Notes under the pieces: generated by a model
Told to the model about the DNA's origin: nothing
The model's database searches: none
What the model saw: the letters and a program-made list of their open reading frames with translations, nothing else
Shown: positions 1 through 64,000 of the stretch, piece after piece
Layout: each line of letters opens with the position of its first letter
Position numbering within the stretch: the first letter of the stretch is position 1
Assembly: GCA_020631855.1 (NCBI GenBank)
Contig: JACKGU010000002.1
Location: 159,447 to 223,446, forward strand
Direction: 5' to 3'
Origin: Candidatus Nomurabacteria bacterium
Lineage (GTDB): Bacteria; Patescibacteriota; WWE3; UBA101185; UBA10185
DNA length: 64,000 bases
Made by a program: the position numbers and the translations under genes

Positions 1-364
1 TTACTAAGTTTGCTTCTCTGTCGCCTCCAATTTCGTGATTACATATAAGATAATACACTCTTTTAATAGACTCTATTGGAAACTCTAACGTCATCATCAT
101 AGCCGATACGATATCAGCACCTCTGTGTGAATGCCTAATTTTATAGTCAATGAATTCCTCATTTTCTACTTGAGTCATCTTTTCAAACCAACACCTATCC
201 ATATCGTGTGCAAAAATTGCTAATTTCATTTCTTGAGTTGCATTTGGTTCTAATTTTAAGAGCCAATCAAGTGAGTTTTGGGCGTGAGTAATATAATCTG
301 GTCTACGAGATTCAGAAATTATCTTTTCTAATAAACTTTTTAAGTTAACCCATTTGTTTTCCAT
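1..364 (-). CDS. Hypothetical protein, possibly HD-domain-like; N-terminal part only, gene runs off the window start
   Basis: Reverse-strand ATG at 362-364. Translation MENKWVNLKSLLEKI...FAHDMDR...HSHRGADIV has H/D-rich motifs. No in-frame stop before position 1. Confidence 0.35.
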   Translation of the reverse strand, partial: MENKWVNLKSLLEKIISESRRPDYITHAQNSLDWLLKLEPNATQEMKLAIFAHDMDRCWFEKMTQVENEEFIDYKIRHSHRGADIVSAMMMTLEFPIESIKRVYYLICNHEIGGDREANLV

Positions 365-391
365 AATGATATTTTATCTTATTTATGCAAA

Positions 392-496
392 AGTTCGACT
401 TTCCCACCCACTATCTAAAATTAATGTCTGTTTTTAGTTGTTGTTAAAGGAAATAAAATTTGGTGGACTATTGTGTGCGATGTTGCGAACTTTTTT
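392..496. repeat. Copy A of ~110-bp intergenic element with tRNA-Phe 3'-end-like inverted termini
   Basis: Left end AAGTTCGACTTTCCCACCCACTAT, right end TGGTGGACTATTGTGTGCGATGTTGCGAACTTTTTT. Same blocks recur at 1260, 1995, 2876 and 3701. Confidence 0.8.
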
Positions 497-522
497 ACAA
501 AAAATAAAGTTATAATTACTTC

Positions 523-1254
523 ATGAGTCCAGAAGAATTTGTGATAAAAGTTACAGATGCTTATAAGAGTTATAAGGGCATTTTCAAAAATCATAAAAAT
601 GCGGAAAATTTGGCTCCAGAAGGTTCAGAACAATTTAAGTCACTATTTTTGTTTTATGTTATCCAATTGGATTATGCAACTAAGTCTCAAAGGCTTTATG
701 AAGGTGCACGCACTTTAATTTCAAAAAATCCTAGCTTTTTTATACCTAATAATATAGTAAATACAGATGAGGAGACTCTAAGGACTACGCTCACTAATTA
801 TCTTCATCCTAGATACATTAATGAAGCAGTTTTGCGTTATAAAACAAATTCACAAGTGCTAGAAACTAGTTATGAAGGTAATCCAATAAACATTTTTAAG
901 AATGCAGATTCTATAAAAGTTATCGAGAAAAGAATTAAAGATTTTAGAGGTTTTGGTCCCAAAATTGGCAACTTTTTTATTAGAACTATGATAAATACCT
1001 TTAATTTTCAATTTAATGATATTGAACTTATGCTACCACCTGTTGATATCCACGATGTCCGTATAGCGTATCTAATGGGTTTTATAGAAACTATGGATAT
1101 GACTCAAAAGAACATTATGAAAACTAAATTGCTTTGGAGCGCTGCCTGTAAAAAATCAAAGGTTAGTTGGCTAGATTTTGATAAGGCACTATGGTTATTA
1201 GGGTCAGAAGGTACTCCTAAAACTAAAGATGATATTTTGAAGTTGATTAGTTAG
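523..1254 (+). CDS. HhH-GPD superfamily DNA glycosylase-like protein
   Basis: RGFGPKIGNFFIRTM followed by LPPVDIHDVRIAYLMGF resembles the endonuclease III helix-hairpin-helix (GVGxKTA ... VDTHVxRVxxRLG). It is a paralogue of ORF 2112-2846. Confidence 0.4.
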   Translation: MSPEEFVIKVTDAYKSYKGIFKNHKNAENLAPEGSEQFKSLFLFYVIQLDYATKSQRLYEGARTLISKNPSFFIPNNIVNTDEETLRTTLTNYLHPRYINEAVLRYKTNSQVLETSYEGNPINIFKNADSIKVIEKRIKDFRGFGPKIGNFFIRTMINTFNFQFNDIELMLPPVDIHDVRIAYLMGFIETMDMTQKNIMKTKLLWSAACKKSKVSWLDFDKALWLLGSEGTPKTKDDILKLIS

Positions 1255-1259
1255 ATTAC

Positions 1260-1365
1260 TGTTCGAAATTCCCACTCTCTATCCAAAATCGACCATTCTT
1301 TTTAGTTGTAATAATGGGGACAAATCACTGGTGGACTATTATGAACGATGTTGTGAACTTTTTTC
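1260..1365. repeat. Copy B of tRNA-Phe-derived inverted-repeat element
   Basis: GTTCGAAATTCCCACTCTCTATCCAAAATCGA ... TGGTGGACTATTATGAACGATGTTGTGAACTTTTTTC. Confidence 0.8.
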
Positions 1366-1980
1366 TAGCACCAAATCCTCAAACTGTTTATACAATGAAT
1401 TAATATAGTTTAGTACTTCTGGATTTTTGCTAATAATTTCGATATTTTCTTTAATCTCGTCAGCAACTTCCTGTCCCAACTTAATTCTTTTTACAAATGT
1501 GTCAATACTTTTATTATCGGGTTGTCTCGAAAAGTAATCCTGAAGTGTTCTATGCCAATAATCAACTGTTTGCCTATTTAAACCTACTTCTAGTTCACTT
1601 TGTAATACATTGTTAAATAACTCTATATAGTTTTCCCAGTTATCTATTTTTGCATATAGTGTGCTGTCCTCAAGAAATTTAATAGATTGAGTTATAAATT
1701 TTGATTCAGGACATTTTGAATATAAATCGTAAGAAAGTAAAAAGTTTTCTCTAACTCTATCTACAATCGAATGGAGTTTTAATCCTGCAGTAAAAGACTT
1801 TTCTTGCTTTGTTTCATTAAGAGCTGCATTTGGGAAGTGTGTTTTATTTCTATCAATAGTACCCAAGTATCTAATGTCAGGTAGACTTGTCCCAATAATA
1901 AAGTCATTGAATGATTTATCTGAAAAATGTTGATTGTATATTTTCTTGGTTAGTACTATATGAGTAATTGGTGCTGCCAT
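1339..1980 (-). CDS. Hypothetical protein; 3' end reads into repeat copy B
   Basis: 213-aa ORF. Its C-terminal residues ...SSQHRS are encoded by the repeat, as in ORF 2966-3673. Confidence 0.45.
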   Translation of the reverse strand: MAAPITHIVLTKKIYNQHFSDKSFNDFIIGTSLPDIRYLGTIDRNKTHFPNAALNETKQEKSFTAGLKLHSIVDRVRENFLLSYDLYSKCPESKFITQSIKFLEDSTLYAKIDNWENYIELFNNVLQSELEVGLNRQTVDYWHRTLQDYFSRQPDNKSIDTFVKRIKLGQEVADEIKENIEIISKNPEVLNYINSLYKQFEDLVLEKSSQHRS

Positions 1981-1994
1981 AAATAAATTATAGC

Positions 1995-2112
1995 AGTCGA
2001 ACTAATTCCCACCCACTATATACAAAATCGAAAAATATTTGGTTGCTACAAGAGGATAAAACTGCTGTAAATTTCTATGGTAGAGTATTATGAACAACGT
2101 TGAGAACTTTTT
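1995..2112. repeat. Copy C of tRNA-Phe-derived inverted-repeat element
   Basis: AGTCGAACTAATTCCCACCCACTATATACAAAATCGAAAAATATTT ... TGGTAGAGTATTATGAACAACGTTGAGAACTTTTTT. Confidence 0.8.
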
Positions 2113-2846
2113 TACACTTGGTATTCAAATTTAGACCTACCCCAAAACCATAAAGGAGAGTGCATATCTATTGGACTAACTCCACTACCTTTTAATACTT
2201 CTCTCCAAATTCCTGAAATCTTTTCTCTAGACATTTCTTTTTCTGTATTTTGTATTACTCCTAGCTTAATAGATGCCTGAATCACGTGTGTATCTGGCGC
2301 AATTTCAATAAAATCTCTGTTTCTTAAAGGAACTTCGCAATATCTTTCCATAATGTATAACCAATAATTAAAGATTTTAGGTCCAGATAGGTATGGAAAT
2401 GATTTTTTACGCTCTTTTTGGATTACCTCTCTGATTTTTAGTACGTCATCTTCATATGTCTTAAAAAAGTTAGGAATGTCTTTTGCCAAACTTGAAAAAC
2501 CTTCAGAAATTCTATACCAAGTATTTATGTGTTTGTTTGATTGTAGAGCCAGTCTGTATCTAAGTAAATCATCCCTTATTGAATCCTCATTTTTTTCTGA
2601 TACCTTTAATAAATCAAAAACATAATTAGTATCTTTATCTAAGAAGGTTTTTGTGGCGGCTTCCCAAAGTTTATAACTATTTCTTTGATAATTTAGACTC
2701 ATTGGGAGAGTAAAATAAGCAAATTTAGTTGATAAGGAGTATCCCTCAAACGAGGGGTGTGCATCCTCTGGCATTACAATATTACCTAAAGTACCATCGA
2801 GATATGCCTTATATAAATTAAGACACTTGCTTTGAATGGAGCCCAT
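2112..2846 (-). CDS. HhH-GPD superfamily DNA glycosylase-like protein, paralogue of 523-1254
   Basis: LSGPKIFNYWLYIM ... IAPDTHVIQASIKLGVI ... PLWFWG aligns with GFGPKIGNFFIRTM ... LPPVDIHDVRIAYLMGF ... ALWLLG of ORF 523-1254. Confidence 0.4.
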   Translation of the reverse strand: MGSIQSKCLNLYKAYLDGTLGNIVMPEDAHPSFEGYSLSTKFAYFTLPMSLNYQRNSYKLWEAATKTFLDKDTNYVFDLLKVSEKNEDSIRDDLLRYRLALQSNKHINTWYRISEGFSSLAKDIPNFFKTYEDDVLKIREVIQKERKKSFPYLSGPKIFNYWLYIMERYCEVPLRNRDFIEIAPDTHVIQASIKLGVIQNTEKEMSREKISGIWREVLKGSGVSPIDMHSPLWFWGRSKFEYQV

Positions 2847-2875
2847 ATAAAGATTTTATAATGGATTTAGAATTA

Positions 2876-2993
2876 GTTCGACTCTCCCACCCACTATATA
2901 AAAAATCGAAAAATATTTTGTTGTTACAAAGGGATAAAGTAAGTATATATTTCTATGGTGGAGTATCATGAACGATGTTGTGAACTTTTTTTA
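2876..2993. repeat. Copy D of tRNA-Phe-derived inverted-repeat element
   Basis: AGTTCGACTCTCCCACCCACTATATAAAAAATCGAAAAATATTTTGTTGTTACAAAGGG ... TGGTGGAGTATCATGAACGATGTTGTGAACTTTTTTT. Confidence 0.8.
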
Positions 2994-3673
2994 TAATAAT
3001 ACTCTTTTTTTAGATACAACAAATGCATGAGATTGTGAATAAAATTATGTTTCAAACTCACCTGACTTTTGTACATTCTTAATGTTTTTAGTTTATGAAT
3101 AAGCTCTCCAAGTGACAAGGTTAATACAACATTTGCCTCAATAGGCACTACTTCATCAGGGTTTTTTGCCATTCTTAAAGAGTCTTTTGAGGGTTTGTAT
3201 CTTGAGGATACCGTGGAGTATAAGATAATATAGTTAAATTCACTTTGTAATTCTGTAACTATTTTGGAAACTACAATATGGTCAGGATGACCATATACCC
3301 CACAAGGTTCATATGTAACAACATGTGAGGGCTTGTATTCATTAATTTGGCTAGCAAGTGTTTGAGCTAGAGCATCGTCATTTTCAAGCATCCCATCAGT
3401 AAAATTTAGTAAAGTATAATCTCTAACACCCAGAAAACTCATTACATCATAAAACTCCTTCTCTCTAACTTTTGATAGATTCTCATTTTCAACTCCAAAT
3501 TTAAGTGTTGAGTTGTCACCTTTTGTTAGACAAACAACTTTACAGGCTATTTCACTATCTACTAAATGTTTAATTAAATTTGCACTCGCATATGACTCAT
3601 CATCGGGATGTGGATATACAAAAAGCACTTTTGAGTTTGTAGAAATATCTAATAAATTTAACCAGCTCGTCAT
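2966..3673 (-). CDS. PIG-L/LmbE family N-acetylglucosaminyl deacetylase
   Basis: VLFVYPHPDDES and GVYGHPDH(I) are hallmark LmbE/PIG-L motifs. The C-terminal ...SSQHRS is again encoded by a repeat copy. Confidence 0.7.
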   Translation of the reverse strand: MTSWLNLLDISTNSKVLFVYPHPDDESYASANLIKHLVDSEIACKVVCLTKGDNSTLKFGVENENLSKVREKEFYDVMSFLGVRDYTLLNFTDGMLENDDALAQTLASQINEYKPSHVVTYEPCGVYGHPDHIVVSKIVTELQSEFNYIILYSTVSSRYKPSKDSLRMAKNPDEVVPIEANVVLTLSLGELIHKLKTLRMYKSQVSLKHNFIHNLMHLLYLKKEYYYKKSSQHRS

Positions 3674-3700
3674 GATTTAATTTTAACTTATTTATGAGAA

Positions 3701-3769
3701 AGTTCGACTTTACCCTCCACTATCCAAAAGGGGTGTCTATTTTATGCTGTTGTTATAGGAAATAAAATT
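3701..3769. repeat. Copy E of the element, 5' block only, fused directly to the genuine tRNA-Phe 3' end
   Basis: AGTTCGACTTTACCCTCCACTATCCAAAAGGGG ... GTTGTTATAGGAAATAAAATTTGG then runs into the tRNA. In copy A the same GGAAATAAAATTTGGTGG is followed by the tRNA-mimic block. Confidence 0.7.
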
Positions 3770-3845
3770 TGGTGGGGAGGGTGGGAATCGAACCCACATA
3801 GCCGGTTTTTCAGACCGGTGCCGTGACCAACTTGGCTACCGCCCC
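3770..3845 (-). tRNA. tRNA-Phe (GAA), CCA encoded
   Basis: Reverse complement GGGGCGGTAGCCAAGTTGGTCACGGCACCGGTCTGAAAAACCGGCTATGTGGGTTCGATTCCCACCCTCCCCACCA. Anticodon loop CTGAAAA. Confidence 0.85.
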
Positions 3846-3970
3846 TTAATTTTCTTATTCTTTGCAATCAAACAACGATATTCTAGCTAGAATATGAATC
3901 ATAATATCAAATATACCTTGCGCTTACAAACCCTATTTGATAAGATCATTAAAGCATTAAACCAAATATT

Positions 3971-5362
3971 ATGAAAAGAACATACGTAATAGACACCCTT
4001 AAAGAGATAGGAAATACTGTAAAATTACAAGGTTGGGTCGACAGTAAGAGGGACCATGGAAAAGTAACATTTATAGATCTTCGAGATACAACTGGTGTTG
4101 TTCAGTGTGTAGGCGTGAAGATTATGTCTGAGCTTGGAACTGAGTGGGTTGTTGAGCTTGTTGGGGTTGTCAAGGCTCGCCCTGACAACATGCTTAATGA
4201 TTTAATGCCGACGGGCACTATAGAGCTTGAAGTTTTAGAATATAGTGTTCTAAATAAATGCAAAGAACTCCCCATCCCAATTAATACAGACGGTAAAGAG
4301 ATTAATGAAGAGAGCAGGTTAAAATACAGATACCTCGATCTTAGAAGACAAAGGATGGCAAAAATCATTAAACTAAGATCTAAGCTAAACGGCGAGTTTA
4401 GAAAGGCACTAGAAGAACACAGGTTTATTGAGGTAGAGACCCCAATGCTTACTAAATCAACCAAGGAAGGTGCAAGGGACTTCATTGTTCCTTCAAGGCA
4501 TAATCCCGGCAAATTTTACGCACTTCCACAAAGCCCTCAGCAGTATAAACAGCTTTTAATGACGGCAGGCGTAGAAAGATACTTCCAGTTTGCTAGATGT
4601 ATAAGAGACGAGGACCTAAGAGCCGACAGAGGCTATGAGTTTACACAGCTTGACCTTGAAATGAGCTTTGTATCACAAGAAGAAATAATGTCAGCAGTAG
4701 AAGATATAGTAAAGAAAGCCGTGACTTCAGTGGGCGGAAAGCTAAAAGAATCCACCTTTCCTGTTATAAATTACTACGACGCCTTAAATAAGTATGGGGC
4801 AGATAAATTTGATTTAAGGACAGACACAGAAAAGAAGGAAGGCGTTTTGGCTTTCGCATGGGTCATAAACTTCCCCTTCTTTAAGAAAGTAGATACCTCT
4901 GACGCAGCAGAAGTTCAGGACGGAAAAAGTGGGTGGACTTTTACTCATAATCCATTCAGCTCTCCAATACCAGAACACGTAGAGTGGCACCTTCAGCAAA
5001 AAAATATAGATAAGATAGTAACTGCTCAATATGATCTTGTTTGTAATGGGTACGAGGTTGGTGGCGGAAGTGTTCGAGCACATAACCCAGAAATTCTTAA
5101 AGCAACCTTCAAAATTATGGGTTATTCTGACGCAGAGATCCATGAGGGGGTTGGGCACATGTTAGAGGCGTTCGAACTGGGCACTCCTCCCCACGGAGGG
5201 ATAGCTTTAGGTGTGGACAGGCTTGTAATAATTCTTGCCGGAGAAGACTCGCTAAAGGAGTCTATAGCTTTTCCAATGACATCCTCAGGACGTACTGCTG
5301 TAATGGACGCGCCCAGCGAAGTGAGTGAAAAACAGCTAAAAGAACTGCACATAAAGCTATAA
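3971..5362 (+). CDS. aspS: Aspartyl-tRNA synthetase, short form lacking the bacterial GAD insertion
   Basis: Class II motifs FYALPQSPQQYKQLLM, ERYFQFARCIRDEDLRADR and EFTQLDLEMSF. The 463-aa length matches archaeal/ND-type AspRS. Confidence 0.8.
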   Translation: MKRTYVIDTLKEIGNTVKLQGWVDSKRDHGKVTFIDLRDTTGVVQCVGVKIMSELGTEWVVELVGVVKARPDNMLNDLMPTGTIELEVLEYSVLNKCKELPIPINTDGKEINEESRLKYRYLDLRRQRMAKIIKLRSKLNGEFRKALEEHRFIEVETPMLTKSTKEGARDFIVPSRHNPGKFYALPQSPQQYKQLLMTAGVERYFQFARCIRDEDLRADRGYEFTQLDLEMSFVSQEEIMSAVEDIVKKAVTSVGGKLKESTFPVINYYDALNKYGADKFDLRTDTEKKEGVLAFAWVINFPFFKKVDTSDAAEVQDGKSGWTFTHNPFSSPIPEHVEWHLQQKNIDKIVTAQYDLVCNGYEVGGGSVRAHNPEILKATFKIMGYSDAEIHEGVGHMLEAFELGTPPHGGIALGVDRLVIILAGEDSLKESIAFPMTSSGRTAVMDAPSEVSEKQLKELHIKL

Positions 5363-5397
5363 GAATAGTTGCCACATTTAACTTATAGTGGTAAAAT

Positions 5398-5856
5398 TTG
5401 GCAATGAGTTCTTACACAGATGGAGCAAAAAGCGGAAAAGCAGAGCAGCTTGGCGTTGCAGACCTTTACAGTTTTTTTCAAAGGTACGCAGAGGGCGAAA
5501 CAGTTACCCAAGATATTCTTTTTCCTCCTCTGTATGTAGATCGAGAACTTCTTTTTTGTAGAATAATATCAGATGAAAGTGGCCCCCGCCTTCGTGTTTT
5601 AAAATTTACTGGAGAAACATATGACTATAGCATTTCAAGTCGAGGCGAGGGCGAACTTGTATTAATGAGCGCGCTCGGCCCAAATTCATCTGGAGTTATT
5701 GCATACGCAAGTCAATGTGCAATATATAGAAGAGGCGCAGAAGCGGGAGAAAATAGCGCTCATCTTACAAATTTTTTATATGCTCATAAGAATAATCCGC
5801 AAACCGTTGCGGATCAATTCTCCACAAAAGCGGCATCAGAAGAAATACAAAGATAA
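5398..5856 (+). CDS. Hypothetical protein
   Basis: 152-aa ORF downstream of aspS with no recognisable motif. Confidence 0.35.
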   Translation: MAMSSYTDGAKSGKAEQLGVADLYSFFQRYAEGETVTQDILFPPLYVDRELLFCRIISDESGPRLRVLKFTGETYDYSISSRGEGELVLMSALGPNSSGVIAYASQCAIYRRGAEAGENSAHLTNFLYAHKNNPQTVADQFSTKAASEEIQR

Positions 5857-5858
5857 AT

Positions 5859-6455
5859 TTAAAAACTATTTATCTCAGGTAAAACTCCTTTCGGGGCATA
5901 CCAATCTGTAATATCGATGTTTTTAGCGGCGTTGCCATCTTTTATTTCAAAAACAACCGGAGAATGGTCCGTACATTCAATAGTAAGACCACATAGTACA
6001 GCTTCTGTATACGCGCCTGAGGTTTCCGGTTGATCTTTTACATAAGCAACCGCAATGTATTTACCGTCTGCAAGTCCTTGTAAAAAATACTCACTTTGGT
6101 TGTAGCTGGTTATGATGGTTACATTTTTGTTTTTGCTGTCTTGATTAATAAAATAAACCTCAAGTTGGGGGATGTTTTCGCCGGGATAACCTAGCCGGCC
6201 CGATACTGAACCCTTTTGAGTGAATTCCTCTGAAAACCTTAGTTCAAAGGACATGCCATCATCTTCAGGAATGTCCGTTTTTTTGATGCTTGTTTCGGAA
6301 ATATTTGTGGGTATAGCTTGTTCTGTTGTTTGTGTTACCTTTTTGATCTTAGAATTTTCCCTATAGTTGTAAAAGAAAGATAAATTAAGAAATATTACTG
6401 AGCCTAGAAGAAAAAAAACAACGCTTATAAGTGCGATTTTCTTAAACATTTTCAT
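5859..6455 (-). CDS. Secreted or membrane-anchored hypothetical protein
   Basis: N-terminal signal/TM MKMFKKIALISVVFFLLGSVIFL. Its stop overlaps the start of the upstream gene. Confidence 0.5.
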   Translation of the reverse strand: MKMFKKIALISVVFFLLGSVIFLNLSFFYNYRENSKIKKVTQTTEQAIPTNISETSIKKTDIPEDDGMSFELRFSEEFTQKGSVSGRLGYPGENIPQLEVYFINQDSKNKNVTIITSYNQSEYFLQGLADGKYIAVAYVKDQPETSGAYTEAVLCGLTIECTDHSPVVFEIKDGNAAKNIDITDWYAPKGVLPEINSF

Positions 6456-7165
6456 TAAGATAGTATAGCAAAGTTTTTAAGTATTTTCTTAACCACGAGC
6501 TCTTTGTTGTATTTTATGTTTAGTGAGTTTCCGGCATATTCAGGGTAAAGAGAAAGCCTATAATTTACGTCTTCCACATCAAGCTCTGAGTGAAATTGCA
6601 GGCCGTAGGTAGCACGACCTAATCTGTATGCCTGTATTTCGCACTTTTCACTAGAGGCAAGTAACGCTGCTCCTATAGGAAGTTTAACAACCGATGATTT
6701 ATGCCCCTCAATGGCATAAAAGTCTTTATCAATGCCCGAAAATATCGGGTCATTCAGACCATTCGCGTTCAGCGTTATTTTATTGAGCCCGGTCTCCGCT
6801 TTTGATTTATCCTCCACAACTTCCCCGCCATATAAATGCGCTATTAGCTGGTGTCCAAAACAAACCCCCAATAAAGGAATTTCCCTTTCAATAATATGCG
6901 ATAGAAGTGGTTTTGATTTTTCTACCATACCCTTAAATAAAGCTTTCTTTTTAGGATTTTTTTCTTCAAATCCCGATTCGCCGAGTCCGCCAATAATTAC
7001 TTGGGTTGATTTTGAAAGCAAGGGGAGCATATCTTGGACCGTAATGTGGGGGTTTGCAACATTGACAATTTGCATTTCATTATACTTACACATGTTTGCG
7101 GAATACATACATTTGACTTCGTGCCATCCTGACTGATCGGTTCTGTATTGAAGCAGTGTTAGCAT
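6455..7165 (-). CDS. Class I glutamine amidotransferase-like protein
   Basis: LLGVCFGHQL nucleophile-elbow motif with the catalytic Cys, and a downstream His (FHSELD). Confidence 0.6.
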   Translation of the reverse strand: MLTLLQYRTDQSGWHEVKCMYSANMCKYNEMQIVNVANPHITVQDMLPLLSKSTQVIIGGLGESGFEEKNPKKKALFKGMVEKSKPLLSHIIEREIPLLGVCFGHQLIAHLYGGEVVEDKSKAETGLNKITLNANGLNDPIFSGIDKDFYAIEGHKSSVVKLPIGAALLASSEKCEIQAYRLGRATYGLQFHSELDVEDVNYRLSLYPEYAGNSLNIKYNKELVVKKILKNFAILS

Positions 7166-7266
7166 ATTAAGGATTATAGCAAAGTTTTGTTGTTACTTAA
7201 ATCTATAGCAAGAGAAAAACAGATCGAGTTCATTTCTTTTCTTAAGTGTTTATTTTGGGTGTAAGG

Positions 7267-7340
7267 TGGAGCGAGAGACGGGACTCGAACCCGCGGCCTC
7301 TTCCTTGGCAAGGAAGCGTTCTACCACTGAACTACTCTCG
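7267..7340 (-). tRNA. tRNA-Gly (GCC), CCA encoded
   Basis: Reverse complement GCGAGAGTAGTTCAGTGGTAGAACGCTTCCTTGCCAAGGAAGAGGCCGCGGGTTCGAGTCCCGTCTCTCGCTCCA. Confidence 0.85.
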
Positions 7341-7515
7341 CATAGACGAATATAGTAGATTTTAGCATATTTCTATATTATATGTCGTATTTATATGCAA
7401 TGCCGGTGATGGGCGCTTTGCGTTGTAATAGAAGGTAAAATCCTTATATACTTCAACAGGATCGTTAATGTTTGTGTTTTGCGAGTTTTATTTATTTTTA
7501 CAGGATTTTCTAAAA

Positions 7516-8226
7516 TTAGCTCAATTTTCGAAGGAGCTTATCTTTAATTGCTTCAGAATAACTGGAGTAGTTTATCTTCTTGCTTTTGCTGGCCTCTTCG
7601 TCAGCTCTTGAAACTTTAGCCCACAAAATGTTTCCTAGCTCATTTACAGAGTTTTCTAAGAGCTCTGAAATCGATACGGTAAAACCGGCAACCGACACAG
7701 TTGGAGGGAATATTGTATTAAAAATGTTTATATCTTCTCTTTTCGCATTATCGAAAACTTCCGGGCTAAAATTGTACGGGATTCCTGATGCGTACTCTCT
7801 TACTTTTTCGCCCATTATTGTAGCTGTTTCGTAATCTACCCAAGGAAGGTCGAGCTCCTTATAATAAGCCTCGTCCTCTATAGAAATTAGGGGATTTGTT
7901 GTGATCACTATGCCTTCATCTCCGCTCAACCTAGAAACTATAGCGTTTCTGGAACTTGCCTTTATTCTCTGTACTGCGCAAACTGTTGCTATAGTTCCGC
8001 ACCCCACAGGCTCTCTCCCTAAATAGTGATTAATGTCTTTTTGATGATTTATGTCAAAAAAATATATAGCAATCTGCGGATGGTTTTTTAAAAGTGAAGA
8101 AATAATGTGAATTGCCCCTACTCTGTTTGGCAGACCGGTCATCTCGTCTGTTAACAGCGCCGCTTTATACATTGGCATTTTAGGAAAATATTTTGTATAT
8201 TCAGGTTTTTTGTATTTATTGGGCAT
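7516..8226 (-). CDS. Stand-alone degenerate GGDEF-domain protein (SGDEG in place of GGDEF)
   Basis: DEMTGLPNR ... IAIYFFDINHQKDINHYLG ... VSRLSGDEGIV tracks the diguanylate cyclase consensus LTGLxNRR ... DiDhFKxiNDxyGH ... RyGGDEF. Confidence 0.45.
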   Translation of the reverse strand: MPNKYKKPEYTKYFPKMPMYKAALLTDEMTGLPNRVGAIHIISSLLKNHPQIAIYFFDINHQKDINHYLGREPVGCGTIATVCAVQRIKASSRNAIVSRLSGDEGIVITTNPLISIEDEAYYKELDLPWVDYETATIMGEKVREYASGIPYNFSPEVFDNAKREDINIFNTIFPPTVSVAGFTVSISELLENSVNELGNILWAKVSRADEEASKSKKINYSSYSEAIKDKLLRKLS

Positions 8227-8249
8227 ATAACAAACTATCTATGCTATTT

Positions 8250-8324
8250 TGGAGCGAGAGACGGGATTCGAACCCGCGGCCTCTTCCTTGGGAAGGAAGC
8301 ATTCTACCACTGAACTACTCTCGC
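8250..8324 (-). tRNA. tRNA-Gly (CCC), CCA encoded
   Basis: Same scaffold as tRNA-Gly(GCC), with anticodon loop TTCCCAA. Confidence 0.85.
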
Positions 8325-8432
8325 GCTCGCAACTTTTTTATTGTATACCATGGCTTGAGATAGTAAAAGAGTCTGACTGCACCAAAATTTAAATTTGGAT
8401 TATAAGAAATATGTTTAGATACCAAGTCTTTA

Positions 8433-8519
8433 TGGTGGGCAAGACAGGACTTGAACCTGCACAGGATTTCTCCCACAACGACCTCAACGTTGCGCGTATA
8501 CCATTCCGCCACTTGCCCG
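8433..8519 (-). tRNA. tRNA-Leu (GAG), long variable arm, CCA encoded
   Basis: Reverse complement CGGGCAAGTGGCGGAATGGTATACGCGCAACGTTGAGGTCGTTG...GGTTCAAGTCCTGTCTTGCCCACCA. Confidence 0.8.
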
Positions 8520-8625
8520 TGTACGAGCATTATACAATAAAAAGCCCCTTACTCAAATAATTGTATATCTTTAAAACTATGTGCCCACTTAGTTTGTTTG
8601 TAAATTTGGGTAGATGTGGGCGCGC

Positions 8626-8713
8626 TGGTGCCGGAGATGGGACTCGAACCCACACTCCAATAATTGGAACAGCCTTCTGAAGACTGCGAGTCTGCCAATT
8701 CCTCCACTCCGGC
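8626..8713 (-). tRNA. tRNA-Leu (CAG), long variable arm, CCA encoded
   Basis: Reverse complement GCCGGAGTGGAGGAATTGGCAGACTCGCAGTCTTCAGAAGGCTG...GGTTCGAGTCCCATCTCCGGCACCA. Anticodon loop TTCAGAA. Confidence 0.75.
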
Positions 8714-8781
8714 CCACATATCAGTTATTTCAAGCAATAACTTACATAGCAAAAGGTATCTTATACTAATATTTTGCTAAT

Positions 8782-9522
8782 TTAAAGCCCAGAGACAGGG
8801 TCTTCTATATCTATCGAAGACTCAGGCATGCCTTGAATCTGAAACTTCAAGATAATGCTGTCATCAACATTAAATACGTTTAATAAAGACGGGGCCTCAA
8901 CTCCAAAATCCGACATTAGGACTGTGGCCTCTCCACTAACATCGAACGTACTATCATTGGTAACAGCGTTAACATCAAAAATAACCTCTTTCTTAACAGA
9001 GTTGATTTCCAACATTACAGGAATTGAAAATGAAAATTGACCTGATTCATAGTCTTCGGGAAGCTGAAAGCCATTAACTGATATTAGTACTGAGCTATCT
9101 TTAAATATTTTAAGAATGTCAGAGTCCCTTTGCGCAGATGGTGATTTTAGCATATCTATTGACAGGCTTGCATTCGCATATAACATCCTATCATCCGAAG
9201 TCACCCAAATTAAGACATCGGTTAGTTCTGCAGAGCCTTCTATTTGTTCTCCGGGCTTATTTAAAAACATTTTGTTAGCCCTATATCCGGCAGTCGCATC
9301 ACTAATTAAATATAGAACCGCATCATCTGGCAGGGCGTTGTTTTTATTGTAGCCGAGCTCCGAGGTCGCAGGTATGTTTATCTGTTTCATTACATTTGGA
9401 TCGTATCTATCGTCTTTGGTTGCTTTGTGCTTTTCTTTATTGGTCAGAGAATACACAACAAAAACTAAAGAGAGGAGTATTACTAGAGATAAGACTATAA
9501 TTGTGGGCTTATTGTTTTTCAT
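8782..9522 (-). CDS. Membrane-anchored hypothetical protein, possibly YceI-like
   Basis: Likely start at MKNNKPTIIVLSLVILLSLVFVVYS (TM anchor). Function unknown. Confidence 0.4.
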   Translation of the reverse strand: MKNNKPTIIVLSLVILLSLVFVVYSLTNKEKHKATKDDRYDPNVMKQINIPATSELGYNKNNALPDDAVLYLISDATAGYRANKMFLNKPGEQIEGSAELTDVLIWVTSDDRMLYANASLSIDMLKSPSAQRDSDILKIFKDSSVLISVNGFQLPEDYESGQFSFSIPVMLEINSVKKEVIFDVNAVTNDSTFDVSGEATVLMSDFGVEAPSLLNVFNVDDSIILKFQIQGMPESSIDIEDPVSGL

Positions 9523-9558
9523 ACTACGTATTATATCAAAGCTTGTTACAATTGTTGT

Positions 9559-10773
9559 ATGCAAAAAAATATAGTTATTGTTGGGGCAGGCTTTGCGGGT
9601 TTATATACCGCAAAATACTTGGAAAAAAGACTAAAGCTGCTTAAAAGTAAAAAGATTGAAGCGAGCATTGCATTAATTGACCAGAACAACTACTTTACTT
9701 TTACCCCTCTTCTTCATGAAGTTGCATCGGGTGGCCTCGAAAGAGAACTAATACTTCACCCCATAAGAGAGGCCTTTGGGACTGGCGTATCTTTTATTAA
9801 TTCTAAAGTTGAAAGGGTTCATTTAGGTAAGAATTTCGTAATGACCTCTGATAAAATTCAGCTGCCTTATGATTATCTGGTTTTAGCAACAGGTTCAGTT
9901 TCAAGCTTAAAATATGATGTTCTTAATACAGAAATATTTAAACTAAAGACTGTAAACGACGCATATAATATTAAATCGGCCATACTTACAGTTTTTGAAC
10001 GAAAACAAAATAGCCTGCTCAACCCCCCGATAAAAGTCGTTATTGTTGGTGGGGGACCTACCGGTGTAGAACTCGTTGCAGAGCTGGCTGAATACATGCA
10101 TGGAACTTTAGCTAGGCTTTATAAACATGTAGGTCCGGGACAAAACCAAATTTTATTATTAAATTCTGCGGGGCATCTTCTAGGATCTTTTGACAAGAGA
10201 CTGGGTGAAAGAATTGAAAAGTATTTGGTTCAGAAACTTAATGTAAAAGTAATAAATAACTCAAAAATTATAAGTATTGAAGATTTTGTAATTAAATCGA
10301 GTAATGGTGAAATAAGAGGAGCTGACGTAATAATTGACGCCTCGGGGGTGAGAGCAATGTACCCAGACTTAATTCCGGCAATAGACACGGACGAAAAAAA
10401 CAACATAATAACAGATGATTTTCTACGAATTCCGGAATATCCAAATGTTTATGCTTTGGGGGATGTTGGACAGTTTTACAAACTCGCACAGACAGCTGTA
10501 AATCAAGCTGAATATGCGGCAAAAAGCATTGTCAACTTAATGTTGAATAAACAGCCTAAACAATATACCTTCAAACCCAAAGGATTCTTACTGTCATTAG
10601 GGAAAAACTATGCTATAGGTTCTCTTTTTAACGTGCTGATATTTGGAAAGCCGGTTTGGTTTTTATGGCGTACGATATACTTATTTAAAGTTTTAAACTC
10701 TAGACACAGAATTAAAATTGCACTAAACTGGACATTGAATTTATTTTCAGATAGAGACACAACTAACATATGA
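9559..10773 (+). CDS. ndh: Type II NADH dehydrogenase (NDH-2) / FAD-dependent pyridine nucleotide-disulfide oxidoreductase
   Basis: IVIVGAGFAGLY ... ALIDQNNYFTFTPLLHEVASG, a second dinucleotide-binding site VIVGGGPTGVE, and a C-terminal hydrophobic tail. Confidence 0.7.
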   Translation: MQKNIVIVGAGFAGLYTAKYLEKRLKLLKSKKIEASIALIDQNNYFTFTPLLHEVASGGLERELILHPIREAFGTGVSFINSKVERVHLGKNFVMTSDKIQLPYDYLVLATGSVSSLKYDVLNTEIFKLKTVNDAYNIKSAILTVFERKQNSLLNPPIKVVIVGGGPTGVELVAELAEYMHGTLARLYKHVGPGQNQILLLNSAGHLLGSFDKRLGERIEKYLVQKLNVKVINNSKIISIEDFVIKSSNGEIRGADVIIDASGVRAMYPDLIPAIDTDEKNNIITDDFLRIPEYPNVYALGDVGQFYKLAQTAVNQAEYAAKSIVNLMLNKQPKQYTFKPKGFLLSLGKNYAIGSLFNVLIFGKPVWFLWRTIYLFKVLNSRHRIKIALNWTLNLFSDRDTTNI

Positions 10774-11870
10774 ACAAGCAGTTTTTACAGAAACTAACCG
10801 CCTTTCAGAATTCTTTTAATGCGAATTTCTTTTTAGAAATAGAAGATCTGGAAAAGCACATGATGGAAAATATGTCACATAGCCTGCAAGAGGTTTATCG
10901 TCGTTATAATAAATTATCCACTAACGGAGGAAAAAGAATAAGGCCCTTTTTAGCAGATGTTTCATACAGTGCTTTTGGTGGGCAAGACACAAAGAACATC
11001 AGAAAGCTATGCATTGCCGTGGAACTAACAAATTCCTACATACTGGCTTTAGATGACGACCTTGACAGAACACAACTAAGAAGAAATTCTCCCACAGCAA
11101 ACAAATCTATCTATGAGTATCTACTAACACTTCGTCCTACAACAGAAATGTCGTACGCACATCATTTAACCTCATCTTTAATATCTATTACGTCTTTAAT
11201 GTATATGCATTACATAAACTCTTTTATCATAGAGCAAACTACATTTGAAGAAAGTGTAAAGCTGCGCCTTATAGATACACTAGCTAAAATGATTTTTAAA
11301 ACAGCCCAGGGAGAAAACAGCGAAACAGTATTGATGCTAGATAGAGACATTTCAATTAAAAGATCACTTGATATTTTACTTACTAAAACCGGCTATTATA
11401 CAATTGAGACGCCAGTTAGAATGGGCTATTTTGCTACAGGAGAAGAAAACCCCAGTGTAACAAGCTCCTTAGAAGAATATGCTCACAATGTCGGTCTGGC
11501 TTTTCAATTAAACGACGACATAATAGGAATCTTTGGAGACACGAACATTGCAGGAAAAAGTAATTCCGACGACATAAAAGAAGGAAAAATAACACCTTTG
11601 GTTGCTTACATTTATGAAAATGGCTCATCTAAGGACATCTCCGTAATAGAATCTATATTGGGTCGGGCAGATATCACAGATGAGGAGGCTGACAGGTTTA
11701 GAGACGTGGTCGTGTCTTCGGGAAGTAAAGATTTTGTTAGCAATTTGGCCAGAGAATACGCAGATAAAGGCAAAGCCAGTATTAAAAATGCCGAAAAATT
11801 TGCAGTGAGTAAGGATGCATTTAATACTTTCTTTGAGTTAGCAGATTTTGTTATCGACAGGTCTTTTTAA
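10770..11870 (+). CDS. Polyprenyl diphosphate synthase (GGPP/FPP synthase family)
   Basis: First Asp-rich motif LALDDDLDRTQLRRNSPTANK and second FQLNDDIIGIFGD. Start overlaps the ndh stop (ATGA). Confidence 0.65.
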   Translation: MNKQFLQKLTAFQNSFNANFFLEIEDLEKHMMENMSHSLQEVYRRYNKLSTNGGKRIRPFLADVSYSAFGGQDTKNIRKLCIAVELTNSYILALDDDLDRTQLRRNSPTANKSIYEYLLTLRPTTEMSYAHHLTSSLISITSLMYMHYINSFIIEQTTFEESVKLRLIDTLAKMIFKTAQGENSETVLMLDRDISIKRSLDILLTKTGYYTIETPVRMGYFATGEENPSVTSSLEEYAHNVGLAFQLNDDIIGIFGDTNIAGKSNSDDIKEGKITPLVAYIYENGSSKDISVIESILGRADITDEEADRFRDVVVSSGSKDFVSNLAREYADKGKASIKNAEKFAVSKDAFNTFFELADFVIDRSF

Positions 11871-11926
11871 GCATGTGGCCCCATTTGATATCTGGCTATG
11901 TTGGAATCAACGTAAAACTACAGCCA

Positions 11927-12748
11927 CTATAGTTTAAACGATTTTCTTCTGTAGATAAGTAGTAACAATGCAATCAATATTTTTTCTTGTGTCTTAGTAT
12001 AAACTCGCCCTAAAAATGGATTCATATCTCTTTTTTTTAATTTAACCAGGATTTGAAAATATAGGTGTGCACTCAACAATATTGAGTATCTAGTCTTTTT
12101 AGGTAGTAGGTCGGCTCCTTTTATCCCTTCTTTGTAAAAGCACACTGTTTTATTAGCATAATCAAGCATCAGGTCGTGCAATTCGTTCGAAAAAGACCCT
12201 GAAAATATTTGTTCTCTTGTAACACCAAATGAGCCCATGTCTGTAGTAGATAGGTATATGCGGCCTCGTCTAGCGTCTTCCTGTATGTCCCTGAGTATGT
12301 TTGTCAGCTGCAAAGCAATACCAAGTTTAGCTGCATAATCATAAGTTTTTTTATCGGTAACCCCAAAAATATTACATATCATAATGCCTACAGTTCCCGC
12401 AACTTTATAGCAGTATGTGCAGACGTCGTTAAACTCATTAAAAGGCTTAAAGTCTGTGTCACTAAGAATTCCTGAAACAAGCTCTTCAAAATAATGGCTA
12501 TCGATTTTGCTACGATCCAAAAAATCTTTGAGATCTTTTGATTTTGCTATTTTAATTATTGCCTCGGGATTGTTGCCCTTTGCCATGTCGGCAATGTCAT
12601 CAATTTGCCTAAGAAAATGGTACAGATTAGCTATTTCAACTCTATATTGTTTTGGCAGAAACAGGGCAGAAAAGTAAAATGTTTTTGAGCCTATGCTAAA
12701 AGCCTGCAAAAACTTTCTTTGAATTCTTTTAGAAACCGAACTTTTCAT
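11927..12748 (-). CDS. Phytoene / dehydrosqualene / squalene synthase family protein (CrtB/CrtM-like)
   Basis: YCYKVAGTVGIMI and LQLTNILRDIQEDARRGRIYLS match the SQS/PSY family signatures. Confidence 0.7.
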   Translation of the reverse strand: MKSSVSKRIQRKFLQAFSIGSKTFYFSALFLPKQYRVEIANLYHFLRQIDDIADMAKGNNPEAIIKIAKSKDLKDFLDRSKIDSHYFEELVSGILSDTDFKPFNEFNDVCTYCYKVAGTVGIMICNIFGVTDKKTYDYAAKLGIALQLTNILRDIQEDARRGRIYLSTTDMGSFGVTREQIFSGSFSNELHDLMLDYANKTVCFYKEGIKGADLLPKKTRYSILLSAHLYFQILVKLKKRDMNPFLGRVYTKTQEKILIALLLLIYRRKSFKL

Positions 12749-12757
12749 TGTATTGGA

Positions 12758-14248
12758 TTACTTTTTATCGCCATAGTCATTTAATATTATTTTATGGGTA
12801 GCTTTTGCCGATAAAATAACTCCGGGCACACCTCCGCCCGGATGAACGCTTGCGCCAACGAAATATAAATTTTTAATATTTTCTGCCTTGTTATGGGGCC
12901 TGAGAGAGGCTATTTGATCGTACCTGGGCTGTAAGCTCCAGCATGCCCCAAGATAGTTATTGCGCTCAGTCCTGAAATTTAGCGGAGTAAAAACTTTTTG
13001 AACCTCAATATTATTTCTCAAATTCTCCAATCCAAAAGAATTTTCGAGAAAGTCTATAATTTTATTTGAGAAAGGCTCAGCTTCGACATCCCAGTCAATA
13101 TTTGCAGCAAGATTCGGGACAGGAACAAGCAGATACAGGCTCTCGCAACCCTCAGGAGCCATAGACTTATCGGTTCTACTTGGCGCATGCAGATACATAG
13201 AAAAATCATCAGGTAAAACCTTGCTTTTAAAGATGTCTTGAATCAATCCTTTGTATCGTTTTGAAATAATAAGTGTGTGATGCAACAACTGGGGGTATTG
13301 CTTTTTAATTCCCAGGTATAAAACAACACAGCTCATGCTATAGTGCATTTTCTTTATTTTTGAAGATTTCCACTTTCCTCTGCTTCTTCCTTTAAGTAAA
13401 TCTAAATAGGTGTTTGCAAAGTGTGAGTTAGATACAACAATGTCAAAACTATAAAACTCTGGTCCAACCCTTACACCTTTTGCGGCATCGTCCTCTACAA
13501 CTATTTCTGTAACTTCTGTGTTTGTTTTAATAACACCCCCGTTTTTTTTAAAAAGTTCGCTCAGAGCCTCCACAACGCTATACATGCCTCCTTTTGTAAA
13601 CCACACTCCCCCATCCTTTTCCAAGTAAGGAAGCATTAAAAACACCGATGGTGTAATAAAGGGGTTTCCACCAATAAATAATGCGTGGAATGAGAACAAG
13701 AATCTTGCTCTAAAGTCCTTGAAGAACCTTGCCACAACCCAATAAGAAGGAAGAATTGCCCCGGTTATTAGTGCTTTTGGAAAATAACCTATAAAATCGA
13801 ACATGCTTAAAAAAGGCTTAGAGCCCAGTCCGTCTAGGATTACCGATTTATACAAATTTTTTGAATAACGCATAAAGCTATAGTATGCCTTTCCATCTTT
13901 CGTATTGAATCTTGTAAGTTGTTCAACCATTTGGTTCTCATCTCCGGAATAGTCAATGTAGGTCTTATCGTGAAAGTAAATTCGATAATATGGGTCTAAA
14001 GCTTGTAGATCTAAATAAGACTTACGGTCTTCGCCAAAGAGTTGAAACAGTTCATCAATAAGGAAAGGTAGCGTAATAATGGAAGGGCCCATATCGAACG
14101 TGTATCCTTTTTCTTTGTATTGACTGGCATGGCCCCCAACAGAAGAATTTTTTTCAAAAATCGTGACCTTATAACCTTCGGATAAGAGCCTGAGCGCTAT
14201 GGAAAGTCCTCCAAAACCAGAACCTATAACAGCAGCCGTTTTATTCAT
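12758..14248 (-). CDS. Phytoene desaturase family oxidoreductase (CrtI/CrtN-like)
   Basis: N-terminal AVIGSGFGGLSIALRL FAD fold, ~496 aa, adjacent to the synthase gene. Confidence 0.65.
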   Translation of the reverse strand: MNKTAAVIGSGFGGLSIALRLLSEGYKVTIFEKNSSVGGHASQYKEKGYTFDMGPSIITLPFLIDELFQLFGEDRKSYLDLQALDPYYRIYFHDKTYIDYSGDENQMVEQLTRFNTKDGKAYYSFMRYSKNLYKSVILDGLGSKPFLSMFDFIGYFPKALITGAILPSYWVVARFFKDFRARFLFSFHALFIGGNPFITPSVFLMLPYLEKDGGVWFTKGGMYSVVEALSELFKKNGGVIKTNTEVTEIVVEDDAAKGVRVGPEFYSFDIVVSNSHFANTYLDLLKGRSRGKWKSSKIKKMHYSMSCVVLYLGIKKQYPQLLHHTLIISKRYKGLIQDIFKSKVLPDDFSMYLHAPSRTDKSMAPEGCESLYLLVPVPNLAANIDWDVEAEPFSNKIIDFLENSFGLENLRNNIEVQKVFTPLNFRTERNNYLGACWSLQPRYDQIASLRPHNKAENIKNLYFVGASVHPGGGVPGVILSAKATHKIILNDYGDKK

Positions 14249-14280
14249 GGAAATATTATACCTAAAATATTCAGGGTGTG

Positions 14281-15145
14281 TTAGTTTAGAGAATTTTTGC
14301 TTGCTAGATAATCATTTTCGCTTAGTCTAAATGTAGCAAGTCTAGTCTGGGAGGAAAGGATGGAGATTTCATCCTTGAGGCGAGAAAGTTCGCCGTAAGC
14401 TTCTATAATAGTTAACGGATTGGGGTCTGATTTAACACGATCTAAAATACTAGATCGACTATCTTTATCACGCCTGGTCTTTAGAAGTGCTTCAGCAACG
14501 TCGTCTTTGGAAAGCTTCCCGATAACCCACCCCTGAGTTTTACAAACCTGGTCTATAGTATTTATGAGATCGGGGGATAATTCGCCCACCGGTTGGCCTA
14601 GAAATGCACCGCAGGCTTCTGAACAGCCTTGTGCAAATTGAGCTTGGTTCCCTTCTATTTGATCTCTAAAATTTGCAATAACTTCAGGACCGAGGGCACT
14701 TAAAAAAAGCCTTTTTAATTTCGGGAAGAAAGGGAAAATCCTTAAGACCATGAGGATCTTCTGGATCTGGGTCGAGTCTAAAAGCGAATGCAGCATGTTC
14801 AGGTTTTCCAAGCAAGGTGAGGGCTGCAGCCGAACCTAGAAGATGGAAAAATATTTTTTCACGAGGAAGATTTTCTTCTGCAGCTTTGTCGAGGTAAGCT
14901 ATTAGCGCGAGGCCTGGAGTTTCGTTAGTCTCTATTATATAGTTTATACCATCAACCACAGAATCAACATGCCCATCTCGATGTGTAAAAAGTGCTTCAG
15001 CTACTCGACGCATAACCATATTTTCAGGCTTTCGTAATGACCTACACATATCATTATCACCTATTATTGCGGTAACAAGCCTGCTATGAATATAATCAAC
15101 ATTCCATTCTGCTGTAGCTCTGTCTACTAAATTAATATTTCTCAT
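14281..15145 (-). pseudogene. Hypothetical gene split by a +1/-1 frameshift at an A7/T5 tract (about 14700-14716)
   Basis: ORFs 14684-15145 and 14281-14811 overlap by 127 bp in adjacent frames. Both translate the same segment (DFPFLPEIKKAFF vs RIFPFFPKLKRLF). Confidence 0.5.
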
Positions 15146-15785
15146 ATAAAATTGAGCCTGATCCGGGCCTCCTGATATTTGCTAGTCCAAAAAGACCAGA
15201 AAATTAGTAAAAGAATGAAATATGTAGTAGGCCCTTTTACAGCTATCATTATATGGCGTAAGGTTATAGGCCGTCAACCATTTCCTTACCGTTGAAATTG
15301 CTTGCTTAAACCCTATAAACCATAGTCTATATTGCGAATATTATAGCCTTATTGCAGATAGTATTTTATGATTTTTTTGTAGCATATCTGAGGCATTTTT
15401 AACTTTATCAAATAGTTCTTCAGGGGCATACCCAAGTACCCTTTGGTCTTTCCCAGCATGTTCCCCAAGGCTTGTCAAAACAGTAAGGGCACATCTAATC
15501 CGGCCTAAATAAACTGCCCCACAAATAAATCCAACAGCAGCGGCCACATTTTTTTCTTCAGTTTGATAATAATAGAGCAGGTATCATACTTCTCCGGCCA
15601 GAGCTTTAACGGCCCTTGAGTTCAATTCAGTAATAACAGCAACAACATATTTTGAATTATCGAATAACAAAGACGTTATCCTCTTCCCGAAGTGTACTAC
15701 TAGCGAACAAACTAATATATTTTTTGATTTTAAACTCTGTATCTCAAGATAGTCTTTAACACGTTTGCTATTTAAGTATCAAATA

Positions 15786-15862
15786 GTGGTGAGAGCGGTG
15801 GGATTCGAACCCACAACCTACCGGTTAAGAGCCGGTTGCTCTGCCATTGAGCTACGCTCCCG
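15786..15862 (-). tRNA. tRNA-Lys (CTT), CCA encoded
   Basis: Reverse complement CGGGAGCGTAGCTCAATGGCAGAGCAACCGGCTCTTAACCGGTAGGTTGTGGGTTCGAATCCCACCGCTCTCACCA. Confidence 0.8.
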
Positions 15863-15948
15863 AACAAAAAGATGCGCGAACTGCTTACAACACACATCAC
15901 GGTAAATAATAGCAGAAATAATGGTAAATTTAAATGTACGCAGGTAAA

Positions 15949-16251
15949 TTAGGACTTCTTTTTGTCGAGATTATCGAGCTTTAAGCCTCTTATTCCGTAG
16001 TATACAATAGCCCCAATTATTAAAAAGTCAATTATAGCGGAAATAAAGTTACCTATATGAATCTCCGCACCGCCAATCATTAATTGTGCGTTTTGTAGAC
16101 CGCCCGCGGCTCCCATAATGAGTCCAAGCACCGGGTTTATTACATCGTTAACTAATGAGGCAACAACTTTAGAGACTGCGCCTCCTAGTATAAATCCTAC
16201 TGATAGGCCAACGACACCTTGCTCTCTAATAAATTCAATAAAACCTTTCAT
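15949..16251 (-). CDS. mscL: Large-conductance mechanosensitive channel
   Basis: MKGFIEFIREQGVVGLSVGFILGGA ... VINPVLGLI ... IDFLIIGAIVY matches the MscL family pattern. 100 aa. Confidence 0.8.
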   Translation of the reverse strand: MKGFIEFIREQGVVGLSVGFILGGAVSKVVASLVNDVINPVLGLIMGAAGGLQNAQLMIGGAEIHIGNFISAIIDFLIIGAIVYYGIRGLKLDNLDKKKS

Positions 16252-16267
16252 ATTTCAACCTTCAATT

Positions 16268-16346
16268 ATGGCGCCCCTGGAGGGATTCGAACCCCCGACC
16301 CCTCGGTCCGAAGCCGAGTGCTCTGATCCGCTGAGCTACAGAGGCG
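16268..16346 (-). tRNA. tRNA-Arg (TCG), CCA encoded
   Basis: Reverse complement CGCCTCTGTAGCTCAGCGGATCAGAGCACTCGGCTTCGGACCGAGGGGTCGGGGGTTCGAATCCCTCCAGGGGCGCCA. Confidence 0.75.
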
Positions 16347-16390
16347 TATTTGCTATTTTTGATTATAACATCTAGTGCTAAAATATAGGA

Positions 16391-16927
16391 GTGAGACAAA
16401 ATATTTTAAAAATTACCCCACTCCTTGTGCTTTTATTAGTAATTTTTGCTGGTAGATCTTATGTTCTAAATGTCTTGAAAGATGACAGTGTAGAGATAGT
16501 TCAAAAAATGGATGAAAAAAAAGTTCCGAACGTTGCGCCTGCTAATATTATGATTACAGTAGAGGGCGAAAGAATATCTATAAAGAAAAGTCTAAGGTTA
16601 TCGAACACAGACACTTTTATTGAGGCTATGGAGTCTCTGAGAGAGGAAGGCTATATAAGTTTTGAACGTTTGGCCTATATTGACGGGATGAGAATAACAG
16701 CCATAAATAATATAGAGAGTAACGACATAAATGAATGGCGTGTATTTCTAAGCATGAAGGAGGGGCAGTCGACTTCTGCAGACCCATTATTATTTGATGA
16801 CTATGAGTTAAACATCTTAAAGCAGGCAGAGGGCGCAGAGGTAGATATTACACAGTATATAGATACAATGAATATCATAGATGAGGGTGACTATAGAATT
16901 GTCTATATAAAGATCTCGGACATGTAA
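16391..16927 (+). CDS. Membrane-anchored hypothetical protein
   Basis: N-terminal TM ITPLLVLLLVIFAG. No known motif. Confidence 0.4.
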   Translation: MRQNILKITPLLVLLLVIFAGRSYVLNVLKDDSVEIVQKMDEKKVPNVAPANIMITVEGERISIKKSLRLSNTDTFIEAMESLREEGYISFERLAYIDGMRITAINNIESNDINEWRVFLSMKEGQSTSADPLLFDDYELNILKQAEGAEVDITQYIDTMNIIDEGDYRIVYIKISDM

Positions 16928-16952
16928 AAGGGCGAACCTGCTCTAAAAATTC

Positions 16953-18143
16953 TTATTCGTACCTTAATGCTTCAATAGGATCCTTTTTGCTGGCCTGTAG
17001 CGCAGGATAAGTTCCAAAGACAACACCGACAACAAGAGAGAACGTGAATGCCAACACAACTGTTGAAAATGGTACCTCTGTACGTACTGCGCTTCTGGCG
17101 GCTAATGCTACAGCTGCCCCCATTGCTAAGCCCACCAAACCTCCGATTATACTTAACAAGATAGATTCAATAACAAACTGAAGACCAATATCAAAAGATG
17201 TAGCTCCAAGAGCCTTTCTAAGCCCTATTTCACGAATTCTCTCAGTTACGGACACAAGCATTATATTCATAATTCCAATTCCCCCCACAACCAAAGATAT
17301 TCCCGCAATAGCGCCTATTCCTAAAGTTAAAATATTTAATACATTTTGAATAGTGCTTAATATGTCTTGCTGAGACAAGACAGAGAAATCATCCTTTTTT
17401 AAATCTTTGAGGAGAGTGAGCTCTACCTCTCTCATGACAGCTTTAACTTGAGTAGAATCTTTAACTTTTATTCCAATGCTTGAAAAATTTCTAACATCAA
17501 AAACTTCCTTCGCGGTTGTATATGGAATATAGACATTATCGTCAAAATTTCTATTTTTTTCAGATAACACCGCCACGACCTTAAAAGTATCTTTTCCGAT
17601 TTTAATTTTTTTATCTATTGGATCTATTCCGGCAAAAAGTTCCTGGGCAACATTTTTTCCCAACACTGCAACCCGAGACTTAGAGCTTACAGCAGAAGAA
17701 TTAAATGCTCTGCCTTGATCAACGTTGAAATCAAAAGCCAATAAAAGCTGTTCGTTCGCACCAATAACGGTAGGGTAAAAAGACTTTGTTTTATACTGAA
17801 CCGTTTGACCTACTCGAATTGAAGGCGTTACTGCAACAACCTTATCTCCCAAAGCGTTTTCAATGAGCTTTACATGTTTTTCTGCCAGCTTGTTCTTACT
17901 AAAAAATTTTGCCGGGTCATCCGAGAGATCCACTTTCCCCGGTGATACAAATATTAAATTAGAACCGATAGCATTAAATTGGTCTTCTATGTAGTTTTGC
18001 GCACCTTTTCCTAAAGAAACCAGCGATACAACCGAAAAAACACCGATTATTACACCCAGGGTGGTTAAAAAAGTACGTATTTTATTAGCTTTTAGTGCTG
18101 TAATAGATGTTTTTAATGCTTCTACGAGCCTTTTGCTACTCAT
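16953..18143 (-). CDS. ABC transporter permease, FtsX/MacB-like
   Basis: ~400 aa with N-terminal TM, a large periplasmic domain and C-terminal FtsX-like TMs. Ends ...KKDPIEALRYE, identical to the ending of its paralogue. Confidence 0.65.
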   Translation of the reverse strand: MSSKRLVEALKTSITALKANKIRTFLTTLGVIIGVFSVVSLVSLGKGAQNYIEDQFNAIGSNLIFVSPGKVDLSDDPAKFFSKNKLAEKHVKLIENALGDKVVAVTPSIRVGQTVQYKTKSFYPTVIGANEQLLLAFDFNVDQGRAFNSSAVSSKSRVAVLGKNVAQELFAGIDPIDKKIKIGKDTFKVVAVLSEKNRNFDDNVYIPYTTAKEVFDVRNFSSIGIKVKDSTQVKAVMREVELTLLKDLKKDDFSVLSQQDILSTIQNVLNILTLGIGAIAGISLVVGGIGIMNIMLVSVTERIREIGLRKALGATSFDIGLQFVIESILLSIIGGLVGLAMGAAVALAARSAVRTEVPFSTVVLAFTFSLVVGVVFGTYPALQASKKDPIEALRYE

Positions 18144-19314
18144 ATCTTAATGCCTCAATTGGGTCCTTTTTACTTGCTTGAACCGCAGGATATGTACCAA
18201 ATATTACACCTACAACTACTGAAAACAAGAACGCTAGAATTATTGCTATAGGAGTAATTTCTGCTCTCACGAAGCTTTGAACTGCAAGAGAAGTCAAGTA
18301 ACCGAGAAACAACCCAATCAGTCCTCCAAAAACACTGAGAGTTACTGCTTCTAACATAAACTGAATCGCGACATTAACGGATGTTGCCCCAAGAGCTTTA
18401 CGTAAACCTATCTCACGGGTTCTTTCTGTGACTGAAACCAGCATAATATTCATAATTCCAATCCCGCCTACAAAAAGTGAAATACCGGCAATGGCTCCTA
18501 GTCCTGCGGTGAGTATTGCTAAAATGTTTTGAATAGAATTTAGAATATCCTGTGAATTAAGTATAGAAAACTCATCTTCATCAAGGTCTTTTAGCAGCTC
18601 GATTTGTACCTCTTTGGCCACGAGATCAACTTCGTCGGGAGAGGTTGTTTTGATAACAATATTTGAATAATTTTTAATATCAAATGTGTCTTTCGCCGAT
18701 GATGAAGGTATTATAACCTGATCGTCATAATTACTTCCTTTTTCTTCAAAAACCCCTATAACTGTATAAGATTCTTCACCGAGCTTTATTTTTTTATCTA
18801 TCGGGGAGTTACTTAGAAATAATTCTTTTTTTACAAGCGGACCAATTATAGCCACTTTGGCAGAATTATTTTGCTCCACTGAAGTGAAATTTCGTCCTTC
18901 CTGCAGAGCATAGTTGAATATATCCAGAGCATTATCAGACACTCCCACAACTGTTGAATAATATGACTTTGTTTTATATGTAACATTGTCTCCGGTTACT
19001 ATGTAAGGCGTAACACCTGATATTGAAGGAGAGTTTAGTCTTTTAATCATGTTTATATGTTTTTCAGCCAGCCTGTTTCTTGTTAAAGAAGAGGCGGGAT
19101 CGCCTGCAAAGTCAGATTTTCCGGGTGAAACAAACAAAAGGTTTGATCCTATTGCGTCGAACTGGTCTTGAATATAATTTTGCACACCTCTGCCTAATGC
19201 AACGAGAGTGACTACAGAGTAAACACCAATTATCACCCCCAACATTGTTAAAAATGCCCTTATTTTGTTACTTTTTAGTGATACTACCGCAGTCTGTATT
19301 ATTTGTATAAGCAT
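18136..19314 (-). CDS. ABC transporter permease, FtsX/MacB-like (tandem paralogue)
   Basis: Same architecture and C-terminal GTYPAVQASKKDPIEALRYE. Confidence 0.65.
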   Translation of the reverse strand: MLIQIIQTAVVSLKSNKIRAFLTMLGVIIGVYSVVTLVALGRGVQNYIQDQFDAIGSNLLFVSPGKSDFAGDPASSLTRNRLAEKHINMIKRLNSPSISGVTPYIVTGDNVTYKTKSYYSTVVGVSDNALDIFNYALQEGRNFTSVEQNNSAKVAIIGPLVKKELFLSNSPIDKKIKLGEESYTVIGVFEEKGSNYDDQVIIPSSSAKDTFDIKNYSNIVIKTTSPDEVDLVAKEVQIELLKDLDEDEFSILNSQDILNSIQNILAILTAGLGAIAGISLFVGGIGIMNIMLVSVTERTREIGLRKALGATSVNVAIQFMLEAVTLSVFGGLIGLFLGYLTSLAVQSFVRAEITPIAIILAFLFSVVVGVIFGTYPAVQASKKDPIEALRYE

Positions 19315-19328
19315 AGTTAAAATGCGCG

Positions 19329-20000
19329 CTAAATTATTTTGCCATCTCTAATAACAATCTGTCTTTGGGCTATTTTTGCTAAGTCATCGTCGTGAGTCAC
19401 TATTATAATGGTTTTTCCCTGTTTATTTAGTTTTTTGAAAAGCTCAACAATCTCAACCCCTGTTTTTGAATCTAGGTTCCCTGTCGGTTCGTCCGCTAAT
19501 ATTATAGAAGGATCAGTAACAAGCGCCCTTGCTATAGCAACCCTTTGCTTCTGTCCTCCGGAAAGTTCATTTGACTTATTATCCTTGCGGTCGCTAAGTT
19601 CAACCAGCCTCAACATGTCTTCTGCCTTCTGTCTCCAAGTTGATTTATCAATATTACTGTATTTTAGGGGCAACATAACATTGTCTATTGACGAAGTACG
19701 CGGAAGCAGATTAAAAGATTGAAAAACAAAACCTATTTCTCGATTTCTGATTTTCGCCAATTCGTTGTCTTTTAGGAAACTTACGTCAGATCCGTTTAAT
19801 ATAATCTGCCCTGAGGTAGGAGTATCTAGCAAACCTATCATGTGCATCAAAGTGGATTTTCCGGAGCCGGACTTTCCTACTATGGCTATAAACTCCCCTT
19901 CATCTATTTCTAGAGAGACCCCGTTTACAGCCCTTATTTCGCTAGTGCCAACTTTGTACAGCTTAACAAGGTCTTTTGCTACAAGTACTTTCTTTCTCAT
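19329..20000 (-). CDS. ABC transporter ATP-binding protein (MacB/LolD-type)
   Basis: Walker A GKSGSGKST, signature LSGGQKQRVAIARAL, Walker B ILADEPTGNLD. Confidence 0.8.
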   Translation of the reverse strand: MRKKVLVAKDLVKLYKVGTSEIRAVNGVSLEIDEGEFIAIVGKSGSGKSTLMHMIGLLDTPTSGQIILNGSDVSFLKDNELAKIRNREIGFVFQSFNLLPRTSSIDNVMLPLKYSNIDKSTWRQKAEDMLRLVELSDRKDNKSNELSGGQKQRVAIARALVTDPSIILADEPTGNLDSKTGVEIVELFKKLNKQGKTIIIVTHDDDLAKIAQRQIVIRDGKII

Positions 20001-21055
20001 CTCTCCGTAACCTTAACACTTATACCTTCTTTAAGCTCTATGTCATTATCACTTGGTACTACAAGCTTAGTATCGCTTAAGTCAGTTTTTATCTCTGTGT
20101 AAATATCGCCCTCTAATCCGATCTCAACGTATTTCTTACCTACCTTGTTAGTATCGTCCATTACCCATACATAATTTCCTCCAGAATCGCTAAATATGGA
20201 GTCAAAAAGCAATGCTTGGACATCTTTTTCCTCAGCTAACACTATATCTACGTCTCCGGACATGCCTAAGAGTACTTGCGTTTCTTTGCCGGCTAATACC
20301 TTTATTTTCAATGTGAACTCATTTGTAACAGAATCAGCATATAAAGGTATATCTTCTATTACGCCCTCCATTCCGGCGTCAGGGTATGCATCGAGTGTTA
20401 TTGAAACTCTGTGGCCTTCTTTAAGTAATCCGAAGTCTTCCTGATCAATACTCGCTTCAAAAACAAGATTCGACAAGTCAGCCACCTTAATAACTGTAGA
20501 TCCGGGAACAGCTATCTCACCTTCTTCCTTTAGCACATCAATGATTGTTGCCTCAAAAGGCGCGTAGATATAAGTATTCTGAATACCTGCGGCTTGTGCC
20601 TCATATGTTGCCTCAGCTCTGCTTAAAAGCTCTTGAAGCCTTCTAACACCTATAGTGTATTCGTCAGAGCCTCCCACCGCATCTCTGTTTGTATTGTATT
20701 GCTCAATATATAAATCAAGATCTCTTTGAGCAACATCCCTAGAATCTTTTGCGGCTTGGATTGTTTGATAATCTGGAGAATTAAAAACCTGAGCGAGGAG
20801 AGCCCCCTTAGAAACAGAGTCGCCCTTTTCTACGTATATTTTTGTTATTTTGCCACCTGAAGCAAAAGAGAGATCTGCAACATCAATAGAGGTTATTGTA
20901 CCGCTAGCGGAAATGCTCTTAATAACGTCTGTTTTCTCGGGCGTGACCTCAAGAACTGCCACAGGACGCTCTCTGCCCCTTAGAGCAACACCAAGCACTA
21001 AAAGCCCACACACCAAAATTACAGCTATTGTTTTTTTATTTAGAAATTTTTTCAT
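19997..21055 (-). CDS. Periplasmic adaptor (HlyD/membrane-fusion family) efflux subunit
   Basis: N-terminal TM, then coiled-coil and beta-barrel-like domains. Overlaps the ABC ATPase gene. Confidence 0.55.
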   Translation of the reverse strand: MKKFLNKKTIAVILVCGLLVLGVALRGRERPVAVLEVTPEKTDVIKSISASGTITSIDVADLSFASGGKITKIYVEKGDSVSKGALLAQVFNSPDYQTIQAAKDSRDVAQRDLDLYIEQYNTNRDAVGGSDEYTIGVRRLQELLSRAEATYEAQAAGIQNTYIYAPFEATIIDVLKEEGEIAVPGSTVIKVADLSNLVFEASIDQEDFGLLKEGHRVSITLDAYPDAGMEGVIEDIPLYADSVTNEFTLKIKVLAGKETQVLLGMSGDVDIVLAEEKDVQALLFDSIFSDSGGNYVWVMDDTNKVGKKYVEIGLEGDIYTEIKTDLSDTKLVVPSDNDIELKEGISVKVTER

Positions 21056-21082
21056 CTTAAAAAGTATATCACTTTACAAATT

Positions 21083-21496
21083 TTGTACCGAGTCTATCAT
21101 TATACTATGAAACAAACCTTAAAAGCACATAATCCGATAAAACACGCAAAAAGCTTTAAATATGCATTTAATGGAATATTCCACGCGCTTTTAAATGAAG
21201 CAAACTTTAGAGTACAGATTGTAATTACCGCAATAGCTGTGCTGCTAGGAATATATTACAGAATTTCCGTTGAAGAATGGTCTATTTTAACTTTAGCAAC
21301 CGGCTTGCTACTGTCCGCAGAAATGTTTAATACCGTTTTGGAAAACATAATAGACAGGCTAATAACAGACTATGACGAAAATGCAAAAATAATTAAGGAT
21401 CTAGCAGCAGGATTTGTTTTAATAATGGCTGTTACGTGCGCAATATTGCTTGGGTTAATTTTCGGATCAAGAATTCTAGTAACCGTATTCAATTAG
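21083..21496 (+). CDS. dgkA: Diacylglycerol / undecaprenol kinase family protein
   Basis: ~137 aa with three TMs. KHAKSFKYAFNGIFHAL ... ATGLLLSAEMFNTVLENIIDRL matches the DAGK_prokar pattern. Confidence 0.65.
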   Translation: MYRVYHYTMKQTLKAHNPIKHAKSFKYAFNGIFHALLNEANFRVQIVITAIAVLLGIYYRISVEEWSILTLATGLLLSAEMFNTVLENIIDRLITDYDENAKIIKDLAAGFVLIMAVTCAILLGLIFGSRILVTVFN

Positions 21497-23194
21497 TTCT
21501 TCTTTTGAGAATGGCGGCATATAATAAATCTCTGCCACGATTTTTCCGTTTACAACTATTTCCTTAACAGGAGGATAGTGGTTCATCCAGTAACCCGGCT
21601 TCTCTTTATCTTGTCTTTTAGTATCAAAAAATGTTTGTGGGTTTTTAATGTATATAAAATAGCCGGCAATATTATAGTCTTTTTGGTAAGAGATGCTGTA
21701 TCGCGATATGGAAGTACGCTCGTTTCCTGAATATACTTTTATCTTGGTATCGGGACAGAGCGGTTTTTTGTCAGGAGCATTTCTTGGAGTTGGGCAAGGT
21801 GGCACCGAAGGGTTGTAAACGAATTCTTTGATTCCTTTCCAGTCACGAGAATACGGAAAACCAAAAAGGCTAAGGTGAAATTGTGCACTAGGTTGATGGA
21901 GATTCCAAATGAAAAACTTTTTTTGTTGCCAAGGGTACTCCACGGAGTTATCAACATAAATTATGTATGACTGGGCATATAAAAAAGAGAATAAAACGGT
22001 TACTACTAGAATAGCCGCTACGTCAAAAATATTTCTCAATGTTGGAAGTTTGAAAATAACGCTGTATAGGTATTTAGAAGCATTAAGAACATTATGCATT
22101 CCGATCGCAGCTAAGATTGTTGCAGGTATTATATATGTGTATATGTGAGTGCCGGGAAGCTCTATAGCTCCTTCCATGAATAAGAAGGCTGCCCCAAACC
22201 AAGCTATTAAAGAAAGGGTTACTAGTAAATCACGATTAGAGACAATTTCGAGAAGCGCTTTCTTTATTGAAAGGCTTTGTTTGTTCTTGAAAAAGTTCCT
22301 CTTAAAATACCCGACCCCAGCTTTACCCCAATATAATAGAGTTGAGCTCAAACCGAGAATAAATAGCGAAGCATAAATGTGTATTGCGTATATGGGCTGA
22401 TAAACTCTAAAAAGTACGATAGAGCTAGAGATCTTTCCTCCGGTTCCCTGCACCCTGCCGTTCCAATAAGAGATGGTTGCAGCATCAATATTTTTTATAA
22501 AAGGTATGTAAAAAATTGATAAAACCCCAACTAGCAAAACCAAGCCGAGTATTATAGTTTTTGTTTTGTTTGCAGGACCAAATAGATAGCCTTCCCTACC
22601 CTTTGTCCACCACAAGTAAAGAAGGCAGGCGGCAAAAGGAAAAATAAAAACACCATCATAGTGGGATAGTATCGATATTGCCCAAAACACAAAGCCTAAA
22701 ATAATATATATGCGGCTTCGTGATTCTTTTGTAATAGCATGCGTAAAAGAATAAAGCGCCAATAGCATAAAAAGTATGACAGCAGACTGATATTGAATAA
22801 TTCTCGAAAGAGCAATTAAAAAACCGTTTGTTGAAAAAAATAAGGCGGCAAAGACAGCTATATTTGAATTAAAGAGTGATTTTACAAGTTTATAAAACAC
22901 CACAGCAGCCAGAAATCCAAATAGTGCGAAAATAAATCTGTCAAGAAAATAGTTTGAGTAAGACGGATCAAGTATCTTTACAAAATAAGTAATTATAAAC
23001 TGAACCGGCCCTTTGCGCTGGGACAGCAAAAAATCACTGAGGCTTTGTCCGGGCTCTATTAAGAATAAAGCCTTGATCTCGTCACCTTGAAAATCGGAAT
23101 AACCGAGATTGATAAATCTAAGGCTTCCGGCAATAATAATAACCGTAAGCCCATCAATATTTTTTAATATGTAGTTTTTTAGTCTTAAGAACAT
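21476..23194 (-). CDS. GT-C fold glycosyltransferase (PMT/ArnT-like, GT39/GT83-type)
   Basis: 572-aa polytopic membrane protein with an N-terminal loop motif FQGDEIKALFL and a large C-terminal soluble domain. Confidence 0.5.
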   Translation of the reverse strand: MFLRLKNYILKNIDGLTVIIIAGSLRFINLGYSDFQGDEIKALFLIEPGQSLSDFLLSQRKGPVQFIITYFVKILDPSYSNYFLDRFIFALFGFLAAVVFYKLVKSLFNSNIAVFAALFFSTNGFLIALSRIIQYQSAVILFMLLALYSFTHAITKESRSRIYIILGFVFWAISILSHYDGVFIFPFAACLLYLWWTKGREGYLFGPANKTKTIILGLVLLVGVLSIFYIPFIKNIDAATISYWNGRVQGTGGKISSSIVLFRVYQPIYAIHIYASLFILGLSSTLLYWGKAGVGYFKRNFFKNKQSLSIKKALLEIVSNRDLLVTLSLIAWFGAAFLFMEGAIELPGTHIYTYIIPATILAAIGMHNVLNASKYLYSVIFKLPTLRNIFDVAAILVVTVLFSFLYAQSYIIYVDNSVEYPWQQKKFFIWNLHQPSAQFHLSLFGFPYSRDWKGIKEFVYNPSVPPCPTPRNAPDKKPLCPDTKIKVYSGNERTSISRYSISYQKDYNIAGYFIYIKNPQTFFDTKRQDKEKPGYWMNHYPPVKEIVVNGKIVAEIYYMPPFSKEELIEYGY

Positions 23195-23206
23195 TCTTTT
23201 AGTTTT

Positions 23207-25309
23207 TTATTTTAAACCCATGATCACAGCCTCGTTCATGGCTCGAGTTACCGAAACGAAAGCTTTTTTTGCTTTTATAAAGTTGTTAATATTACCTATG
23301 TTCAAGCCTAGCACATAAACCTTTGAGAATTCCAGTCCCTTACAAACCTGAAAGCTTGATACGTAAACCCCTTTAGGTATATAGCTGATTCTGGACTTCT
23401 CGTCGAGGCGAACGATAACTTTCTTATCAACTTTATTTACAACACACTCATCCCCTACAATTTCCATGACTTTCGCCTGAAGTGAGTCATCAAAAAATAT
23501 TACCCCAACACTCTTGTCTAACATACCAAGGTCTGATGAAATTTTTTCTCTAAATGTTTCAAATAATTCGTCCTGGGTATCGAAAAGTAATTCCTCGACT
23601 TCAGGGCCCGGCCGATTTATTGGTATCGGTAGGTAATCGCTCGTATAAGGAGATAAAACCTTGTTGGCGTATTCTATAATTTGCTTAGTACTTCGATAAT
23701 TTGTGTCTAAAACAAAAGTTTGAGCACGACTTGCATCTTCAATAACTTGCTCAATCTGTGACCAAGATTCCAAACCCTCTTCTAAATAACTTTGATTTAA
23801 ATCTCCTAAAATACAAAATCTTCCATGAATAACTACTGATCCAAGAAGTAAATATTCTAGAACACTAAAATCTTGCCCCTCATCAACAACACAATACTGG
23901 AATTTCAAAACTTTATTAAATCCGTAAAGCTTTAAGTGTATGTATAAATAAACCAGCGTATCTGTGTATCCTAAGATTTCTTTCGGGTTTATATCAGAAT
24001 CGGAACATATAGCCGGGAAAGTTTTAGAATCTAGCTCCTGTTTAATGGATTTGGCCTTTTTTATTAGTTTTCTTAAATTACTAATGTTTTCCTTATAAAG
24101 CCATTCTTTTATTGAATTCGGGTGTTCTTTTAGATAAGTCTTTTGGAAATCCAGCTCCTCTTCCAGATCAGATACAAAATCAGCCACATTTTCCATGACA
24201 GACATTTTTGAGTTATAAACAAAGCTCGTGAGACGCTCGAAAGACTCATCTTTTAATAGTTCTGAGAAGACAGCTTTGTAATGATTGTGGATCTTTTGTA
24301 TTTTAGAGTTTAGCTCGTCTATCTTTTCTATACTAAAGTCTGCTAAACCCTCCTCATCATCTAAATCGTATTTGATTCCAATTGATTCTCTAAAAATAAT
24401 ATTAACAACCAACTCTCGAAGGGTCTTATAGTTCACATCAAAAATACCTAGCTTAGGAAACAGCGTTGCCAGGTAGCTTACAAGAACACTGCTTTTTGTT
24501 ACCAAAATAGATCTTTCGGGTAAAATTGTTCCATGATAATTAAAAAATATGTGAGCAAGCTTATGTATTGCTACGGTGCTTTTTCCACTTCCTACCGTAC
24601 CTTGAACCACGCAGATTTGTCTAGGATCTGACTCTATTATGTTAATCTGCGATTCTTGTATTGTTTCAATAATATCTTCAAGGACTCCCCCTGTTCTCTT
24701 GCTAATTTTGTCTGAAATTATTTCATTTTCATCTAATTGAAGGTCGTTGTTGTAGTATTTAACGAGTTCACCATCATTAATTTCAAAAGTTCTCTTCAGC
24801 AAAAGGTCTCGTGTTACCTCTCCATCAGGAGAAACATACGTAACGTTTTTTTGAGGGTATCTATACTTATAAAAAATCGAGGCTATTGGAGCTCTCCAGT
24901 CTGTAACTATCGGCGTATCCTCGTTGTAGCCAAATTTTCCTATGTAAATGCTTTCGTGAGAAGCGGCGTCTTCGGGAGAGCTTGCATTGGCTTGCCCCGA
25001 CACAACCTTCTTTAAATCCAATCTCGCAAAATACGGCTCGCTTGTTAAATATGTCAGCTCGTCTTGTCTTTTAATTTTATCCACAAGATTAAATGAAACA
25101 TTTTTCTCATGTAACTGCTGTATAAACATTGCGTAGTCGCTAGATTCAGCGCTGTCATGTAAGTCACTTAAGTGCTTTAGGTTATCTTTGCCTAGAGTGT
25201 TAAGGCTCTCAAGAAGCTCCTTTCTTGCATTTTTTAGTTTTGCAAGAACCTGCTTAAGTTTATTAAGTTCTTGCTCAAAGATCGGATCCCGTTTGTTATC
25301 TAAAGACAT
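23207..25309 (-). CDS. UvrD/Rep-family helicase, HelD (helicase IV)-like
   Basis: Coiled-coil N-terminus, Walker A VVQGTVGSGKSTVAIHK, motif II CVVDEGQDFS, ~700 aa. Confidence 0.6.
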   Translation of the reverse strand: MSLDNKRDPIFEQELNKLKQVLAKLKNARKELLESLNTLGKDNLKHLSDLHDSAESSDYAMFIQQLHEKNVSFNLVDKIKRQDELTYLTSEPYFARLDLKKVVSGQANASSPEDAASHESIYIGKFGYNEDTPIVTDWRAPIASIFYKYRYPQKNVTYVSPDGEVTRDLLLKRTFEINDGELVKYYNNDLQLDENEIISDKISKRTGGVLEDIIETIQESQINIIESDPRQICVVQGTVGSGKSTVAIHKLAHIFFNYHGTILPERSILVTKSSVLVSYLATLFPKLGIFDVNYKTLRELVVNIIFRESIGIKYDLDDEEGLADFSIEKIDELNSKIQKIHNHYKAVFSELLKDESFERLTSFVYNSKMSVMENVADFVSDLEEELDFQKTYLKEHPNSIKEWLYKENISNLRKLIKKAKSIKQELDSKTFPAICSDSDINPKEILGYTDTLVYLYIHLKLYGFNKVLKFQYCVVDEGQDFSVLEYLLLGSVVIHGRFCILGDLNQSYLEEGLESWSQIEQVIEDASRAQTFVLDTNYRSTKQIIEYANKVLSPYTSDYLPIPINRPGPEVEELLFDTQDELFETFREKISSDLGMLDKSVGVIFFDDSLQAKVMEIVGDECVVNKVDKKVIVRLDEKSRISYIPKGVYVSSFQVCKGLEFSKVYVLGLNIGNINNFIKAKKAFVSVTRAMNEAVIMGLK

Positions 25310-25989
25310 TAAAAGCCTTTCTTTGAAATTAATATTACGAATTCTCCTTTTAGGTTGCTGGTTGTTAGCTGGGGCAGGACATCTTTTACAGTTCCTCTAA
25401 AGTAAGCCTCGTGTATTTTTGACAGCTCTTTAGCTACACAAATTTTTCTATCTTGCAAAGCTTCATCTATGAGAGTTAGGGTTTTAAGTACCCTATAGGG
25501 TGATTCGAACACTATGAGGGTGCAATCGAGCTCGCCGTAAGTTTTTAGCATTTTTTTTGCAGCAGTTTCTTTTCGAGGTAAAAATCCTATAAACGAAAAC
25601 TTATCGGTTGGGAGTCCTGAAGCCGCTATGGCGGTAGTTACAGCGCTTGCGCCAGGCAGTGCCTCTATCTTAATATTCTCTTCTATTAGGCTGGAAACAA
25701 GCTTAAAGCCGGGATCAGAGATTGTAGGCATGCCACTATCAGATACAAGAGCTACTGCGCTCCCTTTAATTAATGCGTCAAGAATTTTTGGGTATGCTTT
25801 GTGGTGATTTTGATCTCTATAGGATATCTGAGGCTTATCAATACCGTAATGGTTGAGAAGTTTCTGCGTCTGTCGAGTGTCCTCAGAGACTATCAGGTCC
25901 ACTGCATTTAAAATATCGATAGCCCTTATGGTAATGTCCTCCATATTGCCTATAGGGGTGGGAACGATATACAAAACAGACGAAGTCAT
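25309..25989 (-). CDS. rsmI: 16S rRNA (cytidine1402-2'-O)-methyltransferase
   Basis: LYIVPTPIGNMEDIT N-terminal tetrapyrrole-methylase-like motif. Likely start at MTSSVLY. Confidence 0.75.
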   Translation of the reverse strand: MTSSVLYIVPTPIGNMEDITIRAIDILNAVDLIVSEDTRQTQKLLNHYGIDKPQISYRDQNHHKAYPKILDALIKGSAVALVSDSGMPTISDPGFKLVSSLIEENIKIEALPGASAVTTAIAASGLPTDKFSFIGFLPRKETAAKKMLKTYGELDCTLIVFESPYRVLKTLTLIDEALQDRKICVAKELSKIHEAYFRGTVKDVLPQLTTSNLKGEFVILISKKGF

Positions 25990-26080
25990 TTGAAAATTAT
26001 AGCAGAGTAGCGCGGTATGATCAAGAAAATACCATACCCTATTCAAACAACAGTAAAATCTTAAATTTCTATGCTATGAG

Positions 26081-26260
26081 TTATTTTAGCTTTTGAATCT
26101 CTTTGTGAAGAGTGTGTTTTCTCAGTTTAGGATTATACTTCATGAGCTGAAGCTTCTCGGTTGTGTTCATCTTGTTCTTCTGAGTAATGTAGGATCTAAT
26201 CCCTGTCACTGTACACTCGAGACCAATTAGCATTCTATTTTTCTTTTTCTTTTTTGCCAT
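26081..26260 (-). CDS. rpmG: 50S ribosomal protein L33
   Basis: [54 protein letters not shown] matches the L33 consensus. This variant has no zinc ribbon. Confidence 0.8.
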
Positions 26261-26317
26261 GGCTATGAATATAGCACTTATTGACAGTACAGGCAACATT
26301 TACTAGTATGAACAGCA

Positions 26318-28795
26318 ATGGACAAGTACAACCACAAAAAAGTAGAAGATAACTGGAAAAAACACTGGTTTGACAACAACATATATAAAGCTGTCGATTT
26401 TTCCCCAAAACCAAAAAAATACATTTTAGCCGAACTTCCCTATCCTTCTGGTAAATTTTTACATCTCGGCCATATGATGAGATACACTGTACCCGAAATA
26501 TACTCTAGATTTATGAGAATGCGCGGATATAATGTACTTTTTCCCATGGGATGGGACTGCTTTGGTCTTCCGGCTGAAACTTACGCTATTAAAAACGGGA
26601 TTACGCCACAGGAAGCTGTGGCGGAAGCTATGACCAACTTTAAAGCCTCAATGCAGGACATGGGATATGCAATTGATTGGGCCCGTGAAATAGACACAAG
26701 TGACCCCAAATACTTTAAATGGACACAGTGGATGTTCATTGAGCTTTGGAAAAAAGGTCTAGCAAAAGTAAAGGTAATGCCTGTATGGTGGTGCAAGGAG
26801 CTAGGCGTGCTTGCGGACGAAGAAGTACTACCTGATCCGGACGGACCAACCGGCAAAAAAGCAGAAAGGGACGGGCATCCAGTAGAAAAAAGGCTATTCA
26901 AGCAATGGGTTTTAGATATACCGGCCTATGCGGACAGGCTGCTGAAAGATTTGGACACTGTAGATTACAACGAAGCTGTCAAAGAAGGTCAAAGAAATTG
27001 GATAGGAAAAAGCGAAGGCGCAAAGATTATATTTAGAGTCAAAAATGTAGAAGAAAAAGAAATTCAACTCGAGGTATTTACAACCAGACCAGACACTATT
27101 TTTGGCGTAACATTTTTAGCAATCTCTCCTCAACACCCGGCTGTGGAATTGTTGATAAAAAACACAAAAAACGAAAAGCAACTAAAAGACTATATTGAAA
27201 AAGCTTCCGGCCTAAGTGATCTGGAAAAACAGAAAAAAGATAAAACTGGCGTTGAAATAATTGGCGTACTAGCGGAAAATCCGCTAAATTGGCGCAGGGT
27301 GCCAATATTTTTAGCAGACTATATACTGGCTGACTATGGAACCGGCGCAATAATGGGCGTTCCTGCACACGATGGGCGTGACTATGAGTTTGCAACTAAA
27401 TACAATCTTGAGGTTGTTGAAGTTATAAATAATCCTAAAAACAACCAAGAGAATAACGATAATGCAGATTCCGAAAAATTATTATACGAGGGGAAAGGGG
27501 TTTTAAAAAATTCAGACTCTTTTAACAACATGGGCTCTGATGAGGCCACAAAAGCAATATTACAAAAACTCAAAGAAATAGGGGCAGGGGAAGAGGCTGT
27601 AACCTATAAAATAAGAGAACAGATATTTTCAAGACAGAGATATTGGGGAGAACCTATTCCCTTGATATATAAGAAAGATGGAACTATCGAAAATATTCCT
27701 ATTGAACAACTGCCTCTAGAACTGCCGATAATAAAAGACTTTTACGCTACAAAAGAGGGGGAAAGTCCTTTAGAGGGAGTGGGCGAATGGGTTAATACAA
27801 CAGACTCACAAGGAAACGCTGCAAAGAGAGACACAGACACTATGCCAACCTGGGCAGGATCAAACTGGTATTACGCTAGATACATTGATCCGAAAAATGA
27901 CAAGGAGTTTGCAAACATGGACAAATTAAAGTACTGGATGCCTGTTGACAAGTATTTTGGCGACGCAGGACACACAACCGCACACCTAATCTATGCGAGA
28001 TTCTGGTACAAGTTTTTATTTGATCTAGGTCTTGTGCCGTCTTCCGAACCTTTTAACTGGAGAATGAGCGGAGGCATATTATTAGGTGCCGATAATAGAA
28101 AAATGTCGAAATCACGACCAGAATATTCAGTAGACCCTAAAGACACAATAGATAACTATGGAGCCGACGCAACCCGAACTTTTTTAGCCTTTTTAGGCCC
28201 GTACAGCGAAACTTTTCCTTGGAATGAAAATGGGATCAAGGCGTGCTATAGGCTCATGAGAGATATTTATAATCTTAGAGTCAAAGTTTCAAACGACATA
28301 GGCTCTAAGGGCCACGCTATAGAAAAAGACTACCACAAGACTCTCAAAAATATTACAGGCATGCTTGAAGATCTAAAAATGAATACCGGGGTGAGCGAAA
28401 TAATGAAGTTTGTAAATCTTCTGAAAAAGCAAAAAGATATTCCGCAAGACATTTGGAGGGGTTTTATAGCAATTCTCGCTCCTTTTGCCCCGTTTCTTTC
28501 AGAGCAGCTTTGGCAAGAGATAAATAACTATGCTGATTGGATAGATGAAAACAGCATTCATTTACAAGAGTGGCCACAGTACATTGAAGAGCTTACAGTC
28601 GATGCAATGGTAAATATTCCGATTCAGATAAACGGAAAGTTGAGGGCTGTTATTGCTGTTAAATCCGAAATAAGTGAGGCAGAGATTAGAGAAGCGGTCA
28701 TTTTGGAAGATAAGGTTAGAAAATATATCACAAGCCCTGAAGATATCAAGAACTTCCGATATGTTAAAGGGAAAGTTGTTAGCATAACAATATAA
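26318..28795 (+). CDS. leuS: Leucyl-tRNA synthetase
   Basis: PYPSGKFLHLGHMMRYT (HIGH region), KMSKS-like RKMSKSRPE, 825 aa. Confidence 0.9.
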   Translation: MDKYNHKKVEDNWKKHWFDNNIYKAVDFSPKPKKYILAELPYPSGKFLHLGHMMRYTVPEIYSRFMRMRGYNVLFPMGWDCFGLPAETYAIKNGITPQEAVAEAMTNFKASMQDMGYAIDWAREIDTSDPKYFKWTQWMFIELWKKGLAKVKVMPVWWCKELGVLADEEVLPDPDGPTGKKAERDGHPVEKRLFKQWVLDIPAYADRLLKDLDTVDYNEAVKEGQRNWIGKSEGAKIIFRVKNVEEKEIQLEVFTTRPDTIFGVTFLAISPQHPAVELLIKNTKNEKQLKDYIEKASGLSDLEKQKKDKTGVEIIGVLAENPLNWRRVPIFLADYILADYGTGAIMGVPAHDGRDYEFATKYNLEVVEVINNPKNNQENNDNADSEKLLYEGKGVLKNSDSFNNMGSDEATKAILQKLKEIGAGEEAVTYKIREQIFSRQRYWGEPIPLIYKKDGTIENIPIEQLPLELPIIKDFYATKEGESPLEGVGEWVNTTDSQGNAAKRDTDTMPTWAGSNWYYARYIDPKNDKEFANMDKLKYWMPVDKYFGDAGHTTAHLIYARFWYKFLFDLGLVPSSEPFNWRMSGGILLGADNRKMSKSRPEYSVDPKDTIDNYGADATRTFLAFLGPYSETFPWNENGIKACYRLMRDIYNLRVKVSNDIGSKGHAIEKDYHKTLKNITGMLEDLKMNTGVSEIMKFVNLLKKQKDIPQDIWRGFIAILAPFAPFLSEQLWQEINNYADWIDENSIHLQEWPQYIEELTVDAMVNIPIQINGKLRAVIAVKSEISEAEIREAVILEDKVRKYITSPEDIKNFRYVKGKVVSITI

Positions 28796-29053
28796 AAAGC
28801 CACGCCTCGAAAAGGGTCTGCTTGACTCGACTTTCGGTATTTATGTAAAAAATTTCAAATCTAACAAAGTATTCACTATATTTTAATTTAGTGCTAGAAT
28901 AGGCGAGTACTAATGAAAGAGCGTAATCACCAATTACCTTTACCGACCGCAAGTCAGGTTAAAGCAATAGAAACAACTTCCAAAAAAAATCAAGTGTTTC
29001 CGTCCGGCCTATCATTAGAATTAATTAATTTAATTTGATAGGTGGTGTTTTGA

Positions 29054-29332
29054 ATGAAAAAACTATACGTAGGAAATTTACCATATAAAATGGACGACGA
29101 CGCTTTAGCACAACTTTTTTCACAAGTTGGTAATGTTATTAGCGCTTTTGTTATCAAAGACAGAGCTACAGGTAGAAGCAAAGGCTTCGGTTTTGTTGAA
29201 ATGGATGATGCGGATGCAGATGCCGCAATACTACAACTTAACGACAAAGAAGTAGAAGGAAGAGCTCTTAAAGTTACAGAAGCTAAACCTCAAGAAGACA
29301 GACCCAGAAAAGACTTTAGAAAAAGATACTAA
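29054..29332 (+). CDS. RRM-type RNA-binding protein
   Basis: RNP2 LYVGNLPY and RNP1 KGFGFVEM. Confidence 0.8.
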   Translation: MKKLYVGNLPYKMDDDALAQLFSQVGNVISAFVIKDRATGRSKGFGFVEMDDADADAAILQLNDKEVEGRALKVTEAKPQEDRPRKDFRKRY

Positions 29333-29355
29333 GTCCGATTTGATTATGTAATATT

Positions 29356-29388
29356 GAAGCCCCGGCTTTGCCGGGGCTTCTTCTGTTT
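29356..29388. terminator. GC-rich hairpin between convergent genes (bidirectional terminator)
   Basis: GAAGCCCCGGC-TTT-GCCGGGGCTTC followed by TTCTGTTT. Nearly identical to the hairpin at 31452. Confidence 0.6.
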
Positions 29389-29442
29389 AAAACTAACACG
29401 ATAAGAAATTTACGGGTGGGCTAAAATAGATTCTACTCTGTT

Positions 29443-31206
29443 CTAAAATATAATTCTTACACCGCCCATGTCGTCGTAGTCAAAAGGATGGCAATCGTGA
29501 ATAGACCCCACCATTATTCGATTCTCTCTTATACTCAGTTCTTTTGAGACTCTTTGAATAGCTTTAGGCCCAAACCTCATGTTAACGGGATATAACGTAA
29601 TATTCAAATGAGAATATACTCCCGCCTTCTGAAGGTACGGGATTGTAGCTCTTATTTCCTCCAAATCAGCCACAGAAGCAGGGTCGTCTTTTTGATAACA
29701 ATGGGCTATATAAATTTCCCTTCCGGTTTCATTCTTGTTTATGTAAGTTAGCACGCTGTGAATTTGAGTTGAGTGCTTTATAAAAACAACGAACTTTCCG
29801 GCAACCATATCACTAAACTTTTTATTGAGGTAGTTATTTATCATAGGAACACCGGATGTTAAATGTAATAAAGCCCTGAAAAGGTAGTCTTGATAAATTA
29901 CTATCAAAATAATTACTAGGGTTGGAAGAAAGTAATATTCAAAAAATTGAAAGTTTTTTGCATCAATTAATATATTTCCTGCCATACCCACAGCAGTGAA
30001 TAAGAATGCCAATAAAACAAAAGGCAAGGGCGCGCTGTAGGTACGCTTCAGGTCAGTTCTAGTTTGACGAAGAATTAAATTACCAAAAGCAAACAAACTC
30101 ATAACTCCAAGAAAAGAAATGGTGTATACTCCCGCCAAGCTTAATAAATCACCGCCGGTTAAAACAAGTATAGAGCTACATAATAAGAAGAAAGCAATAA
30201 TTATTCTGTAGTATGTACCTTTTGCGTTTCTTTTAGTTAAAAAGTTTGGTAAACAACTGTCCGATGCCATACGATAAACCAGCCCGCTAACTCCAACGAA
30301 TGAGGTGAGAACAGCCCCTGATAGTACTAAAAAGGCGTCTATAACTACAGCCGCCTGCAACAGCCTGCCTCCTGTTATTAGTGCTAAATCAGATAGCAAA
30401 AAGTCTTTTGCTGACACAATTGCTTCATAAGGCATCGCCTGAATTACAACGAAAGCCATCAATGGATTAAATATAGCCACCCCAAGAAGCATGTTTCTAA
30501 GTGTTTTCCTGAATACTCCCCTTTTCTGCTCTTCCACGAAATTTGCCGAACTCTCGAAACCCGATATACCGAGCAAAGAAGCAGAGAAAGCCAAAAAAAG
30601 TAATGGGAGTATGCTTCCCTTCTGCGCGATCAGTTGTGTGGTTTGAAATATATTGTAATTCAACTGAGTATCGTGCGTTAGCATATAAAATATGCCCGAA
30701 AGGCTTAGCGAGGTTAAAACAACTATATGTGTGATAAATATGACCAAAGCTACCTTGGCTGAATCTTTTATTCCCGAAATAACCAAAGCCGCAAAAAGCC
30801 CCAACAATAAGACTGTCGCAGGTATTATTGGGATTGTGACCATAGAGTGTAAATACTCCACGCCAACCTTGGCTGAAATAACAGCTGTAGCAATGTACGA
30901 AAGTATAGTCATCGCACCCGCAACCGCCGCAACAGACTTCGAGGCGCCATTCAAGAGGCAATTATACGCTCCGCCATTAATAGGCAAAGCCTCAACTATT
31001 TCAATGTAAACTGATTTATAGAAAAAAAGTACGATACCAATGACCAACAAAACTAAGGGAGCAAAAATACCGGAAAACATGGTGGCAATGCCCGAAACAT
31101 AAAGCACCGAGCTCAGTATGTCATTCCCGCATATTGCGGTAGCGGACAGCTGATTTAGCTTATCTTCGTCCTTGCAATTCATAAAGGTTGAAAGGCAGTG
31201 TCTCAT
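29443..31206 (-). CDS. APC-family amino acid permease with ~140-aa C-terminal cytoplasmic domain
   Basis: About 12 predicted TMs over the first ~440 aa. Soluble tail ...VVFIKHSTQIHSVLTYI... is unassigned. Confidence 0.55.
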   Translation of the reverse strand: MRHCLSTFMNCKDEDKLNQLSATAICGNDILSSVLYVSGIATMFSGIFAPLVLLVIGIVLFFYKSVYIEIVEALPINGGAYNCLLNGASKSVAAVAGAMTILSYIATAVISAKVGVEYLHSMVTIPIIPATVLLLGLFAALVISGIKDSAKVALVIFITHIVVLTSLSLSGIFYMLTHDTQLNYNIFQTTQLIAQKGSILPLLFLAFSASLLGISGFESSANFVEEQKRGVFRKTLRNMLLGVAIFNPLMAFVVIQAMPYEAIVSAKDFLLSDLALITGGRLLQAAVVIDAFLVLSGAVLTSFVGVSGLVYRMASDSCLPNFLTKRNAKGTYYRIIIAFFLLCSSILVLTGGDLLSLAGVYTISFLGVMSLFAFGNLILRQTRTDLKRTYSAPLPFVLLAFLFTAVGMAGNILIDAKNFQFFEYYFLPTLVIILIVIYQDYLFRALLHLTSGVPMINNYLNKKFSDMVAGKFVVFIKHSTQIHSVLTYINKNETGREIYIAHCYQKDDPASVADLEEIRATIPYLQKAGVYSHLNITLYPVNMRFGPKAIQRVSKELSIRENRIMVGSIHDCHPFDYDDMGGVRIIF

Positions 31207-31451
31207 AGTATCACATATATTTCGCGATGCAAGTTCTATTTTTTAAAATAAACCATCACCAGCTTACGCAGGTGTTTGCTGTAATTTCTTTGTGCTGCAA
31301 ATCCAAACATATTGAGCAAACCACATCTACTAGCTTGGGCAAATAGTTTTAAGTAAAGAAATTGTAAAAATATTTAAATGTTTTTGTCTGCTATATGGCC
31401 TTTATTTTTTTGGGGCAGAGGGAAATACAAAGACAGAAGGTGAACAAAAGA

Positions 31452-31480
31452 AGAAGCCCCGGCTTCGCCGGGGCTTCTTC
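31452..31480. terminator. GC-rich hairpin terminator downstream of 31507-32025
   Basis: GAAGAAGCCCCGGC-TTC-GCCGGGGCTTCTTC. On the minus strand it is followed by CTTTTGTTCA. Confidence 0.55.
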
Positions 31481-31506
31481 TATACCTGCAATATAACAAC
31501 GCGCAC

Positions 31507-32025
31507 TTATTCTTGTGAATGCGCGCCGCCGCCTTGACCCTGCCTCTGTCCCTGACCCTTATTTCCCATTTCCTCTCCTCGCTCTTCTCCTCTACCCATT
31601 CCATTACGTCCTAGGTCCAATTCCGACAGATCAACGCCATTTGTTTCTGCCCACTCCTGCATCTCTTCTCTATGTGCCGCGGTTTTTGCGTGTCTTTCCT
31701 CTATCGATAAGTCTTGCATCTCGGCTCTAAACTGTTCCTGCTTTTGAACAAGCGCATTTTTCTGCTCTTGGCTCAACATTCCTGAGGCAACTGCATCCTC
31801 TAGCTTTGCTTCAACCTCTTCCTTAACTTGTTCACGGTGATTTGCTCTTAGCTCATCTAAGTATGATCTTAGATCATCCGTACTTATACCAAACCTGTCC
31901 GCTACTTGCTGCATCATTGGAGGAAGATCCTGTGTGTCTGCATTTACCTTCAAAATCGAAGGTGCTGCCAACATAGAAAACCCTGCTAAACTTAATACTC
32001 CAACTGCTAAAAATGATTTATTCAT
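31507..32025 (-). CDS. Secreted Spy/CpxP-like (LTxxQ-type) periplasmic stress protein
   Basis: Signal peptide, helical Q/E-rich repeats (LSQEQKNALVQKQEQFRAEMQ) and a Gly-rich tail. Sits next to a histidine kinase / response regulator pair. Confidence 0.45.
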   Translation of the reverse strand: MNKSFLAVGVLSLAGFSMLAAPSILKVNADTQDLPPMMQQVADRFGISTDDLRSYLDELRANHREQVKEEVEAKLEDAVASGMLSQEQKNALVQKQEQFRAEMQDLSIEERHAKTAAHREEMQEWAETNGVDLSELDLGRNGMGRGEERGEEMGNKGQGQRQGQGGGAHSQE

Positions 32026-32134
32026 TTTTTTATTCTCCTAAAATTTATAAACTGGGATAGTTAATCCTAGTAACAATATAACCTTGAAAACTTAAAATTA
32101 GCTTAAAAAATACAACCTTGAAAAACGATTATTC

Positions 32135-33178
32135 CTACAAAGGAATTTTAAAAGTGAATGTGGTGCCTTCTTCTCTGCTACTACTTACAAATATCTCACC
32201 TTTATGATTCTTAACTATGGCTGCGGCAATAGACAACCCGACGCCGTAACCTTCGTTAATGTTTTTGTTCCTTGATTTTTCAGATTGGTAAAATCTCTCA
32301 AAAATCTTGTCAATCTCAGATGTTTCTATATGATCGCCAAAATTATGTATTTTAAAAACTGCATTCTTTTGCACCTTACTCAAGGTAATGGTTATCTTTG
32401 TATCCTCAAACGCATACTTGATAGCGTTATCAAGTAGGACAGATACAAGCTCATAAATTGATGCGCGGTCACATTTCACATCTATATCTTGTAAATCCAT
32501 CTCAACAGAAATTCTTTTTGAATTCGCTAGAATAAAGTTTTTGGCAACCACATTCTCCACAATAGAGTTCAAACTCGTCAATTTATACGTTGCGGCATTT
32601 AACTTTTCATACTTGCTTTGATTTAAAAATGCGCCAATAAGTGCTGCTAAACGGTTAATCTCCTCAATAGTACTAGAGAAAACCTCTGAAATCTCGGCTC
32701 TAGTAAGTCTTTTATCTCTCATCGCTACCTCAAGCTCAGCTTTCATTGCAGTTAAAGGTGTTTTAAGTTCGTGGGCGGCGTTTGAGACAAAATCTTTCTG
32801 CTTCTCTATCATGACTTCTACCGGCGAAAGGGATTTTCCGGCTATATAGTAGCCAAAAAAGGCTGTAATTAAGATAATGACAATATCTAGGGCAACAATT
32901 TCAATAAATAAGCTTTTCTGTAGCTGTTTCAGCCCCTCTTGCTTGGCCTGGTCTAATGCTAACTGCGCGTTACTCCTTTGAGCTCCGGGACCTTTCCCCG
33001 GACCGGGATCAGAGTTTAATTCAAAAGCCATGTCTATTCTTCGCTGGTGCCTGTCTATCGCTCTCTCAGAGATTGATAGGGTCAAAAAATAAAAAATTCC
33101 GCTAAAAATTAAAAGGGTGAGTGCGACTGTAATTACATACCAAAAAGTAACTTTAAATTTTGTTTTTCTTAATATCAT
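32135..33178 (-). CDS. Sensor histidine kinase
   Basis: Two TMs, H-box AAHELKTPLTAMKAE, and an HATPase region (N/G boxes). Confidence 0.8.
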   Translation of the reverse strand: MILRKTKFKVTFWYVITVALTLLIFSGIFYFLTLSISERAIDRHQRRIDMAFELNSDPGPGKGPGAQRSNAQLALDQAKQEGLKQLQKSLFIEIVALDIVIILITAFFGYYIAGKSLSPVEVMIEKQKDFVSNAAHELKTPLTAMKAELEVAMRDKRLTRAEISEVFSSTIEEINRLAALIGAFLNQSKYEKLNAATYKLTSLNSIVENVVAKNFILANSKRISVEMDLQDIDVKCDRASIYELVSVLLDNAIKYAFEDTKITITLSKVQKNAVFKIHNFGDHIETSEIDKIFERFYQSEKSRNKNINEGYGVGLSIAAAIVKNHKGEIFVSSSREEGTTFTFKIPL

Positions 33179-33843
33179 TGTGGCTCCAGCTTATATCCAA
33201 AACCCCTGACAGTTTTAATATAGTTACAACCGGCCTTTCCTAGCTTTGATCTCAAAGAGGCTATAAAAACCTCAACCGTATTTGGCATTACATCAGATTC
33301 AAAATCCCACACATTTTGAATTAATTTGTCCTTAGATAAAACTTTACCTTTGTTCTTTATTAACATCTCAAGCAACATAAATTCTTTCTTTGACAACTCC
33401 AGAAGCTTTCTATTAAAAGAAATCGTCTTTTGTTGGACATCCAGCTTCAGACTCCCAACTTCAAAAATCTGAGGCGCAATGTTTTTTGGCCTTCGAAGCA
33501 GGGCCTTAATTCTTGCAACAAGCTCATCGAACGCAAAAGGCTTAGTTAAATAGTCATCTGCACCCATTTCAAAGCCTGAAACCTTGTCATCTATTTCTGA
33601 CATAGCTGTGAGCATCAGTATCGGGACTGATATGTTATTTTTTCTGATCTTTGTGCAAATGTCCAGCCCGCTAACTTTTGGGAGCATAAGATCCAAAACG
33701 ATAATATTATAATCCTCAGTAAGAGCCATATCTAGGCCACACTCGCCGTCATAACAAACATCCACAGCAAACATCTCCATTTCTAGGCCTTTTTTGAGAG
33801 AATTTGCGATCTTAATGTCATCTTCAATCACCAGTATCTTCAT
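33175..33843 (-). CDS. OmpR-family response regulator
   Basis: Receiver domain MKILVIEDD...VLDLMLP plus a winged-helix output domain ...VRGFGYKL. Confidence 0.85.
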   Translation of the reverse strand: MKILVIEDDIKIANSLKKGLEMEMFAVDVCYDGECGLDMALTEDYNIIVLDLMLPKVSGLDICTKIRKNNISVPILMLTAMSEIDDKVSGFEMGADDYLTKPFAFDELVARIKALLRRPKNIAPQIFEVGSLKLDVQQKTISFNRKLLELSKKEFMLLEMLIKNKGKVLSKDKLIQNVWDFESDVMPNTVEVFIASLRSKLGKAGCNYIKTVRGFGYKLEPQ

Positions 33844-33872
33844 GTGTATAGTTTAACAAAATAATAAAATAT

Positions 33873-35048
33873 ATGTTACGCTTGTTTAAAATAGATAAGG
33901 ATAAAAATACTATGAGTAAAAATAAAGTTGGATATACTGATTATCGTCCCGCCCGAGACAATTGTTTCAACCCTGCAAATAGACGCGATGGCGATAGAGG
34001 GAGGATCCACAGGTCACTTACATCGCTGCGCTTAGGTAGATTATTAGAAACACCCCGCGGACCTTGTGAGGCAGAAGCGCCAGAGGAAACAAAACTAACC
34101 TTCTACTTGTTTAAACATTTATTTCAACAGATGCCTAATATGTTAAACGCTATTGAGGAAAAACCAGATTTACTGCCCGAGACCGAAGATCGTTGGGGAT
34201 TATGGGATGAAATAAAGAGAAGAGAGTTAGATCATTTCGTCAGATTCTTAAAAAGTATGGGAGATAGAATAACGGCTCTTTCAGAGTTACTGTCGACAGA
34301 GCGCCTCCCGAGACCATACACCAGAGAGAATAAAGGAGTTCTTGAAGCTTTAATACCGATCGATTTATGCAAAAGGAGGCCGAATGAGAATTGTGTTTTC
34401 CCTACTGCAAGAGTCTTGTATGACCCTCTACAACTAGGCGGAGCACTTCCTGACGAGTATAAAGGGCTTCCGGAGAGTGAGGTTATGGCTAAGTTTCTAG
34501 AAACACCCGGGTCACTTCACCCAGAACAGGCAGCAAAAGTCTTATCAATAGATAAAAATATGGTTATAGAGGCAGTTGAGGAATGGGGGCGTGCTCCTTC
34601 GGCTATGCTGACTGTGATGTTTGCTCAACAAAATATAAACAAAAACAACCCTTTTGGTAACGGAACACGCCTTCCTTATGAGTACACCAACTTCAGACTG
34701 TATATAAGTTATGATCGACAACACGGCCTCATGGTAACTCCTGCCCTAGTGTATAATCAAGACTCGGATCAAGTTGGGGGGCGCTCAGAAACTATACTTC
34801 TCGGAGAAAAGACACCTTTAATAAGTGCAGGAACCGCCCATATAACCCAAGAGGATCTTAACACTGCAATAATAAGTAGATTTGGGCTCGGTGGCAACGG
34901 CGGTGGCAACGGCAGCAACAACGGCCCCGAAGGGGGGAAAGAATACCACCATACAGCAACAGGTAGCAGAGGAATGGAAGATCCGGGCGACAGCACCAAA
35001 GCCCAGGGAAGTAATCGTCGTAAAAGAAAATATAAATTTCAATCTTAG
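33873..35048 (+). CDS. Orphan hypothetical protein with atypically high GC and a Gly/Asn-rich basic C-terminus
   Basis: 391-aa ORF, noticeably more GC-rich than its neighbours. Ends GGNGGGNGSNNGPEGG...RRKRKYKF. No signal peptide or motif recognised. Confidence 0.4.
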   Translation: MLRLFKIDKDKNTMSKNKVGYTDYRPARDNCFNPANRRDGDRGRIHRSLTSLRLGRLLETPRGPCEAEAPEETKLTFYLFKHLFQQMPNMLNAIEEKPDLLPETEDRWGLWDEIKRRELDHFVRFLKSMGDRITALSELLSTERLPRPYTRENKGVLEALIPIDLCKRRPNENCVFPTARVLYDPLQLGGALPDEYKGLPESEVMAKFLETPGSLHPEQAAKVLSIDKNMVIEAVEEWGRAPSAMLTVMFAQQNINKNNPFGNGTRLPYEYTNFRLYISYDRQHGLMVTPALVYNQDSDQVGGRSETILLGEKTPLISAGTAHITQEDLNTAIISRFGLGGNGGGNGSNNGPEGGKEYHHTATGSRGMEDPGDSTKAQGSNRRKRKYKFQS

Positions 35049-35118
35049 GCCAGCCAGGATAAAGGTTCTCTCTCAATACTTAAATGTCGACAGGGCTCGC
35101 ACCACCTCATACAGCAGC

Positions 35119-36711
35119 TTAATTGCATCTTAAAACAAATACCAGAGGCTCTAGCCTACTCCCAAACGAACTAACATGCCGGGGACATAAGGCAGAAATT
35201 TCTTCTAAGTGCTCTATAGAAGTCACGGCATATTGTGAATCTTTACTATAAAAAGAACTCACAACTCTCTTATAATAAGGCCTAAAAGAGTCTATGTTAT
35301 AAGGTAACCAAAGGTCTCCTTCTACGGGTATCTTGTTTAAATACAGTGCTGCGTCTGAATAATACTCCCCGCTATTATCATAAACATTTAACGACAAGGC
35401 TTTAGCAGAAGGGTTTGGTCCAAGAATAGGAGAGTAAAAAGCAGAATAGGACGGGTGGTAGATGTAAAAAATTATAAATGTAAATAGCAATGTTGTGCAA
35501 GCAATTAAACCTGCTTTAACTTTTGAATTTGCAAAATAAATAGACGTAATAAGCAGTATCGGCAATATTAGAGCAATAGAATATCTATCAATTTTTTTAA
35601 CCGATATAGATAGAGCAAAAAAATATGTCGCTACATACAACAGCAGCCATGCATATTTTTTTATGTTATTTTTAGAAAATATCGCAACTGCAAATACCCA
35701 AATAGACAAAAAAGCGGAAAGCGGAGATAGCTTGAGAAATAGTATAAAAGGATAATAAAACATAGAAAATGCCCCCGAAAAAGGTGTTTCTCTAACATCC
35801 GTATATATACCCCCGGTAATGCCCCCCAAGACTTTTGTTATAACAAATAGCGGATGTGCGGGAAGAGCAGGAAAAAATACAACAACAGTTAGCATAAATG
35901 ATATAAGAAAATATGCCACAGACTTTATAATCGAACGAGCATCAAGATCTACACCAAGATTTAAGAAGCGCTTGAACCTGAAACCAGACTTAAAAGAAAA
36001 AAACCTAGATATAATAACAAAAATACAAGGAATCAGGGCTACAAGGTTGGTAACTTTTGTGAGTACTGCGAGTCCTATCAAAAGACCAGAAAGTACTACG
36101 TAGAAAGTACCTCCGAATTTTTTCCAATACCATATAGTTAGAAAACCCGAAAAAGCAAGGTAGGTCTCCAAAGATGACAAATGAAACCAACGATCCAGAC
36201 CTACTAGATAAGGTTCGCAGGCTATCAGCAAACCATATAAAAGAGAGGTTCTTTGATCGTAAAGCTTAGATACAATTATCAACTGATAAGAAAATAGTAT
36301 AAACAAAAAGATAACGATAGAGCCCTTTGAAATTTGCTGAATAAAAGGATAATAAGAAGAATTTTCAAAAGTAAGCTCGGAAAAATCTTCCGCAAACCTA
36401 TAATTATAAGACTTCGATAACTGTAAAACTAAGGAATTAATCCACATTAGGGTTACTCCAGGGTGATAGCTTTGATACGTTTCCTTAAAGTTATGAGATT
36501 TGATTGCTGTTAAAAAATTTTCCGATCTCCGATGCCACCTATAAGCATCCGAATTTGAGATATCTGTTTGCAAACTTGTAAGTCTCAATGCAAGAAACAA
36601 AGTAGCAACGAACACAAAAAGTATATATTTTTTATCTATTGTAGATAAAACGCGCAATAGTTTTGCAAAAATACTTGCCGGTAAATTTAAAAAATAATGA
36701 TATACGCCCAT
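35119..36711 (-). CDS. GT-C fold glycosyltransferase (PMT/ArnT-like), second copy
   Basis: 530-aa polytopic membrane protein with many TMs and a periplasmic C-terminal domain. Confidence 0.45.
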   Translation of the reverse strand: MGVYHYFLNLPASIFAKLLRVLSTIDKKYILFVFVATLFLALRLTSLQTDISNSDAYRWHRRSENFLTAIKSHNFKETYQSYHPGVTLMWINSLVLQLSKSYNYRFAEDFSELTFENSSYYPFIQQISKGSIVIFLFILFSYQLIIVSKLYDQRTSLLYGLLIACEPYLVGLDRWFHLSSLETYLAFSGFLTIWYWKKFGGTFYVVLSGLLIGLAVLTKVTNLVALIPCIFVIISRFFSFKSGFRFKRFLNLGVDLDARSIIKSVAYFLISFMLTVVVFFPALPAHPLFVITKVLGGITGGIYTDVRETPFSGAFSMFYYPFILFLKLSPLSAFLSIWVFAVAIFSKNNIKKYAWLLLYVATYFFALSISVKKIDRYSIALILPILLITSIYFANSKVKAGLIACTTLLFTFIIFYIYHPSYSAFYSPILGPNPSAKALSLNVYDNSGEYYSDAALYLNKIPVEGDLWLPYNIDSFRPYYKRVVSSFYSKDSQYAVTSIEHLEEISALCPRHVSSFGSRLEPLVFVLRCN

Positions 36712-36951
36712 GTAAATATTATATACGACAAAGCATTACAGTTGATAGATACATATAAAGGCTTGGACGAGGCATACTTTAGAAATTATGACAACTATGA
36801 AGCATCGGTACCTGATACATCGATTTCATTCTGCGAGCTGAAAGCTGAAAAAATTCGTTACGCTCGAATCCGGATGATTGACTAGCATAATGGTTTACCC
36901 ATAAATGTTTCTCCAAGCAATAGGGCGAACTGTCTCCAAACACGCATATTT

Positions 36952-37509
36952 TCATACGAGCAACTCCAATAACTCAGGAAACTTTCTATACTTTTCACCC
37001 GCGGTACCAATAGAAAAATGTTTTTGTCCTTCGATAATAGTTGGATGTACGCCTATCTTTTCTGAAAGATAATCAGTTTGTTCCTTTGAAATGTAGGGAT
37101 CGTCTGATGACCAAAAAAGAACAATTTTACTGGCCTGTTTCTTTATTTTTTCCCAGTCATAATCTTCTGAAAACAATCCCTCACAATCCCAACCCTCGTC
37201 TTTATAAAATCCTGCTACTGAAATCGCTTTACTAATTTTGGTTTCTTTTGGAAGTTTTTGTAATATGCCAAAAACCATTGCACCACCTGAGCTATGTCCG
37301 ATAATTACAGTTTCTTCATTGAACTCAAAATCTTTTAGAAAATCCCAGTATCTTTCTAAATCTGGGTGCCAAGCTCCGGGCAGTTCCGGTAGAAAGACCT
37401 CATAACCTTTTCTTTCTAACTCCGTTTTCAGCCATGGAAACCAGTTATTGAATCTTTGTTTCTGTTCTTTGCCAAAGTCTGTACCATGCAAGATAAGCGC
37501 ATTTTTCAT
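36952..37509 (-). CDS. Alpha/beta hydrolase, YdeN/RBBP9-like serine esterase
   Basis: ILHGTDFG, nucleophile elbow IIGHSSGG, ~185 aa. Confidence 0.65.
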   Translation of the reverse strand: MKNALILHGTDFGKEQKQRFNNWFPWLKTELERKGYEVFLPELPGAWHPDLERYWDFLKDFEFNEETVIIGHSSGGAMVFGILQKLPKETKISKAISVAGFYKDEGWDCEGLFSEDYDWEKIKKQASKIVLFWSSDDPYISKEQTDYLSEKIGVHPTIIEGQKHFSIGTAGEKYRKFPELLELLV

Positions 37510-38111
37510 AGATCAACACCTAATTCTTTTAACTTACCTAAAAAGTGCTCAAACCCTTCATAGAAAAACGCTTGAATCCCAACCTCTTTTGCACCTGCCA
37601 AGTTAGCATCATTATGATCTGCGAAGACTATATCTTCGGCTTCTACACCTGATCTATCTACCAAAGTTTGGAATATCTTTGTAGAGGGTTTCGTTGCACC
37701 AATCTCGTATGAAAATACATATGCATCAAAGTTATTTAATAATCCAAATCTTTTATCTAAACCTTTTATTCTTGCGGGAAAGTTATTTGTACAGATCAAG
37801 GTATTATAACCCTTTTCCCTAACTTCTTTTACTACCTTAACAACATCTTCGTTTACTTCGTATCCTTCAATTAACAAGTCAGTTACTTCCTGTACTGTTA
37901 GATCAATTTCCCATTGTTCTATAGCCCATGACCAGTATTCATCATCAGTCATTTTACCTTCTTTATACATTTTGTTCATTTCATCGCTTTTGAGGAATAC
38001 TCTTTTAGCTTCATCTTCTGAGACACCGTATTTACCTAGGTTTTTTATAAAATTAGATTTACCGTTAACAAAGTATACGCCATCTAGATCGAAACATATT
38101 GCTTTAACCAT
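37506..38111 (-). CDS. HAD-superfamily hydrolase
   Basis: Motif I ICFDLDGV, plus motifs II-IV. 201 aa. Confidence 0.7.
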   Translation of the reverse strand: MVKAICFDLDGVYFVNGKSNFIKNLGKYGVSEDEAKRVFLKSDEMNKMYKEGKMTDDEYWSWAIEQWEIDLTVQEVTDLLIEGYEVNEDVVKVVKEVREKGYNTLICTNNFPARIKGLDKRFGLLNNFDAYVFSYEIGATKPSTKIFQTLVDRSGVEAEDIVFADHNDANLAGAKEVGIQAFFYEGFEHFLGKLKELGVDL

Positions 38112-38595
38112 GCTGTCCCCTTTCTATTCTAATGCACTCGAGAATTGATTTATCGTGAAACTTTAGTTTTAAATCAGTATCTAAAATTGCAGTGATGTGC
38201 GAATATATTGGTCTATTCATACTTCCTGTTTCCCATTTAACATTTGGGTATTTAGCTAGAATCTCGTTGTAATATTCGTCTGTAACAAACTCTGCATGCT
38301 CCCACCCAGATGAATGAGTTTCACCTTCTTTAGGTTCAATAAGTTCTGCAGCTTCAATCTTGTAATCCTTGTAAACAAAGGGTTCGTCTAGTGTAATTAC
38401 TCCAACCCGTCTATTACTGATTATTGCTTCGTGGTCGAAATTCCCAAGAGCCTCAAATTCAGGTTTTAACTCTTCGTATTCTTCTCTTGATGCGGTGTAA
38501 TAAGCGATGTGATCCAACTGTAGACCATTAATATCAATTCCTGCCTCTTCGACTCTTTGAAAAAACTTATCTAAAAATTTTTTGTAGTCTTTCAT
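38104..38595 (-). CDS. Hypothetical protein (VOC/YecM-like?)
   Basis: 163 aa with a weak resemblance only. Confidence 0.3.
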   Translation of the reverse strand: MKDYKKFLDKFFQRVEEAGIDINGLQLDHIAYYTASREEYEELKPEFEALGNFDHEAIISNRRVGVITLDEPFVYKDYKIEAAELIEPKEGETHSSGWEHAEFVTDEYYNEILAKYPNVKWETGSMNRPIYSHITAILDTDLKLKFHDKSILECIRIERGQHG

Positions 38596-39086
38596 AAAAT
38601 TACCCTCTCTGCAACTCTAGACTTCGTATCAAAAACAACAATCGCAGGTGAATCACCTGGTCTCAAATGTAACCCACCAGGATTAATCAAAGTTGTTTTT
38701 CCTACCTTTTCGATTCTTGCTTCATCATGAAAATGACCATGTACACACAAATCGAAATCCCCAGATTTAGCTACAAGCTCTGTAATCCTTGGAGAGTGGT
38801 TCATAAATACGTTAAGACCTTCTAGTTCACCCTCATACGTATCTCCGAATAATTCAATCTTTTCGGAGGCATCTGTTTTTCTTGTTAGCCCCATTTTTTC
38901 ACCTTCGTTATTTCCCCAAACCAGCTTTACCTCTCCGTTAAATTTTTCCAGAATTGCTATTCCAGGAGGTGAGATCAAATCACCCGCAAACAAAAGAATA
39001 GAGCATTCCATATTATTTGCCTTTTCCACTGCTTTTTCTAGTACGGGCCAGTTGTCGTGGCTATCTGACATTATTGCTATTTTCAT
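38592..39086 (-). CDS. YfcE/MJ0936-family metallophosphoesterase
   Basis: MKIAIMSDSHDN ... GDLISP ... CVHGHFH. Confidence 0.7.
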   Translation of the reverse strand: MKIAIMSDSHDNWPVLEKAVEKANNMECSILLFAGDLISPPGIAILEKFNGEVKLVWGNNEGEKMGLTRKTDASEKIELFGDTYEGELEGLNVFMNHSPRITELVAKSGDFDLCVHGHFHDEARIEKVGKTTLINPGGLHLRPGDSPAIVVFDTKSRVAERVIL

Positions 39087-39256
39087 AAATACATTTTAAC
39101 AGAGAATGATTTGTTCGTGTAAGGACATCCGCCAGGGGTATATAGGGTATTACACAAATCTGGGGTCGGTAATTACCGCTAACTTGAACCAGATAATACA
39201 AACCATTTTACTTATTAAAACTTTCTTTGTCCGGTGTTAAGTGCTAATATCTATAA

Positions 39257-40114
39257 ATGGCAATTATATTTGCACTTATCGCATTTGTGGGTTGGGGTGT
39301 TGGAGACATATTTGGCGGTACTGTTTCAAGAAAAATAGGAGGGCACTCATCTGCTTTTTGGTCATATGTGTTTTGTCTTATTTTTGCAAGTTTCTATATC
39401 CCATTTGCCGGCAACCCACTTAAACATTTAACCTTACAAAGTGGTTTGATACTTCTTATCCTTATCCCAATTGGAATGGTTCCTTTAATTACCTTATACG
39501 AAGGAATAAAAGTCGGAAATGCTTCTTTGGTTGGAACTATTGGCGCCTCTTTTGCTGCATTAGCCGTAGTTTTCTCCATTATCTTTTTGGGCGACAAAAT
39601 AAACTTAAATCAGGCAATCTCCATAGTTATCATATTTACAGGACTGATTTTATCATCACTGGATCTTAAAGCATTCAATCTGAAACAATTGACGACCGAT
39701 AAAGGAGTTCCTTTCGCTTTAATATCAATGTTTTTTTGGGCAATCTATTTTACTTTCGTTAGAATACCAATAAGACAAATGGGTTGGTTCTGGCCTGCGT
39801 ACTTATCCTTGTGTGGATTTCCATTAGTACTTATTTTTATGAGATTAAAAAAGATTGAGTTGAAGTTTCCAAGAGAAAGAAAAATATTCATATGCTCAAT
39901 CTTAAATTCTTTATTACTTTGTGCAGCGCTGTTCGCCTTTAATATAGCTGTGGAGAAAGGTCAAACTGCAATTGTTGCGCCTATTTCTGGCGCTTATCCT
40001 GTACTCTTTGCATCTATTGCTTATTTTGTATTTAAAGACCGTCTGAATAAACAGCAAATTTCTGGGATCGTAATAACCCTAATAGGAATAGTATTACTTT
40101 CATCTTTAAGTTAG
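39257..40114 (+). CDS. EamA/DMT-family transporter
   Basis: Ten TMs arranged as two EamA-like halves. Confidence 0.6.
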   Translation: MAIIFALIAFVGWGVGDIFGGTVSRKIGGHSSAFWSYVFCLIFASFYIPFAGNPLKHLTLQSGLILLILIPIGMVPLITLYEGIKVGNASLVGTIGASFAALAVVFSIIFLGDKINLNQAISIVIIFTGLILSSLDLKAFNLKQLTTDKGVPFALISMFFWAIYFTFVRIPIRQMGWFWPAYLSLCGFPLVLIFMRLKKIELKFPRERKIFICSILNSLLLCAALFAFNIAVEKGQTAIVAPISGAYPVLFASIAYFVFKDRLNKQQISGIVITLIGIVLLSSLS

Positions 40115-40215
40115 TGCGAATATATTCGCTATTTTGTAAATCTGTATATTTTTTTATGGGTTCAATTAACCATTTGGGGTTAAGAAAAATATGCTGTTAT
40201 ACCAGAGTTAATTTT

Positions 40216-40291
40216 TGGGGTGGCTGATCGGGATCGAACCGACGACATCCGCCTCCACAGGGCGGCGTTCTACCGCTGAACTACAGCCACC
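40216..40291 (-). tRNA. tRNA-His (GTG) with genomically encoded G-1 and CCA
   Basis: Reverse complement G-GTGGCTGTAGTTCAGCGGTAGAACGCCGCCCTGTGGAGGCGGATGTCGTCGGTTCGATCCCGATCAGCCACCCCA. Confidence 0.8.
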
Positions 40292-40452
40292 ATATAAGGT
40301 TGTAATTACAACCATTGAATTATAACACAGCGCACGCGAGGCGATCTAAACAAACAGGGTTAAGCTTTCGCAATAGAAGCCCCGCATTCCCTTCTTTTAC
40401 CCTTCCCAAAAACTTTAAAATCCTATAAAACAGTCTGCATCCAGTTAAAGTG

Positions 40453-41862
40453 TCATTTCTTCCAGCCCATGAAGTCTAGGAACCTGTCTGCCGCAGTAAA
40501 AGTGTACTTTTCGCCTACTCCTGTTATGTGTTTTGAGACGTAAAAGTTTGCATATGGGTGATACAAAAATATGGCCGGAACATACTCGTCTATTACTTTT
40601 TGGAATTCATTATAATGAATTAACCTTTGGTCGGTGTCGATAGCATTTCTACCTTCTTCTAAGGCTCTATCAGCTCTGACCTGATCAAAGTTCGACAGGT
40701 TTAGTCCAGGAAATTCTTTTTGGGTTGAGTGCCAATTAATGTATCTATCCGGATCCCTCCCCACTGCCTGTCCATAGAGTAATATTTGATAATCGCGTTT
40801 ATTAATAACGTCCTCAATGAATGTGGTAGGATCTCTTTTTTGAATTTTTACATTAACCTTTAGCTTGTCTTCCCAAATCCCTTTAATTCTCTCGGCCATT
40901 TGTTTGTGATTTTTAAGATCCGGAATTGTTATTACAAGCTCTTTTCCATCGAGATCATCTCTTAACCCCTTATTATACTTATCGTAATCTATATCAGGAT
41001 CGGTATAAATACTTCTGCTTATTGGCCCCTCAACATTAATCCCCCGGTCATATATGAGCTCGTTTATGTTTAGAGTTGCCCTAAGATCTTCTCGAAACTC
41101 CAGTTCTGACAAACCCTCGTTGTCTAAATTGAGGAAGAGGGCGAAATAGATGCCCTGCAATGGGAATTTTTTATTATCAAAATTTTCCAACTGGTGCTCC
41201 TGAGATGACATAAAAGCATCTATTTCGCCCAACCTGGCAGAAAGCTCCAGCTCGTCCTCACTGCTGTAATATCTAAAGGAAATCTTTTTAATCTCAGGGT
41301 TTGCCGTTTCTGAATAAAGCATAACCTCTTTAACAACCTTACCGCTCTTTGAAACCCTAACCACCCTAAAAGGACCGCTTGATACCGGAGACAGGGGGTT
41401 ATATTCTTCCTCAGAACCGTCCTTCATAACTCCCTTAGTAAGCAAACTAATAAACGGTGAGAATTTGTTTGGAAGAATATATCTAACAGTGAGATCATCA
41501 ACTTTGTCTGTTCCGACATCCTGAAGATACCTGCTTTTAAACGCGGTGTATATTAGATCGTCCGCAACAATGGGGCTACCATCCGACCATCTCTGGTTTT
41601 CCTTTAATGTGATTGTATAAACAAGTCCATCGCTAGAAATCGACCAGCTATCGGCCAAATCCGGCACCAAGGTGCCATAAATATCATACTTAAATAAACC
41701 TCTGTAAATAAGCTGGGATATTGTAGTGTCGTTTTGGGATACTGCCTGACTGGGAAAAAATGACTCCGGCTGGCCAACAATTCCTTCGGTATAAGACTTC
41801 ACCGGGGCTATGGCAAAAATAAAAGACACCAATAAATATACTGTTTTGTGCAATAAATGCAT
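40453..41862 (-). CDS. Extracellular solute-binding protein (family 5, Opp/Dpp-like)
   Basis: Signal peptide. ~469 aa. Confidence 0.5.
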   Translation of the reverse strand: MHLLHKTVYLLVSFIFAIAPVKSYTEGIVGQPESFFPSQAVSQNDTTISQLIYRGLFKYDIYGTLVPDLADSWSISSDGLVYTITLKENQRWSDGSPIVADDLIYTAFKSRYLQDVGTDKVDDLTVRYILPNKFSPFISLLTKGVMKDGSEEEYNPLSPVSSGPFRVVRVSKSGKVVKEVMLYSETANPEIKKISFRYYSSEDELELSARLGEIDAFMSSQEHQLENFDNKKFPLQGIYFALFLNLDNEGLSELEFREDLRATLNINELIYDRGINVEGPISRSIYTDPDIDYDKYNKGLRDDLDGKELVITIPDLKNHKQMAERIKGIWEDKLKVNVKIQKRDPTTFIEDVINKRDYQILLYGQAVGRDPDRYINWHSTQKEFPGLNLSNFDQVRADRALEEGRNAIDTDQRLIHYNEFQKVIDEYVPAIFLYHPYANFYVSKHITGVGEKYTFTAADRFLDFMGWKK

Positions 41863-42178
41863 GAATATATTCTACCAAAAGGTTACAAATAACGATATCA
41901 ACAGACCTTTGGCGAAGACCTGCCTAAATATACAAAAAAGAGCCCTCGAAATTCAAGAGCTCTTTATTAGTGCAGACGACGGTAAACAAAAGTTTGGTGC
42001 TCAAGAGAGCATGTCGTCTGCAGTAAATATATTATCAAAATATTTTTATGTGTCAACATATTTTATTTTCTGCTCAATAGAACTTCTATAACTTATTAGG
42101 AACCAACAAAACCTTACAGATGGGTAATTAGTTGCCTAAACAGGGTGTTTATTGATAAAATACCCTAGTCATACACCA

Positions 42179-42254
42179 GGCCCCATCGTCTAGTGGACTA
42201 GGACATCAGGTTTTCATCCTGGAAACGGGGGTTCAATTCCCCCTGGGGTCACCA
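42179..42254 (+). tRNA. tRNA-Glu (TTC), CCA encoded
   Basis: GGCCCCATCGTCTAGTGGACTAGGACATCAGGTTTTCATCCTGGAAACGGGGGTTCAATTCCCCCTGGGGTCACCA. Confidence 0.8.
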
Positions 42255-42384
42255 ATTAACTTTTTGATAGCTCTTGATTCCTTGATAGCTCGAAGATACA
42301 GTTTAATTCGGGTGTTCCATTAATTAAATCAAAGTAGGCTGGTCGTTCCTCAAAATGTTCTCTCTTTTTAAAGAATTGGGATAG

Positions 42385-43371
42385 CTATACCAGGCTTGAA
42401 ACATTTGGCGATCTCTTAAATATATCCTCTATTATCTCTTCCAACGGCACTGAAATAATATCAATATCCAACACAGAGTTCTTATTTACAACCTCACTTA
42501 TAAGCCTTGAGACCAAAGATTTTTCAACAGCAAATGTAACAACATCCAATTCTGTTTTTTCAATTTCTGCATACGAATACGCATTCAGATTGTCTGGCAA
42601 AGATTCAAAATATACTTTTATAAACTTCTTCTTGTTATACTGATCTACTAACTTTTGAATATCATCATCGTAGGCCTTCGCTCCTTTATTTATAACAAGA
42701 ACCCTATCGCACACTTTTTCAACATCATCCATATCATGACTTGTTAAAATCAATGTAATATTAGAATTCCTTTGTATTTCCCTTAGAAAGGTTCTAATAT
42801 TTTTCTTAGAAGTTATATCTAGTCCAATGGTAGGTTCATCAAGGAAAAGCACTTTGGGACTATGCAATATCGCTCCAATTAGTTCCATTTTCATTCTTTC
42901 ACCTAAAGACAGCTTTCTTATCTGTTTATTTAGATGTTTATTTACATCTAATAGTTCACACAAATTTGACAATGTAGCTTTATACTTACTGTCTTCAATG
43001 TGATATATCTTTTTTATAAAATCAAAGCTCTGCGCGCCTGTTAAGTCCCACGATAGGCCCGTTTTATTACCCATTACTAAACCTATTTGCATTAAAAAAT
43101 CCTTCTTTCTATCAAAGGGTGTGTATTCAAAAACTTTAATGTTACCAGCTGTGGGATAAATCAATCCTGTAAGCATCTTCGTTGTTGTAGTTTTTCCTGC
43201 TCCATTCGGTCCCAGAAACGCTAAAGATTCTCCCTCCCTAACCTCAAAGGACACATCTTTAACTGCTTCTACCAATTGATACTTTGGATCAAACATTCCT
43301 GTAATAAGATTCTTGTTCGTTCTAATCTTAAATTGCTTACTTAAATTGTTTACTTCTATTATGTTACTCAT
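42385..43371 (-). CDS. ABC transporter ATP-binding protein (ABC-2 type)
   Basis: Walker A GPNGAGKTT, signature LSLGERMKMEL, Walker B LFLDEPTIGLD. Confidence 0.8.
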   Translation of the reverse strand: MSNIIEVNNLSKQFKIRTNKNLITGMFDPKYQLVEAVKDVSFEVREGESLAFLGPNGAGKTTTTKMLTGLIYPTAGNIKVFEYTPFDRKKDFLMQIGLVMGNKTGLSWDLTGAQSFDFIKKIYHIEDSKYKATLSNLCELLDVNKHLNKQIRKLSLGERMKMELIGAILHSPKVLFLDEPTIGLDITSKKNIRTFLREIQRNSNITLILTSHDMDDVEKVCDRVLVINKGAKAYDDDIQKLVDQYNKKKFIKVYFESLPDNLNAYSYAEIEKTELDVVTFAVEKSLVSRLISEVVNKNSVLDIDIISVPLEEIIEDIFKRSPNVSSLV

Positions 43372-43372
43372 A

Positions 43373-44179
43373 TTAAGAAGAAGCAGACGAATAGTGCCTC
43401 AATGAAATTATCCAGCCAATTTGTTTAAGTATCAAGAAAGATACTGCAACTGTCAAAGCAATTAGTAACATAGGCAATGGATTTGATTTACCTAAAATTA
43501 CTGAAACGCTCATTTGAGCAGTAATAAGTGAAGGAATAATAGATATAAAAACTGTTCTAAGAGCCCCTGTGAAACCTTCAAGAGGTATATCGTTAGTTTC
43601 TGCCAATGTTCCTGATAATTGAAAAAGTTGTCCACTTTGACCTATAAAGAAAACAGGTAAGGCGAATAGAAACCTAAAACAATGCCAGGACACTTGACCA
43701 CATATAAAAATGAATATTCCAATTAACACTTTATCCCAACTTGTATAGATATTTTTCCAATCAATAAGAAATGAGATCAACAATATATTCGGTATACCGT
43801 CTTTTAATCTGTTTATCAAACTAATATCCCTAAAAGTAACAAAAAATAGAGATGGAATAGGTTTAGAAAGTATTAAATCAAGCTCCCCCGAACGAACGCT
43901 CTCTATAAAAGATAAAATGTTATTTGAATTCCAGATCCAATCAGTATAAAAATTTAATTGCCCAAAAAGAATAAGAAATATCATCTCATTTTCCTTATAA
44001 CCAGCAAAAGTATTTACATTAGCGTAAACAATTTTGATAAATAGAAGCATGGTTAAAACATAAAAAGTTGTGGAGGCAAGACTTGCCCAATTTTCAAAGA
44101 AATATGCCGTCTGGACTCTATACGAATTTATAGCGTTTGTTTTTAACAAACTTAATCTATCTTTTAATATAGTTATCAT
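43373..44179 (-). CDS. ABC-2 family permease
   Basis: Six-TM integral membrane protein adjacent to the ATPase. Confidence 0.55.
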   Translation of the reverse strand: MITILKDRLSLLKTNAINSYRVQTAYFFENWASLASTTFYVLTMLLFIKIVYANVNTFAGYKENEMIFLILFGQLNFYTDWIWNSNNILSFIESVRSGELDLILSKPIPSLFFVTFRDISLINRLKDGIPNILLISFLIDWKNIYTSWDKVLIGIFIFICGQVSWHCFRFLFALPVFFIGQSGQLFQLSGTLAETNDIPLEGFTGALRTVFISIIPSLITAQMSVSVILGKSNPLPMLLIALTVAVSFLILKQIGWIISLRHYSSASS

Positions 44180-44180
44180 A

Positions 44181-44963
44181 TTAAATACCTATCCCGTCAT
44201 AATTTCTTATAGCTTTCTTCCAACATATATTTGAAGTTATCAATAGGAAAATAGCCCAGAAAGCGGACATTCCTAATTTAATGTAGGTATCATAATTTAA
44301 GCCACCCTCTTGAAGAATAGAAACCGGAAAGTAAGCTAAAACAGGAAAGGGAGTAAAAGATGCAACATTTCTTATTAACACAGGAAAATAAGTTAACGGA
44401 ATAAGTGCTCCGGACATTATTTTACTAATATGCACATAAACATTTTTAATACTTCCTGCCTCTGGTGAGTAAAAACCAATAATTCCTATGAAAATGTTTA
44501 TACCTGCTCCTGTCAATGTAGTTAGAACCAAGGAAATAGGAAACAGCAACAAGCTAATAGGATCCATTGGTGGAAAAATGTATATGCCAATAACCAGCGT
44601 TACTAAGGCATACATAGCAACTGACGTTCTTCCCCCCACAAATGAAGCATACAAAAAGCGCAAAGTATCAATTGGTTTTACTAAATAGTTGGATAAAAGA
44701 CCACCTTTGATTTTTTTCTGGATATCTCTACCAAATCTTCCACCTGTAGTAAAAGTTAAATCCTGAACCGCCTCTGAAATAAGGAAATATGAAACTATTT
44801 GTTTGAATGTAAATATGTCGGAATTAGTTGAGGATATTACAAACCAAAAAAGTAGTAAAAAACCGAGATTTATCAATTTTCTAATTATAAAAGCGAGTAT
44901 TTCTAATGGGTAAGCAAATTCCTCCAATAAATTGAACTTTATGATGTCCAAGTAAAACCTCAT
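44181..44963 (-). CDS. ABC-2 family permease
   Basis: Polytopic membrane protein in the same operon. Confidence 0.55.
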   Translation of the reverse strand: MRFYLDIIKFNLLEEFAYPLEILAFIIRKLINLGFLLLFWFVISSTNSDIFTFKQIVSYFLISEAVQDLTFTTGGRFGRDIQKKIKGGLLSNYLVKPIDTLRFLYASFVGGRTSVAMYALVTLVIGIYIFPPMDPISLLLFPISLVLTTLTGAGINIFIGIIGFYSPEAGSIKNVYVHISKIMSGALIPLTYFPVLIRNVASFTPFPVLAYFPVSILQEGGLNYDTYIKLGMSAFWAIFLLITSNICWKKAIRNYDGIGI

Positions 44964-45279
44964 TAATAAATGATATAACAGATTACTCTACTTTTTAAGA
45001 CTTGGTCGTAGTTATACTCAAAGTTAGATAGATTAAACTCCTACGAAAACAGGCTATGGTAAATCAAAAAAACTAAAAGATATGAACCTCTCAACTTTAG
45101 CTGTTATTGAGATTAGCGATTCTATCAAGGCGCTACATTCTGCAAGTGCTAGGTTCACCAAAAACGCAAGAACTCAAAAACAACATACCAATAATACACA
45201 AATTCTCTTTCAGTACCCACAGAAATTATTATTTCTATAGCCAAAGGGCTAAATTTACATTTTAATCTTTTTAGAAATG

Positions 45280-46299
45280 CTAAAAAACCTCAGTCTCCGA
45301 ATGTATTCCCGACCAAGCATACCAGTATCCATAAAGATATTCTAATTCCTCTCCCGAGGATTTTTCACTAAATACAATCTGGCCGTCTGCATTTTTTAAC
45401 AATAAAACTTCCTTAGCGCCTACTTCATCTACATACTCTTTTCCATAGTCTAAACTTTCTATATATGTACTGGGATAAGCTTTATACACGCCCCTTAGCT
45501 CGATGCCATACACAATATCAAAGGGGTCTAAACGAATGTCAGTAACCTCATCGGGAGAATAGGATCCAAGGCCTGAAACAAAGTTATCTTCGAGAACTAC
45601 TGAGTAGTCGTTATCAAATCCCGTTTCTTTTGATAACACTATAGTCTGAGGGTGTTTACTTTTCCACTGTCCCCAAGTAGTTGTGATGATAGGTAATAAA
45701 CTAAGGTTTTCTTGTCTATCAACCGCAGGGCCAAAAACAGGCTCACCTGAAGCTTGCTGCCAATAACTACTTTCAACAGAATCATACATTACCAAGTCTG
45801 AATTGAGAATTAACCCGGTAACTCCAAAAGTAGCATTTTTATCGCTCACCTTTCCTATAAAAGCATTGGCTACACCACAGACCGGGCAGTAAGTTACACT
45901 AAACAACGAGCCCTCGAAGTTGTCATTTACGATTTGGTGCCATGCAAGTATTTTCTTGGGGTAAGCCTTTTCAATAAAAAACTCAGGCTTTCCCATTAAA
46001 CGCTGCTCAGACTTTTGCTCAAAGCTTCCAGCCTCCTCATATAGCGCAGACGAGGGTATCGACAAACCAAAAACAACATCTGAATCTTTTAACCATGAAT
46101 TTGCGTTTTCAAGGGACTCAAAACTGGGATTATTTATAGCCAAAATGCAATCTTTATGGCCGCACCCTTGGGTCAAATTACGCAATGCTGCCCTAGACAG
46201 GCCATCATTAAGACGGGAGGATCTTTTACCTTCAAAAAGTAGTGCGGCCACAACACACACTAAGATCAACAAAAGCACCAAAATAAAATACCTTTTCAT
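45280..46299 (-). CDS. Secreted/anchored protein with CPxCG motif (DUF3179-like?)
   Basis: Likely start at MKRYFILVLLLILV. VTYCPVCGVANAFIG...GLILNSDLVMYD. Confidence 0.35.
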   Translation of the reverse strand: MKRYFILVLLLILVCVVAALLFEGKRSSRLNDGLSRAALRNLTQGCGHKDCILAINNPSFESLENANSWLKDSDVVFGLSIPSSALYEEAGSFEQKSEQRLMGKPEFFIEKAYPKKILAWHQIVNDNFEGSLFSVTYCPVCGVANAFIGKVSDKNATFGVTGLILNSDLVMYDSVESSYWQQASGEPVFGPAVDRQENLSLLPIITTTWGQWKSKHPQTIVLSKETGFDNDYSVVLEDNFVSGLGSYSPDEVTDIRLDPFDIVYGIELRGVYKAYPSTYIESLDYGKEYVDEVGAKEVLLLKNADGQIVFSEKSSGEELEYLYGYWYAWSGIHSETEVF

Positions 46300-46312
46300 A
46301 TTAAATCTTACT

Positions 46313-46804
46313 TTATTCCAGGTTTTGATTGATTGCAGAAACGCCACCACCTATCCAACTGTTCTCCTCTCCCCCAATACCACTTATTTGAACAAACGTG
46401 TGCTGAACAGTAACTCCATACTTTTTCCTCAAAGCAATAGAAGAATCATAATCTACTTTCAAAACAACGAGATCTTTTGGTAACTCAAAAGCACCTTTTT
46501 CCATAATTTCTTTTTCCGCAGCTCTGCAAGTTGGACACCACGGAGCAAAAAAGAAAAGAAGAACCTTTTTGTTATTTAGCCTATCTAAAATTTCCGGAGA
46601 ATAATCCAGATAACTAAACTGGCCATCTTTCAAGCCTTCGGAAATAGCATCCTGCGCCGAACGTTCTACATCGTCCTCAATAAAAGAATTTTTGGCGGGG
46701 CTTGTAGAAAATCTCTGCTCGTTGCTTTTTGCAAAAAGTGCAATCAATCCAATAAAAGCTAGACCGGCTAATAGAGATAATGCAAAAAGTTTTTTATTAC
46801 GCAT
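46313..46804 (-). CDS. Thioredoxin-like thiol:disulfide oxidoreductase (TlpA/ResA-like)
   Basis: N-terminal TM. FFAPWCPTCRA active site. Confidence 0.7.
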   Translation of the reverse strand: MRNKKLFALSLLAGLAFIGLIALFAKSNEQRFSTSPAKNSFIEDDVERSAQDAISEGLKDGQFSYLDYSPEILDRLNNKKVLLFFFAPWCPTCRAAEKEIMEKGAFELPKDLVVLKVDYDSSIALRKKYGVTVQHTFVQISGIGGEENSWIGGGVSAINQNLE

Positions 46805-46914
46805 ATGTATAGTATAGGTTATTTTAATATCAATTAAAAATCACTTAATAGAATACAAATATTGCAATATCAAACGACAATGCAAAACATATAAAAATGT
46901 AGTATATTTTAGAA

Positions 46915-47943
46915 ATGGAAATAATCAATAAACTACAAAGAGGTTCTTTTACCGCAATAAACAGTTGTCTTCGAGTAAAACAAGAGGATAGGGTTCTGAT
47001 AGTTACCGACTTAGAAACAAAAGAGGTCGGAGAATCTTTATACTCTGAGGCGAAGAAAGTTTGCAAAAACGTAAAAATAGTTGTTATTGAAGACTACACC
47101 AACAGGCCGGCGAAAAGTTTCCCTGACAAATTAAAGCATGAGATAGACGAGTTCAAACCAAATATTTCAATCTACGCGGCCCAAGGCTATGAGGGGGAAC
47201 TCGGAGCATTTCGCAGACCACTCATCGATTATTTTAAACAGAAATACAATTGCAAACACGCGCACATGATATCTATAACCAAGCAGCTGATGGAAGATGG
47301 TATGAACCAGGACTTAGAAAAAGTTTACGATCTAACCAACAAGCTATTGAGAATCGTAGAACAGGCCGAAAGAATTCATGTTTCTGATCCTCACGGAACA
47401 AACATTACATTTTACTTTGATTCAAAATTAAAGTGGATACCGGACGACGGACGTATTGAACCCGGACACATGCAGAATCTGCCTTGTGGAGAAGTTTATA
47501 CATCGCCTAAAACAGGGAACGGTCGGTTTGTTGCCTGGGTACTCGGAGATAATTTCGCATCACAGGGCGTTTTAAAATCCCCCCTTACGGTAGAGATTGA
47601 AAACGGGATAATAGCTTCAACTTCTTGTGACGATACAGAGCTGCTGGAAAACTTTAATAATTATGTTAACGAGCACGAATTCGGAAACAGAGTCGGAGAG
47701 TTTGCTATTGGCACACTTCTAGGACTTACCGGCTTCGTGGGCAATTTGCTCCAAGATGAAAAATTCCCCGGGGTTCATATTGCTTTTGGTTACCCCTATC
47801 CGCATGAAACAGGTGCCGACTGGACCTGCCCTTCTCATTTGGATATTATTGCAAAAGATACAACCGTAACTCTTTGGTTAAAAAGCGGTGAAGAAGAAAA
47901 GACAATAATGGTAGACGGTAAATTTATACCTGAGTTATTGTGA
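46915..47943 (+). CDS. Aminopeptidase, M29 (AmpS/PepS)-like
   Basis: Length and overall pattern only. Confidence 0.35.
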   Translation: MEIINKLQRGSFTAINSCLRVKQEDRVLIVTDLETKEVGESLYSEAKKVCKNVKIVVIEDYTNRPAKSFPDKLKHEIDEFKPNISIYAAQGYEGELGAFRRPLIDYFKQKYNCKHAHMISITKQLMEDGMNQDLEKVYDLTNKLLRIVEQAERIHVSDPHGTNITFYFDSKLKWIPDDGRIEPGHMQNLPCGEVYTSPKTGNGRFVAWVLGDNFASQGVLKSPLTVEIENGIIASTSCDDTELLENFNNYVNEHEFGNRVGEFAIGTLLGLTGFVGNLLQDEKFPGVHIAFGYPYPHETGADWTCPSHLDIIAKDTTVTLWLKSGEEEKTIMVDGKFIPELL

Positions 47944-47968
47944 ATTAAATCAAAGCAAAATCTAAGAG

Positions 47969-48697
47969 TTATTGACGATCTCCGAGAGGCTTCGAAAATT
48001 CATAAAGCGCAAGTGCAACTGAAACAGACAAATTTAAAGAATCTATAAGCGAAGAGTGATCTATTCTTATGCTCGTGGGGTAAGAATCGAACTTGCTATC
48101 CAAACCTGAGCCTTCATTTCCAAATAATAACGAGTAGGGCCTAGTCAAGCTAACTGTACTTAGTGAATTCTTAGCTCTCAGGGTAAATGGGTATAGTGTG
48201 TGTGAGCCGTACTCACTCATGTAATCATCCACGGAGCTGTAATAAGCGTAACTTACACCAAAAGACGCCCCCATAGAAGATCTTATAACCATGGGATCAA
48301 AAAAATCTATACAGGGTTTAATAAGAACTATATTTTTATAACCAAAACCAAGCATCGTTCTGATAACGGTTCCGACATTACCTGTATTACTCGGCCTATC
48401 AAGCACAACATGATTTGAAGAAACATCCAAAGAAGTAAGATACTTCTTAAAAACGCCAACCACATATGTATTATCTTTTAATGCTACTTTTGAAATTGCC
48501 TTGTCTCCTACATCTACTCTAATATTATGTTTCTCGCAAAGCTGCAGCACAGCAGACACTCCCTCCGCCATGCGACCCTGAGAACTTAGCAAAACCGACA
48601 ACACTTGGTTAGGGTATTTATTTAACAGTTCAATTGTGGGAAAAGCGCCAAAAGTGTAAGAATAATTAAATTTCTTTTTGTATTTTTGTAATGCCAT
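47969..48697 (-). CDS. SpoU/TrmH-family RNA 2'-O-methyltransferase
   Basis: VVLDRPSNTGNVGTVIRTMLGFGY and LLFGNEGSGL are SPOUT motifs. Confidence 0.7.
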   Translation of the reverse strand: MALQKYKKKFNYSYTFGAFPTIELLNKYPNQVLSVLLSSQGRMAEGVSAVLQLCEKHNIRVDVGDKAISKVALKDNTYVVGVFKKYLTSLDVSSNHVVLDRPSNTGNVGTVIRTMLGFGYKNIVLIKPCIDFFDPMVIRSSMGASFGVSYAYYSSVDDYMSEYGSHTLYPFTLRAKNSLSTVSLTRPYSLLFGNEGSGLDSKFDSYPTSIRIDHSSLIDSLNLSVSVALALYEFSKPLGDRQ

Positions 48698-48832
48698 GTA
48701 GTTTAAGATATCACAAAAACCAAAGCTAGTTTATCTGCATTTCTAAGTCATGTATCAACCACTGCCAGCTTACGCAAGTGGTTTACTCTAATTTGGTTTG
48801 ACGATAAAAACAAAAGCGTCTAATATTTAATA

Positions 48833-49912
48833 GTGCCCAAAACAAAACTGCTTGAACAGAACATGTCAATGGCCTTATCTTTTGACGACGTATTACTTGT
48901 CCCGCAGAGATCTAAAGTATTATCGCGTTCCGATGTAGACCTTTCAACAAAAATCACACAAGAACTAGAGCTAAAAATACCTTTAATTTCCACAAATATG
49001 GATAATATAACAGGCGTAGCCATGGCTATAAAAATGCACGAACTTGGCGGAATAGGCGTACTTCCAAGATTCGAGTCCGTAGAATCACAGGTTCAAAAAG
49101 TAAAAAAAGTAGCTTCTGTCGGGGCAAAAGTCATTGCATCTGTGGGAATTAAAGAGGGAGAGCTTGAGAGGGCCGAGATGCTGGTTCTATCCGGAGTATC
49201 GGGGCTGGACGTAGATGTTGCGCACGGCCACATGTCTAAAGCTATAGATTTTACAGCAATGTTAAAAAATAAATTTGGGAACAAAGTAGCCATTATCGGG
49301 GGCATCGCGTCCACAGGAGAATGTGCCGAAGATTTCTACAAAGCCGGAGCAGATGTTGTGTCCGTTGGCATTGGCGGAGGATCCATATGCTCAACCAGAA
49401 TTCAAACAGGGTGCGGGGTTCCAACACTAGCATCGCTCCTGGACATTGCACCTATTGCCAAAAAATACAAAAAGACATTTTTTCCTTTAGCGGGAATAAA
49501 GAATTCGGGAGACATTGTTAAATCTCTCGCTGCGGGATCTTGCGCAATAAGAGGAGGCAACATTTTCTCCGGAACAGATGAAGCTCCTGGAGACATAATT
49601 GAAATCGACGGAAGATACTACAAAAGATATAACGGATCAACTTCTGAGGAAGAAAAAATCAAACAGCGTAATCTCGGCTCAAACGGCAAAAATAAACACT
49701 ACACGATTCACATAGAAGGGTATGAGGCTCTGGTTCCCTATAAAGGTCCGGTTGAGGACGTGGTTCAAAGATTGCTGGCAGGCGTAAGGTCTGGATTTAG
49801 CTATTGTGGGGCTTCTAACATAGACGAGCTTCAACGCAACGCGACGTTCATTAAGATAACGAACGCCGGAATTTCAGAAAACGGCGCGCACGACGTCAGA
49901 GTAGTTAAATAA
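48833..49912 (+). CDS. IMP dehydrogenase/GMP reductase family protein lacking a CBS pair
   Basis: FDDVLLVP, GIGGGSICSTR catalytic-Cys loop, 359 aa. Confidence 0.7.
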   Translation: MPKTKLLEQNMSMALSFDDVLLVPQRSKVLSRSDVDLSTKITQELELKIPLISTNMDNITGVAMAIKMHELGGIGVLPRFESVESQVQKVKKVASVGAKVIASVGIKEGELERAEMLVLSGVSGLDVDVAHGHMSKAIDFTAMLKNKFGNKVAIIGGIASTGECAEDFYKAGADVVSVGIGGGSICSTRIQTGCGVPTLASLLDIAPIAKKYKKTFFPLAGIKNSGDIVKSLAAGSCAIRGGNIFSGTDEAPGDIIEIDGRYYKRYNGSTSEEEKIKQRNLGSNGKNKHYTIHIEGYEALVPYKGPVEDVVQRLLAGVRSGFSYCGASNIDELQRNATFIKITNAGISENGAHDVRVVK

Positions 49913-49964
49913 AAACCATTAATATAAAACACAGAAAGATAACTATAGTGCTATAATTTGTACC

Positions 49965-50621
49965 ATGACTACAACACCTGTAACAAACAGTATAAACACT
50001 GTGTTTTCCGCAAACTCAGATATAGAGAATGAGACACTTATAGATGCAAAAAGGTTCATGAATGAGCACTACGGCAATAAATATTCTCACATACCGCCCC
50101 ACATCTCATACACAATAATGCCTCTTCCCGAGTACAACTTTGAAAGAGCCAAAGATGATTTAATAGCTTATGTCATAAAACAAAAACCTTACTTGCTAAA
50201 GCTCTCGGATCTTAAATTCGACAATAGGGATAATTTATTTTATATAGAAGTATCTGGTAAAGATATGCAAAGGCTGCACGAAGATATTACCATCTTGCTC
50301 AACAAACACAGGGAAGGTTTTATTAGAGAAAAAGATTTAGAAAGAATATCTAAAGGATATTTTAACGATAATGAGCTGGAATACCTAAGACAGTATGGTT
50401 ATTCGAGGGTATTTGAATGTTTTCGCCCGCACATTTCAATAGGCAACTTTACAGTGGAAAACGTAGATGTGCCGGAACTTACAAAAATACTTAAAGAAAA
50501 ATTAACCGGCGTGTTAAACAAAAGCTTAGTACTTAATAACATTCGAGCACTTTTTCATACTGACGCGGGCAGTCAACAAGAAGCGGAGGTTTTTTGGGAA
50601 AGCAACTATCTGCTGTCTTAG
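49965..50621 (+). CDS. 2H phosphoesterase (LigT-like) family protein
   Basis: Two H-x-S/T-x motifs: PPHISYTIM and RPHISIGNF. Confidence 0.5.
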   Translation: MTTTPVTNSINTVFSANSDIENETLIDAKRFMNEHYGNKYSHIPPHISYTIMPLPEYNFERAKDDLIAYVIKQKPYLLKLSDLKFDNRDNLFYIEVSGKDMQRLHEDITILLNKHREGFIREKDLERISKGYFNDNELEYLRQYGYSRVFECFRPHISIGNFTVENVDVPELTKILKEKLTGVLNKSLVLNNIRALFHTDAGSQQEAEVFWESNYLLS

Positions 50622-50825
50622 TGTAGGGAGTTGGTCAAACAAATTTCCCGACTACGAAATTGATATGTCACCCTTTCTTCTTTATGTTGATTCGGATTAT
50701 AGCATTGTAGGTGTTAGGGCTTAATGTCTGACGTGTCCAATAGCCTTACCTCGATAGTACTCCAGGCCGTAACCAGGGCTATATAATGTATAGTCTACTT
50801 GAGGCTCGCCATAGCTTACAGAGTT

Positions 50826-50960
50826 TCGATGGTGAGGGCGGTGGGGATCGAACCCACGACACCCTGGTTAACGCCTAATTCGCAGGCTCATAAGGCGTTC
50901 ACTGAATCAGAACGATTCAGTGTAAAAGCCCTCTGCTCTACCACTGAGCTGTCTTATATA
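50826..50960 (-). pseudogene. Disrupted tRNA-Lys(TTT)-like copy: intact 3' half, ~52-bp insertion in the anticodon loop, degenerate 5' half
   Basis: The first 42 bp TGGTGAGGGCGGTGGGGATCGAACCCACGACACCCTGGTTAA match tRNA-Lys at 62782 with 2 compensatory T-stem changes. After a 52-bp insert, AAAAGCC and TGCTCTACCACTGAGCT (D-arm) follow, but the acceptor 5' strand cannot pair. Confidence 0.6.
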
Positions 50961-51014
50961 GAGAGTCTTAATGTTTTGGCTGATGTAGCTGTTTGTATGA
51001 TTGAACGTTAATCC

Positions 51015-51136
51015 GATACTACTATGTATAGTAGTATATATACTAGTATCGATAGTAGTATGCATAGTAGTATAAAAAATTCCGCGCAGTACTGTACCCA
51101 GTAGTACCTACAGTACTGTGTACACTAGTGTCATAG
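51015..51136. repeat. Iteron-like short repeats (ATAGTAGTAT x4 including one inverted; AGTACTGT-type x3)
   Basis: gATACTACTATgtATAGTAGTATatatactagtatcgATAGTAGTATgcATAGTAGTATaaaa ... CAGTACTGTACCCAGTAGTACCTACAGTACTGTGTAC. Confidence 0.65.
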
Positions 51137-51186
51137 ATATCGGCTATTGCTAATCTCTAGATGCCTGGCTTTAAGATATTAGAATC

Positions 51187-51477
51187 TTAATAAAATTTAT
51201 ACTTTTTTGGTTTTTTCTTGCCAAATATTTTCTTAAGCTCAGACTCTGTTTCATATCCGTTGTAGGTCTCGCTCAAAGCATACTCTACAAGCGTCTTAAA
51301 CGACTGTCCTGAGTTAGTTCTTAGATTAGATAGTATTTTCCACCACCCGATATCTAAACGTATTTGAAATGTCTTTTTTTGTAACTTTGTCGACATATAT
51401 AACCCCTCACGGGGTAGTTCCCCCAGCCGTTTCCTTTCTGGTGATTCACGTTCTTGCCTGTGCTTTTGTGTCCTCAC
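51187..51477 (-). CDS. Small basic protein, possibly a ribbon-helix-helix DNA-binding protein
   Basis: Internal start MSTKLQKKTFQIRLDIGWWKILSNL... has a beta-strand then helix pattern. Sits next to the iteron-like repeats. Confidence 0.3.
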   Translation of the reverse strand: MRTQKHRQERESPERKRLGELPREGLYMSTKLQKKTFQIRLDIGWWKILSNLRTNSGQSFKTLVEYALSETYNGYETESELKKIFGKKKPKKYKFY

Positions 51478-52096
51478 CCAGAAAAGGTCTGGGTCCTGTG
51501 TGTTCTACGTAATTACATAACTTTTTCTCTTCATCATCTGTTTATCACCGTCAGAGGTTTCCGTATGGGACGCAGTTAGTGATACTTCTTTCGACCAGGC
51601 CCTTATCGGTGCACGGGCTTTAGACTGCGCAGCCCCTACTGTAAGTCTTAATGACTTTTGAGTGTGAGAAACATCACTCAGAAATCATCAATTCTGTGGC
51701 GCGCGTTTTTATTTGTGAGTGAAAGTTTAGATAATGGAGAAAATAGCATGATGCCCATTAAAAAAACTCCTCACACAAACATTTACTGATGTTTTCAATT
51801 TCTATTTGCTAACTCAGTAAAGGCTGTATTTGGAGTCACGGACTCAGCTTTTGGGTGTTTTACCCAAGCCTTACAATTTCATTTTCGTATAAAAGTCGAT
51901 TTGTGTCAATAGGTAAATGTTGTTGTGACAGTAAATAATGGCAATTATAGGTAAGTATGCATCAATATCGCAATGCGATAGTTTACCCAAAACTTAGATC
52001 CTTATATGAAGATTAACTCTGAGGTATAATCAGAGTATGTTGTAGCTACAACATATGCCATTAAGGCTTAGTTACCTTTAGCAGAAAGATATTTGT

Positions 52097-53674
52097 ATGT
52101 CAGATGAACAAAAAAGACTTTTAGAAAAACAGCTATGGGCTGTTGCCAATACCCTTAGGGGAAAAATGAATGCCGACGAGTATAAAAACTACATACTCGG
52201 CTTCATCTTTTATAAGTACTTATCCGAAAAACTAGAAAAGTATATTAACGAAACCCTCTTATCACGTGAAAGTTTTAAATTTGCTGAAATAAAAGAAGAA
52301 ACAGACGAGGGTAAAAAGATACTAGAAGAGATAAAAAAGGCTTGTGTAAACCATTTGGGCTTTTTCTTACAACCAAACGAACTGTTTTCACACATAGTTA
52401 AAAAAGGTAAGGGAGAACTAAAAGATCAATCTACTTTCATACTGGAAGATCTAAAAGTAATACTAGACACTATCGAAAAGACCTCAATGGGAACAGATAG
52501 CGAAGACGACTTTAAAGGCTTGTTTGATGATGTAGATCTTACCTCTTCTAAGCTTGGTTCAAGCGAAAATAAGAAAAACGAAGCTATTGTAGAGGTACTA
52601 AAACTCCTAAATGGCATAGATTTCAGACTAGAAGACTCAAAAAGTGATCTGTTGGGCGATGCATATGAGTATCTTATTGGTGAATTTGCCGCGGGAGCAG
52701 GTAAAAAGGGTGGTGAGTTCTATACACCTGCGCAGGTTTCAAGATTGTTGGCGCAATTTGTAACTGTTGGGAAGAAAAAAATACGCTCAGTTCTAGACCC
52801 AACCTGTGGTTCTGGATCTTTATTACTCAGACTTAGAGATTATGTTGAGGTAGCTGATTATTACGGGCAAGAGCTTAATCCAACCACATACAACCTAGCA
52901 CGAATGAATATGATTCTTCACGGAGTGCACTTTGATCATTTCACAATAAGACAAGGCGACACTCTAACAGAAGATAGATTTCCTGACTTACAAGCAGAAG
53001 CTATTGTAGCCAATCCACCATTTTCAGCTAAATGGAAGAGTGAAGATGATCCCGCGCTTGTTCATGATGAGAGATTTTCACAATATGGACGTTTAGCACC
53101 AAAAAGTGCAGCGGATTATGCCTTTGTAACTCACATGCTTCACCACCTTAGCGAGAACGGTACTATGGCCATTGTCCTACCACATGGAGTGCTTTTTAGG
53201 GGTGGATCTGAGGGGCAGATAAGAAAACATATCATAGCTAAGCAAAACACCCTGGACGCTGTTGTGGGGCTCCCAGCGAACCTTTTTTATGGCACTTCTA
53301 TCCCTGCATGTGTCCTTGTATTCAAGAAATGCAGACAAGACGATGATGATATTTTATTTATAGATGCCAGTAAGGATTTTGAGAAAAACAAGAATCAGAA
53401 CTATCTAACAGATGAGAATATCAAAAAGATCTTTGAAACTTATAAAGACAGAAAAGAAATTGAAAAGTACTCCCATAAAGCCACACTGGAAGAGATAAAA
53501 GAAAACGATTTTAACCTCAATATCCCAAGGTATGTCGACACATTCGAAGAACCTGAAGAAATTGATATCAAACAAGTTGCACACGAACTACAAAAGTCAG
53601 TAAAAAGAGAGCCTGACATTAAAGCGAAGCTTAATGAAATCCTAGTAGAACTTAATTTGGAAAGTCCTTTTTAG
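52097..53674 (+). CDS. hsdM: Type I restriction-modification N6-adenine DNA methyltransferase subunit
   Basis: HsdM N-terminal domain, AdoMet motif DPTCGSGS, catalytic VANPPFS. Confidence 0.9.
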   Translation: MSDEQKRLLEKQLWAVANTLRGKMNADEYKNYILGFIFYKYLSEKLEKYINETLLSRESFKFAEIKEETDEGKKILEEIKKACVNHLGFFLQPNELFSHIVKKGKGELKDQSTFILEDLKVILDTIEKTSMGTDSEDDFKGLFDDVDLTSSKLGSSENKKNEAIVEVLKLLNGIDFRLEDSKSDLLGDAYEYLIGEFAAGAGKKGGEFYTPAQVSRLLAQFVTVGKKKIRSVLDPTCGSGSLLLRLRDYVEVADYYGQELNPTTYNLARMNMILHGVHFDHFTIRQGDTLTEDRFPDLQAEAIVANPPFSAKWKSEDDPALVHDERFSQYGRLAPKSAADYAFVTHMLHHLSENGTMAIVLPHGVLFRGGSEGQIRKHIIAKQNTLDAVVGLPANLFYGTSIPACVLVFKKCRQDDDDILFIDASKDFEKNKNQNYLTDENIKKIFETYKDRKEIEKYSHKATLEEIKENDFNLNIPRYVDTFEEPEEIDIKQVAHELQKSVKREPDIKAKLNEILVELNLESPF

Positions 53675-54825
53675 TGGTGGTACTAGAAAAAGCATTATTA
53701 GTACCGCCTTTGAGATTTAAAGGGTTTACTGGTAATTGGAACGAGGTGTCGCTGAAACAGCTTCTTACTCCTATTGAGAGAAAAACAAAAAAACCAGCTG
53801 AGAGTTACACATCGATTGGAATACGAAGCCACTTTAAAGGTACTATGCAAAGATACGACACTGATCCTAAAAGTAATTCTATGGAATATCTCTACTTAGT
53901 ACATAAGGACGATTTTATTCTAAACATAACATTTGCTTGGGAAGGCGCTCTAGCTATTGCGAGGGAAGAAGATGATTTAGGTTATGTATCTCACAGATTT
54001 CCAACATATCGAGTTAATGAGGATATCGTTACAAAGGAGTTTTTTCAATATCTGTACCCAACGGAAAGAATGAAATATAACTTAAGAAATATATCTCCAG
54101 GCGGTGCAGGTCGAAATAGAGTGTTAAATAAAAGGGATTTTCTTAAATTGAAAGTAAAGATTCCTGAAACAGATGAGCAAAATAAGATATCTGAGTTTAT
54201 GCGCTCTCTGGAAGATTGGATACAAAACTTAAAATCACAAAAGGAAGAACTTGAGAAATATAAAAAAGGCATGATGCAGAAGATTTTCTCTCAAGAGATT
54301 AGGTTTAAAGATGGTAATGGTAAAGATTATCCCGATTGGAAAGATGTTAAATTCAAAGACATCTTTGTTGTAGGTAGTGGTAAAGATTATAAGCATCTAC
54401 AAAGCGGTGATATTCCAGTTTATGGTACAGGTGGTTACATGACCTCAGTTAATGATTATCTCTATGAGGGCGAAAGTGTAGGTATTGGAAGAAAAGGTAC
54501 AATCGATAAGCCTATATTTCTTAAAAACAAGTTTTGGACTGTGGACACACTATTTTATACACATTCTTTTAAGGGCGTTTTACCTTATTTTGTTTTCTTA
54601 TTGTTTCAAAACGTGAATTGGAAGAAATACAACGAGGCTTCAGGTGTACCAAGTCTATCTAAAAACACTCTTTATACAATCAAAACTAGGGTACCTAGTA
54701 TCGACGAACAAAACAAAATTATAGCGTTGTTCACGTCTTTAGAAGATCTAACAAGTTCAAAGCAAAATCAAATAGAAAAAGCAGAAATGTGGAAAAAAGG
54801 TTTATTGCAGGAGATGTTTGTATAA
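53674..54825 (+). CDS. hsdS: Type I restriction-modification specificity subunit
   Basis: Two target-recognition domains separated by conserved helical spacers. Start overlaps the hsdM stop. Confidence 0.8.
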   Translation: MVVLEKALLVPPLRFKGFTGNWNEVSLKQLLTPIERKTKKPAESYTSIGIRSHFKGTMQRYDTDPKSNSMEYLYLVHKDDFILNITFAWEGALAIAREEDDLGYVSHRFPTYRVNEDIVTKEFFQYLYPTERMKYNLRNISPGGAGRNRVLNKRDFLKLKVKIPETDEQNKISEFMRSLEDWIQNLKSQKEELEKYKKGMMQKIFSQEIRFKDGNGKDYPDWKDVKFKDIFVVGSGKDYKHLQSGDIPVYGTGGYMTSVNDYLYEGESVGIGRKGTIDKPIFLKNKFWTVDTLFYTHSFKGVLPYFVFLLFQNVNWKKYNEASGVPSLSKNTLYTIKTRVPSIDEQNKIIALFTSLEDLTSSKQNQIEKAEMWKKGLLQEMFV

Positions 54826-56451
54826 ATGAACAAAGAGCTTATACGAAGTATTGCTGCTTCGAAAAACAGCCTAATAGTAGGACTCGCCGGACCTGGTACG
54901 GGAAAAAGCTATACATTTAAGGAAATTGTTCTATCTGAAGATTATAAAGGCAAAAAAATATTAATCCTGTCTTTTATAAATAAACTTGTAGATGATCTAA
55001 AAGATGATTTTGAAAAATTCGAAAACGTAGAAGTCTCCACATTGCACGCCTTTGCCTATATAAATATGGGCGAGGTACTACTAAACGAAAATTTGGATAA
55101 ATATATTAGTGAAGACTATAAATACATTTTTGGTTCAGACATAAACTATGCCGAGAAGTTTTATCAAAACGCACTAACCGAGGAAGAAGAAACATTCTAT
55201 TTCAACAGAAGTGCATACTATAGATATGACAGGGACTTATATTCCTTTAATTCAATAATATACAAATTCAATCAACTCATGAATGCTTCTGATAGTAATA
55301 TCCCGCGATATGATTTGATTCTAATTGATGAATTTCAAGATTTTAATAGTCTTGAGGTAGAGCTAATTCAACTGTTGAACAAGGTTAATAAAGTTGTTGT
55401 AGTGGGAGATGATGACCAATCACTATACGCTTTTAAAAAAGCTAAACCTGATAAAATACGCGATCTCTATAGAAGTGAGAACACATATAGCTTTTCTCTA
55501 GATAACTGCTACAGATGTCCAAAAGTTATTGTGGATGCAACTAATAATCTAGTAAAAAATGCTGTCGAAAATAACTACTTACAGGAAAGGGAGAATGCAA
55601 AAAAGTTTCTATATCCTGAAGAAGATCCGAATCATACGAAAAAGCATGAAGTTAGTGAAAAGTATCCAAAAATATATTTTGCACAACAAAAGCAAGGGGA
55701 TCTATTAACCTATTCCTTAGTAAAGTTTATCAAAGATGACGTAACTGAGAATGATGGTGGACGTGTTCTTGTTATCTGCCCAAGATATCTGATGAATAGT
55801 ATTTACGACGGATTAACAAGTAAAGGTCTTAATGTTATTGACTTTGAGCTTTTCTCTAGCGAAGAAAAAAATAAAATTAAACACTCTGAATTAATAAAAG
55901 CCCTTGAAATATTATCCACTAGGAAAACGGATAATTTGGCTTTGAGACAACTTCTAAATAAATATGTATCTGATGATTTCCTAAAGGAAAGCATCAAATC
56001 TTCCCATACTGAAAACAAGAAACTGTGGTCATACTTAGTTGAGGATACTCGGACAAATATTGAAGAGGATGTTACTTTATTTAAAAAAGTGAGAAAAGGA
56101 AAGGACGATCTTACCGAGACCGACTTATTAAAGTTAAACCAGCTTTTTAATCTGAAAAACATACTATCCAAAATGATAAACGGATTTAACGCTGTCAAAA
56201 AAGGAGCTATTGAGGTTGAATTAACTACAACGGTAAGTTCCAAGGGGTTATCTGCAGAATTTGTGTATTACTTGGCTATTGATGATAGCGACATGCTAGA
56301 TAGAGATACAGGAACAATTACAGACAACAAACTTTGCGAATTCTTAGTGGGTATGACAAGGGCAAAAAGTAAATTGGTACTTATTTCGCGAAAAGACGCA
56401 CATCCTAAAATATTGGAGTTTTTGGATGATTCTTATATTGAAACTATATGA
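54826..56451 (+). CDS. UvrD/PcrA-like SF1 helicase embedded between hsdS and hsdR
   Basis: Motif I GLAGPGTGKS, II LILIDEFQDF, III VVVGDDDQSLYAFKKA, IV CYRCPKVIV, VI VGMTRAKSKLVL. Confidence 0.7.
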   Translation: MNKELIRSIAASKNSLIVGLAGPGTGKSYTFKEIVLSEDYKGKKILILSFINKLVDDLKDDFEKFENVEVSTLHAFAYINMGEVLLNENLDKYISEDYKYIFGSDINYAEKFYQNALTEEEETFYFNRSAYYRYDRDLYSFNSIIYKFNQLMNASDSNIPRYDLILIDEFQDFNSLEVELIQLLNKVNKVVVVGDDDQSLYAFKKAKPDKIRDLYRSENTYSFSLDNCYRCPKVIVDATNNLVKNAVENNYLQERENAKKFLYPEEDPNHTKKHEVSEKYPKIYFAQQKQGDLLTYSLVKFIKDDVTENDGGRVLVICPRYLMNSIYDGLTSKGLNVIDFELFSSEEKNKIKHSELIKALEILSTRKTDNLALRQLLNKYVSDDFLKESIKSSHTENKKLWSYLVEDTRTNIEEDVTLFKKVRKGKDDLTETDLLKLNQLFNLKNILSKMINGFNAVKKGAIEVELTTTVSSKGLSAEFVYYLAIDDSDMLDRDTGTITDNKLCEFLVGMTRAKSKLVLISRKDAHPKILEFLDDSYIETI

Positions 56452-59246
56452 CACATCAATCAGAACAACAACTAGAAAATACACTAATAAACCAACTACA
56501 AAGACTTGGATTTACGTTGGTTAATATCCAAGATACTAATGATTTGTACGTCAACCTACTCAAACAACTTGAGAAGTTTAACAATACAGAATTTTCTGAA
56601 TACGAGTTTGATCAGATCGTTAACTATTTACACAAAGGTGATAGATTTCAAAAAGCCAAAACACTAAGAGATCGCTTTGTTTTGCATAGAGATGATGGCA
56701 CTACTTTTTGGGTTAGGTTCTTCAACACAGACAAGTGGTGTAAGAACGAATACCAAGTTACGCACCAAGTAACTCAAAAAGGCAAATATGAAAACAGATA
56801 CGATGTAACACTTCTTATAAACGGGCTGCCTCTTGTTCAAGTAGAACTAAAACGCAGAGGTATGGAAATGAAAGAAGCTTTCAACCAAATACAGCGTTAC
56901 CATAAGCACACGTTTACAGGAACTTTATTTGAATACGTACAGATATTTGTTATCTCAAACGGAGTAAATACAAAATACTTTTCCAATAATCCTAAACAAT
57001 CGTTTGAACAAACATTTTACTGGACTGATGTAGACAACAGAAAAGTAACTAAACTAGATGAGTTTACAGAGGTATTTTTAGAAAAATGCTTTGTTTCCAA
57101 GATGATAGCAGAATACACAGTACTAGCAGAAGCACTTCAAATACCTATGGTATTGCGCCCGTATCAATACTACGCAGTAAAGGCAATTGAAAAAAGAGTA
57201 TTAGAAACAAATAAGAACGGTTATATCTGGCACACAACAGGATCAGGTAAAACACTAACATCTTATAAAGCAAGCCAGATACTTTCACAAATGCCAGATG
57301 TTAAAAAAGTTATGTTTGTTGTGGACAGAAAGGACTTGGACATCCAAACTACTAAAGAGTTCAATTCGTTCTCTGAGGGCTCTGTAGACGGTACAAATAA
57401 CACTCATAACCTAGTACAACAACTAAAAGACAATAACAGAAAGCTTATTGTTACAACTATTCAGAAGCTTGATATTGCAATAAGCAAGGAACACTATCTT
57501 AAGCAATTTGAAGATTTAGCAAATGAAAAAGTAGTCATAATCTTTGATGAATGCCATAGATCTCAGTTTGGTCAAACACACGCCAGAATAAAAAGCTTCT
57601 TTAACAATGCACAACTGTTTGGATTTACTGGCACACCTATCTTTGCAGATAACAATGTTGGCGGAGTTACAACAAAAGACGTATTTGATGAGTGTCTTCA
57701 CAAATACATCATCACAAACGCTATTTCAGACGGTAATGTCTTAGGATTTGCGGTTGAATATGTCGGAAGATACAAACAAAAAGCACCTGATACTTTGGAT
57801 GCAGATATTTTTGCAGATGCATTAGTTGAGGGAATAGATAAACGTGAAGTTCTTGAAAGCGATGATCGACTTAATAAGATTGCAAACTATGTACTAGCTG
57901 ACTGGAAGCGTAAAACCAAATCAGGCAAGTTTAATGCCATTTTTGCAGTAACAAGCATTGAAGTACTCAAAAAATACTACACATTGTTTAAAGCTAAAAA
58001 GTCCGAAGACTTCAAAATAGCAACAATCTTTACGTATCAAGCAAATGAAAACGAGAGTGAAGACATGTTAGATGTAGATGTATTTGCCTTTGAAGACGCG
58101 CCTGTAAACCAACATTCTAGGGATTATTTGGAAGATTGTATAAAAGACTACAACAGTCTCTTTTCTACAAACTACTCTACAGATCGATTCTATGACTACT
58201 ACAGAGACCTACAGGGAAGAATTAAGAACAAAGAAGTAGATTTGGTCATTGTAGTGAATATGTTTTTAACTGGTTTTGACAGCAAAAGACTAAATACTCT
58301 TTATGTTGATAAAAACTTGAGATATCACGGGCTTATACAAGCATATTCACGGACAAACAGAACACTGACCTCTGATAAACCACATGGAAATATAATCTCA
58401 TTTAGAAACCTAAAAGAAGCAACAGATAAAGCACTAGCCTTGTTTGGTGATGAAAATGCCAAAGAAGTTGTTTTTAAAAAACCATATGAAGAGCAAAAGA
58501 AAGAGTTTGAAGCAAAGTTATCTGACCTTAAAGAAAAGGCGCCTACACTTGAGTCTATTGATGAATTAAAAGGCGAAGAAGAAAAAGCTGAATTTGTAAA
58601 AACATTCAGAGATCTCTTGCGCATAAAGTCTTCTTTAGAAACGTTTGCAGAATTTAGCTTTGATGACTTAGGTGTATCTGAACAAGAGTTCTATGACTAT
58701 CAAAGCAAATACCTAGATATTTATGAAGAGCGCAGGAACAACAGCCCAGAGGCAGAATCAATACTAGATCAAATAGATTTTGAGCTAGAGCTTACTATCC
58801 GAGATATTATCAACTTCGATTACATCATCATGTTGATAGCAGGACTTAAAAACATTAGTTCTGACGCGATAAGGGAGAAGAAAACAGAGGATATTCTTAA
58901 GATCTTTGACCGTGATGTACAGCTAAGAAAGAAGAAAGAACTGATTAGGAAGTTTATCGAAGAGAATCTACCAAAGGTTACAAAAGCAGATGATGTTGAA
59001 AAGGCATTTAGTGATTTCTGGCAAAGTGAAAGAGCTACAGTGCTCAAAAAACTAGCCGAAGACGAAAATATTCCGTCCGAAAACATTGAAAAGCTGATTG
59101 GTGAGTATCTATACACTCAAAAGCTTCCACAAGAACAGGACATAGCAGATATGCTACCAGAACAACCAAGAATCCTTGAAAGAAGTAGTATTATTGAACG
59201 TATAAAAACAGCTATAGAAAATATAGTTGATATATTTGAATGGTAA
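56448..59246 (+). CDS. hsdR: Type I restriction enzyme R subunit
   Basis: N-terminal nuclease motif DVTLLINGLPLVQVELKRRG, SF2 ATPase motifs HTTGSGKTLTS and FDECHRSQ, ~932 aa. Overlaps the helicase stop by 4 bp. Confidence 0.9.
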   Translation: MTHQSEQQLENTLINQLQRLGFTLVNIQDTNDLYVNLLKQLEKFNNTEFSEYEFDQIVNYLHKGDRFQKAKTLRDRFVLHRDDGTTFWVRFFNTDKWCKNEYQVTHQVTQKGKYENRYDVTLLINGLPLVQVELKRRGMEMKEAFNQIQRYHKHTFTGTLFEYVQIFVISNGVNTKYFSNNPKQSFEQTFYWTDVDNRKVTKLDEFTEVFLEKCFVSKMIAEYTVLAEALQIPMVLRPYQYYAVKAIEKRVLETNKNGYIWHTTGSGKTLTSYKASQILSQMPDVKKVMFVVDRKDLDIQTTKEFNSFSEGSVDGTNNTHNLVQQLKDNNRKLIVTTIQKLDIAISKEHYLKQFEDLANEKVVIIFDECHRSQFGQTHARIKSFFNNAQLFGFTGTPIFADNNVGGVTTKDVFDECLHKYIITNAISDGNVLGFAVEYVGRYKQKAPDTLDADIFADALVEGIDKREVLESDDRLNKIANYVLADWKRKTKSGKFNAIFAVTSIEVLKKYYTLFKAKKSEDFKIATIFTYQANENESEDMLDVDVFAFEDAPVNQHSRDYLEDCIKDYNSLFSTNYSTDRFYDYYRDLQGRIKNKEVDLVIVVNMFLTGFDSKRLNTLYVDKNLRYHGLIQAYSRTNRTLTSDKPHGNIISFRNLKEATDKALALFGDENAKEVVFKKPYEEQKKEFEAKLSDLKEKAPTLESIDELKGEEEKAEFVKTFRDLLRIKSSLETFAEFSFDDLGVSEQEFYDYQSKYLDIYEERRNNSPEAESILDQIDFELELTIRDIINFDYIIMLIAGLKNISSDAIREKKTEDILKIFDRDVQLRKKKELIRKFIEENLPKVTKADDVEKAFSDFWQSERATVLKKLAEDENIPSENIEKLIGEYLYTQKLPQEQDIADMLPEQPRILERSSIIERIKTAIENIVDIFEW

Positions 59247-59249
59247 AAA

Positions 59250-60011
59250 ATGAGCGAATACTATAACCCACAGAGATCAAAAAAATATTGTTACGACAAA
59301 AACAGCACTGAACCATTCAAGCTAAGCAGATCTAAGATAGATAACTTTATTAGTTGCCCACGATGTTTTTATATTGATCGAGTTTTAGGAACTTCCCAAC
59401 CCCCAGGATTTCCTTTTGCGCTGAACAGTGCAGTTGACGCGTTACTTAAAAAAGAATTTGATTATCATCGTACATCTGATAAAGAACACCCACTTATTAC
59501 AAAATATGGTGTAGATGCGAAACCAGTAGCACATGAAAGTCTTGATGACTGGCGAAATAACTTTGTTGGGGTTCAGTATCTTCATGAACCAACAAATCTA
59601 CTTGTTTTTGGCGCGATTGATGATTTATGGATCAGCTCAAAAGGAGAATACATTGTTGTAGATTACAAATCCACCAGTAAGAGCGAAGAAATAACTGAAC
59701 TTAACAAAGACTGGCAAGATGGCTACAAGCGCCAAATGGAAGTATACCAGTGGCTTTTAAGAAACAACGGGTACAAGGTATCTGATACAGGTTACTTTGT
59801 TTACTGCAATGGAAACACCGATCTAGAAGCTTTTGACGCCAAACTAGAGTTTGATGTAACTCTTATTTCTTATACTGGTGACGACTCTTGGGTGGAACAG
59901 ACAATCTTTGATATTAAGAAGTGTTTGGATTCAGATAAGATACCTGAAAGCGCACCTGATTGTGATTACTGTGCGTATTACAACACTAGAGATAAACACG
60001 AGAAGATATAA
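59250..60011 (+). CDS. Cas4/RecB-family PD-(D/E)XK nuclease with four Cys (putative Fe-S cluster)
   Basis: GAIDDLW ... GEYIVVDYKS (D...E.K), QMEVYQWL (QxxxY), N-terminal CPRC and C-terminal CDYC. Begins 4 bp after the hsdR stop. Confidence 0.6.
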   Translation: MSEYYNPQRSKKYCYDKNSTEPFKLSRSKIDNFISCPRCFYIDRVLGTSQPPGFPFALNSAVDALLKKEFDYHRTSDKEHPLITKYGVDAKPVAHESLDDWRNNFVGVQYLHEPTNLLVFGAIDDLWISSKGEYIVVDYKSTSKSEEITELNKDWQDGYKRQMEVYQWLLRNNGYKVSDTGYFVYCNGNTDLEAFDAKLEFDVTLISYTGDDSWVEQTIFDIKKCLDSDKIPESAPDCDYCAYYNTRDKHEKI

Positions 60012-60136
60012 AACACAGTTTTCAAAAAACCTGACCTGTTAAAACTGTCTACGGTACATCAAATCCAAAGCAAAAAATAGATTTTTAGACCTGCGGTGGT
60101 TTTCAAGATTGTTGTGCTTTAAAGCATAGACCTACC

Positions 60137-60330
60137 ATGTTATGCAACATTTCTCATTTTTATATATTTGTTACAACACACTTTTATACTTATAAATGTT
60201 ACACAACATTTTTGTTGTAACTGTTGTAACAACGAATACTAAAGTTACAGCAGATTGAAAATGTGTAGACAAATATGTGTAAGTTTATAAGCATTTGTGT
60301 TGTAACATTGTGATACAAGCCAAACTGTTA
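60137..60330. promoter_or_regulatory. Array of GTTGTAAC/GTTACAAC palindromic half-sites and -10-like TGAGGTATAATC upstream of mrr
   Basis: ATGTTATGCAACAT, TGTTACAACAC, ATGTTACACAACATT, TTGTTGTAACTGTTGTAACAACG, TGTGTTGTAACATTGTG. TGAGGTATAATC also occurs upstream of hsdM at 52021. Confidence 0.45.
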
Positions 60331-60399
60331 ACACATTTATTATTACAATAACTAAGCTATAGATGTTGAGGTATAATCTATTCATAAGGATTAAAAAAT

Positions 60400-61299
60400 A
60401 TGTCTATACCAACATTTGATGAAACATTCTTACCAATATTGAACATTCTCTCAAAAGGAGAAACTTTAAAGACATCTGATCTTCCCAGTCTTTTATTGGA
60501 AGATGGGCATTTCTCGTTATCCGAAGAAGAACAGAAGAAAAAGATATCTAGTGGTTCAAATATGTTTTCCAATAGAGTCTACTGGGGAGTTACATATCTC
60601 AGACAAGCCAAACTTGTAGAGCGCCCCTCTAGGGGATTTGTAAAAATAACTCAAAAAGGTTCTGACTATCTAGCAACCAATCCAAGTGAGTTAACACTTA
60701 GCTGGATTAAACAAGATTCGGATTATCAGGCATATGAACCAGTGCGATCAAAGCAAAAAGATGAAGAAGAAAGTTTTGATATTGGAGGCATGTCTCCTCA
60801 AGACCTGATAGATCAAGGTGTGAGGAAACTCAACGAGCAATTAAAGAATGACTTAATAGAAAAACTTCACGAAAGCAATCCTTACTACTTTGAAAAGATT
60901 GTTCTTATACTCTTTAAAAAGATGGGTTATGGTGATTTCCAAGAAACTCCAAAGTCTGGTGATGGCGGAATAGATGGAATAATAAATAACGATCTACTAG
61001 GTCTTGAAAAAATCTATATACAAGCAAAAAGATATGCGGAAACAAATAAGGTTAGAGAACCAGAAATACGAAATTTCATTGGCGCAATGAGTGGCGATGT
61101 GAGCAGGGGTATATTTGTTACAACATCTGAATTTGATGACTCCGCAAAACAAAAGGCAAGAGACGCTCACAACCACAAAATAATACTTATAGATGGTGAT
61201 AGATTAACTGATTTGATGATCGAATATAATGTAGGCGTTCAAGTACAAGCCTCTTTTGACGTTAAAGATGTTGATGAAGACTTCTTTGAATTAGGTTAA
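60400..61299 (+). CDS. mrr: Mrr-family type IV (modification-dependent) restriction endonuclease
   Basis: Mrr_N winged helix, then catalytic domain FEKIVLILFKKMGYG ... GDGGIDGI ... IYIQAKRY. Confidence 0.7.
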   Translation: MSIPTFDETFLPILNILSKGETLKTSDLPSLLLEDGHFSLSEEEQKKKISSGSNMFSNRVYWGVTYLRQAKLVERPSRGFVKITQKGSDYLATNPSELTLSWIKQDSDYQAYEPVRSKQKDEEESFDIGGMSPQDLIDQGVRKLNEQLKNDLIEKLHESNPYYFEKIVLILFKKMGYGDFQETPKSGDGGIDGIINNDLLGLEKIYIQAKRYAETNKVREPEIRNFIGAMSGDVSRGIFVTTSEFDDSAKQKARDAHNHKIILIDGDRLTDLMIEYNVGVQVQASFDVKDVDEDFFELG

Positions 61300-61376
61300 T
61301 ACAACTCTCGCATTGCGAGAGTCCTGTATGGTTGCACACTTCCTAAAATCCTTTACCATGGAGCTGTAGCTATCCT

Positions 61377-62909
61377 ATGAAAAACACAGCTATCGCTTAC
61401 ATTCGCGTAAGCTCAGAAGAACAAGTAAAAAACTACTCACTAGCTAATCAAAAAGAATATTGTGAAAAATATGCGCGGGAAAATGATTTAGATTTAGTAA
61501 AGATATTCAAAGAAGAGGGTAAATCCGCAATGAATATTGATCGTCCCGCTCTAATTTCCCTACTAGAGTACTGTAGAAAAAACACTGGCAAAGTAGATTA
61601 CTTAGTTCTTTATAAAATAGACAGACTATCACGCTCAACAATCGATTATCTAGAAATAAAAAGACGTTTAGCTAAATACGGTGTACAAGTTAAATCTGTT
61701 ACAGAGTTCACAGACGATACTCCTATGGGTGAGTTCATGGAAACTCTTATTGCCGCACAAGCCAAACTAGACAATGCTATAAGAGCCGAGCGGGTAAGTG
61801 ATGGTATTAGAAAAAGAGTTGAATCAGGACTACCTGTTAGCGTTCCACCAATAGGTTATAAGCTATCTAAAGGTAATAACGGCAAAAGCATTACAATACC
61901 AGACGAACCCACTTTCTCCCTTTTACAAAGAGCTGGTTATCAGTACCTTACTGGAAACTATACTTTCACCGAATTGGCGGAGTTACTCAATAAGTGGGGG
62001 TTTACTACAAAGAAAGGTAATCCCGCGACATCTAACTTTGTAGGTAAGTTTCTAAGAATGTCTTTTTACAAGGGAATTATCTACTCAAAGAAATGGAAGA
62101 AAGAATACAGAGGTATGCATATACCAATGTTTACTGATAACGAATGGGACGATATCCAAGATATTGTAGACGGAAACCCTTTAACAATTAAGAAAAAGCA
62201 AAGAGCAGAAGAGTTTCCCCTAAGAGGATTCGTTACGTGTAGCGTAACAGGAGATCCACTAACAGGTTCTTGGTGTAAAGGTAATACAAAACACTACGCA
62301 TACTACTATTCACCATCAAAGTATAAATCTATTCCAAAAGATACTCTAGAAAGTGAATTTACGGCTTTGTTGGACCTTATAGAGCCAGCGCCAGGTGTTA
62401 TAGAGTCTTTCTCACGTGTTTTATTTGATAAATATAATGAAAAGTACTCAAAGCTACTACAAAACGAACAACTATTATCAGATCAGATAAAAGATATAAA
62501 CGGTGTGGGAAATGAGGTGGAAGATGACTTGGCGGTGAAAAACCTAATAAAAAATGAAAACAAAATAAATATGATAACTATAGAGACCGCTAGGAACTTT
62601 TCAGAACATTTCTTAGAACACATATCCCAGTATTGGAGAACTGCCCACCTAAGAGACAAAGTTAAAATACAAGAAGTATTATTCCCTCAGGGACTTACTT
62701 ACACGTATCCTGAATTTTTAGAACCTAGGATAAGCTGTCTTTATAAGATAAATACGGAAAAGTCGACTCTCAATCATTTATTGGTGAGGGCGGTGAGGAT
62801 CGAACTCACGACACCCTGGTTAAAAGCCAGGTGCTCTACCACTGAGCTACGCCCCCTCGATAAGCTTATAAATTGTTACAAAAATATGGAAGAAGTGCAA
62901 TATTTTTAA
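61377..62909 (+). CDS. Large serine recombinase (integrase); true 3' end probably before or at the tRNA-Lys gene
   Basis: Resolvase catalytic domain AIAYIRVSSEEQ ... YKIDRLSRS, a recombinase domain, and a Cys-containing segment CSVTGDPLTGSWCKG. The ORF stays open across antisense tRNA-Lys (62782-62856). Confidence 0.7.
   Translation: MKNTAIAYIRVSSEEQVKNYSLANQKEYCEKYARENDLDLVKIFKEEGKSAMNIDRPALISLLEYCRKNTGKVDYLVLYKIDRLSRSTIDYLEIKRRLAKYGVQVKSVTEFTDDTPMGEFMETLIAAQAKLDNAIRAERVSDGIRKRVESGLPVSVPPIGYKLSKGNNGKSITIPDEPTFSLLQRAGYQYLTGNYTFTELAELLNKWGFTTKKGNPATSNFVGKFLRMSFYKGIIYSKKWKKEYRGMHIPMFTDNEWDDIQDIVDGNPLTIKKKQRAEEFPLRGFVTCSVTGDPLTGSWCKGNTKHYAYYYSPSKYKSIPKDTLESEFTALLDLIEPAPGVIESFSRVLFDKYNEKYSKLLQNEQLLSDQIKDINGVGNEVEDDLAVKNLIKNENKINMITIETARNFSEHFLEHISQYWRTAHLRDKVKIQEVLFPQGLTYTYPEFLEPRISCLYKINTEKSTLNHLLVRAVRIELTTPWLKARCSTTELRPLDKLINCYKNMEEVQYF
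62782..62856 (-). tRNA. tRNA-Lys (TTT), CCA encoded
   Basis: Reverse complement GGGGGCGTAGCTCAGTGGTAGAGCACCTGGCTTTTAACCAGGGTGTCGTGAGTTCGATCCTCACCGCCCTCACCA. Confidence 0.8.
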
Positions 62910-62923
62910 AAAATAGCTCGTAT

Positions 62924-63304
62924 TTATTCAGTGTCTATCTTTTTGGGTTGTCGTTCCTTAACCCTTACAGCCGCTTTACCTTTTTTATCTCGTAAATAAT
63001 AAAGCTTGGCACGTCGTACTTTGCCCATTCTTGTAACTTCGAGTTTTTCAATGTTTGGAGAATATAAAGGGAAAATTCTTTCTACACCAATGTTATCAGC
63101 ACCGATTTTTCTTACCATAAAGGTCTTTGACATGCCCTCGCCTTTTTTGGCAATCACAATGCCTTCATATGGCTGGGTTCTGGTTTTATTACCCTCTGTA
63201 ATTTTATAATGTACCTTTACAGTATCCCCTACTCTAAAGTTTGGGATGTCGGCAGGAGTTGCTATAACAGCGCTATTAGACTGAGTTATTTGTTCTTGTG
63301 ACAT
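62924..63304 (-). CDS. rplS: 50S ribosomal protein L19
   Basis: [35 protein letters not shown]...TFMVRKI...[11 protein letters not shown] matches the L19 consensus. Confidence 0.8.
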
Positions 63305-63419
63305 ATACCGAGTGAGTTTAACAAATTATTAACCTAAATTCAATACTTACTTTAACAATTTATACAATAGAACAAGCTTAGGGGACTTTATTCAATGCGA
63401 GAAGCGAGCCCGAGTTACC

Positions 63420-64000
63420 TTAAACCAGAGCGGGAGACTTAACTGATACTCTTATTCCTTCGGAAACAGCGTCGAGAGATACCGTGTCCCCTTCATTTAT
63501 CTCGCCTAAAATTATTTTATCTGCTACCTTATTCTCTATTTCTTTCTGTATCAACCTTCTCAGCGGCCTTGCACCATATTCATCGCTATATCCATTTTCT
63601 ACCAAATAATCAACGAGTTTCTTAGACCACTTAAGGGTGATGTTTTGATCTTTTAGAGCCATTACGGTTTTCTCAAGAAGTCTTATACATATTTCCTTGA
63701 TGTCGTCTTTATTTAAGGATGTAAATATTATTATTTCGTCTATTCTGTTCAAAAACTCAGGCTTAAAGCTGTCTTTCAGGACCTTGTCTACGTTTTGTTC
63801 AAATTCGGATTTTCCTGTTATATTTTGTTTTGCTTCCTTAGATCCGAATCCTATCGAGCCCCGACGCAAATACTCAGAACCTACATTGGAGGTCATTATC
63901 ACGATTGTATTTTTGAAGTCTACTGTTCTTCCTTTACTATCAGTCAGCCTTCCGTCCTCCATTATCTGAAGCAGGGTGTTAAAAATGTCGGGATGGGCCT
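63420..64000 (-). CDS. Clp/Hsp100-family AAA+ ATPase, C-terminal D2 part (gene continues past the window end)
   Basis: Sensor-2 and ClpB_D2-small region: NTIVIMTSNVGS ... EFLNRIDEIIIFTSL ... GARPLRRLIQKEIE. Confidence 0.65.
   Translation of the reverse strand, partial: AHPDIFNTLLQIMEDGRLTDSKGRTVDFKNTIVIMTSNVGSEYLRRGSIGFGSKEAKQNITGKSEFEQNVDKVLKDSFKPEFLNRIDEIIIFTSLNKDDIKEICIRLLEKTVMALKDQNITLKWSKKLVDYLVENGYSDEYGARPLRRLIQKEIENKVADKIILGEINEGDTVSLDAVSEGIRVSVKSPALV

Follow-up and report, generated by a model that had tools for sequence, protein, structure and literature searches.

A type I restriction-modification operon of Candidatus Nomurabacteria that also encodes an SF1 helicase and a Cas4-family nuclease, candidate processors of restriction-made DNA ends

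Why should a type I restriction-modification (RM) operon carry genes for a helicase and for a further nuclease? The question is posed by a five-gene operon at positions 52097-60011, in the order hsdM-hsdS-helicase-hsdR-nuclease, in the genome of a CPR bacterium, Candidatus Nomurabacteria. The operon lies in the window, by which we mean the whole 64-kb stretch of DNA that was analysed, and consists of the following genes:

52097-53674, plus strand: hsdM, type I methyltransferase subunit, 525 aa (TIGR00497; N6_Mtase, 8.5e-112; HsdM_N)
53674-54825, plus strand: hsdS, specificity subunit with two target-recognition domains, 383 aa, GTG start (Pfam Methylase_S twice; PADLOC Specificity_I, 5e-116)
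54826-56451, plus strand: accessory SF1A helicase of the UvrD/PcrA/Rep fold, 541 aa (Pfam UvrD-helicase, AAA_19)
56448-59246, plus strand: hsdR, restriction/translocase subunit, type IC-like, 932 aa (TIGR00348; Pfam HSDR_N, SWI2_SNF2, T1R_D3-like, EcoR124_C)
59250-60011, plus strand: accessory solo Cas4-family PD-(D/E)XK nuclease, 253 aa (PDDEXK_1, 6.9e-13; Cas_Cas4, 2.6e-5)

Read from the DNA, the hsdM/hsdS junction is TAGTG, a 1-bp overlap; the hsdS stop codon TAA is followed by the helicase ATG with no gap; the helicase gene overlaps hsdR by 4 bp (ATGA); and 3 bp separate hsdR from the nuclease gene (TAA-AAA-ATG). The coordinates and the DNA reading thus bear out the gene order and junctions given in the initial annotation. 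The zero-gap and ATGA junctions imply that the helicase is co-translated with hsdS and hsdR. A consensus scan revealed no promoter-like or terminator-like sites on the plus strand inside the operon, a weak indication, since the promoters of CPR bacteria need not follow the consensus applied.

HsdM, HsdS and HsdR are encoded together and constitute a type I RM system that is type IC-like. In NCBIfam, HsdM scored 487 bits with TIGR00497 (cut-off 243) and HsdR 488 bits with TIGR00348 (cut-off 285), and an EcoR124_C domain was found in HsdR (Pfam, 5.7e-56). The PD-(D/E)XK and QxxxY motifs of HsdR's own nuclease can be read intact in its sequence (D119, E133, K135, Q147 and Y151), with a spacing that we take to equal that of D151/E165/K167/Q179/Y183 in EcoR124I.

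The helicase and nuclease motifs quoted in the initial annotation were each found in the translations, and its domain assignments hold by Pfam, NCBIfam and Foldseek. In the helicase, GLAGPGTGKS is at residue 19, DEFQDF at 168, GDDDQSLYAF at 194, YRCP at 229 and GMTRAKSKL at 509. All of these motifs are invariant in 33 homologues, where the invariant columns include G24, K27, D168, E169, Q171, G194, D195, Q198, R230, K473, G474 and R512. With Walker A, the DExx of motif II and motifs III-VI conserved, the protein is by sequence an SF1A helicase and is predicted to be an active motor. Its AlphaFold model (pLDDT 89.4) is matched best in Foldseek by UvrD and PcrA (TM 0.68-0.71); AdnAB, AddA and RecB come next, and GajB reaches TM 0.35. 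We rejected the idea of a housekeeping UvrD/Rep/PcrA orthologue, since the fold is common to both (TM ~0.7) but the NCBIfam scores are 54-73 bits against equivalog cut-offs of 911-1144.

The nuclease has CPRC at residue 36, IDDLW at 123, VDYKS at 137, QMEVYQWL at 162 and CDYC at 238. In the family alignment, the catalytic set D124/D125, D138, K140, Q162 and Y166 is invariant; the D/E/K residues, whose loss on alignment had been named as grounds for abandoning the initial annotation, are thus kept across the family together with QxxxY. The model (pLDDT 85.8) was matched in Foldseek by Cas4, the AdnA/AdnB nuclease domain, MGME1, RecE, Exo5, AddB and ACE1. Motifs and predicted fold both assign the protein, at the superfamily level, to the Cas4/RecB-family PD-(D/E)XK nucleases. 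It does not qualify as a CRISPR-associated Cas4: it scored 40.8 bits with TIGR00372, under the cut-off of 65 (NCBIfam), no CRISPR-like array was found in the 64-kb window (TRF), and Pfam detected no cas1 or cas2 domains in the eight genes that span 51187-62909. The cysteines of CPRC and CDYC, counted initially as four, are present, but the family alignment has five invariant cysteines (C36, C39, C225, C238 and C241) in the arrangement CX2C ... C-X12-CX2C. The canonical Fe-S staple of Cas4 and AddB has four cysteine ligands, one of them N-terminal and the others in CX2CX5C. Because the pattern here departs from that staple, we go no further than to call an Fe-S cluster plausible.

The company that the two families keep in other genomes bears directly on their role. 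The helicase family is rare, with at least about 467 relatives among 185,579 species genomes. It lies inside or beside RM operons of several types: of 80 genome loci, at least 22 have RM genes within 10 kb of the helicase. Seventeen of these 22 were detected with the Hsd proteins of the window; the others came from Pfam or clustering and comprise L007 and L022 (both with a C5 methyltransferase), L046, L061 and L037. Among the operonic neighbours of the helicase, N6_Mtase was matched in 13 of 72 upstream proteins, and Methylase_S, HSDR_N, ResIII, C5, D12 and N4 methyltransferases, DpnII, BpuJI and Type ISP were also seen. In related type I operons the slot of the helicase varies: hsdS-helicase-hsdR in the window and L008, hsdM-helicase-hsdS-hsdR in L014, L074 and L080, hsdR-helicase in L055, and hsdR-hsdM-hsdS-helicase in L057 and L174.

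Over six loci, the divergence of the helicase tracks that of the Hsd proteins at the sequence level. Between the window and L008, for example, identity is 58% for HsdM, 52% for the helicase, 54% for HsdR and 61% for the nuclease; with L014 it is 45%, 46% and 41% for HsdM, helicase and HsdR, respectively. Identity with L055 falls to 39% for HsdR and 34% for the helicase, and with L074 and L080 to 38-40% for HsdM, 28% for the helicase and 24-28% for HsdR.

The helicase adjoins the nuclease family in about ten independent loci. Most of these have an adjacent helicase-then-nuclease pair (L003, L007, L017, L018, L037, L145, L163 and L173), the two genes being spaced by -8 to +16 bp in six loci and by 87 bp in L163. 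The neighbours of these pairs are type IIG genes, type I-like R+MS genes, Shedu, or an AAA_15 ATPase with a RloB-like protein. A second genome (L008) has all five components of the operon in a different order. In five further loci (L022, L032, L033, L041 and L174) the gene after the helicase encodes a DUF2779 or RNase_H_2 nuclease, and such proteins are reported to contain a Cas4-like DUF83 domain (Majorek 2014). One protein (P0317) has DUF2779 fused to the operon's nuclease family; hhalign gave no link between the DUF2779 partner and that family. Close HsdR homologues are followed by the nuclease without a helicase in L256 and L260. From the side of the nuclease, only 2 of 80 loci carry the helicase and 78 do not, and housekeeping genes, gyrB and short-chain dehydrogenases among them, occur in its neighbourhood. 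This nuclease is absent from most helicase loci, as is any recognisable nuclease partner; no helicase-nuclease fusion occurs among the best 150 representatives of the nuclease family. The pairing is therefore facultative, not obligate. The initial annotation had proposed a helicase-nuclease unit and had allowed that it would fall if the two families never co-occurred. They do co-occur, in adjacent pairs and in L008, but the two-in-80 count does not allow the unit to be an obligate one.

Our preferred reading, which we hold tentatively and as somewhat short of probable, is that the operon has gained two co-translated accessory genes, for a compact helicase and a solo nuclease, whose products act after restriction as a minimal RecB/AddAB-like unit for processing the resulting ends. 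HsdR, with its own nuclease intact, would make a double-strand break in unmodified DNA; the helicase would load at the new end and unwind it; and the Cas4-like nuclease would degrade the displaced strand. A single cut would in this way commit the invader to irreversible destruction and might also supply nucleotides. Gene order and coupling, the two folds, the conserved catalytic residues and the recurrence of both families beside RM systems and beside one another are directly supported. Cooperation of the two proteins, the restriction-made end as substrate, the polarity of either enzyme and the metal cluster are inferred. There are precedents, in that RecBCD degrades DNA after restriction cleavage in E. 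coli (PMC12707154) and ACE1, a Cas4-family enzyme, plays an ancillary role by boosting pAgo interference (PMC12094033). Against the end-processing reading stand the facultative pairing, the housekeeping neighbours of the nuclease, the lack of fusions among the 150 representatives, the negative hhalign result for the DUF2779 partner and the intact nuclease of HsdR, which leaves the operon with no need of a further one.

Several described systems resemble this arrangement in part. Solo-Cas4 genes have been reported as enriched in CPR bacteria, Nomurabacteria among them, and as adjacent to RM genes in DPANN; the same study linked UvrD-Cas4-like fusions to type III RM and Dcm/Vsr, proposing an 'ancillary' role, and found unfused uvrD and cas4-like operons in Clostridiales in contexts not suggesting defence (Hudaiberdiev et al. 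2017, PMC5704561). The fused modules share with our operon a UvrD-like SF1 helicase, a pfam12705 Cas4-like nuclease and an RM neighbourhood. They are fused, however, and occur mainly with type III RM or Dcm/Vsr, whereas here the genes are separate, lie in a type I operon and include a helicase that co-diverges with the Hsd proteins, and the operon falls outside the fused module, although it would work in a similar way. The initial claim that such a pair had not been described as a unit therefore needs qualifying: the split around hsdR does differ, but RM-linked fusions and unfused operons were described in 2017. The RM link was predicted in outline at that time (PMC5704561).

Like AddAB, AdnAB and RecBCD, the pair combines an SF1A motor with a RecB/Cas4-type nuclease bearing cysteine ligands, and double-strand ends, restriction products among them, are the expected substrate. 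Those enzymes are heteromeric complexes with fused subunits of ~1000-1200 aa; here motor and nuclease are small proteins of 541 and 253 aa from separate genes, with no second inactivated motor, no Chi-recognition apparatus and a cysteine pattern other than C...CX2CX5C. The operon does not belong with them, given its separate genes and addA scores of 15-18 bits against NCBIfam cut-offs of 700-860. The pAgo-ACE1 system (APACE1; PMC12094033) offers a solo Cas4-family nuclease that enhances another DNA-targeting defence system, but its partner is an Argonaute instead of an RM enzyme, ACE1 trims guide DNAs, and there is no helicase. Gabija also couples a small UvrD-like helicase to a DNA-cutting partner. 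Its PADLOC GajB models match our helicase (best 8.5e-30), and in L007 and L173 close homologues come after an AAA_15/AAA_21 ATPase and a RloB-like protein, a GajA-like split. The operon is nevertheless not a Gabija system: it has no GajA/OLD gene and no AAA_15 or Toprim gene (Pfam), the GajB matches are partial, the fold similarity to GajB is weak (TM 0.35), and the partner nuclease is of the Cas4 type.

A closer association is conceivable, in which the helicase, with the nuclease where present, would be a true extra subunit in one lineage of type I and other restriction enzymes, docked on them and turning a single non-turnover cut into processive degradation; we regard this as unlikely.

Alternatively, helicase and nuclease could be separate or otherwise-partnered defence genes, present in the hsd operon only because type I loci and defence islands attract insertions, and cooperating neither with each other nor with HsdMSR, and the locus would then be an ordinary defence island. 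Either family is, after all, mostly found without the other. The helicase also comes after CBASS-like, Fic, AbiH and AAA_15/RloB-like genes; other proteins combine a domain of the nuclease family with TIR, NUDIX or HD domains; and related hsd operons have taken in such unrelated genes as Abi_alpha, a YgjP-like peptidase and GmrSD. What makes such independence rather improbable is that eight or more independent loci have adjacent pairs, far beyond chance for a single-copy family, that helicase identity follows Hsd identity in six loci, and that the zero-gap and ATGA junctions imply joint translation of hsdS, helicase and hsdR.

Another potential role is suggested by EcoprrI, where prrC lies between hsdS and hsdR. 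That gene, too, lies within a type IC locus (PMC12707154), and our helicase occupies the hsdS-hsdR slot of a type IC-like system. By analogy, the type I complex would keep the helicase, with or without the nuclease, inactive until an anti-restriction protein such as a DNA mimic disabled HsdMSR; release would then cause abortive infection, by DNA degradation or by nucleotide depletion as described for GajB. The GajB model matches fit this proposal, and GajB itself reportedly senses DNA termini and hydrolyses (d)ATP and (d)GTP (bioRxiv 10.1101/2023.05.02.539174). Yet the fold is far nearer to UvrD/PcrA than to GajB, and no toxin-like domain is present. Neither protein has a PrrC or RloC match (Pfam, NCBIfam, PADLOC); PrrC is an anticodon nuclease guard, whereas these are DNA enzymes. 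The helicase family, moreover, is also found with type II, type IIG and other systems, and with such varied partners a common product, DNA ends, is a simpler explanation than a common inhibitor. We therefore consider a guard quite unlikely.

The setting of the operon bears on a last alternative. It sits on an integrative island of ~12 kb in tRNA-Lys, together with an Mrr gene and a serine recombinase gene. The remaining features of the island are:

50830..50950, minus strand: tRNA-Lys remnant, probable left island end (direct repeats D3 and D8; sequence reading)
51014..51078, no strand: 12-nt-period repeats, alternately inverted, ATAGTAGTAT / ATACTACTAT (repeat families D1 and D2; TRF period 12 and 24)
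51187..51477, minus strand: small ORF, 96 aa (69 aa in the public record; ORF call)
60400..61299, plus strand: Mrr-type (type IV, modification-dependent) restriction endonuclease (Mrr_N and Mrr_cat; PADLOC mREase_IV, 9e-68)
61377..62909, plus strand: large serine recombinase, probable island integrase (Resolvase, 7e-37, and Recombinase)
62782..62856, minus strand: intact tRNA-Lys(TTT), right island end (ARAGORN; Rfam tRNA, 72.6 bits)

The remnant comprises a 42-nt copy of the 3' half of the tRNA gene (50830-50871, 95% identical) and, ~52 nt from it, a D-arm-like piece (50923-50950, 89%), without the 5' acceptor strand; it was called neither by ARAGORN nor by Rfam at the gathering threshold. 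The repeats beside this end are a candidate protein-binding array, and the small ORF, which has no family match in Pfam, may encode an island regulator. The ORF of the serine recombinase reads through the tRNA-Lys gene of the opposite strand. The Mrr gene is the second defence gene of the island.

On this alternative the pair would serve the host, as a minimal end processor for recombination repair that saves the chromosome after self-restriction or ordinary breaks, in damage control and not attack. This would suit the great abundance and unusual conservation of the nuclease family across CPR lineages (72-80% identity; >8000 matches), its occasional housekeeping neighbours and the repair role suggested for unfused uvrD and cas4-like operons (Hudaiberdiev 2017, PMC5704561). 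It is very unlikely, however, for genes that travel on a mobile island alongside an integrase gene and a second restriction gene, and for a helicase of a rare family whose neighbours are overwhelmingly defence genes.

CPR bacteria lean heavily on restriction systems and, to our knowledge, mostly lack CRISPR-Cas. If the helicase and nuclease were indeed extra subunits of the restriction enzyme, the operon would encode an autonomous 'cut-and-shred' restriction machine where CRISPR and perhaps RecBCD/AddAB are absent, and its activity could feed nucleotide salvage in those CPR bacteria that are unable to make nucleotides. A helicase that recurs with RM genes and co-diverges with them, often alongside a Cas4-type nuclease, is a clonable candidate for the post-cleavage step in CPR bacteria, and would open the 'solo Cas4' proteins to experiment.

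All five open reading frames of the operon were recovered exactly where the initial annotation had placed them, and the tight junctions it described are present in the DNA: a 1-bp overlap (TAGTG), a join with no gap (TAA directly followed by ATG), a 4-bp overlap (ATGA) and a 3-bp gap (TAA-AAA-ATG). The helicase and nuclease motifs it quoted were likewise all found in place in the sequence.

Genes of the operon
52097-53674, + strand: hsdM; above the curated cut-off
53674-54825, + strand: hsdS; GTG start, two target-recognition domains
54826-56451, + strand: helicase, 541 aa; UvrD-helicase and AAA_19 matches
56448-59246, + strand: hsdR; above the curated cut-off, EcoR124_C domain
59250-60011, + strand: nuclease, 253 aa; PDDEXK_1 match, weaker Cas4 match

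The gene assignments are concordant between Pfam, NCBIfam and PADLOC. HsdM and HsdR both clear the curated NCBIfam cut-offs (equivalog and subfamily) by a wide margin, and HsdR is type IC-like, since the EcoR124_C domain is present. From our reading of the sequence, HsdR keeps its own nuclease motifs (D119, E133, K135, Q147, Y151), with a spacing that we take to be that of EcoR124I; the extra nuclease is therefore no substitute for a dead one. A consensus scan, whose consensus may not suit CPR promoters, detected no plus-strand promoter-like or terminator-like sites within the operon, a result compatible with one transcription unit.

Every SF1 motif of the helicase is invariant in an alignment of 33 homologues, down to 33% identity. 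Its AlphaFold model is confident (pLDDT 89.4); UvrD, PcrA and Rep are the best structural matches (TM ~0.7), followed by AdnAB, AddA and RecB, and the match to GajB is far weaker (TM 0.35). An orthologue of the housekeeping uvrD, rep or pcrA genes was ruled out, the scores being 54-73 bits against NCBIfam cut-offs of 911-1144. Relatives, sought in one genome per species, span CPR, Bacteroidota, Acidobacteriota, Planctomycetota, Verrucomicrobiota, Deltaproteobacteria, Chloroflexota, Legionella and archaea. The helicase family is all but missing from viral contigs (best match 29% identity), and the nuclease family occurs there in 9 loci only; a phage origin or counter-defence role is therefore unlikely.

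The catalytic residues that the initial annotation recognised in the nuclease are borne out by the family alignment, in which D124/D125, D138-x-K140 and Q162xxxY166 are invariant. So are five cysteines (C36, C39, C225, C238, C241), arranged as CX2C...C-X12-CX2C, unlike the canonical one-plus-three staple, and the protein likely carries a predicted metal cluster. When PDB sequences were searched with the profile of the nuclease, nothing came up at E<=0.01, and at E<=10 only a spurious 22-residue cellulase match, so that a fold search was required. The model (pLDDT 85.8) matched Cas4, the AdnA/AdnB nuclease domains, MGME1, RecE, Exo5, AddB and the Argonaute-associated ACE1.

PADLOC returned only generic GajB and Cas4 matches for the two proteins, and membership in Gabija, AddAB, CRISPR Cas4 and the fused UvrD-Cas4 family was rejected because each has a defining feature that fails here. 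The nuclease scored 40.8 bits against the CRISPR Cas4 model and did not reach the cut-off of 65; TRF gave no sign of a CRISPR-like array across the 64-kb window, and a Pfam scan found no cas domains among the island genes. No helicase-nuclease fusion occurred among the 150 best nuclease-family representatives, two long matches among them being a tandem nuclease (database protein P0241) and a DUF2779-nuclease fusion (P0317). MADS was also rejected: there were weak mad2 and mad8 PADLOC matches, and the NCBIfam MAD2 score was 59 bits, where the cut-off is 720.

The best indication in these data that the helicase would work with the restriction system is its conserved neighbourhood, in which the order of genes is shuffled and their divergence matches. 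Among the 80 helicase loci kept for neighbourhood analysis, at least 22 have RM genes within 10 kb, 17 of them recognised via the window Hsd proteins and the others via Pfam or clustering. RM domains predominate among same-strand neighbours in Pfam scans, and the neighbour domains include N6_Mtase, Eco57I, MmeI, Methylase_S, HSDR_N, ResIII, C5, D12 and N4 methyltransferases, DpnII, BpuJI and Type ISP. In annotated look-ups of loci from other genomes and metagenomes (L numbers), the helicase follows a DpnII system in L001, a type IIG enzyme and methylase in L003-L006, and an R-M-S type I operon in L174. Elsewhere it follows AbiH, Fic or CBASS-like genes, or an AAA_15 ATPase with a RloB-like protein. 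Its partners, whether type I, II or IIG enzymes or OLD-like ATPase-Toprim modules, have DNA breakage in common. Across loci, helicase identity to the window declines in parallel with Hsd identity.

Gene order around the helicase, and identity to the window proteins
L008: S-Hel-R, as in the window; HsdM 58%, helicase 52%, HsdR 54%, nuclease 61%
L014: M-Hel-S-R; HsdM 45%, helicase 46%, HsdR 41%
L055: R-Hel; helicase 34%, HsdR 39%
L074, L080: M-Hel-S-R; HsdM 38-40%, helicase 28%, HsdR 24-28%
L057, L174: R-M-S-Hel

In the more distant helicase-bearing type I operons of L074 and L080, a YgjP-like metallopeptidase gene lies directly after hsdR (L074:16442-17149, L080:8556-9125), the slot filled by the Cas4-like nuclease in the window.

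The pairing of helicase and nuclease proposed in the initial annotation is real and recurrent, but facultative. The nuclease comes immediately after the helicase in eight loci (L003, L007, L017, L018, L037, L145, L163, L173), with gaps of -8 to +16 bp in six of them and 87 bp in L163. In addition, L008:3411-14496 has all five window components reordered as GmrSD-Nuc-HsdM-Abi_alpha-HsdS-Hel-HsdR, GmrSD and Abi_alpha being additions relative to the window operon, where hsdR sits between helicase and nuclease. Starting from the nuclease, however, the helicase is present in just 2 of 80 metagenome loci (L145, L163). A DUF2779 or RNase_H_2 protein follows the helicase in five further loci; in proteins of this type, a Cas4-like DUF83 domain accompanies an RNase H-like 3'-5' exonuclease (Majorek et al. 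2014). Alignment of the nuclease profile with one DUF2779 partner protein by hhalign found no link, so that the evidence for Cas4-like content in DUF2779 proteins comes from Majorek et al. (2014) and from P0317, in which DUF2779 is fused to the window's nuclease family.

Two loci, L007:8203-12367 and L173:6210-10373, share a conserved four-gene module in which genes for a 402-aa AAA_15/AAA_21 ATPase and a small RloB-like protein of 159-178 aa precede those for the helicase and the Cas4-like nuclease; it resembles a split GajA plus GajB of Gabija with a nuclease added. A DNA methyltransferase gene lies beside each module (C5 in L007, EcoRI-type in L173), and L173 also has a GmrSD-like gene. In L018:8690-9925, a Shedu SduA_C-domain protein is encoded between a type I-like R gene with a fused M-S pair and the helicase-nuclease pair.

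The nuclease family is both large, with >8000 matches, and unusually well conserved: the best 120 of these show 71-80% identity across different CPR lineages, barring one identical partial sequence, and clustering at 50% left 399 representatives with E<=1e-30. Upstream of the nuclease are defence-related genes (ResIII, N6_Mtase, GmrSD, reverse transcriptase, Fic, RhuM) and also housekeeping genes such as gyrB and dehydrogenases. In L256 and L260 it lies downstream of close homologues of the window HsdR, with the helicase absent. Fusions to GYF+TIR, NUDIX, HD (HD_4) and DUF2779 domains (P0271, P0244, P0275, P0317) point to possible defence or nucleotide-related roles.

We tentatively suggest, at slightly less than an even chance, that helicase and nuclease would form an accessory end-processing unit for restriction products. 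HsdR would cut the DNA, the helicase would load at the cut end and unwind it, and the nuclease would degrade the displaced strand, making restriction irreversible. Each functional step is one that we infer; what was observed directly is the anatomy, conservation and genomic context of the genes. The pair, an SF1A motor with a RecB/Cas4-type nuclease, has the same design as AddAB/RecBCD and plausibly works like AddAB/RecB. RecBCD degrades restricted DNA in E. coli, which is why phages inhibit it (PMC12707154), and pAgo-ACE1 is an experimental precedent for a solo Cas4-family enzyme boosting another defence system (PMC12094033).

That helicase and nuclease are independent lodgers, separate residents of an insertion hotspot, seems to us unlikely; the facultative pairing would suit such an origin, the recurrent adjacency less so. 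Somewhat more doubtful is a PrrC-like guard released on inhibition of the type I enzyme, which is favoured by the position of the helicase in what we take to be the slot held by prrC in EcoprrI. Accessory defence genes within type I loci are established (prrC; PMC12707154), and for prrC in its type IC locus this review confirms the embedding only. Least probable of all is a host-side role in repairing self-inflicted breaks.

The operon belongs to a ~12-kb integrative island, outlined by tRNA-Lys ends, that also holds Mrr and serine recombinase genes.

Features of the island
50830-50871, - strand: 42-nt copy of the tRNA-Lys 3' half, 95% identical, displaced; probable left end
50923-50950, - strand: D-arm-like fragment adjoining the 42-nt copy, a remnant without the 5' acceptor strand
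51187-51477, - strand: small unannotated ORF, no family match
60400-61299, + strand: Mrr-type type IV restriction enzyme, between the tRNA-Lys ends
61377-62909, + strand: large serine recombinase, its ORF running through the tRNA-Lys gene on the opposite strand
62782-62856, - strand: intact tRNA-Lys(TTT) (ARAGORN, Rfam); right end

The two differences in the 42-nt copy are compensatory and lie within the T stem. For the left tRNA-like element (50830-50950), an intron-containing tRNA was considered and rejected, since this element lacks the 5' acceptor strand and went uncalled by both ARAGORN and Rfam. Beside this end, at 51014-51078, ATAGTAGTAT / ATACTACTAT units, alternately inverted, recur with a 12-nt period; the array may be bound by the recombinase or by the product of the adjacent small ORF. 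A protein annotated from Candidatus Nomurabacteria matches the helicase at 100% identity, and the locus recurs on contig JACKGV010000006.1 (GCA_020631795.1) as well as in several more samples. In 13 of 80 related genome loci, serine recombinase homologues lie no more than 10 kb from the helicase; such islands therefore seem to be a usual vehicle for it, and large serine recombinases may commonly mobilise these helicase-bearing defence islands.

The initial annotation held that such a pair had not been described as a unit. The searchable literature yielded neither a named system nor an experiment for this helicase-nuclease-RM arrangement, and nothing usable came from searches for a named anti-phage system made up of two genes, one UvrD-like and one Cas4-like, or for an inventory of RecBCD/AddAB across CPR. 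However, Hudaiberdiev et al. (2017, PMC5704561) had already reported unfused uvrD plus cas4-like operons, and UvrD-Cas4-like fusions beside type III RM and Dcm/Vsr genes, for which an ancillary role was proposed. The same study found solo-Cas4 over-represented in CPR, naming Nomurabacteria, and adjoining RM genes in DPANN archaea. What is new is an unfused helicase-nuclease pair set within a type I operon that also divides it; a separate family of compact helicases, found alongside RM systems of several types and diverging in step with Hsd proteins; and the alternation of this helicase between Cas4-like and DUF2779-type nuclease partners. The ancestral form was likely a helicase-then-nuclease bicistron docking onto DNA-cutting defence modules.
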